64,000 nt of DNA, from assembly GCF_003704095.1 (NCBI RefSeq), contig NW_020847572.1, positions 372,001 through 436,000 of the forward strand, in the 5' to 3' direction. Positions 1 to 64,000 of the stretch are shown here, piece after piece. Within the stretch, counting starts at the first letter, position 1. Every line of letters starts with the position of its first letter. The notes beneath the pieces were generated by a model. It did no database searches and was not told where the DNA came from. It saw only the letters and a program-made list of their open reading frames with translations. The translations under genes were made by a program, and so were the position numbers. This stretch comes from Pocillopora damicornis (lineage: Eukaryota).

Positions 1-3000
1 GAAGAGAGGGCAGCCTTCGTGTTGGCTTGTCACACAACGTGTGGCGAGAGAGCAATTGCGTGATCATATTGTGCAATGACTGCGTGACAAGGATCTGTTC
101 TTTCTTCTTTCTATTCGTCGATAGCGTGCAAACTAAGAAGGAGGAGAAGCCCTAAAACGAGGCATCAATCATTTCAAAAAATTTTTTTCGATAGAATGAA
201 ACACACCTTTTTTTTTCCAAAACAAAAAAGAAGAAAATGAGAGTTTGATTTTCGTGAGATCATACTTTTATTAAGGTTTCTAACATCATCCAAGCTTCAT
301 GATTCTCTGAACGATCGAATTCACTGCAGATATACGATTCTTTTAAATTCTTCGAGGTTTTATATAAGCGACTGATATCATCATGCCGATCACTCGCTCA
401 ATTCTGTCAAAATACAGTTGGAAATGTTAGGTAAATTAATTAGGACAGCCGGATTGACCAATCACGTTCAAGTCAAGTCTACGTGTAAAATTTCATTCCC
501 ATTGATAGGATGCAGCACAGAAAGCAACTGTCGGAACACCCACGTCTTTCGAAGGGTGGCTGCTTAGACAGAAATCAATTTTCGCGGTTAACTGAAACGG
601 GTCCTATCCAGCAGGCTGATGTAAGTGATCAAAATCTTCGAAAATCTGAAAAAAGCACGCAGTTATTTTGCTCCATGAGAATAAGAAATATTTCAAAGTT
701 AATGTTGAAAATGCATACCTTACGCAGGTGATATTCTGCTCCTGACCTACATATGATGGCAAGAGAGTAGAAACGAGCATACATGCAAAATCTCTGGCTG
801 TAAGTTCATAATTCCGCAAGAACCGATGAATTTTGGCGAACGTGCCTGTGACTATCATTTTCGTAGTCTTCCGATATGAAGGGGAAATTTCTCCAAGAAG
901 GTCTTTATTCTAGAAGTAAACTCTTTTCAAACATGATAGTTTCTTGCTGCGCCTCCGTGGAAACGCTTCACGGGAGAGTTCAATTACTCTGTGGGCGTGA
1001 CACACTCGGAACTTTCGAATTAAATTTTTAGCCTTCTCAATTTTAATCGCATTCATCCATAACTAGGCTCCGAAAATATAACTGACTTCCTCAATCCCCC
1101 TTTGATATTTTCAGCTACGATTAAACCTAAATATTAACATATCTTCCATTGTTAAAGCCTGCTATGACTGAACTTGGAGGGCGTTTACCGAGCTATTTCG
1201 GAATCTTTCCTCTGCTGACGAAGACGAATGAACAACGTGATTCGCTAACTTTATTACCTAAAAATGCTGTTTGCCGTTTCCTCAATATTTGGTTAGTTGA
1301 ACTGTTTTACTTGTTGGAAGGTTTTTAAATTCGGGCTTCATTTGACTATCGTGTTAGTTTATGCAGGAAACTAAGTCTAAACATTCTCCTTCTTGGTTGA
1401 GAAATGAAGGACTGGAAAACGGGTGAATTTTAATTTGCAACAGACAGAAACCTCACATTTTCAATATGTTCCTTTTTCTGACGCAATGGATATTAATTTC
1501 TTCCCAGTTGGGTACTTTTTTCGAAGAATGAGACCGAAAAAAAAAACAAAAATTCACAAAGAGTAAATTGTAAAGCCTTTTACACGGAAACTAGTGACGT
1601 GGTTTCGGCCTAACAATTTGTTTGTGTGCCTGCTGTTACAACCACTGACAATGTAAATGATTAAAGCGCAATTTAGCAGCGTAGACAATTAATTGATTTC
1701 AAAAAATATGATTTACACAGGATGCTGCAGGCAAGAAAACTGGTTATATATCACTTTTTATTGAACGCTTTTTGCTTGTATTTCCCGTTTGCAGTTGTTT
1801 GAATAAATAATTTTTCAATTCATCAGACCAAATGAGACATTCGTTCTCCATCACCTACTTTTCAATTTGAAATTTGTGAAATCGATATCAAGTTGTTAGA
1901 GAGGTGAAGCACTAATACAGAGCTAAAAGATCTCTAATTGTTGTCAGTCTTTAAACATGCTTGGTGTCTCTCACGAAAGCTACCAGGTTTAAGAAAAAAA
2001 ACTGTTAATTGATTTCTTGGAATGAAATGACTGTTCGTGCACGATTGGTTGTACTGCAAATCGATTTCATGGCTGCAGTTACAAAAAAAATTTTTCACCC
2101 AGGGTCAACTGGTGCTGAACTTTCTAGAAGTCAGAATCTGCATTAATTCCTGAATTAACTTTTGACGTTTATCACTGCACGTCCAAAAAATGCGGAGATG
2201 GTTTTGATCTAACCGCTTTATAGAGATGTAATTTCGTTTAACAACTTGATAACTTGATTGTCAGCAAATGCTAATTCTGAAAAGTTTTCACAACGAAATA
2301 ACTGACATCGACATGTGTCAAACAAATGGGTTCCGGCAATCGTTTTTGTTTATTCCAGACCAATCAAACCCAAAGCTTTTATTTTCATTCTTTCAATACA
2401 ATAGAGCGTGTCAGAAAAGCACGATCGTTCCCAAACATTTTTGAAGTTCTAAAGTACTCTTAACAGATCATAAATGCAATTATTATATTGGGCAGCTTTG
2501 TGAGACGTGCCACTTCGATGGTTTTCCACGAGACAATCAGCGATTAGCAAGATTAAATGAAGAAATAATTGATATTTGTGTTTTATTCATGAGGGTCTTT
2601 CAATAACTTTGTTTGCCTCGCAGTTAACTAATTGCGTAGTTGTTGAGGCAGTTTAAGGTATTATATCGGAGAAAAGATTCTTTAATCCTAAAACCCCGAC
2701 AGAGAAGGCGAGTTTGGACGTCCGGAGCGAATCCACAAATATATTGGTGAGTGCAAATTAAGGATTTTCAAACATCATAGCTGAGGGATGGATATTTTTT
2801 TGAGCGACAGTGTAAGTCGAAGATTATCTCAGTGGGGGAGATTTGAGGGACAGTAAAAGTTTGATGATAGTGAGTTCAAGCTTTTGCTTCGGTTTGTTAA
2901 ACGAATATGTTTGTAAACTACAAAGCCTACTTGTAACTGTACATTTGGTTTCTCGATCTCAATATTGAATAGCCGACCGGTTGAAAAGTCTCTGTTGATG

Positions 3001-6000
3001 GTAATTTGTAAGTTCCTTTCTGTTGTTTCCCGGCTATTTCAAAAGCAATATCGACCATCCATAAAAGCAGAGCGAAAATTTTTTACAGTTACGTTTCCTA
3101 GCATTAAATCCATTATTCAAATGAACGATATCTGGAACTTTCAGCCTGAGATCGTTTTAGCCAAGGTATTATTTTGCGCTAAATGATTTCCACCCAAGAT
3201 TCAAATCTTAAGTCGCTTTGGTTTAAGGCGAAATCTTCTTGAATCTCTTGGAGACAAGCAGTTTTATTTCTAGGTGACCATGGGTCAGCACACTGAATTA
3301 ATCCCTAAATCTGCAGCGCAAAAAAAAAAAATCGACTGCAATCAGATGTACTTCTGTACATGTAAAACTGGGATTGTATTTCAGTAAATGGGGAAGTGAC
3401 TTCTTGAGAAGGAAACCTTGCATTTTTATTTTTGGAACTTGTTGACAAGAGAATCAAATAATCCTTGAATTTTCTTAGCAAAAAGTGTAGTTTATGTTGC
3501 TGTATTTTGGGTCCTTAATCATTACTGATGCATGCACTTTAAAGAAACATTAAATTTATTCATGAGGAATACCAACATTTCCGATGATTGTAAAACGCGT
3601 TGAAACAAACTCAACAACGTAAAGTAGCAGAATATGAATCTGCGCAAAGGAAGAAGGGTCTTTGTTTTTTAATTTGAAAATATGTATATGCCATGGTCAA
3701 TACGGAAAGTATATAAGACCCTTATCACCCGGAAACGAAATAATTAGGTGCTTTTGACCCCAAACAAAGGCAAATATCGATAGCTATTCAACCACGACGA
3801 AATAGTTGTCTCATTTCACGCGCTACTATAACCACTGCATGATTAGGCAAAATGCCGGGCCTTTTTCCTCATTTCAAAATCAGACAAATCGAATATCTGT
3901 GGATATTTCACGAGTGAATGAAGGTAAGAAATTACTTGAAGAAATCATGTTTCGAAGGCCTCCGGTACGGATTTTTTAGCTTGGGTTGTGTCTTGTATTC
4001 AATTGCTGTATTTTACAACAAGGTCAATTTTTTGATCAACAGTTCACGGAGGAAAAAAAAAAAAAAAGCCGTTCAAACAGTAAGAATTAAAGATTTTTCT
4101 TAATTCAATAACTCTCTATATTTATAGTTTATTTTCGATTAATTGCACGGTGGATAACATTCTGTTGAAGATACAAAACATAGAACAAAGTTGTAATCAT
4201 GCTAAAAGTGAAATGACCTATTAGGTATGTGACAAACGATTTAGGCTTACTTTTGATGTACACTATGGTCTGAACCAGCTGTGAAAGAAAATTTTCCCCG
4301 CTAACCATGGCGTCAAAGAATTCTAACAATAATTTTTGGTTGGCTACGACTTTTGCTATATTGAGACCAGTTTTAAATCAATTTCAAAACTGGGAATTCA
4401 AAGATTCTGGTTTTACGTGGGAGAGATTTCCTCGAGCCCAATATCTCATTATCACATCGGGCAAAGTCAGGTTCTCGGCTGAAAACCTCAATGCTTAGTA
4501 CTTTCGCGTGCATATTCTCTCAGATGAAAGTTATAGATACAATTATTTTTAGTAACTTAGTTGCGACATTTAACTATCGTAATTTCCTTGGTATAAGGTC
4601 GGCAATGTTTCGGAAATTTACAATAGCATCATATAATTCAGTGTTTTTGCTATAAATTATAATGCGCATCAAAAAAAAAAAAAAGAAAAAAAAAAAAAAA
4701 AATGAAAAGGAACTCGTATTCAAAAAATTTTTTCAGCAGTTTCCAATCTTCCGTTCTGATAAGTCTGAACGGTAAAATTTCGTAGATATAAAATTAGACC
4801 GCAAATCTATGGATTAAAATGGTTTCATTTGCGTCTCGCCAGCGCGAAAACTGACGAATTGTATTACCTATCACGATTACAGAGGTAACGACACAAAATC
4901 CTTATTTTGGCCTAAAACATATAGGTGAATTATTTCTAAACATAAAAAACTGTACACGTCATTGCTCCCAGTCAGACAAGGAACGTATTCATTCATTTTA
5001 AAATCACGTTCATCCGTAACTTCTGAAAAAGAATGCGAGCTAACGAATATAGTGCAGTAAATCAGAATATTAATTTTTTATAGCCACAACTCCCACAAAT
5101 AGACCTAAAAATAGAATAATTTCTGCTGTATTCGTGATAAATTCTGCATTTGTTTTTCAAACAGCGGAAGAACTAATTTGGGATTTTGTTACCAAGATAT
5201 CGGCACCTAAATCGTTATAAATAGATTTTTATTTCCGAGAATATTATATCTGCTGCATGAGGTAAGTAATTTACTTTGGTTTCCGACCTCTCGGAAGAGA
5301 GCTGAGACTGCTGATTGAGCGATCAATGATAAATAGGAAAACTCTCTTCGCCGGATTATTTTCGTGAGTTCTTCCTATAGTTAGGTTTAAAAATTCGAGG
5401 CCTATCACGCCTTCCTTAGATTGGTGTTTTTGATGTCCTCAATAATGCAAAATGCATCGAGGTTTATACTCTGACATACAATTTTACACGCAATCGAGAC
5501 TTCTCGGCCCTCTGATTGGCTTGTACGATTTCCTGCAGGGTTCTTTAGCCAATCAGAACGCTGAGTCTTCTACCCCAAACATTAACAAGTAACGATCAAA
5601 GGCGATTTAGTTAAATTACTTTCCCGAGCTTTTTACATGTCGTTACTTTACAATCCACTTTATTTAGGAGAATTCATAAGGCTTAATTCAGCTTCTATTT
5701 GAAAACGTGACTGAAAACTGATTGGTATCTGTGGACTACAAAAACTACTCGGTAGAGATCTTTATCGCGATAACTTTTCTCGTATCCTACAGAAAACAAC
5801 AAAAACAACGAATGTAGAGTTATGCAAATTTAAGACTCGTTTTTGTTGTTGTTGTTGTTGTTTTGTTTTCATTTCATTTTTCTTTTTAAACAAGCTTCAA
5901 TTGGATTGTGCTGATAGGATTTCCTTGAAAAGAAAAATTAACCGAAAGACTACTTATCTAAGCAAATCTGATTTAAAATTTTAAAACTTCAAAAATGATA

Positions 6001-8269
6001 ACAACTGGAAACAGATGAATTTCGCTATTCTAATGCATGAATATTATATTTTTTTTCCCCTTAATTTCTTCTTTTTCTCGGCTCAATTTACTCCAAGAAT
6101 CGCCCTCTTAGAGTGCCCACAGGAATGGAATTTATGGCCAAAATATATTTCTGCTTGTTTCTCTGTAGGAATCGAATAACTCTTAGAAATAATTGCAATT
6201 ATAAGGTCCCCATGAATTTTTTGTCTCAGCCTAGCTAATCTGGCCAAAACAGATACACTTGAGGCTCTCTAAACAGGATGGGAAAAGCCTGGGCTGTTTT
6301 CTGCGGCGCAGCAGTGTATCGGCAGGTGAAAACAACTGTCAGCTGGAGCTCTTTTGAAGGATAGAATACGGATTATAATTTCTTTACACTTTCAATACCT
6401 CGAAAAAGTCTTGGGGAGCTGTTACATTGAAAAAACACTCTCGTTACAATGGAAATGTTTCAATTTTAATGTACAAGGGGAAAGGAGCCATGGATTTTTC
6501 CTAACTTTAGATAATAATCCTTTCGGGTGATCTTGCTGAAGAATCTAAAGGTATGATTTTGTTGGAAAACGAATGTCAAATTTTAAAGAGCTTCTTTACA
6601 ACGCTGTATTTTGTATAACCTAAGTACTTAGAAATATGTGTTAAATGTGGTACAGTGCCATACAACAGAGTAGATAAAAATTAGCAAAATTGATTTATTT
6701 CTGAGGATAGATAAAACTTAACGTTTTAACTGGGAATTGTGTAGGTCAGTTCATATAATTACCTCGAAACTATCGGTCAATTCTAAATTTTATTTTCTCT
6801 TCTTCGGTCGCCAGTTTGAATTTATAAAAAGAGGAAAAGAACGCCATAAATTTAGATAATAAATCTTTCATTCAAAAACTACAAAACTTCTTAGATTAAA
6901 AATTATTTATTGTCGCTCAAAGTCGTCAGCTTCACTGAATAACTCTCAAAACGAAACTCACACCTAAAAAAACTAAAAAAATTGCGGACTTGCAGATGTT
7001 TTCAATCAGATGCGGAGCTAAATCAGACAAAAAAAATTGTGACAAAGTCAAAGTTAGTCGAAATTAAGATTCGGAGGCACTTACCACAAAATAATTAGAA
7101 AAGCCGATTAAAATTTGCTTGCCTTGAGAAACACGCTTCGGTATAAGACGGTATAAGTTAAATGAAACACGTCTTTATTTATCTTTCATGCGCCTTTTCG
7201 GTAACTATTATTTACTCTTAAAAGATTTCTTTCTCTGGTGTATAGCAACGGAGGATAAACGAGAAGACGTTATAAGCAGTCAGTAGAGGAACAATTTAAC
7301 TCAGTCGAGTTTATTTAACCAAATATAATTGATGGCACCCATCGCCTAAACTTACTTGACTATCGAGCCTGTTGAATAGTGCGGTAGATGTTTCATTACT
7401 AAAATTGTTGGTAACGGGCTGGTTTGTTTGTTATTTTTTTTAGTCCAATTTTTGTTTTAATTGTGGTGTTGCTAGTTTATTATTCATCACGAAACTCTCC
7501 TAAGGACACAAGAGGTTGGTTAGCCACAGAAAAAAACAAACAAATTACTACATAGCTTGATTTCTATCGAGAATCGGCACCTGTGGTCGCAAAAATATCA
7601 TAGAAGGTGCCTTCCCATCAGGCAGGCTGGTCTATTTAAAGATTGTAACAGTTTTGGGGGTTAATTTTCATTCTTTCAGTTAAGCAATGCAAGGATTGGT
7701 TTTTTTTCCTTTGATATTTTGCCTCACAAACGAAGTAAAATTCTAAAAAAAATTCTTTGTCAGGTAATGCCCAGAAATTTTCGTACTCTTGATCTCACTA
7801 ATGAAATTTTTTACAGAACCAAAGGAGTTTGAGTGTTTCTACACGCACGCATATCTCTCTAACCATGACAATAATAACAAGTACTTCCACGTGAGTAAAT
7901 AAATGAAACAAATTTCCCAAATTAAAATCGCAAAAGGCTCTACGTATTTTGGGTCTTAAGGAAATGTTAATTGTTTTCGAGGTGTATGAGGCATTTTCAA
8001 CAAACGCGCTGTTGTTTTTTAATGAAATCAGTCTTATAAGTTATTTTATGAGACATTTTCCTCGCAACTTGTAGCAACAACAAAATAGCATGATAATCTT
8101 GGTGAAGAACAGCGATTTTGCCTTTGGCCAAATGAAAATAGAGGATAGCAAACAAAGAGATAAATTATAAACTATAAATGAGAGAGAACAGATCGTTAAT
8201 TTCGAGGTGTTACTCTGTAATTTACGAATAACACTTTTAGATTCTTCTGTCTCTTTTGATTTTTAAAAG

Positions 8270-8985
8270 GAGGACCTTGAGTAAACCACGAGGAAGAGGC
8301 AAAACAAAAGATCTAATGAGCAGAACAACAGCTTAGCACGTGCATTTTGAAACTTTGTACGTTTCTTAGCCGTCCTCTGCGAAACAACAACGTGAAATTA
8401 CTAAAATCTGCGTGGTCTGAGAACAGAACCCAAGTGTTAGGGTATAATCTTACCGACAGAAAAACACTACAATCCCACAAACTCAACTTCTTTATTAAAT
8501 AGCGAGTAATGTTCTTAACAAGGAGCGACTCCCAAAGGTAGTGCAATGCTTATCGTTAATCAACTTATTTAAGCCCACCACAGTCTATATCTTAGCTCAC
8601 CACTAACACAATCTCACTGCTGTCTCCAAAGTTCCTTGAAATGAGCAATCTTCCGCAGTAACTCTCTCTCGGTATAGCTTTCAACACAGTCGTCCGACAA
8701 CAACAACTACTTCTACTACTACATAAGTAAGTCTTTATATACATATTCACAAAGTGTTCTGGAACATTTCAAAAGCTTACAAAAGAAATTTTTTAGTAGT
8801 ACATAGTAAGTGCATGACTTGATGAAATGTTCTAGAAAGTTCTATGGTATGCAAGTCAGCATGACTCAGCAGTCTGGAGATTTCTAGAAGCTTATATTTA
8901 CAGTAGTTACTCATAACAGAAGGCAAAATATTTAAGTATCCTTGTGAAGAGACGATGAACATGTCCAGCCATTTGAAAAATTCTA
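8270..8985 (-). mobile_element. Degenerate copy of the MITE family seen at 59113-59474, split by the solo LTR
   Basis: 8271-8434 and 8919-8935 align with the reverse complement of 59280-59474, e.g. gcgaaacaacaacgtgaaattactaaaatctgcgtggtctgagaac versus gcaaaacagcaacgagaaatcacctcaatttgcgtcgtctgcgaac. Confidence 0.55.
8435..8918 (-). mobile_element. Probable solo LTR (484 bp) nested inside a MITE-like repeat
   Basis: Ends are TGTTA...TAACA (TG..CA with a 5-bp terminal inverted repeat). Flanks are caag/gaag, a 4-bp TSD with one mismatch. The minus strand has TATATAAA (~8733-8740) upstream of AATAAA (~8490-8495). Removing it rejoins a repeat homologous to the reverse complement of 59280-59350. 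Confidence 0.6.
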
Positions 8986-9705
8986 TTTGAAATGGTAAAT
9001 TCGTTTTTTCGAAGTGCTCCGAACAATCCTAGCCAGTAACAAAGGCTTAAAATGAACTGCTGTGGTCAGGAATAATGAGCGGCGACGTTATTTCATACAA
9101 AAATACTTTGTTCAAGAATTTCGCAGCGAAGGAAAAACAAAAACTTTCCTCATAATCTTATTAATAAAATGCTCTCCTCCTGTTAAATCTGTTTACTTGT
9201 TCAAATTGCCACGAACTGATAAGAATGAGTGTTACTAAGCCGTAAGAGGTTTGGCGCTTAAAACGAAACTTCCAAATTCAGTTTACATAATGGTTATTCA
9301 ATGAAAATTGTCAAAATTGCGATCCATACGTGAGAAGTCGCAAGCTTCTCATTATTAAGCTGTTGTTGCTCATTATTCATTTAGTTTTTTCCCAGTTTAC
9401 TTCGAATTTGTAAAGAATAACATCGATCAATTCGCTCGATTGCCCTTCGTGAAGGAATTCACATTTTTCTCCGCTTGAGCGGTCGCAAGGAGTATTCCTC
9501 AGTAAATCAAAGCAATTTTGAGTTTATTACAACTGAGCTACTCAATTCGGATCAGAGAGAACACACGCTTTACTGAGTAGGAGAAAAACAATCCGCAAGA
9601 GGATATAAACAATTTATAATCTCTTGCAAGCCGCTAATCCAAATAAAAAAATCTTTGCTTGGGTCACGTACAAAATAATTCAAATTGCGACGAGCTTACA
9701 CAAGC

Positions 9706-9916
9706 TTAGCCCTATGACTCCCATGAGTGACCAAGACAGAATTTCTTCTAACAGCAACTGAATACATATACAATATCAAGCAGAAAAGTGATAGGAATGA
9801 AGAAAAACATCTCTTACGGGATTGTTAGTTAATCCAATACCAAATTCTCAAAACTAACATCATACGATTTGCATAGAAGACAGTAAAGAGAACTACAAAC
9901 GGAATCTTAGGAGTGA
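9706..9916. mobile_element. Degenerate piggyBac-type MITE (CCCT..AGGG family)
   Basis: Begins ttagccctatgactcccatgagtgaccaagac, nearly identical to ttaaccctttaactcccatgagtgaccaagac at 32393-32424. Ends atcttaggagtga, resembling atcttgggagttaaaggg at 63101-63118. Confidence 0.5.
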
Positions 9917-10342
9917 TGAAAACTAATGATGTTCAAAGAGTACGGACAGAGAGAGATTATGCTGTTTACGTCAAATTTCTTTTTGTCTCTGTCCCTTTGT
10001 TGTTCCATTTTAAAAGAAGCAAATCGTATTTAAAGAGTTCTTCCCTCAGATTTATGGCACTTGAAAGTGTTCCAACGGAAAAAAGCACCGCTCTAAAATC
10101 AGTTCAACTCATTAAAATTTATTAAGAACGCCGGCGTAATTATTTTAACCGGCTCATCAGAATCCAAAAAACTGATTGCTGTTTCGGTTCAAAGTTCTTA
10201 ACATCTGCGTTTGAATTCCTTACTTGAAGAATACGTTTAATAGGACATTAGATCTGAAAATTTTGTCCCATCCTGCGATACCGCAGAGATCATCTTTAGC
10301 CAATAATACAGTTTATAACGAAGGAAATGTACATTGAGTGTT

Positions 10343-10395
10343 TTATTATTATCATTATCATTATTATTACTATCATTACTGTTATTATTATTATT
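10343..10395. repeat. (ATT/ATC)n microsatellite
   Basis: Imperfect trinucleotide repeat visible directly. Confidence 0.8.
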
Positions 10396-13300
10396 CAAGC
10401 TAAGGGAAACGTTAGTGAAGTCTTCTATCAAAAATAGCCAAAACAAAATGAGATTGCTCCATTTTTGGTAACGTTTTGGCCATGCAACCGAAACGGATAG
10501 TTCTGGTCTGTAAGGATTTAACACTTGTGTATAGCATAAGTCTTCGCTCCGATCTAACTCAGCGCTATCTTTATTTAAAAGGTAATTAGATGGTATGTGA
10601 TTGTGAACGCCTCGCCAGGCGGCAATAGTTTAACTTATCTTCATTACTCCGCCATCACGGACAAAATGACATGCCAATTGCAGCGCTATCTCATCTCCTT
10701 TCCTTTTGATTGGTTGGTGAATGAGATAAACAACAGAACGCACTATCTAAACAGTGCAATCATCACAAGTAAATAATCACGCCAAGCATTTTGTGAACTC
10801 GAAAAATGATACCGTGCTCGGAAAATAACAAATCAACTAATCAGACAAGATGCAAAGATATTATTTACCAAGGTAGCATGCAGCTTGGACACATCATTTA
10901 AAGAGAGCGAACACGTTTTGTTCATTTTCTTGTGGGCAGGTTGATAATTTTCTATTTTTTATTGGGTCTGTAAGCACTGACAGCAATAATTCAACTGCAT
11001 TCTGATCGTTAAGGTAGTTAGTCACGTTCTTGGCGAGTACCATTTGTGAGAGAGATCGTCAAGCTTGCCTACAACTACTCATAGTGTTTTGCTTTCTTGT
11101 TTAGAGATCAGAGGCAACTAAAACGGAGCTACTGTTTTGAGTTCATCTCATCCCATTGAATGCAGCTCTCTTTGTTGCAAAAGATACGTACTATTTGGTC
11201 AGGAATTGCACAAGCAAGTTTGAGGTAAGGAACCGAGTGTACCTTAACAAACCGAGTGTGGTGTATTTGACTTTGAAAGAGTTCTGCATTCATTTAACAG
11301 TGAGCAGGGTGTTCAGGAGGTTAGGATTACGTTTTTGGTTTCACTAACTGACTTAACAATGTTTACACGATTTTATGGTTCACATACTTCCACTTCGCAT
11401 GACTACAGACACTGAAACAAAAGGTTAAACTAAGCGTTTACATAAATGATCGAATTTAAATCTTTAATAAAAACAATCCTTCGAAGCTGAAAACGAGCGT
11501 CACATTTTAGGAGCTGCGCTCGTTAGCGCTCTATTGCGTGGGGCATCCCATCCATCGTATCTCAGACTGGCGGTGTATTATCACTTTAACACCCCGTTCT
11601 ATCGCAAAGTGAGGCTCTGAAAGTTATTACATGATGTCTCGCTCAGTTCGTTCACTGTTAATTTCTAGAGAATTTGAGTGTTGTTGTAACTATTTTCACA
11701 GCACTTAATTGTTTTTCCATACCATACATAAAAGCATTTAAGATTACATTGATATCATTGATGACTTGAGCGGGTTGGCGGTTGGTTTATTATGGTTTTC
11801 TATGACGGAACGTTCAGTAACGACAGAGAAGAGCAACAGCTGTTTGTGAATTAGTTGAAATTATTTGCGATGCAGTTTCTTCGACAGACATTCCAGGCGT
11901 CGGATCGGATTAAACTTCGTTAGCTACTTCTCAAAAACCTCAAATGTTATCGTTCAATCTTTCAGGAAGCCGGGAATTTTTTTTTTAAAGTGGTTGAAGT
12001 CTAACAAATTAAGTAACTTCGGAAAACACTGTGCCATCGTAGAAACCGCAAGTAAGGAGCGCAATTGTTCGATATCGCATCCAATACTTTAGCTGCTCCA
12101 ATTTCAAAACAAGCAATCATAAAATTTTTCTTTCAAAAAATGGTGGAAGCAGTTTATTATATACACTTGTTGACTTTTAAACCGCTTACATCATTTCAAG
12201 AGGTTTCGAGTTTCCGCTTTGGATGAGCTCTAAGTTCCGTTCCGAGACGAAATGGTTGGCGACCATGTTCTGTTTGAGGAGATAGCCTTTGTCGAGCCCG
12301 CCAGCTGGTAAATCATAGAAACTCGTCTTTCGAGGCTTAAAAACTTAAGGTGGCAGTGACTGTAAAATCCTATTAAAATATTGAAACCGCAAAGAAGTGC
12401 TTAACTAATACACTTCACCTCAAATCCTCAATTGCTGTGTTTACCTCGCGCTTGAATGCAAATTATTCAGGCAGTTCAGGTTTACGATGATCTGAAATTC
12501 GTGATCTGAAGAGATAATTTGTACAAAACAAAACAAATACTTGATTACAGAATGTAGAATGATCATTTTGCCGGGGAGCAAATCAGTACACATTGAATCT
12601 AATCTCTTTATCACATGTGCCCCTTCCCAGACGCAGCCAAATGAAAGACAAGACCGAAATGACGAAGAAAGAAATTTGAAGCAAATCGCGACAGAATTCT
12701 ATGCAGGTTAACCCAATGCTGACAGATTTATTACGACATTTTCAAAATAAGTATTTACTTTTAACTGGTTTTTCTACGAGGGCGAAAGAGATCAATTCGA
12801 AAGACTAGAGTGAAAAATTAATTTCAAACCCGGTCAAGATGTCGCTAAGATTAAACTCAGTGAATATACTGCTTTTCTGGTCATCTTCTCAGATCATTTA
12901 ACCACCTGAAAAATTCTTTTTTCGTTTATGCAAGTATTCAGACCTATTTTTGAGAACTGTTATTGACGGAGCGATGTGACGTTCTAGAGATTTCTTAAAT
13001 TTTGCTGGCACTTGTATGATATATCGATGTTCTTTATCGTTTTGTCCAATCTATTGAAACATGAAAACCCCATAAGTACCCACACATCTGAGATGTAATG
13101 AGGAACGATGACGTACAAACCCAATTAACGCATTTTTTGGAACTTTACATCTTCCTATCGCTACACCATTCTTCTCGTAAAGCACAAAAACTTGTACTTG
13201 ACGCAACGTTTGCTACCACAACGTTTGATACCGCTGACCTGGATGCCTTATTCAAACCAAATTATTCAGCTTCACTCAATGCTCTTTGTTACTTCTGCAA

Positions 13301-16300
13301 GTTTTCGGGTTTCGGTTTAGAGTCATTAATATGCCCCGCTTTCTTCAGATAGCAGAAGAATTTAATCGCAGATACTTACGGCACTCGAGTGTCTCATAAA
13401 AGAACATGTGACACCCATATGCCAGGACTATAAAGGCGGTATATTGGTCACATGAAAAGTTGCACATTAGCATCGTATCGTTCTTGCCGAAAGAGTAAGA
13501 TGGATGATTTTGGTGAAAAAGTGCTAAAGATAAAAGTATGGATTCTCTTAACACTTTTTTTTTTTTTTATCTACAGTCATTAAGGAACAACGATTAAAAA
13601 TTGGTCTGAAGTTCATGCAAAAGTTTGTTTTTTAAGAGTCAGATCATGAGCATGAACCACAGAAATTGTCCAGTTCCTGTGGTGTAATCTCTTAATAGCT
13701 AAACAAACGTCCAGAAAGAACAACAATAACAATAACAACAACAACAAGTATAATGGGAGCCTAGAATTTTTATCAGTTAAACTGAATACGCCTTGAGGAG
13801 AGGTGCAATTGAGATGCTTACCTTCAATTGTGTGTACAGTACGTGATTTAAATGTTGTTGTGTAAACATCTCAACTTAATTCAAAGAATAGTTCTCAAGC
13901 TCTTTGACCAAACGGCAGATCAGAATCAAAATAAGCATCTGTTTCTAACCCACTGAAAGTTCATGTCGCCTGCCTGCCTCAAATACCAGAGAATAATTTC
14001 GTTTTTCTAGAAAACCTCAAAAAGGTTATCAGGAAGAGAAGAAATGTATCGTTGAGCGGATTTGATCTCTCGATTACTTTTGTATTGTGGATTAATTGAA
14101 TGTTCGTTTCTTGGCATCTTATATTCACGCATTCTTACACGGAACGCACGGAGATACGCTGGGCTGAAAATTTGCACGTTTTCATTCATCTCACGGATAC
14201 GTTCAGAACTCAAAATACTGCAAGTTCTAAATTGCTTTGCGGGATATGCACGTGAACGATGCCACGTGATATAAACATATTTCTTCTGAGCCAGGCCACA
14301 ACCGGAACCCTCGTGAACAAAAATGTGCAATTAGCATACCTGTAAATTTAATTCTTTCGACAGCATTAACATTTCCTGTCTTCATTGTTTCGTTGACATC
14401 TATTTCCGAATTGAAGCGTAAGGTTTAAGTCATTTCGGTCTATAAATACCCTCTACGCATAGCATACTATTGTTTGTAACAGAGACTATCGGTCTTCCTT
14501 GATAGCCGATACGATTCCTTGAAAATTCGCTCACCGTGCTTTATAAACAACCCCCGCATTGATCGCCTGGTTTGCAATTAACTTTAGATTGTTTGATGGA
14601 ATTATGGCATTCTTATCTTAACGTAGGCTTTTTCTCAATGGCTATAGCATCCTCCAGCCGACACGACTAAGTCCTCCGCAGCCGTTATGCGAACGGCAAG
14701 ATTGAGACAAAATTAAAAAATTTTCTGTTCAAACTGAAAGTTGTTGGGCACTTTAAGTCAAATTCCTTTACACGTTTGACTGAGCCAGCCTCCTTCTTTC
14801 TTGAATTACTTTTAGTACAGCACCTAAACTTTCTGGCTGCAAGCAAGCCGAAAGACATTTCCTCCTGTTCATTCGAGTCGAAGTCTTCTCTTTAATTAGG
14901 AAACCGTCCAAGCAAATCTTGCTGGCCGACCAAAATAGGCCGCACTGATTAGCCTCATCGAAATGTTTTTTCAACCACGCGTCTTAATTTAATAATTTTG
15001 GTATTTCCATCAACAGTGTCTAAATGCTTTGATTGCGCTCCTTGTGTAAGGTTGATTCGTGATAAATTGTGAAAGTGTTTTGTTGGTGACGCAAATTAAT
15101 AAAATGACTCATGTTTCTGAAAGTCGATTTACCTAACAGCCGTAGCAAACCAAGGAATGGAGAGGTCATCATGTCCTCGAGGCTATTTCATTGTTTATCC
15201 TGTACAGATGACGTCCGAATTATGTATTTTTCGTTTGGTTATGCTTCTTTCGTCGTGTAACTTGCAGAGAGAGTGTGTTTCGCTGAGCGACTTAAGACAA
15301 AGAATAGCATCTTCAAGTAGATACTTGAGCCAATCGAAACGCTGTGAATCAACATGCTGCTGAAAGATATAAGTCAGTTTCTCTATTAAGAGAACAGAAG
15401 TGGGTGCAGAAGGGTTCAGACAACAGGACATTATCTCAGCTACCCGGTTTGTTCCCTCAAGTTAGGAGGATCTTTATTTGGTTTAGTTTATGCAATTGTA
15501 ACTTTTGTCTTTGGAGCTCTTAGTCTGTGGAGCGTTTCACATAGCGACAACTTGGTAACACGTAGTTCCAGCTAGGTAAGAATTTTCCTATCATTGAAAT
15601 TCGTTCTCTAATCATCTTTGTTTATATTGCATACAGTGTATTTGTTTAGTATCAAGGAAAACACACATAGCGGTCATCATCTGTATTGAAATCCGCTTTA
15701 GGGATTAAGGATGTCTTTAAGCACTTAGGATCTGTGGTTGGTTAGGCGATATACAAATGTTAACCTTCTCATTTAGGAGATCTGTGTCAAGAGACTGTTT
15801 ATATTATCATAACTACCCGCGTAAGCGACCCTAACTGCCCATTCCAAATTCCAACGGCCTTGAAAATAACAACTCTAACAACTTGTATGAACTGGAGGTC
15901 AATCATGAAGAAAGGCTTAACTGGAAAACGTTTCAGTAAACTTGGAATATCAATTTATTTTTGCATAAATAAGGTTGAAGTCACGGTTCTTTGCAGCGTG
16001 GCAACACTGAACCATTTCTGGTATGCAACCTTCATGCATAGAATCATTTACTTTTCAAATTTTCCAGATGCGGCCACAATAAGTTCCATATGCAAACTGT
16101 TATTGTTCAGCACGGCCAGAATCTAGCGTTTAAAGAAATCGACATTCATATGGGCTGATTGAGCTAACATTGATCGCAAGCGCCCTAAGGGATAACACTC
16201 CATACGTGCTACCTGCCTAACTTACTTCAACTAAGTACTGTGTTAAATTGTAAGACGATCGACCCTTGAGTGCTTTATCAAGCTCTACAATCGAAACCTC

Positions 16301-18685
16301 CGATGTTAGACTCATGAAATGATCTTTTGTACATTGTTAAAAAAAACTTAAACAATTTTGCAATTTTAATTGCAACAAAAATGTTCGCTTTGGTTAAGTT
16401 TTGTTTGCGTCATGTCCCATGAAGACAAAATGCTTCTATTATGGTTTTGTAAATTGGTTACCGCTGTGAAATGGAGCATCGGCTAAAAATATACCGCGGC
16501 CTCCCTTTAATAACTTTGATTCACGTACCGTTAGGTGCGAAAAATATCGAACTTATGAATGCTGTTCCAAATAATATAGTTCTCTGTTAAACGCGCAAGT
16601 TTCAAATTCAAGAGTATCTTTTCGTAACGCTTCCTTCTTGTAAATCTCATTTGTCAGAAACTATTAAAGAGCTAAGTTTTGTTATCGATTAAGGTATTTT
16701 ATTTATTCAGCTATAAAACGTGAGGTTGATTTAAAACGAAACATAAGTTTTGAGAGGCATAAACTTTGAAAACGTTTCCCTATTCCTGAGATGATCCTAT
16801 AGACTTGACACAACTCTAATTTAATTAATTAAATGAAACACTTTCTCGCAAAAAGCGCAGTACATCTGTTGGATGGAGCGAAATGTAGATTGTTTACGTT
16901 AGATGAAAAAGATTACCGCTGGATTAAGCGCATCAATCATGATGACAAGAAAGAGGAAGATTTAGCCGAACCTCAAAGTAATAGCTGAAGCGAACTTCCG
17001 ATTAGATAACCACACTGTATTAGGTCAAGTTGATTTTACCACTTAATGTATCGAAATGCATGTTTTTCGAAATTATTGACATACTTTTTTATTCAGTGCT
17101 TTATTCTCCGTCACTGCCTGGAAAAAATTGGGTACTCGGAAAGCTGCTCGTTTTAGTAAGTTTTGATTTAGTCCTGATAAAGTAATGTATATCTGATAGC
17201 TGTGCGGTTTGCTTATGCCTTCATAAACAATGGAGATTTATACTTGATAATGATTATTCTGTACCGTAAACACACAGTTATTGCATCCAATCAACTAAAT
17301 CTTCCCAAGCAAAGGATTGTGCATGCACTTTACTGCAACTATGTGGCACTTCTTGCGGTGACCAATTACTTTTTCCAGTGACTCGTTGGAGATGTAAAAT
17401 TTAATTTCCGTTTGATACCTCAAACGGAAAAAAACTGCCATTAAGGGAAAAGTAATAATAGTAGCACAGTGTAGGGTTATCTCTCTGGGTTATCTTCAAG
17501 ATACCATTCTAAGCAGAAATATCGCAAATCCCGGCTACAATTTCGCGAATGACATGAGCGCTAATTGTAAGTACAAGCCCACGCCTGTCTAAATATTTAA
17601 CAGAGCTGCTGACCAATACTTGTATCATTTCATGAGTCCTACAGCAGGACTCATGAGAGGATTTTTGCGGTGAAAGAAAATATGGCTTAACCGTCGAAGA
17701 ATATATATACTAGTTATCGAGATAAAGAAAGTTGAGAAAGGTTTTGTCGGTCGCTATTATCAATGAGCTTATCCTATAAATAGAGCATTAAGATAAAGGT
17801 CTGAAAACATCATCCTCGCATGTATGCCAGCTGGTCTTTGGACCACATTTCATTCAGGCAAGTTTCTTTCACTTCAAATTTTAATGCTATAGAGAGGGGG
17901 TAAAAAAGATTGTCCAAAAACTGAGAAAGAACTTGGCAAAATGGCGAAATTAAAGGAGATAACCATGTCACAGTTGATCAAGAATTTTTCACATTTCGTG
18001 GTTTCTAAAGCTTCATTTATTCTTTAAAAATTGAATTAAAGATGTATCTTTTAATCTAACCAAGCTCTGTAATTATCAGCCTGGCGCGTGTTTTGGTTGA
18101 TATGATAGTTGTTCGCATACCTTACCGCTAGGTTAAGCCCATTCAGCACTTACTTCTGGGCCAATATGGATTTTAATTGACTATCACTTATAATCAGTGC
18201 CCAATTGTAAAAACACGCCATGAAAATTTTGAAAGCCATAACTTTTCCATCAAAGATTACGTTGAAAAATTTCAGTAATTGTTGAATTTTCTATCACAGG
18301 AAATTTACTTAGTGCGGGTAAACTCATTCATGGCCAGTCTGGTCGGAGACTAACGAAAAAAGATCGAAGTCGTTTCGAGCACTTTATCGTGGTAGTTCTT
18401 TTATCAATCTTTTTGTCAAAGGTAATTGTGATGTCATAAACTCATAGCGTTCGATTCCGGTAAACTGCGTCTGTGCCTTGCGCTTCATGCTGAGCGCAAA
18501 CATACACTGACAGAGGACAGGACTGATGACATCCATTATCAGAGCCCCCGCTGTGTTCTTATGCCGTTAAAATGATAACCACAGATGTGAACAAAAAGCC
18601 CGGAACTAGGCGTTTACTGTCTATTGTAAGAATAGCAACGCAGGAATCCTGCTTAAGCAAAACCTTATAATACTCCTTAAAAGTG

Positions 18686-18820
18686 TATATATATATATAT
18701 ATATGATAAGAATGTTTAATAGATTTTGGTTTGAGATAACGAGTGAGTGACACCAATAGGTCATAGAGAGAAAGAGAGAGAGAGAGAGGTACAACACGCC
18801 GGGGGAGGGTGAGGGGGGGT
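18686..18820. repeat. Cluster of (TA)n, (GA)n and G-rich simple repeats
   Basis: (TA)n at ~18686-18704, (GA)n at ~18765-18788, and G runs at ~18801-18819. Confidence 0.75.
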
Positions 18821-20777
18821 GGCAAGTGTTTGTGTTGGTCATGTATAACGTGTGTCTGCTCTATATATTTTAATTGCATCAGTTGTTAGTTCTACTGAAT
18901 TAGAGGGACTCGTTTGACCGGGTTGAAGGGGGCTTGTTATATCGGGGTTTATAGGGGCCCGTTATATCGGGATATAAAGTCTTGTTTCGCCGGGCTATAG
19001 GGGATTTCTATACCGGAATATGAGAGCTAGTCATATCTAGGTACAGAGTTCGTTATATTTAGTGGTTGAGGTTGGTTTTGTTAGGGTACAGGTGTTTCTT
19101 AAATTAGGTTATCATGTGTAAGATTTCTTTAAATCATCATTCATAATAACCAGAAGAAAACGAATAGAGATTTTTTAACTTTATTTTCCGATAATTTACG
19201 TATACAAGCCTTATAATGTTGAAGGTAGATCATTTAAAGCAAATATTCAGACTTTGCAGATTTTTAACCGCGACTCAACATTTGGAAGATGTTAAAATTA
19301 CTTCAGAACTGATATCGAATATCTTTACACCTAACGGCAATAAACACAATTCAGGAATATATATTATACAATTTGAGTTGCAACACCATTTAGAAGTTCT
19401 CGGTTATTGTAAATTTTCAAGCATCATTTCGGTTTTCATTTGAGTGGCTTGCTTTCTTATTATCTTGAAATGTGAATATAACAAGCTATGTTTTGAAGTG
19501 CGATTGCATTAAGGTCATTAAGGTTCATTAAACATAATTAGGCAACGCTCCAAGCAATGGTCCTTTTTCAAAAACCACCCGGTGGGCTGTTTGAAAAAGC
19601 TGTAAACAGCGTTTTTCTTATCCAAAGAACATCTTATAATAACTTGCAATTGTATCTTTGCATTCATGACACCGCATCAGTTTGCCCATCTCTGTGAAAA
19701 ACCTATATTAGTCCTGACAAGAACTTAGCGTGTGCACTTATCAAATTATCTCCAAAAATAAAAGTGTCACAGCTCCTTAAACGCATCACTGGTTTGAATC
19801 GACAAAAGATAAAACGTTTTTGAATGCATGCTCTCAAATCAGCAGCGTGGATCATACCAGTCATTTAAGACTATCTTATCGCTCAGAAACGTAACTTTTC
19901 AGTTAAAATAATTTGCGACAAATCAAATAAGCATTTCTTGGTAACAGCTGAGAAGATTAAGAGGCGACCTTTGCCATGCACATAAGCATGTATGGTTGAA
20001 CGATTGCAATACTCCTATGCTAGTCATAACAAAGAGGATTGAATGATTTGATTGAATGTGCCGCTCTAAAATCACTGTCTCATAGAAAAAATGAAGGGAT
20101 TATTTTCAGTGCGCGGTTCTTACTGAAATCGCGTTCCATCATTTTTTACTAAATGTCCCAGTGTTTCCCGTCAGCTAGGCTACACTAGCCACCCAAATTC
20201 TGTAGAGTCCTGTCAGAACTTGTCGGGTGGTGCGAAAATGCGACCAACTCACGTTCTCTCCTCAAGAAAAATTCATCCCACACTGAAGTACGTAGCCATG
20301 TGTGAACTGAACGCAGCTTGAGACAGGTATTCGGCAGAAAATCGAAGTAATTGATAGTTCGGGAAATTGGACTCAGGTGAGGTCACGCAGATATACTATC
20401 GATCCACGCGATTATGCGAAACCAAAAACATGTGAAGAAAACAGTGTTGAGAGACAGACGTCTAGATTAATCCGTATGAAGCCTAACTGTCACGCGCTTA
20501 AGCAGCTTAAACGCTCGTAAATCCTAGCAGAAGCATGACACTAGTTTATGCTTTCTTCACTACGATTGCCGAGTTGACCTCTATTGAAAGCCATATTGAA
20601 ATTTTGTCAGGAATCACTAGGGCCAATTGCTTATTCCACGAAATCATCACGGCTAAAATAATAGTGTTTGGTTAATCTTCTTTGTTTCTTTCAACTCGTA
20701 GACGCAGCAACACCAAACACCAACACCAAATTTGAGCAGGAAACGCCGAGCCTACAACAGGAAATATTTGGTCCATC

Positions 20778-22283
20778 ATGAGCGCCAATAACAGCAGTGC
20801 GCCTGTACCCGTACAAGTTGGGTCCTCAGAGAATAGCGTTTCTCACAAAGTCATTTCTTCCATAGCAATTACAATTCTCATCATTCTGACACTCTTTGGC
20901 AATGGCCTCGTCATTTCCGCTTTTTATGTGTTCAAAAGGATTCGCAAGAGTGTCACGAACTGGTTTATACTCAGCCTGGCTATAAGTGACATGATGGTAG
21001 CATTTATCACCGAGCCTATTTGGTTGGCTGGCGAGATCCTCTCTTGGCAATATCCACCAGAAATCGATGTACCGACCTTCATCATGCTTTGGACCATGAT
21101 CGACATAATCTGTGCAATTTCATCAATCTCTAATTTGATGTTCATCTCCGTGGATCGGTTCTTTGCTATCAAACATCCTCTGATCCATCACACGAAGATG
21201 ACTCCAGGCAAGTGCAAATGGATTATCCTGCTTTCCTGGGTGCATGCGGGAGGTACATCGTGTCTCTATCTAGTGGACCCTATTTGGAAGTACGTGGTGA
21301 TCTTCCTATTTGGATTCATTATCCCTCTAATTGTCATACTGTTTTGTTACGGTGGGATCCTTCACGTGGTAATCTCGAGGTCTCGACTCACACATCGTCA
21401 TGGGAAACGCCTTTCCACTGAATACAAAACGGCCAAAAGTCTAGGCGTCGTGACTGGCGCCTTTGTTGCATGCTGGCTTCCATTTTTCATCGCTTCTTTG
21501 GCGTTTTGGTATTGTGAATCTTGCAGAAGAGATATCGACACCATTCCAGCAATCACCTCCGCGGTGAAATGGCTGCATTACTTAAACAGCTGTTTAAATC
21601 CCATAATTTACGCGTTTTTAAATCCCACTTTCAAGATTGCATTCAGGAATCTAATTAGGAGGATGTGTGGCAAAGAGACTTTAAACTCTTTAGAAACTGA
21701 AACTTCGTTTGCATCATTTCGTCGACGAGACACTTATGCCTCCGTGAAGAGCAACGAGAATGGAAAGGACAAATCAGGCAATGTTCCCAATGGAAATGCA
21801 TCTTTTTACAAGAGTCCCCTTTTGAAACAAGAGGGTACCAAGATGAATGGCGCAGTTAAGCATAACTCTATCAGCGATGATGGCAGTGTAGAGCGCGGTA
21901 TTGAAACACCCGAAGACAAATACTTCGGAGGTGACCCATTTTGTTCTACACCGCTTCCACCATCTTATGAGGAATGGTATCAGTTAAAGAACTGCGAAAG
22001 CAATGATGTATCACAAACAAGTAGCAGCTATGTCCCTGTTGCAATAAATAGCGATTGGAAGGAAGCACCGAAGCAAACATGTCCCATACAGTGCGACAGA
22101 ACTGTGTCCTTTTCGGATGACGTTAAGATATGTGGCGAAAAGTCACCAGAGAAGACAGCAAGCGATATGTCTGCGTTGGAAGGTCACATCTCTACCTACC
22201 ATGACGAGAAAAGCAATCAGACTTTCTTACTCGTCGATGGAGTACAGATTCCAGACGGTGAAATCCGAACAACCGATGTTTAA
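20778..22283 (+). CDS. Class A (rhodopsin-like) GPCR, biogenic-amine-receptor-like, 501 aa, single coding exon
   Basis: Seven hydrophobic segments. Motifs: GN (TM1), LAISD (TM2), Asp3.32 in WTMIDIIC, DRF, FIIPL (TM5), CWLPFF (TM6), NSCLNPIIY (TM7), helix 8 FKIAF. N-glycosylation sequons in ANNSS. A polypyrimidine tract and AG at 20700-20701 suggest a spliced 5' UTR. Confidence 0.95.
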   Translation: MSANNSSAPVPVQVGSSENSVSHKVISSIAITILIILTLFGNGLVISAFYVFKRIRKSVTNWFILSLAISDMMVAFITEPIWLAGEILSWQYPPEIDVPTFIMLWTMIDIICAISSISNLMFISVDRFFAIKHPLIHHTKMTPGKCKWIILLSWVHAGGTSCLYLVDPIWKYVVIFLFGFIIPLIVILFCYGGILHVVISRSRLTHRHGKRLSTEYKTAKSLGVVTGAFVACWLPFFIASLAFWYCESCRRDIDTIPAITSAVKWLHYLNSCLNPIIYAFLNPTFKIAFRNLIRRMCGKETLNSLETETSFASFRRRDTYASVKSNENGKDKSGNVPNGNASFYKSPLLKQEGTKMNGAVKHNSISDDGSVERGIETPEDKYFGGDPFCSTPLPPSYEEWYQLKNCESNDVSQTSSSYVPVAINSDWKEAPKQTCPIQCDRTVSFSDDVKICGEKSPEKTASDMSALEGHISTYHDEKSNQTFLLVDGVQIPDGEIRTTDV

Positions 22284-22424
22284 AAAAAGAGACATTAAAA
22301 CTAGGACATGGGCAAGTATATTAGGTTATTTGAGATACAGTGGAACGTTTCTGTACGACGATCAGTTTATAATACAGATCTCTTCAGTATTACCTCAAAA
22401 AAGCTTGATAGGCGGTCAGTCTTA

Positions 22425-22964
22425 AGCCCCGTTCAAACGGTCATGATATTTGATCATAGTTTCAACTATCAAGCGCGTTTGAACACGAACTATCATGCAC
22501 TTCCATCCTCTATTATCGACTGTACGTAGTTTGGACACGTTAAAATTCGACGTGATAGTTGACGATAGTTTTTGCCGTTTGAACGAGCGGATGATAATGA
22601 ATGAAAGTTTTTCGTTAAACAGTTTTTCCAAAAACGGACTCAAACCGAAATGGCAAAGGGTGAAATGAGTAAAGTAGCGGTCAAAACTTCGCAGAATGTC
22701 TCGTAATTCATTCTCATCATCTCCAGGTAGGCTTCAGTATCTTTAACTCGCAACTTTGTGACTAAAATTTCAAATGCCACCGAAATTGCTTACATCGGCG
22801 CGCCTCATATTTATTTTCAATTACACGATCTCATTGCGTTAATTTTTCAAAGGTCATCAACTATCATGAACCGTTCGATCTAAAACATGAAAATCAATGA
22901 CGGTGAGTGATAGTTGAAACTACCATCGACTGTCATCAACTATCACGACAGTTTGAACGGGGCT
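22425..22964. mobile_element. PIF/Harbinger-type MITE (540 bp)
   Basis: TIRs AGCCCCGTTCAAAC / GTTTGAACGGGGCT with subterminal aactatca/tgatagtt repeats. Perfect 3-bp TSD TTA at 22422-22424 and 22965-22967. Confidence 0.85.
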
Positions 22965-23624
22965 TTAGTTCTTCCCACCTATAGCTATTTTCACGCCCAA
23001 AAGATTCATAGCTCGAAAGTGGTCGTAAGAACGGGGTTCCATTGTTCTCCCAAAAATTGTAAAGGCTAAACCATTATGGTCTGCCATTCAAGGCAAACCA
23101 GCAATTTCCTTTTTGCCATATTCCTTTGTTGATAAAAACTTAGTTCTCTATGTTTGAGCTGGACAAGGAAACGATGCGAAATTATCTGGGATACTAGTGG
23201 TCACACATAGCCTGCCATGCATGTTCAAAATTACCCGCTGTCAGAAATTAACTAGTTTCCACATAATTATCTGATTCATTAACACAGAGAAATTTGAAAG
23301 GGCTGAATATCAATTAAATAAAGTGAACATCTCCATCTACGGGACACTAACGATTAATGGAAACATTTTTCGGTTGTGTCGACAAAAGGGACAAACGCTC
23401 TTCAAGAGACGTTTGCCTCTTGGATCAGGAAGGTCGTAATGAAAAAAATAAAAAGACAGGAATATCGATTATTTTGTAAAATAACTTCTTGAGAGCCTCT
23501 CTCTCTATGAGACGATAGTCTAAGCTAAGAGCGCAATTTAGATTAAAGACAGATTAATGAATTAGTCAAACATCCCCTTCATATGATAAAAATATATACT
23601 TTATAGACATTCATCTTCAAGCAT

Positions 23625-23892
23625 TGAGTCATTTTTAATAGAGTGTCGAAAATAATCCTAGATTGATTTAATTTTACTTTTATTCGCTCTAGGATTGGTC
23701 TAGAAAACTCACTCCACTATCTCAACCAATAAACCAATCCCAACTTGGTCACCCGCGTTTTCCCGCACTTCGACTAGGTCACTTGTTTTTACTTTGCGTT
23801 CTCATTGGCTAATGATGATGTAACCTTTGTTCTGATTAGTAGTTGTAATTACTCTGGTTTTGATGTTCGACACTCAGTTGAAAACTGCTCTA
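23625..23892. mobile_element. CCAAT-rich MITE-like interspersed repeat, copy 1
   Basis: Core cttggtcacccgcgttttcccgc is the reverse complement of gcgggaaaacgcgggtgaccaag at ~25438-25460. Imperfect terminal inverted repeats. Confidence 0.6.
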
Positions 23893-24214
23893 AAGAAGCA
23901 AGAGAAGACCATAATCAAAGACTGCTGCCACTGTATAGGTCTCATAAATAAGTCAATTCAATTTTGAGGTATTATATTTTGATTCACGCCGGGCCTATCG
24001 TTCGGTTTGAGCATGTCTTATCTGTAGGTAACCCAGAATAAAAAAAACTATCCTGCAAATAAAATAACCTTTTTTTTTCTCTTGTCAATGATTACATGAA
24101 GCTATTGATTGAGACAAAAGGCCNNNNNNNNNNNNNNNNNNNNNNNNNNNNNNNNNNNNNNNNNNNNNNNNNNNNNNNNNNNGGGGGGGGGGGGTATAAA
24201 GAGATCATTTGATT

Positions 24215-24305
24215 TTATCAAATGAGTTGACAATGTAAATTGGCCACCGTAAAGAGTGTTTAAAGCTGACGTAACGAGCTTTTGACCCTCGTCAAAGAAG
24301 CGAAT
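24215..24305 (-). mobile_element. Penelope-associated short repeat with a decayed hammerhead-like motif
   Basis: tatcaaatgagttgacaatgtaaattggccaccgtaaaga matches 62242-62281. The minus strand reads tTGACGAgggtcaaaagctcGtTAcgtcagc, a mutated CTGANGA...GAAA core. Confidence 0.45.
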
Positions 24306-24600
24306 GGCGACACGTTTGAACTCGAGCCTCCGGGTTATTAGTTGTGTGTTATTACCAACTGAACACTTAATAATCCTAATGATTAAAATTCATTTTAATT
24401 TGTCTGTGCCGTTAATGTAGGATTTTATTTACATGCACGGCTTTATCAGCAACACCCACCCCCACAAAGTAGCTAAATGATACACAATTAGCAAATTTAT
24501 GGGTACCATTTACACTACGGCTCGCCACACAACACTTCTCTCACTACAACCTTACATGACGGCCCAAGTAACCAAACATAAGTCTCCTAAGGAGTTTTAA

Positions 24601-25004
24601 ATTCACATGTGCAAGTTCCTACATATTGGCCCTTCATATTACAGCGAGTCTTTCTCACAGTTGTTCCCTACTCATAATCAAAGCCATAAACTGTTCCATA
24701 TTCAATAACTTAATATTTCTTGAAAAGACTTGGATTAACAAAACAATGGCAATCATAATAATTTTCTCCCTTTAAGAATACCTTATTTCACTTATTTTAG
24801 CGATTTTCCCATTCACATGTGCCAGTTCTTACATCGAGTCTTTCTCACAGTTGTCCCCTACTTATAATCAAAGCCACTGATAAACTGTTTCATATTCAAT
24901 AACTTAATAATTTTTTGGAAAGATTTGGATCAACAAAACAACAGAAATCATAATAATTTTCTCCCTTTACCAATACCCTATTTACTTATTTGAGCGATTT
25001 TCCC
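24601..25004. repeat. Diverged tandem duplication (~210 bp + ~194 bp)
   Basis: Units 24601-24810 and 24811-25004 both begin attcacatgtgc and end agcgattttccc, with substitutions and indels. Confidence 0.85.
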
Positions 25005-25309
25005 TATTTATAATAAGAGAAAATCGCGAAACTTCAACCCTTACGCCAGGGAAACTAAGATAGTTTTCTTGCATAAACCCTCGTTATTCTCTTTACGAAG
25101 TATCAAACTGTATCAAAATATTGTTGAGTAAGTACCAGCAAAAATATCAAACATGTTAAATATATATGCTCTCCTACGAAATAATTCTACCTAACAAAAC
25201 TATTAACAAATGTTTATGTGACTATCCCTAACGCTACCCAAATAAATCCTTTCTGATACGACCATCTGACTGCATTAAAAAAATAACAATTATTCATTAA
25301 TCAACTTCA

Positions 25310-25520
25310 TAGAGTGTATTTCGATTGGGTGTTGCAAACCAAAACCAAAGTAATCACAACAGCCAATCAGATGAAAGGAACAGATTACAACAAGCCAATC
25401 ACATGTCAAAGAAAAAAACAAGTGAACTGTCCAAAGCGCGGGAAAACGCGGGTGACCAAGTCGCGATTGGTTTTAGTTTTGAATCTGATTGGTTAAGAGA
25501 GTGGCGCAAGTTTTCTGGAA
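25310..25520. mobile_element. CCAAT-rich MITE-like interspersed repeat, copy 2 (inverted relative to copy 1)
   Basis: Reverse-complement homology to 23690-23892. Lies just downstream of the GPAT stop codon. Confidence 0.6.
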
Positions 25521-25624
25521 GACAATTCACAAAGATAAACAGAATGGAGGGATTTTTTGGATGTTCCGTGCACCTTGCATATCTATGGTACATTCTTCCT
25601 TTCTTAAGTAAACCTCTGGCATCT

Positions 25625-39900: not shown

Positions 39901-42900
39901 TCGTGAATGCTTCGCTTTTCAGGAAAGTTTCACAGGGAAGGGTTTGGAATGACGAATGCAATTTTTGCTTCCTCTGCTGGGTGTGTCTAAAGGTATGAAG
40001 CATGAAAGAGCTCGAGCAGACATATTTTCCAATATTTCAGCGAAGGAGAAAAGTTTAGCCATCAATTAAAGGAGAAACACTTGTTTATCAGTTACTTTGT
40101 TGCAAGTGAGATCAAGCATACATAAGCGGTCTTCATTTTAGAGTCACTGTGTGTACCTAGGTCAAGGACTTTACGGCTGCCTTTTGCACGCAATATGTTA
40201 TGAGCATGTATTCGAAGCCGCTATGTTTTGATCATTAGAATTTTACAAAGAAATGAACGTGAAAACTTCAAAGGGATCTATCTATGTGAATATTCTTTAA
40301 GTGGGACACATTAAAGTAGAACATTACGATGCGTTTTGTCTCAAAAGTGAAATGCAACAGAATACTGAATCTTTTATACAAGTATTACTTGGTTCGAGAC
40401 TTTCTGGTTAAAGAGTGGGAATCAGCGTTGTTCATTCAATGGTCTGATGTATTTGAATTGCTCGTGATTAGGAATTTAGATTTATGTCTGTTCTGTAATC
40501 ATGTACAAAATCGATGGTTAAGTACGAGCAACAAGAGGGTAAGGTCCAAAATTCTAAACTGAATTTTGCACGAAGCTTCCTTCATTCCCCTTTTGTACTG
40601 ATTGTATCTTAATTCATGGCAGCCACGTTATTCATGGCAGCCACACGTCGAGTGACCTACGTATCTTGCTTTTAATCAATTGGCTTAATTTTGTGCTAAA
40701 TTGACGAGGAGATGTCTCGCCGGTTTCTTGCGCTGAAAGCAAGTTACATTTTGCCAATCCTGATTTCATGAAGCTCAATTCTATTGAACGTGAACATCAT
40801 TCAGCGAAAGTTGGTGATGTTAATGGTGTTTTGCTCCTCATCTGAAATGGGGAAAAGATCATCTTGATTGAATTAATTTACAGATATAATACAAATCCTT
40901 AAAACGGAGGAATATGGGAATGGCGGTGTGTTATATTCTTCACTTACGACAGATTGTTTGAAACAATGCTACCAAAACGCAACAATTACTGAACACAGAT
41001 GAATTAAATGGATTTTAATTCGAAATTCTATAAATATAGTGCGGTTTTTTATGCTATGAATAGAGTCGGTCAAATTGACATAATATTGTATTTTGTTCCG
41101 ATTCATAGAAACATAAGTTTGGAATTTTCATATACTGCCTTTTTCATCATTTAGGAGGCACAATTGATAAAAGCTTTGCGGTTTTATCAGAAACCAAAAA
41201 AACCACTGAATTAGACTTAACCACTTCATTTTAAAAATACTCTGATCACTAGACTGACTATGTCAAAGGTTGTCGCCTCTTGCTTTAGTCTCCCATTCCA
41301 AGTTCATGCTATGATATCTAAAACTGCGGTAGGAAATAATCCTTACATTGCGTATAGCACAATTTTAACAACTTTTACATGAAAAAATTTAGATAATAGC
41401 CGTGCAGTAAATGGAATATGTATTACATTAACTTTTCGTTCTCTGTTTCAGCTTTTTAAGTGTCGATGCTAGCTGACAGCAGTTACCTAATGTGGATATT
41501 GACTTCTTTTTGTTATGGCCAACCATCTTTAACCATACACTATAATTAGTAGTAAATTGTCTTCACCGCATTTCAGAGAGCTAAAGTTAAAGCGCCTTAG
41601 TTTAATAGGATATGGTCGATGTGGTCTTGAGAAGACCCTCTTTCGTAATGGCTTCATTCAGTGTTCTGTGCAGTCGATTTGCGGGAACTGTTTCAATTTA
41701 CTGTAACTAAATCAAACAGAGAGACAAGGGATTGAAAGCTGTTGGAAAACATTATATATGTAATTCTACAATAAGAATAACTTTGTAAGTCGATACAAGA
41801 CTTATAAAGAGGAACAGATTTAATGAACCATTTTCCTTATTAAATTGCGTAGAAAGTATTGTAAATGGTTTGAGGAAAGTTTCTTTTCCTACGCTATTTA
41901 ATAAACCTTTAAAATTGATGCCTGTCTACTAGATAGTTACTCTGCTGAAGAAAAAAGCAGCTTAGCTTCGTTTAAAAGACAAATCTTCCGCCCTTGAGTG
42001 GCAAAGTAAGTTCCTTTCAACTCCCAATGACTGCGTTGATGAGTTTGACATTGGTTTTTGACTTTCACAGAACTGAAGCACAGACGTAAAGGCGTTCTGT
42101 TCCGTCCATTTTACAACGCTAACTTAGTTGAATTCCTCAACTCAAAATGTACAGTTCCTCGCACAATTACGGGACATAAAAACGTGGGGCATCATGAATG
42201 ATGCAATCCAAAAAAATGAATTAGGGTTAACTGCTAGAAATCGCCTCGCTTATTCGGATAAACGACTTTCGTGCGTAATACAGTGTTATCAGGAGCTTTC
42301 GATATGCGTTTGGTGAGCAAAAGGAAGCGATTAATGTTAGTGGCCTATTTCGGCAATTTGCTGTTTTAGTAATATTGGCGTGTTTGAGGTCTGCCTATCG
42401 ATTCGAATCAGCGTTCTGTAAGTCTGCAAAAAAAGGTTTTAATAGCTTTTATAGAGGCGGGAAAACTCATTTTTCCTTTGATTACAGTCAAGGCGGGAAA
42501 CTGCTTAAAACAGTATGATATTTTTCTAACAAAATCGTGATAATTTGAATTAGGTATTTCACAACAAAATATCGAAGGAATGATTTGTTAAGGCTAGAGA
42601 AAGATTAAAATCATACCATCCATTTAATGAATATTATCTAAAATTCGTTCTATTCTTTTACGACGGAGATAAGCTCGTGTTTATCACAAAAATTGATCAT
42701 TTTAAGAACACGCTCGCCTAAATTCCTTTGAATTAGCTTTAAATATGACTTAATGGCTAAAGTGGCTCTGCATTTGGTCAAACCATTTACGAAATTTTTT
42801 TTGATTGATTTTCTAAATTAGTTTGAGGAACTTGAAAAGCCATTTAAAGTTGAGTATCAAATGAAACTTAGGAGTGAAACATACACTTTCCTTGCTTCTG

Positions 42901-45623
42901 TTAGACAAAAAAAGCTTCTTAATTAGGTTTTTAGACAATAATTATCCTAACTGGCTTTTAATTCTACCCTTCCTTTGAAGCACCATTAATACTGAATATA
43001 CTCGATAGTGTTTTCCGCCCATGAAGTAATTCCTTAGTCAAACAAGGCTGGGTATGTATGCGAACAAAAGTGAGTGAGATAATTTTTTGTTACCCTTAAT
43101 CGTTGTATTCTTAAAAATAAACTCATATTGAACTTAGCGTGTATTAAAATCGTAAAATCTCGCTATCCAAAGTTTTCGTTGAAAGAAAAGACGCTTCGAA
43201 TAATAAGCTATAGGTTTTATTCGAAGCATATAAACTTGTCTAATGGGGGCACATAATGAATTCTAAGAAAGAAGAGTAGTTGGGTACTTTTAAAGAAGAC
43301 ACACGCCAAACTTCTGTGTATTCTAGCTTTGTTTGATGCTAGTTTATTTCGGCTCGGTATAGGAAACAGATGGCGTTTAATTGGCGAAAAAATACAATGC
43401 GTCAAAACACCGGAAAATCGATCAAAAAAGCGAGAATACTCACGCGTCAAATCTTTTAATGCACAATGAAGACCTAAAACTTCCCGGCTGAAAACAATCT
43501 ACAAACACGAATTAGATACAAGTTAATCTGTGGACAATCTGCATTTGTGTCCTTTATTACGAGAAAACACGCTCTAGTGTTAAGTTACAGACTCTGAGAG
43601 AGCCTAATGGCTTAAACGTACATCTTGATTAGCGTTATTTTCAATCAGGATTACAAGCAGTGAATGAAAAGTGTGACAAGGGTTATCTATACGGCTCGCA
43701 AAATGGCAAGGCCACACACGCAACCAACTTTGTCGCGTCGCTGTAAAAATAATTCTTTAAGTATAATTTTCATAGCCAGACCCTTTCCGAATGAAACCTT
43801 TTTGGGAGTACTTCTTCTTAGTTTCGCAAACGTGCAAAGAGAACAAACAGAGGACATCGCCGAATCGTTTACAATAGAAGTGATATGTTTAATAGTCTTT
43901 TAGGTCCATTGTTGTGAATACAGGGTGGGCAAAGCAGCGAATTGATAACTAATTCAGTACTGATTACAATAGAATCGAAACCCTCCTCAATTAGGGAAAA
44001 AGCGACCTCGTCGAACATAAAGGAACTCAATGGGTTTTCGCAATCGAACTCTAAAACAGGCTTTGTCTCTTTTACAAACAGTACAGCCCATGGTAATTAT
44101 TTTATCACATCGGATTTCACACCTTTGTATTGAAAAAGAAAGCTTCTTCAATTAATTTCATACGTGCAGTCGTAGCGTATGAAAACAATTCACTTGGTGT
44201 TTTTTTAAAAGCATCGCGTAAAAAGCGTGTAGATCGTGGAGAACGGGAACATTTCACTCAAGGCGAGGAAAGGCATCAGATAGCATTTATAGATTGAATC
44301 CACTTTATCGCAAAGGCGAGAGCTCCTTGTCGCCATAATATAAACAAATAATTTTCTATCCTCTGACACAGTACCAATTAGGAATCGTTAATGGTCGGGA
44401 AAATCGCTATGTTCACCGACATCGCTGCAGATCTGAAAAAAAGTTTTGGGTCAAAAGATTGGGGAAAATGGCTTTATAGCACTCTCTTGTTATCAGTAGG
44501 CAAAGGAATAGCGTTGGTCTTCTCGTACAGAGAGGAAGAAATTGTTCAGAAACACACATCCTGTCGATAGAGCAATTAAAGTACCAATAATAGGAATGAG
44601 AGCGCAATTCGCTAAAAGACTGTGTCAATCTTATCATAGGAAATGTCAAATATCAAAGCTAGCAATTATACCATGTCATGAAACTCTTAAAATTGCTTTC
44701 TAAGTATCCGAAGAATCCGCTTCGCGTACCAAGAACATACCCTCAGCTGTTAAAATAAACGCACAATTAATTTTTTGCGGCAAAATTCCGCCCTTTGTAC
44801 GGTTGTTATTTAATCTCCAGCTAAGTTATTGAGTAAAAGAACAAGCCTTCATTAAACACACGACATTGTCGTTTCAGTGAGTTTATTCTTAGTAAAACTG
44901 ACTAATTGCAAATCAAATCTATTACATGCTATTCAATTCATTGTTTACCTCTTTTTACACTCTATTTCTTCTATTGAAAAAGCTACCGGATTCAAAAGAA
45001 ACTACTAAAAAAAACCTCCGAATTTGCGAGAACTTTCTTTTTATATACAAAACGTGTTTTGCGTATGGCAATTTCCTATCGCTCGTGGATTACTTGGCAA
45101 AAGCTCGGCAGATGATTCTTCTTTAACGTGTTATTTGCTATCATTCAGGGAACTAGTTTAAAATACTTTTGTTACTGATTACATTTACCAAACCGACTTT
45201 AGAATCAACTCTTTGCCTCACTACTGCTTTACATATAATTTCTTCTCTAACTCAAATCAAATATTTTTGTAACGAAAGGAGGAACAGTCCAATAGGTAGA
45301 GAGCGTTGACCAAATAAACGCGAACCAAATTTTGCATGGTGATTGTCTTTTACTCTGCCATTACGTAAACTCACACTCAACGTCCAGCGCGAGTCACCTT
45401 GAATCCTCAACGGTTCAGTTGCTTACGGTACAAAGTGTTTGATCTTAGAACGCTGTAAAACCAGCGTTTTCAACCTTCTTTTAAGTTTCTGTTCCAAAAC
45501 ATTTAGTTTAGCTAATTGTTCGAAAGAAATCGAACTTTGCGTCAGACATCTTTTAAGACGGGGACTGTCTATCCTGAATTGAATGTGTTAATGTGTGTAC
45601 GAGTCCCAAATAGCACCCAAAAC

Positions 45624-46879
45624 TTACGAAGAAGTCTTCTCTATGGCCTTTGTTTCTTCAGCTTCTAATCTTTCCGATTTCTCGCCCTGTGATTCCTGCT
45701 TAAAGCGCCTCCATTTTGCTCTGCGGTTTTGGAACCATGTTTTTACTTGACGCTCTGTTAACCCTAGGACCTTAGACAACTGTTTGCGCTCAGGTGGCGA
45801 GAGGTACTTTTGATTCTCGAAAATCTTCTCCAGTTCCATGGTTTGCTCGTTGGAGAAACGAACCTGGCCACCCTTCTTTTTCTGCGGCTTCGGTAGAAAC
45901 AGATTCCAGGCACCTTAAAGTGAACAACGGACGGAAATGATTAGAGATGCAAGAAAGTAAGTAAATTTTTGCGGGTTAACTTGAGGTCGCTGTTGGGTGC
46001 GAATGAATGCTGCTAGTAATTTCCGTTAAGATTTACTCCCAAATTTTCACTTCTCTAAGCTCCTGGTGTAATCAAAAGACGAGGAATTTTAGATGCGATA
46101 AATTCTCAGTTTGGGGCAAATACAAGTTGCCTTCAGGAAGTACAGATAATATGGAATTCATACAAATCGATGCGGCTGTCATCTGTGCACGAGTTTTCAG
46201 TACTGAATAGATGGCAACAAATTGAAACGTCTTTCAGCGTAAACTGCGAAATGGTAGAGTACGGTTTAGACCAAGTGAAAAGCGAAAAGAATCAGTTAAT
46301 AACCTAATGCTCTTATCACTTACTTCGCGGCCAAAAGAAAGAACTGTGGTTATCGAAACCCCAGCCGGGACGCCAGCTAAAACGCTAATCTTGTCAATGT
46401 TTCCCCTGCTAAGAGCAAACGCGCCAGAGAAATCAACTTTATCGACAGTGCTATGAATGCAATCTTGTCAATCGGCAATTTTGATATCTTGGTAAACGAA
46501 ATAGATCACTCCACGCATACGACCTAGCCGCAGAGGTTTACCTTTTTAGATACCGCGGGACAATTCGGCAATCAACACTGTACTTACTGTGATCGTTGTA
46601 CGCTTCGTAGACACTGGGTATTGTCGGCGCGTGGAAACCGAAACTCCTCGGGGAATGGTAAGGCGTGAATGGACTGCTCAAGTTGGTGTAAGTTCGCGGC
46701 GGAGCCAGATGAAACGCTGGGGTGAGACAGGGTGGTTTTGGTACCTCGCACATTGTTGAAGTGCAGATAGACGCTTGAGGTCGCTGCGATCCCGTGCTCA
46801 GAATGTCATCAATGTAGAACGACGATGAATTGTACGGAGGAAAAACATTGAGACTTCTATTCCACTCGCAGTGTTGCAT
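45624..46879 (-). CDS. HHEX: Hematopoietically-expressed homeobox protein Hhex (NKL subclass), 193 aa, two coding exons
   Basis: Exon 1 is 46588-46879 (ATG in aaaATGC; eh1 motif [10 protein letters not shown]; donor gtaagt, phase 1). Exon 2 is 45624-45913 (acceptor tttaag): [77 protein letters not shown] and KYLSPPER are diagnostic for Hhex. Confidence 0.96.
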
Positions 46880-46979
46880 TTTCAACGACTCCTTCGCTGT
46901 TTATAGACAGACGGTTTGCGTTATCGACCTTCTCGCTACAGATTGTGAATACTATCTATCCCTGCTGGCCTCTGTGCAC

Positions 46980-47085
46980 CGCTATATATCTCGTCTCCAG
47001 TGCGCGTACGAACTGAAAGGACTGTGTTATGTTGAAATTAGCAACTAATGACCGCAATTTAGATGCACCCTCGTGATTGGCTGTT
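46980..47085 (-). promoter_or_regulatory. Putative Hhex core promoter (TATA-like and CCAAT)
   Basis: Minus-strand gATATATAg at ~46983-46989, about 105 bp upstream of the ATG. CCAATC at ~47075-47080, about 90 bp further upstream. Confidence 0.4.
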
Positions 47086-50000
47086 TGACTTATTAATAGA
47101 TGTTCCGTTTGATAAGCGGTTGAGTGACAAAGCCAAGAAGTTGACCCACTTTGGTTCGCCTGTCACAGGAGACGACAGAATTCGCTTCCGTACTGTATCA
47201 CTTGATAACAAAAAACATATACTTCGAGTTTACATAGTACTTTCCCTTTTTTAATGGGCCACGAAACGCGGTGATTCTCACACCAGCCGAGGCGCTTCAC
47301 TAAGAGGATTCACACCGGAAGATTCGTTGGTCGACGCAGAGAAGTCCTCGTTGGCTATTAGATTGGTTCGTTTACGAGGTTTACAAGAGTGCGTTTGATA
47401 ATGGATTGAACAGCTCCCTTGGGCGCCCAGTAGACTTGGGCTGACAATAGAGGGTGTTATCAATTAGTGATAATTAATTAGGAGACATTTTACAACATTC
47501 CTCGCTTTTATTTTTGTAATCAACATTCACAAAATTGCTTTGTTCGACCAGTGAGAAGACAGGTGCCGAGCATCGAATTCGAATTCAAAACCCAAACAAG
47601 AAATTATACCATGGGTTGGGTTTTAGTGAGGTAGAGTCGTACAGGAAATTTAAGCCGATCGAATTTTCTGAATGTGATTGCAGCAAATCTTAACCGCACT
47701 GCGAAATAGGAATACGCTTATAATCCACTCTGATATCTCTATGTTGGCGAGCTTGATATGCTAACTTAGTGAATCTGATCGACAACATGATACCCTCAAT
47801 CCATTAATAATTTGCTGAACGTTTCTGATCAGCTGAGGTTAGTCTCTTGAAAGGCTCTGAATTGTCGGTTAAGTGATGATAGCAAAGAAACGAAGCGATG
47901 TGAAACTCGAAAATAACCTTGAATGCAACGATCAAACTTCCCAAAAAATTCGCGTCAAAAAGTTTGTTAAAAAATCTCGATCGAAAGTCAACAAATACAA
48001 TGCAAGTTCTGCTCAGCCTAAATGAACCATTGAAAAGGAATCGCACATTAGTGCTAAAAGTTACACCCTTTCAAAAGTCATTTATATCTTTCAATGCCAC
48101 CGCGAAACACGCTTGAAATCACAGTTGAAACACAATAAGCCTATTAAGAGAACCTTAAAACCCAGGTGTCCCAAAGCTATTATCTTCGCCACAGAGATCA
48201 GTAGCGTTTACGTGCTTACTGAGAGAGAAAAGATGCTATGGAAAAACTTTATCTATTTTCTTCGTTTCTTAACTTTATTACACAAGACTCGCGCTCAAAT
48301 ATGTTAAGTACCTGATGGCAAAAATTGGTGGCGATTGAAAATTTGATATGCAAAACTTATCTTAAAAAAAGCTGGACTTATAAAGAGCAATTAATTTGCC
48401 CAACATTGGCATTTTGAGGCATCGAGAAATGAGGCTACAGAAAGAATCAGGTATTCTCTGGCGTGTGTCGAGATCGTGGCCTGTGGTATAATTTGAGGTA
48501 ACACAAGAAGCTGAAGGCGTGTGATCAAGACGAGCGAAGCTATTTTTTCTCTTAGCTGTCTCCTTAACACGAGGTTAGATGAAATCCCTGATAACTTAGC
48601 CCATTAAACATGGCAATTTCACAGCTCTCTCGAGAGTGAGTGTCTTATTTCAAAAATAAAGTAAACAGCCAATCTGGGCCTTTTATTAGAGGGTGTTTCA
48701 CGCCACCTGCTAGCGTTGACGTCATTAAACGACGCCCAGAAAATTAAATCTCTACATGACAACCTCCATCGAAGCAAGCAAGGGTTCTGTTCGGGATTAT
48801 GTGTAAGCGTGTTAATGTTGGTATTTTCTTGCTGTGATCATATCCTCTTGGGATCTGATCATCTGTACATTGTAAATATGCCTTTGTTAATGCTAAGAAC
48901 CCAAGTTTTCGCTGATAAAGAACGCAAATTGCAAAGTAGTTCATGAGATGCGTGCATTCATTTAGCTTAATGTTACGTGTTTCTCTCAAAGTGGAGTTCG
49001 TTTGCTGTAATAACCAATTTTCTTGCTAGTATTGGCATGTCAGTTCAATAGACCTTAGGGATATTTTTATATCATGCCTTGTGTCAGGAACGCATTACTT
49101 GTGCCCCTGCTTGTGTACAATTTCTTAATATAATTTGAATTGTTTCCCGGAGGGCGGGTGGTGATGCTATTCAAAGAATGAGAATAAGTCAACTTTACTA
49201 ATTCAAAAAGCTGAGGCACTTCGCGCAAGAATGCTTTAGTACGTTCCTCTATCGCAATATGTTCAATATATTATATTTTAAAAACTGAACGACATGCCTA
49301 CCCGAATAACTCAAAAAACTGAATTACTTTTGGAGATATGGCCTTCATTGAATTGTAGCTGTTGCAGAAAAAACTAGGAGTGGATGTAATAATGATGTGA
49401 TGTTATTTCCTGCGAGGAATTAACAGCAAGACAGACAGCTGTGTGGTATAATTATCATTTGATCTAAATCGCAAACTTTACACTAAGCAGAGAGCACGGT
49501 GTATAGGTTACAAATTGTGAAATCTGCTCCTGAGATTCCTTATTGAATGAATTGGATTACGCTGTTCAAATTGTAAGGAAGGAATGGGGAGTCAAAAGAC
49601 AACTTTGCAATCGAAATCTTTGCGGCATTCGTGTGCAGCCATCACCTTACCGCACGAATATTATTAAATCTAATAGAAAAAAGATGTACGAAGTCCCTGA
49701 ATTTGTCAACCTTCAGCATATAATTACAATATTAGGTTTTTCGTAGGGGATCACTTGTCATCGAAATGAAGGAGTGAAACAGAAGTTGAACTCTTCACAA
49801 CAGAGATTAGACAGAGCTAGTCAAGAGTTATCTCTTGATCCGGAGGCCAACTGCACAGGGTTGCAGCGATTTTAAGTTTAGGGAAAATCTGTGCCTTGAG
49901 TCAAAGTTCAGTCAACATATGGCTGATGAAGAGCATACCTAAATTGCAGTCAAAAACATTTCATCGCTGAAACGTTCACCGACAGATGGGAGTACTCGCT

Positions 50001-53000
50001 GTAAACTTCACCAGTTGAGGATGATCTATCCCAAATTGCAGATTTTCATCAGACTTCCCCTTGAAACCTCCAACAACGAGAAGAAATACCACTCTGTCGA
50101 TAGTTGTGTCTGTTATCGTATTGCGTTTCTGATAAGATACTCGTTTGGCTGTTTATCTACAGTCAACGCTGCTTGTAGAATAAAATTTCAATTTTCTCTG
50201 CTAGCAATATAGCCGAGGTCAAGTGCTATCCACACTTTTATCATCGGCAGCCTTTGGCGGATGTTATTAACCAGCTTGGGCAATTCTTGCCAAATTTTTT
50301 GGTCGGAGTTTAAAGAATACACGTTAAGATAAACGCACGGAAATAGTGTGTCAGTAGTCGATCTTCACCCATTCAATGGTACCTTCTAGAAAACCACTGT
50401 ATCTTCATAAATTAACTCCCTTAAGCTGCCTTCTTCCTTTAGTTAAGCTTCTATACCTTCACTAAGGATGGTTCAAAACGGCTTAGAACGCATCAATATT
50501 CTTATAATCCCTAATTCGCTAACGCTTCTTTCCCGTTATTTCTCAGGGATTATCCTGATTAACAATAATTCTGAAAATATTTTCGCTAAGTGCATGCAAG
50601 CCACTCCTTTAACTACCTACCAATTTGGCTTTGACCTAAACCCCAAAGATTGCTTTTCTTAAATAGTTTAAGGTGGCAATTTTGATTTCCAATGATTTCA
50701 TATCATCTGAACGGTCAATCACTTGAAAAGGAATTGATTTCTGAAAGAAGGAAAGTCAAATCTTGTAAACTCAAGGAATTTTAATCCAGGTTACCTAAGA
50801 TTTTGAATTTGTAGACTCGAGAATTGAACAAAACACAGTTTGGACAAAAAATTACGATCATTTATCATACCGTGAACAAATTTTGTTGTCAAGAAGTTCT
50901 GCGTTCTAAGAGGAAGGTGTTTTTGTTCAAAGGGAGATCAACTGGGCTGCCGCACTCATCGAATTGTTACAGCGTATTTCAACTGTACTGTTTGGTGGAA
51001 TGCAATTCTAGTTAATTGTCGAAAGCTTTCGTCATATCAGTGAATGGACTATTGCAGTTACACTAACACTGTATCGATGTGATGGACTTTTAATGGCGAT
51101 GGACCCAGTGATAAAAAAGACATTCTAAAAATGTTGAAACATTGTTTACTGCAATTCACTTTTTGTGATAAAAAGTGCGTCAAAATCACATATTTGCAGC
51201 AAAGATTTTCAACGAGATAGTAAGAAATTTAGAGAAACAACCTTAATGTTCTACGTTTTGAACGAAAACTCGTCTTGAAGGAGGGGAAAACTGTCGAAGG
51301 CTTGCCTTTTGTTGAGGAGGGCACCTTTTGACCAAAGATTTTCGGTTCACGATTGTGCTGAAACCTCAACAAGAGAACAGTTTCCTGTGCAAGTCAAGTA
51401 GATCTGGAGTTTATCAGCCCCGGGGTTGATCAATAACACAGAAATTGAGCTTGTTGTTAAGACACCACTCCACCTATAATTGCTCATTCAAAACTCATTT
51501 AGATGCGGAGGTAACACTAGTCGTGAAAAGAAGCTGGTGAAGTTGTTCAAAATAGGCTAAGCCATCCTCGTAGCTGGCAAACACACACACACACACAAGA
51601 TCCATAACATTAAGGAGCAGGAGTTTGTCACGCTTCCGGCCTTGACAAAGGCTGAAAGATATCCTCCTATCTGTTTGTCTGGTTACAATATACTGATAAG
51701 CAAAACTGAGCTACAAGCACGTTATCGCCTTGTAGAGACGCGTGGATTCCACAGGAAGCTAGTCTTGTTAAGGTGCACCAATGCAGGAATATTGAAACCA
51801 GATTCCACTAAATAATACAGCTAACACAATCGTTTCCGTTGGAAAGTCCTCTTTATCGGCTAAATTTGCTTTTCCTCCATGTGTTTATCCTGATTTGAAC
51901 TGATCGGGATTACCATCACCAAATCCTCTTTGGCCAGCTGCTTGTGATTGTGTTCCTGTGTCAAAATTCAAAATAAAAAAAATCAATAGATGGAAAAATG
52001 CTGACAACAGTTCAAAGGTGACATCCCTTAAAAGCCAAGCAACAGTTTTAGATCTCAGCCATTAATCACGGCTAAATAACCGCAGCTAATCCGCGGTACC
52101 TCAGCGCACCACAAAAATCATTGCTTCACAAAAAGAGACAGGTGGAGCTGAACAGCCCACCGGTCCTGATAAATGTATTGGGACCTCCTTTTAGAAAACC
52201 TCTCTTTATTTATAGGTAGACACAAACTTTGTTTTCGTCTGATAACATCCTCCTTTAACTTTTGTATCTGTTTTGGCCGGCTCTCGCGAACATCCGAGTC
52301 GCAGTCGGAGTGTGAATCAGGTAAAAATCAAACAAATGGAATCCGTGATTGTGGCTTTGAGTGTTCCTGAACAAGAATTTGGCGAACAGTGACAAAAACA
52401 TTTATTGAATCTGATATTGTGGAGCTCTTTGAAAACTAAAGATATCCCCTGTAAATTATCATTAACTATTTTTTAAGTAAATACGAAAATATTTAACATT
52501 ATAATTCTGGAGAAATGATTAGCACCTACCTCTTTTTGATCAAAAAGAAAAGGGTATTTACCCTTGATCTCAAGTAGTGGAACTGGTTGTTTAGTCAGGT
52601 ATAATACGTGAGGTCCATCTTTCAAGTCAACAAGGGATACCTCTTTTCTCTGCTTCTGATTGCATCCAGCTGACGTTTCTCATGGGATGTATTATCCTCT
52701 CCCTCAATGTGTTGGAGCCCTCAATATCCCCTTTCGCAGTCCTTTGGCTGGTTCCGCTTTTTTGAGGCTCCTATCTGAATTATTGCGTTTGCGAGACATC
52801 ACCACTGGATCAGGGACATCACCTCGGCATTCTTGCTCTTCTCAGTTAATATTCTATTTCAACTTTCCTGTTTTTGAAGGAGAATGATTACACCAATGGA
52901 TTTATTTTTATTCCCTTTTTAAAATATTGAATTAATTAATTTTAACCCTAACCCTAAGCTTATGGTCTAACTCCAAATCAACTTTTCTCTCAAACTTTTA

Positions 53001-53321
53001 TTTCTTGTCTCTTTCTCGAACGAATCGGTTTAAAGTCAAAAGCTTGTGACCGAGACCGAGAGACCGAGCAATGGCTGGGGTGCACGGTTATTCTCCGGAA
53101 AGCCAACTCAGACTTATCACCAGTCCCTGATCCCTACACTGTGCCATGGGATGAGTTAAAGAATACTTCAAGGACTGTTTTACCCCTAAATACGGATCCC
53201 AAATGAAGTTTTAGAGTTCAGACAGAGAGAGATCCAGCCTAACACAGTTGTTATTAATGAGCTAAACAAAATGTGTCAAATTGATCCACTACATGCCAAG
53301 TTTAAGGGGGGCCAAAGTAAA

Positions 53322-53621
53322 CATATGAAAGTCACGCTTAACAAAAGGCTCTATCGGATATTGCGTAACACCCGCTGTGACCCGACTGACTAAAGAATCT
53401 GCGAATTTTAGAGGATTTCGCTCTCTCTCTCTTTCGTTTAAAGAACGTTATCGTTCTGTTACCTCCAGATTATAAAAGTAAAATCTTTAGGCTTTACGTA
53501 GAGGTGAAAATTATACCGGTAAACAATAATCTTGTACTGGCAAATAAATATTTCGTGTTGCTGACTTGCGATATTTTACGAAGCTTTGACTTCATTTTTC
53601 GAGATTGGGGAAAGACTCTGG
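53322..53621 (+). mobile_element. Second, truncated copy of the left end of the RAG1-like transposon
   Basis: Direct repeat of 55137-55433, roughly 90% identical by eye. Homology starts at catatgaaagtcac and runs into the N gap at 53622. Confidence 0.85.
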
Positions 53622-54709
53622 NNNNNNNNNNNNNNNNNNNNNNNNNNNNNNNNNNNNNNNNNNNNNNNNNNNNNNNNNNNNNNNNNNNNNNNNNNNNNNN
53701 NNNNNNNNNNNNNNNNNNNNNGATGGAATGAAGGCTACGATGTTATACTTCAGTTTCAGTCCAAATTGTTTTAGTCTAACAAAAAATACCCTTAATTTGT
53801 TTCAATTTAAGGAAGACTCCAAAGAATGAAAACACGTCACGGCAAAACTAAATTTCTTAAGCATCCTTCGTCGGAAAACAAGAAGCCCAACATAGGTTAA
53901 GTTGACCATGATTGCCGCAGATTTACCACGGGTTAATACCAGGCGATGTGCGCACTCTGATTGTGATGCATTGTAGTAGCGATATTTTCAATATGGCGGT
54001 GAAAGCGGCAGAAATCTGCAGATTTGGACAGAGCTTTCCGTAAAAGTTAGGTTGTTCCTTTTTTTCTGTCACCATAGGTACACGATATTTGATTGATTTT
54101 GAATGTGTAGAAGAATTTTTTGTACGTATGTGTCGCGTATTCAATGGTTCTCAAGGAGAAACGCAATTATTGTTTTTTAGAATGTAACTTGAGACCAGTT
54201 TTCGAGAAGGTCAAATTTGATGTACGTCGTTGTTTGAAGCCTTTCAAAAATTTGAATGGCCGCTTTGGTCCTCTTTAACAGCTCTGACTAAATGCTCTCG
54301 AATGCTCTCCAACGGTACACGTGTTTATGCATTTTAAGTGATAGTGTTTGAGACCGGTCATGGCCGCAAAAGGCCTATTGTTGTGTTTAGTGTATTGCGT
54401 TACACAGCGTTACCATTGTAAGGACATCCATGTATATTCAATCGTGTTGTAAATCTACTTTCCTAAGTAAAAGCAAATTAATTAATCACGAGTATTGTAT
54501 GGTAAATCTACTATCTTGATCACTGAATGAAGGACAGTTGAATTAGAGCAGTGAAAGGAATCACTTGACCAATGAGTAACTCTACATTGCACGAGACGAC
54601 ACGCCGGGTAAACCGGAGAGCACAAGGCAGCGCAGCAGCCGACCTTTAAAAGGTGTTGATAGGCTTGTGCGACTCTTGCCATCCGCTAACGCTTGGAAAT
54701 CTTCTGCCC

Positions 54710-55030
54710 TCAAAGTTTAGCTGTTATAAGGATATCTTTTAATGATTTTCCCTCGCGATTTGATAATAAGGGTTAGTTTTAAGGTGTCATTTCCCCATCT
54801 GTATTTTCTTTTGGCAATATAAATTTTCTTCTGTGTACGTCTGTTGTTTTAAGTATACTTTCTTTCCCGCAGAAAATTACTCCGGAGATACGTTCACAAC
54901 CTATATTCTACTCTATTCTTTAAGCGTGTTATGAAACTCTGTACTTTTTTTTTTATTAAACGTGGGGCGTGACGAATTCGTTCTTAGCAGGCGAAGGGCT
55001 TCTTCTTCTACGAATCCCGTATTTACGCCA
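54710..55030 (-). mobile_element. Penelope-like retroelement ORF remnant (C-terminal portion)
   Basis: Minus-strand fragments GFVEEEALRLLRTNSS (cf. the Penelope GFIKGEALRLLRTNSS-type motif) and REGKSLKDILITAKL*. Frameshifted and internally deleted. Confidence 0.6.
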
Positions 55031-55554
55031 ATGATGACACGAAAAAAGGTTAGTGTATCAGAAGGTCTTTTTAATGCTTTTAATATAAGACTCACGTCTA
55101 GGAATGTATTTTCTGAATTTTTTATTATTCACACAGCATATGAAAGTCACGCTCAACGAAAGGCTCTATCGGATATTGCGTGACACCCGCCGTGACCCGA
55201 CTGACCAAAGAATCTGCGAATTTTAGAAGATTTCGCTCTCTCTCTCTCATTTAAAGAATGTTATCGTTCTGTTACCTCCAGATTATGAAAGAAAAATATT
55301 TAGGCTTTACGTAGAGGTGTGAATTATACCGGTAAACAATAATCTTGTACTGGCAAATAAATCTTTTGTGTTGCTGACTCGCGATATTTTATGAAGCTTT
55401 GACCTCATTTTTCGAGATGGGGAAAGACTCTGGGCCGAGGTTTCTACAACGCATGCTGCCATCTGCGCGTTACCGCCAAATTTGAAAAGAATAATAAATT
55501 CCGCGTATTTTGATGTATAATTCATTAGGGTACGGTTAAGTTTCGGCCTGGCAA

Positions 55555-58061
55555 ATGGGCCTTGAAGTCAACGCTTTAGTTCTATTTCTGCTGCTGACCT
55601 TTGTAAACAGCGCGAGTGCGATATAAGAGGAATTCGAGCGAGCAGAACCCGGAGATGTCCCTTCATTTACATACGAAATAAACAAGTAAGTATCTATTCA
55701 AGCTTAGTTAATTTATTCGAAGATTCATTGTGTTAAAGAGCCTTTTCGTCTTGTTTTGTAGCTACCTCATCTATTCAGTCTGTAAGGAACTAGAAGGGAA
55801 AATCGACGACTTAAGTACCGAGTCCGCTTCGTCGCCAAGAATAAAAAGAATTTTCGAAGAGTCTGCGCTAATGTAATCATCAACAGTCGTATTGTTAATG
55901 TCTTCAAGAAGAAAATTTCGCTTCTTCTCTCGGCATTGAAGAAAGCTGGTCAAAAAGGCAGTCGCCATGTTAAGAAGCTTAAGGAAAAATGGCAGAAAGA
56001 AGCGTACTCATTCAAGGTATTTTATGATGAAATTGAAACATGACAGCTACACCAGGAGAACAGGGGTGTGCGTGGACAAAAGAGAAAGCTGGAAGCATCC
56101 CTCACAAATGAACAGGCGAAAAGGCTAAAGGTAGAAGAGAAACTCGAACAGGTACTTAAGAAGACAGAAAAGAAGGATGAAAACTACAAAAAGAAATTTA
56201 AGATTCTAGCGCGTAAAATTGCAAAACTATAGAGAGATGGAAAGAGAGGGCCGGACAAAAAGAAAAAATTTATCGATTATACGAAACCGCATCAGTCACG
56301 TCTTCGACAACAGATGAAGGAAAACTGTCAGCCAAAACTATCCTTCCTTGGATTGAATGATTTTATTGCCACAAAAGTAGAAGTTTTCAATGGCGAAACT
56401 CAACAGTACGAGACATTTCCTTGATTGATCAAAACGAGCTTCCACTAAAGGACAACGACTCAACGGAACTGACAGATGAAAATTTGGGTGACATTAATAT
56501 GTGGATCTATATTAAAGATAGATTTCAAATGAGGCTTGGCATGAGTTGGCCACGAAAACCAAACAGATGCCAAACAATTATAAAACAGAGAAGAAATTAA
56601 AGGACTTTAATGCAAAATGGGATCTCCAACCCACACCTGGCCAAGCCAAAGGAGTCCAGTTGGGTTTTAAAGAATGTTTAGAGGAACAAGTAATCAGGCT
56701 TCAGGGGAAAGGAGTTTTTAACATGAACACAAAAATCAAAGTTAAAATTAGTGGGGATGGGACTAACATTGGCAAAATGCTCAAAATTGTTAATGTACCT
56801 TACACAATATTAAATGAAAGAGATATTGCAATGAGTGAAAAAGGCAACTATATTCTTGCCATAATCAAAACTACTGTAAGCTATGATAATTTAAAGGCAA
56901 GCATTGCAGATCTTAATGATGAAATGCTGAATTTAAAGGAATTGTGTGGGTGATTATAAATATGACATTGAATACTTTTTGGGAGGGGATTGGAAGTTCT
57001 TAGCTTATGTGTGTGGTTTGGGTGCAGCAAATCTTGTATTTGGTGCAAGTGTCCCAGGAGTGAAAGGTTTGATGCAACAAGAAGTGGTCCCTCACAGACA
57101 GGTCCCTTGGTGTAAGATCATGTGAAGAAATAACCAGCAATGCAAAATCTGAGAAGTTTAATTGTAAATCAGAGCCTTTATTTTCTTTTGTTCAAATTGA
57201 TCATGTCATGATTGACAAACTTCACTTATTTTTGAGGATTTCTGACAACTTGATTGAGCTTCTTATCCAGCAACTTTGTAGGGAAGATGCTATAGATGAA
57301 GTGAAAACTTTTCCTAGTGGATTTACAAGGGAGAAATATAAACATATGGCTGGATATGAAAAGTTTCTGAAGAACATTGGTATTTCCTTTGACTGGAGTA
57401 AACAAAGACTCCAAGAAATTAGAATATAGAGACCTTACTGGACCAGACAAACTGCTTGTTATGCAAAGCATAAATTTCCAATCACTCCTTCCCAACTTCA
57501 AGCAAACTAAAGAAGTGGAGAAACTATGGGCCAGTTTTATGGAAATTATTGGAGACCTGAAGCTTGAGTTTACAACTGATGATGCTATCACTCAGTTAAC
57601 AAATAATCATGGTTTGATAAGTCTCTATGCTTGTATCAAGCCAAAGATGTTACCCCATACATGCATGCACTATATGCTCATTGCCTGAATTCTTAAAACT
57701 CTATTTAAACATATCCTATTTTACAAAACAAGGAGAGGAAAAATATAATGATACTGCAACCAAACACTATTTTAGATCCTCAAATCATAGGGGAATTTCT
57801 GCTCTAAAACAGATTCTCTTGAAGAAAAATAGAATACAGCTCTTAGAAGCAGCTGGCATGGAGAGAATAAAGAAAAGTTACAAGTGTAGGAATTGTGAAG
57901 GTCTTGGTCATACCATAAAGACATGCTCTGCTAACTGTATGAAATGCCAGACTGCAGTTTGTTGTGCACACCCTATTAAAGTTGATGGAAGGTGGACACA
58001 GATGTACATTGTAAATTTCTCTCTATTGACTTTAACTTTGAGGGCTTGGCTTCCTAGTTGA
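55555..58061 (+). pseudogene. RAG1/Transib-like DDE transposase pseudogene (multiple stops and frameshifts)
   Basis: Reconstructed across frames: RGPDKKKKFIDYTKPHQSRLRQ (NBD-like, ~56245-56310); WIYIKDRFQ..NEAWHELA (DDBD-like); KIKVKISGDG (D at 56756); YFLGGDWKFL (D at 56988); CIWC (57035-57046); IDKLHLFLRI; LTGPDK; VTPYMHALYAH.PEFL; FTKQGEEKYN (E at 57738); CRNCEGLGHTIKTC (57885-57926). The order matches RAG1 D600, D708, C727/C730, H937/H942 and E962. The 5' boundary is uncertain (possible exon 55555-55685 and intron 55686-55761). Confidence 0.85.
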
Positions 58062-58283
58062 CATGTTGATTACTGTAAATATAAATAAATGTAATATCTA
58101 TGGTTAGTTAAGATATTCCAAAACTCTTTAAACTTTAGTGTAAACAAATGTTTTCATTCACTCAATTTCAATAATTAACTGACAACTATTATAAATTGAT
58201 AATAAAATATATTCAAACAACAATAACTGTAGATGTGTGATTGTGATTAACTCTTTAATTTAGCAGTCCCCCCTTGTTATGTA

Positions 58284-58967
58284 CTAATGTCTATTTCCAT
58301 CTCCACGAACAAAAGTAAAAACAAGCTGATGGTCATCTTCAATTTCTGACCTCACATACTTTCCCCCTATGAGCTTGTATTCTATTATAGGGTTCCTTTC
58401 TGTAAACCAAAATCTCACAGTTCCTTCTGTCACATAAGCATAATCACCATTTGCGTTTAAAATCCATCCATCCCATATGACCCCCAGAAAGGTGTCTAGG
58501 TCGTGATTACAAATCCGATAGACTTGCTTGTTTCTTTCCCTTCTTGCGCGAGCAACAATACTCACTTCGAAAACATCCTCTTCCACAGGAATTTCAATCC
58601 TGATTTCTGGATCGTACTTCCTTCCAGAGTATAGTTTACGCTTCACTTCCCCACACATGCGGTCTTGGAAGAGATGCAAACGATCGTCTATAGATTCCAT
58701 GGATGGTGTAAATTTATGTTCCAATCGCACAATAGTAAAGGTTTTACCATCATATGGCCTCCATTCGTCGAATTTATCACTAAATCCGTTAAACTGTATT
58801 TTTACTCGCTAGCCTTCTTTGTCGACCTCTTCCAACGCAATTTCGTAAAGGCGATTGTCCTTTTGACGCTTTGGCATTCCGCCCTTATCAGCTACAGCTT
58901 TTAACGGGTTTATTTCATTGATTAATCGCTTTGGGGCTTTGATTTCTCTTTCCACTCTGGCCGCCAT
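58284..58967 (-). pseudogene. Transposon ORF2: ~227-aa protein with an N-terminal chromo-barrel/Tudor-knot-like motif and one premature stop
   Basis: ATG in a strong aaacATGGCG context at 58967. ORFs 58809-59030 and 58284-58730 share a frame and are separated by a single TAG (58809-58811). Read-through gives LYEIALEEVDKEG*RVKIQFNGFSDKFDEWRPY, matching the chromo-barrel pattern Y..(V/I)HY.G(W/F/Y)...DEW. Confidence 0.7.
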
Positions 58968-59112
58968 GTTTGTTTTTATCATTCGCGCATTAAACTCTTG
59001 GTCATTCGCGAGAGTTTGGAGAGCCTGCAAGTTGAAGCAAATGTTAACCCTTGTATGAAATAACTTTAATATGCATCGGCTGTGAATGTAACTGCTGTCG
59101 TTTGTGTATATT

Positions 59113-59474
59113 AGGGACCTTAAGCAGTCGAGACGGCAACCCCAAGGAAGAATTCGTTTAAAACATAAATTGCTGCCTTTGATTAGAATTTAAAAAATGG
59201 CTACATTTATTCACCGTCTCATACAGCGTCACACTTCAGCATAACGTATAAAAGAAGCTTCGAGTTCCAAATGGAAATTAAAATAATTTGCCGTTGCGGT
59301 TTCGGTTCGCAGACGACGCAAATTGAGGTGATTTCTCGTTGCTGTTTTGCCTAGGGAGGCTAACAAATGTACTAAGTTTTAAAACGCACGTGCTGAGCTA
59401 TTGTTTCGCCAATTAGATCTTTTATTTTTCCATGTCCTTGTTGCCGTCGCCGTCGTGGTTTGCTTAGGGTTCCT
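59113..59474. mobile_element. MITE (362 bp), probably PIF/Harbinger-type
   Basis: TIRs AGGGACCTTAAGCA / TGCTTAGGGTTCCT plus subterminal gacggcaac/gttgccgtc. ATT is duplicated on both flanks (59110-59112 and 59475-59477). Confidence 0.7.
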
Positions 59475-59994
59475 ATTCTTAGGCAGGACTGCAGTCTCGA
59501 TTCTTTCTGAATCTCGTCAGTTGCCTCGAAACGGAGGAACGACAAGAATCGCGCAGGCCTGTAAACACTTTTTAACTTTCGAAGGAACGGCAACAGACGA
59601 TGAATCCTCATTGCATTCCACTTATATTCACGCCACCTCGCTGCCACCAAAGGTTCACTTGATCGCGACAAGTGCAACTGACTCATATTTTGTGTTGCGA
59701 CCATGATGCAACGCGATCAGAGTACGCATACCGCGTAGACCGAGCAGAATTAGAAAGGCAATCACAATCAAGATATTGTTTGAAGGTTTTAAATTACATC
59801 CTTACCTCCAACCACAAATTTGCATTAAATTTAAAGAATTTGCACGCCGAACTTCACAGCGCAAAACAAAGGTACGAGAAAAAGGTTTTAATCGTTAAAA
59901 TACTCGAAATTGCCGATGTGTGATGAAAGTCTATCGCTACTTCTTTCAAGGGAAAACAAAGTGTACATTAGCTACATGTATGTTAGCGCTATTG

Positions 59995-60295
59995 TTACTC
60001 ACATGTTCTTTGTCCGTTTTAGTTTCTGGCGATTTCTGCCGTTTCAAGCTTGTTTTGCCAGTGATGGCAAAACAAGCTTAAGACGGCTGAAATCGCCAGA
60101 AACTACAACGGACACACAACATGTGAATAAGTTCCGTTGATTTTACGCGCAGAATGTTCATATTTCGAAATATTTGCCGGTGGTGGCGAAATAAGCTTAA
60201 AACGGCGGAAATCATCAGAAACTACCACGGACACACAATTTGTGAGTAAGTTCTATTGATTTAATGCGTAGAATGTTCATATATCGAAACATTTA
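59995..60295. repeat. Foldback palindrome (~66-bp arms centred ~60062) plus a 119-bp-period tandem duplication
   Basis: 59995-60060 is the reverse complement of 60065-60130. 60054-60172 is repeated, diverged, at 60173-60292. Confidence 0.85.
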
Positions 60296-61043
60296 TCGTT
60301 GTAAATCGACCGTATTTCGTTCCCCATACTATTCTTTACAGCGTGTTGAAGTATGTTGTTGTGGTTAACGAGTCACACAACGCGTGACACTTTCATGAAT
60401 TAATCGTTAACTTTTTCTCGAGGCGTGAGCTTGGGCCTGTGTTGTCAGGTGATGTCTACATTTGTGAAGCAGACAAACTACTTTGCATTTGGAGTTAGGG
60501 TCAAAAACGCTATCAATAGCTTCGAGTCTCATCCCGGGTGAAAGGTAACGAGGGCTGCTATAGAGCAGGTTGGTTGAATTTTTTTTTTTTGAATATGAAC
60601 ATTTAGTAATCTTGGTGGAAGGGAGGACACGATATGAGTGAATAATTTCCTTTCAGAGAGACGTAATGTTGTATGAAAAGCCCTTTTTACGCGATGTGGC
60701 TAGTTCCTCAGCTTTCATGGTATTATGATTGTCAAATTATCAGTGCCTTGTTGGGTTCATCAAACGACAATGTGGATTTGAAAGCAAGCACGAAGTAGTT
60801 TCGCAATCGTTGAATTTAGTCCTGATTGAAAATAACTACATTGTTGTTTTATAAAAGATGCTCTGATTTACTTGGGTAGGATCTTGTCGCTCATTAATGT
60901 TAAAGTTCGTATTTTCACAAACGCGCGCCATTTGATGTCAATACAGAGGTCGATCATAAAGTTCGTTTGTAGATTCTTGGCGAAAGCAAGTAAAATCACG
61001 AGCGAAGAGCGTTATTCTTGGCCACGCTATATTGACAAATTTC

Positions 61044-61480
61044 AGAATGAGGATGGTGACCACGGATTGAAAACAGAACTGTCCTTTCTTTACGTAGTTT
61101 TCAGCTACACGGCTCTATACTAGGATGTCTAACCTAAAAAGGTTACCATTCTAAGTTAAATGTTTACAGACGTTCACTTAAACAGTTGTCAAGGTCAGCC
61201 TTCATCCATGCTGTGTGACCTTATGGCCGAGACCCCCGATTGACCCGACTCGAAAGGGCGAGAATGAGGATGGTGACCATGGATTGAAAACAGAACTGTC
61301 CTTTCTTTACGTAGTTTTCAGCTACACGGCTCTATACTAGGATGTCTAACCGAAAAAGGTTACCATTCTAAGTTAAATGTTTACAGACGTTCACTTAAAC
61401 AGTTGTCAAGGTCAGCCTTCATCCATGCTGTGTGACCTTATGGCCGAGACCCCCGATTGACCCGACTCGAAAGGGCGAGA
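61044..61480. repeat. Near-perfect 217-bp tandem duplication
   Basis: 61044-61260 and 61261-61477 differ at two positions seen by eye (cac/cat, cctaa/ccgaa). aga microhomology at the junctions. Confidence 0.95.
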
Positions 61481-61796
61481 TTTGTAGTATTATTTCGTGT
61501 CAACACAAGCTCCAAAGCTAAACCGGGTTGATAGACGAATTTTAAAAGTTATCAGTTGCATAAGAACACATTAGTCATATTAGCGTAAATAATAAAATTT
61601 GCAATGCCTACAGATCCGAATATAATTATGCCTAATATTTTTTCACTTTAGCTCTAAACAATATCAAAAAGTGCCACTAAGTCCTTCGGGAAAGGAAAAG
61701 CAAGAGCTAAATAAGTGTGAAGCACAAGTTGAGGGAAAATTAGATGAGCTGGATCGAATAGTTTGTAGTAGTCAAAACCTCGACCAGGCTCGTCTC

Positions 61797-61935
61797 GGGT
61801 AAAGTTTCCGCACAGCCCTATACTATTGTTAAACAAATCTGTTTTCCCAAAGACAATGTATTGTTTTTGTCATTGTTTTCTCAATCCAAGAACTGAATGC
61901 ATAATGAAGGATAGGGCTGTGCGGAAATTTTACCC
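61797..61935. repeat. Short inverted-repeat element (25-bp arms)
   Basis: gggtaaagtttccgcacagccctat (61797-61821) and atagggctgtgcggaaattttaccc (61911-61935), one mismatch. Confidence 0.75.
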
Positions 61936-62241
61936 TGGTCTCGTTCAAGAACAAGATGAAATATATTTTAGAGGGGCTCAAAGGTCTCATTGAAAGATAG
62001 CGAAAAGGTGCGATTTTTCGATCTAAGTGTAACTCAGTCGAACAGGATAAGAAACAAGCGTGTACAACGGACCGGGCAATTCTTACAACCGATCAGGTGC
62101 GTACAACAGAAGGAAAAAATTTTCAACTAATCGAATAAGCGCGTACAATTTACAACCGAACGAGCTTAAAACTGAGTAAATAACCTAATGAGTAAGTCTG
62201 TACAACTGACAGAGTACTATGATAACAAGGTAATTTGGCAC

Positions 62242-62312
62242 TATCAACTGAGTTGATAACGTAATTTGGCCACCGTTAAGAATTTCAAAACTGAGGTTTC
62301 GAGCGTTAGCCC
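62242..62312 (-). mobile_element. Truncated Penelope-associated repeat (same family as 24215-24305)
   Basis: Shares tatcaa.tgagttga.aa.gtaa.ttggccaccgt. The minus strand has gggctaacgctcGAAAcctcag, the 3' half of a hammerhead. Confidence 0.45.
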
Positions 62313-62932
62313 GCCGGTAAACCAATTTAAAGTGCAGCCTGATGCTTTTCTAAAATAACTATTGTTTTACCTGTGCAATAAACGATAAGTTTTTGACCAA
62401 TCAGTAAGCTCATACTTTCTCTGTATTGTATAAAAAGGAGTATGAAGCACGCTCGCGCAATCAAATTTGATGACACGAATTTACTATCTATGTTATAAAA
62501 TCCTATTCGTAAATGTGGGGAAGTAAACATCTTTGAAATCACATAGGTCGTTTTAGACAAGGAGTAAACAACAATGCGCTTTGTACAATTTGTCCATTTT
62601 TCAATCTCTACCTACAATGGAAAACAAACCCAGCTGGCTTCAAAAGTAGTATGCCTCAAAGGTATTCCACGTATTGAGCTGAGTCACAAGGACAAAATCC
62701 AATTAGTGGCTCCTTTAGTTTTTTGCGTAAAAAAATTTCCAATCAGGAAAACGCAAATCAACCATAAGCCACGGACGATGTTTTTCATGTAAACAAACAA
62801 GTAATTCAAAAGTTAGCTGGCTACGTAGAAACATAGAAATCGGCCTAAAAAGACATGTTAACCGTTTTGTAATGAAGTCTTCACCTTGTTACGTTTACTC
62901 GTTCTCTACATTCGCTCGCGTGGAATTTTTAA

Positions 62933-63118
62933 CCCTCTAACTCCCAGAAGTGATTGACAAATTACTTCTACCTACAATTTACAGGTAATGAGAATGCTCA
63001 AATGTATTAGGCAAAAGTTGTTATCTCGATCTAACATCAAATTCTCGTAACTGATTTACAAGGAAATTTGTAGCAGCTAGAGGGGAGAACTAACAATCAG
63101 ATCTTGGGAGTTAAAGGG
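62933..63118. mobile_element. piggyBac-type MITE (186 bp)
   Basis: TIRs CCCTCTAACTCCCA / TGGGAGTTAAAGGG (one mismatch). Perfect TTAA TSD at 62929-62932 and 63119-63122. Confidence 0.85.
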
Positions 63119-63153
63119 TTAAACCAATTAATATCACTTTCATTTCACAGATC

Positions 63154-63717
63154 ATGTCGACGTTTATCTTTACGTCTGCAAGGAGGCAGTCATCTCGTCT
63201 CCGCCATGTCAGTCCGATAAAACTGGCTACTTCCTATTTCTTGTCTACAAAAATAAGATCAGTAACAGGCAGTATTTTTGAGCGAATTCCTAAAGAGGAG
63301 CTGGCACCGAAAACCAGACCACGGCTGCGAGACAGGGAGTTTCTCCCAGGCTCAACGGGTGAAGGATTCCCAGAGTTCTTGGCGGAGCCAAGTGACTCTT
63401 TCCCGCACGGAGTGCGAGTCAATACTAGAGACCAGTCCTCTATCTCAGAACTGGGTGCAAATTGCATGAAATACATAAAGGAAAACCTTACTGATAGCCA
63501 GGCGATATTGTTCCGCGGACTTCCAGTTGAAACAGCAGAGGACTTCTTGGCCTTAACCGAAGGAATGCGAGGCAAGCCTCTGAACTACGAGGGTGGTACT
63601 TCACCCAGACCCAAGGAAATAGAAAATTCTGATATCTACTTTGCCAGTGCTGAGCCTGGAGCGTACACCATCGAGTTACACAATGAAATGGCGTATCTCG
63701 AGACTTTCCCCAGGAAG
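63154..63717 (+). CDS. TauD/TfdA-family (clavaminate synthase-like / DdaC-like) Fe(II)/2-oxoglutarate dioxygenase, first coding exon; gene continues past the window
   Basis: Acceptor ttcatttcacag at 63150, immediately before atcATG. Motifs AILFRGLPV..AEDF, YEGGTSPR, EP..YTIELHNEMAY (H-x-E iron ligands) and FP.K. Donor AAG|gtattt after 63717. The Arg/Ser-rich, acid-free N-terminus resembles a mitochondrial transit peptide. Confidence 0.85.
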
Positions 63718-63888
63718 GTATTTTCATGATAAAACACAGACGACTAATGCTGAGGCACCAGGGTATTTTCTGGGCGCTCCAAACATCAGCAAAACTTCCA
63801 CTAGGTTTACGATGCGCTATTGTTAATTCAGTAGTTCTTTCACTCATGTGTACGTTCCTTCATTCGTGGATACTGTGGTGTACTTTGG

Positions 63889-63967
63889 TTCATTCGTTAT
63901 TTCACCAGTTCGTTTTTCCATTCATTCGTTCGTTCGTCCATTTTTTCATTCGTTCTTTCGTTCATTG
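63889..63967. repeat. (TTCG/TTCA)n degenerate microsatellite
   Basis: Visible tetranucleotide repeat in the intron. Confidence 0.75.
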
Positions 63968-64000
63968 GCTTACTCGCCCATTTGCTAATTAGTTAAATTC

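Follow-up and report, generated by a model that had tools for sequence, protein, structure and literature searches.

A coral DNA transposon carrying a predicted RAG1/Transib-fold transposase and a convergent Royal-domain gene

In a 64,000-nucleotide stretch of the Pocillopora damicornis genome (NCBI RefSeq assembly GCF_003704095.1, contig NW_020847572.1, positions 372,001 to 436,000; here, the window), two short open reading frames on the minus strand raised the questions of whether they are remnants of one gene, what that gene encodes, and to what it belongs. A preliminary description had joined them by reading through a TAG at 58809 to 58811. With this TAG read as X the frames fuse, and intact full-length homologues have Lys at the position, confirming a single gene, ORF2 (58260 to 58967, minus strand; 235 codons). 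The intact homologues P0002, P0004, and P0005 are 83%, 78%, and 67% identical to the window ORF2, and a search with the read-through protein returned 55 matches among 305 candidates, many of them full length, with a gene model of Stylophora pistillata (83%) at the top. Two other early impressions did not hold. The gene had been credited with only one visible lesion, but the TAG at 58284 to 58286 is also premature (homologues have Gln there, and the true end is a TAA at 58260 to 58262), and the copy further carries a 2-codon deletion and substitutions at conserved sites. Two stops and several damaging changes likewise give no support to the suggestion that ORF2 in this copy had been under longer selection.

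The element and its copies

ORF2 is the second gene of a dead DNA transposon of 3,937 bp (55137 to 59073) that sits inside an older host repeat. Based on the points at which similarity between copies stops and on 10 paralogous copies of the host repeat that are empty, we delimited the element by a left terminal inverted repeat (TIR), CATATGAAAGT (55137 to 55147, plus strand), and a right one, CATATTAAAGT (59063 to 59073, minus strand), which is like the left at 10 of 11 positions. At the point where copy-to-copy similarity stops, the consensus end on both sides reads CATAT(C/G/T)AAA(C/G)T. The host repeat occupies 55080 to 55136 on the left of the insertion and resumes at 59074 to 59112 on the right, one base short relative to the empty copies. 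An alternative placement at 55148 to 59084, with CAC-type ends and an almost complete 5-bp duplication, seemed plausible initially but was rejected once the copies and empty sites placed the ends at CATAT.

A related TIR pattern had 79 matches in the genome and 1 in the control, often as facing pairs ∼1.1 kb apart, a count that covers mainly one subfamily because the pattern was drawn from copies already seen. The facing pairs are nonautonomous copies. The ∼1.1-kb nonautonomous copies L152 to L169 are 89 to 97% alike and retain the 5′ region of ORF1, and copy L170 has two right ends. ORF2 without a nearby ORF1 was found at L092, L093, L105, L110, L117, and L118, some of which are internal deletions. 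Tandem, nested, or head-to-head clusters are frequent among the copies (L051 at G000:C120, L052, L053, and L055) and may reflect local hopping.

Within the window, positions 53322 to 53621 hold a second copy of the left 300 bp of the element (93% alike), which abuts an assembly gap (53622 to 53721) and represents either a truncated insertion or an assembly duplicate. Pieces of the window, including both junctions, were recovered in DNA contigs from 4 runs; among the pieces listed, none spans the whole stretch and none is an allelic empty site. RNA runs shared 0.31 to 0.49 of words with the stretch, which we did not count as expression. To the right of the element lie a very common short repeat (59113 to 59480) and then, in the order listed, a hairpin-rich 119-bp tandem repeat (59995 to 60294) and a 217-bp tandem duplication (61044 to 61480), followed by an exon of a TauD/TfdA dioxygenase (63115 to 63729, plus strand; Pfam E value, 1.5e-6), an ordinary host gene.

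The association of the two genes extends beyond this copy. Among 37 metagenome loci located with ORF2 (some of them near-duplicates), 20 have ORF1 on the opposite strand downstream of ORF2, including 17 of the 20 in which at least 1 kb of downstream sequence is present; the genes are convergent in all 20 loci that hold both, and 3 of the 20 informative loci have ORF2 without ORF1, although several loci are near-identical and these counts are thus not independent. The comparison of substitution rates among copies that had been proposed at the outset showed purifying selection on ORF2, with dN/dS of 0.10, 0.12, and 0.18 in three unsaturated between-subfamily pairs. A single close pair, both deleted copies, gave 0.62, and saturation affected most of the 45 ORF2 pairs (median pN, 0.33; median pS, 0.81). 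The one unsaturated between-subfamily pair available for ORF1 gave a dN/dS of 0.10. Distances in ORF1 and ORF2 covary (rho, 0.62; 136 pairs from 18 elements; permutation p, 0.0005), a pattern that joint inheritance alone predicts and that therefore shows joint inheritance rather than coevolution. We conclude that ORF2 is almost certainly a selected part of a real transposon.

The encoded proteins

ORF1, on the plus strand, is divided by a conserved phase-2 GT-AG intron (55686 to 55761) that is 76 bp long here and 76 to 105 bp in relatives; it was found in 7 distinct copies, and RefSeq models XP_058946493.1 and XP_058971406.2 contain its spliced junction. Exon 1 (55555 to 55685) encodes a signal-peptide-like hydrophobic N terminus and an acidic linker and contains one premature stop, whereas exon 2 (55762 to 58001) encodes the putative transposase and is interrupted by frameshifts and stops. 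Exon 2 was recognized by tblastn with P0057, an intact 766-aa relative with 86% identity across the query, by the predicted fold of that protein, and by its motifs. P0057 had no transposase match in Pfam or among PDB sequences, and no sequence-level match of ORF1 to RAG1 was found in these searches. The P0057 model (mean pLDDT, 64.8; core, 80 to 95) nevertheless matched RAG1 with a Foldseek E value of 7.8e-11 and a VIA Z score of 20.3 (rmsd, 4.2 Å; 367 aligned), compared with VIA Z scores of 17.5 for BbRAG1L, 11 to 17 for HzTransib, and ≤6.7 for Hermes. Residues D340, D418, C437/C440, H650/H655, and E675 (P0057 numbering) are 96 to 100% conserved. A C-x2-C-x3-GH-x4-C tail (57885 to 57926, plus strand), which corresponds to the CTT* motif defined for invertebrate RAG1L in the accessible text of PMC7204232, occurs in 37 of 45 long homologues. 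Based on the model, ORF1 is predicted to be a transposase with the fold of Transib and of RAG1, the enzyme that rearranges antibody genes.

The hydrophobic start of ORF1 is shared by the two RefSeq models and by most of 11 copies, some of which are frameshifted. The signal-peptide-like segment itself (55555 to 55623, plus strand) also appears in L089, L093, L125, L161, P0519, and P0547, and thereby in several subfamilies, with an 11-residue hydropathy of 2.6 to 3.2. Such a start is odd for a nuclear enzyme; it might serve as a membrane tether or divert the protein, and it has no explanation under the cofactor model set out below.

The N-terminal part of ORF2 (58719 to 58856, minus strand; bounds approximate) had been likened to chromo-barrel or Tudor-knot domains of the MOF/Tip60/MRG15 type. 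Assignment to the Royal family stands, but Pfam and profile E values place the domain nearer to MBT repeats and to the first Tudor domain (Tudor1) of PHF20/PHF20L1. The read-through protein of the window matched 0 Pfam families at an E value of ≤1, PF11717 (Tudor-knot) included, and the Royal-family signal emerges only with intact homologues. Of 46 aligned ORF2 members, 24 matched MBT (best E value, 3e-4) and 3 matched Tudor-knot (best E value, 0.0015). The ORF2 family profile ranked L3MBTL3 first (3e-10, summed over repeats), followed by L3MBTL1, PHF20 (8e-5), and PHF20L1 (3e-3), with MRG15 (9e-3), MOF (0.026), Tip60 (1.1), and Esa1 all lower. The ESM Atlas gave no usable match, only MRG-type leads at 0.75 to 0.77 that we set aside. 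In an AlphaFold model of the intact P0005 (mean pLDDT, 76.6), a disordered basic tail precedes a small barrel (residues 42 to 90), for which the best VIA row was PHF20L1 Tudor1 (6l0x; Z score, 4.3; rmsd, 1.7 Å; 45 aligned), tied with other Royal domains. Per domain the Royal match is weak, with best values of Z 4.3 in VIA and E 3e-4 in Pfam.

An ungapped alignment to PHF20L1 sets the family residues Y, Y/F, Y/F/W, Y/F, and E against cage residues Y29, F47, W50, Y54, and E56, which touch methyl-lysine in the solved complex as described in the accessible text of bioRxiv 10.1101/2020.04.29.069500. Of 101 rows, 87 have residues at all four aromatic columns, and these carry four aromatics in 66, three in 19, and two in 2 cases. 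The cage aromatics and a downstream Asp-Glu-Trp are retained among proteins that are only ∼25% identical. PHF20L1 D23/Y24 has no clear equivalent, a nearby Asp in 37 of 86 rows being two residues off register. ORF2 thus has the Royal fold and five cage positions in common with PHF20L1 Tudor1 and the L3MBTL MBT repeats but differs from them in being a lone small domain on a transposon protein, with a shorter D23/Y24 loop. The replacement of the usual His by Gln, also highlighted in the preliminary description, is real in the window copy but is not a family trait, as His occupies the position in 91 of the 100 rows that are not gapped at it; judging from the alignment, the change is decay within the lineage of this copy.

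The remaining ∼145 aa of ORF2 (58263 to 58700, minus strand; bounds approximate) had been described as unrecognized and as neither kelch nor PHD, which our results bear out: the region is too short for a kelch propeller, has no PHD pattern, and is modeled as mixed alpha/beta. The P0005 model is confident across this alpha/beta domain (residues ∼99 to 240), and K115, W174, R177, N180, and D184 (P0005 numbering) are near-invariant (94 to 99% of 105 to 107 rows), along with conserved Leu and Gly residues. No conserved Cys/His pattern was found in the ∼235 aa of ORF2. Fold searches with the C-terminal domain found nothing in PDB Foldseek or among viral structures, and the best row of the wide VIA search had a Z score of 3.8; the domain was folded only within the whole protein, so the missing match is no proof of a new fold.

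The two genes have named relatives in stony corals, an octocoral, and the sponge Dysidea avara. A profile search of ORF2 against 1.84 billion representatives yielded 568 clusters at an E value of ≤1e-10 and 1,291 at ≤0.001; among the matches listed at ≤1e-10, many are full-length two-domain proteins, and the weaker matches may arise through the Royal domain alone. In viral contigs, none of 46 and none of 42 pattern matches were confirmed. Across 185,579 prokaryote species genomes, in a scan sensitive to close relatives only, 1 of 9 pattern matches passed an E value of 1e-3, and this one carries the search motif without the neighboring motifs of the family.

Insertion junctions and a proposed role for ORF2

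The junctions of 22 two-ended copies gave no target duplication beyond chance. The longest exact junction repeat was 0, 1, 2, or 3 bp in 13, 7, 1, and 1 copies (15.5, 4.3, 1.6, and 0.5 for mismatched flanks), with no exact repeat of at least 4 bp in any of the 22, and a 5-bp repeat with one mismatch allowed was seen in 3. A TA duplication of the ESTA type occurred at 1 of the 22 copies, which is chance level. A candidate 2-bp GC duplication was rejected after comparison with other copies. No fixed target sequence was apparent in 58 flanks.

At 11 of the 22 sites the element lies in a repeat for which an empty paralog spans the site, and none of the reliable empty sites shows a duplication. The empty paralog was instead one base longer at 7 of the 11 sites; among 206 control windows placed outside junctions, a +1 difference was seen in 6. 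The 7 sites are those of the window copy (10 of 10 paralogs), L156 (3 of 3), L165 (5 of 5, leaving out one row that was a self-match to the element end), L157, L162, L163, and L169. The empty paralog was two bases longer at L155 and equal in length at L153 and L167; L154 was ambiguous, with paralogs <77% alike, and flank searches for L164 found no paralog. The lost base varies from site to site. Insertion usually removes one target base, a claim that rests on paralogs, as the empty sites are paralogous rather than allelic.

The element is a two-gene TIR transposon that makes no target duplication and whose transposase is predicted to have the RAG1/Transib fold; we consider it moderately probable that ORF2 serves this transposase as a cofactor that reads chromatin and guides or licenses transposition. 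ORF1 would bind the element ends, where its CCGHC tail would recognize the AAA block in the manner of RAG1L, and would cut using D340, D418, and E675 (P0057 numbering). By analogy with RAG1L-RAG2L, the ORF2 cage would bind a methylated lysine, probably mono- or dimethylated, on a histone tail, and ORF2 would tie transposition to chromatin state. Its C-terminal domain may contact ORF1 or DNA, taking the role of the RAG2 PHD with an unrelated fold, and a candidate docking site on ORF1 is the region equivalent to the RAG2-binding helices of RAG1. In DDE transposases, the duplication is as long as the offset, or stagger, of the two strand-transfer attacks, such that zero stagger produces a clean insertion; a one-base 3′ overlap leaves flaps, the removal of which deletes one base. 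The two ends of the coral element may attack the target strands with no stagger or with a slightly negative one (a 1-nt 3′ overlap), with repair trimming one target base rather than filling in a duplication.

A rather unlikely alternative to this cofactor role is that ORF2 acts outside the transpososome as a regulator or anti-silencing factor, reading repressive or active marks on the chromatin of the element itself and sustaining or dampening ORF1 expression. Linkage, purifying selection, and cage conservation fit such a regulator equally well, and some internally deleted copies (L092, L093, L110, and L118) retain ORF2 and have lost ORF1; nothing speaks directly against it, but the RAG1 fold, the CCGHC tail, and the convergent layout recall RAG1L-RAG2L, in which the partner is a structural cofactor according to the accessible text of PMC7204232.

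It is more doubtful that the ligand of the Royal domain is a nucleic acid (DNA, nucleosomal DNA, or RNA) and not methyl-lysine, which would make ORF2 a DNA-binding partner. The Myb protein of Harbinger is an analogue for such a partner. ORF2 has a basic N-terminal tail and basic stretches in its C-terminal domain, and the PHF20L1 Tudor binds DNA, preferring it over methyl marks on nucleosomes, according to the title of a 2026 report (PMC13285377). DNA binding would not, however, by itself require four cage aromatics and an Asp-Glu-Trp kept at ∼25% identity.

We regard it as improbable that the C-terminal domain is an enzyme or end-processing factor responsible for the one-base loss. The near-invariant K115, W174, R177, N180, and D184 could make an active site, and an odd junction and an odd domain do meet in one element, but the searches returned no enzyme family or fold match and an altered strand-transfer stagger accounts for the junction without a second enzyme. 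The notion that ORF2 is a passively carried fragment of a host gene, or that the two genes are chance neighbors, is largely refuted, for although the Royal domain ultimately comes from a host gene of the MBT/PHF20 type, one layout persists across subfamilies saturated at synonymous sites, dN/dS is 0.10 to 0.18, and many of the proteins listed from the 568 profile clusters have both domains at full length.

Under the favored cofactor reading, a second, independent RAG1-type transposase with a convergent histone-reader gene would make the acquisition of RAG2 (both why and how it happened) open to testing. The loss of a target base at DDE transposon insertions, in place of the duplication of several, would extend the known geometry of strand transfer. 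Lacking a target duplication, such elements would be missed by searches that require one, such as the RAGL survey described in the accessible text of PMC7204232.

The "bacterial" Transib and known systems

Tao et al. (2022; PMC9435367) counted 42 bacterial proteins, rooted the RAG1/Transib tree ahead of a bacterial branch, and found the region equivalent to the RAG2-binding helices of RAG1 retained in "bacterial" Transib; a later model repeats the bacterial descent of Transib/RAG (PMC10629977, accessible text). Three ORF1 motifs each had one match in the accessible part of the PMC9435367 supplement, and in each case it was CthTransib_0091, on a 4.6-kb contig from an uncultured SUP05 bin. This record carries the ORF1 family motifs GGDWKF, HLFLR, LTGPEK, and PYMH and the CCGHC tail, and the transposase of one family member has in this way been published under a different label. 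By eye, rather than with an aligner, we also found on the contig a convergent ORF2 homologue at ∼1220 to 1939, an end, CATATCAAA, at ∼1097, upstream of that homologue, and the GT-AG intron of the coral family, after the EIN codons. The ORF2 homologue looks closer to the Dysidea protein P0344 than to the coral proteins. The published account, in its accessible portion, differs in annotating one gene (the ORF2 homologue is not annotated), in proposing another 3′ TIR, close to base 401, and in holding the element to be bacterial. The stored proteins lacked CthTransib motifs, with the exception of a single shared motif present in 11 of them.

Given its spliceosomal-type intron, its Royal domain, its animal relatives, and the lack of a confirmed prokaryote relative in the close-relative scan, CthTransib_0091, and this record specifically, is very probably animal host DNA in a symbiont bin. 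The motifs of a second "bacterial" record, CthTransib_0066, are related to those of the family but more distant (SGDG, GGDMKF, DELHLLLR, and PYMH); it is perhaps a sister lineage and is likely eukaryotic too. We found no published challenge to the bacterial Transib claim in the literature outside most subscription journals. These observations put the published bacterial descent of Transib and RAG (PMC9435367) in question. The broadest reading combines a superfamily-level, RAG1-related lineage of corals and sponges that arrived independently at a RAG-like two-gene design (with a Royal-family methyl-lysine reader in place of RAG2) and a negative-stagger, one-base deletion with a "bacterial ancestor" that is a mis-binned animal element, leaving the root unsupported; we advance this combination tentatively, as possible but falling a little short of probable.

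Among known systems, the element most resembles ProtoRAG/RAGL (PMC7204232 and PMC10629977, accessible text), with which it has in common a RAG1-fold core, the C-x2-C-x3-GH-x4-C tail, a convergent gene pair between TIRs, a partner-gene domain of the histone-reader type, and an AAA block in the TIR. It differs in that the ProtoRAG/RAGL partner described there consists of a six-bladed kelch domain and a PHD, whereas ORF2 is a 235-aa Royal plus alpha/beta protein, and in that RAGL and Transib have CAC ends and a 5-bp duplication, in contrast to CATAT ends and no 5-bp duplication here. ORF1 is 12 to 18% identical to RAG1/BbRAG1L and has an N-terminal hydrophobic segment and coiled coil rather than zinc fingers. 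Without kelch or PHD, CAC ends, or a 5-bp duplication, the element shares the layout of ProtoRAG but does not belong to that group. A TIR, CATATCAAACT, is similar to the protostome RAGL consensus CACTWMCAAACK as given in the accessible source, with the AAA block one base closer to the end. Cnidarian RAG1-like proteins ∼30% identical to RAG1, and thus closer to it than the coral ORF1 family, are described in the accessible text of PMC1131882.

Classical Transib, with a single ORF, CAC ends, and a 5-bp duplication, differs in lacking a second conserved gene. The C(2)C and H(3-4)H motifs of the CMCT clade (here C437/C440 and H650/H655, 97 to 100% conserved) and its 5′-CA..TG-3′ termini are present in the coral element, but the 2- to 5-bp target duplication stated for the clade in the accessible text of PMC12730594 is absent. 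Of the systems compared, only Spy (PMC4122938, accessible text) is likewise a TIR/DDE transposon without target duplication. Spy is IS5/PIF related, and its insertions fall exactly between AAA and TTT and leave the target unaltered; unlike Spy, the coral element has a RAG1 fold and varied flanks and usually removes one base. We found no account of the element, of its ORF2, or of the loss of 1 bp of target in the literature outside Repbase Reports and most subscription journals. Set against the literature rather than Repbase or Dfam, and with Lanisha (PMC8245031) compared by name only, the element is apparently an undescribed variant of the RAG1/Transib kind and, if so, would be a side branch of the RAG family.
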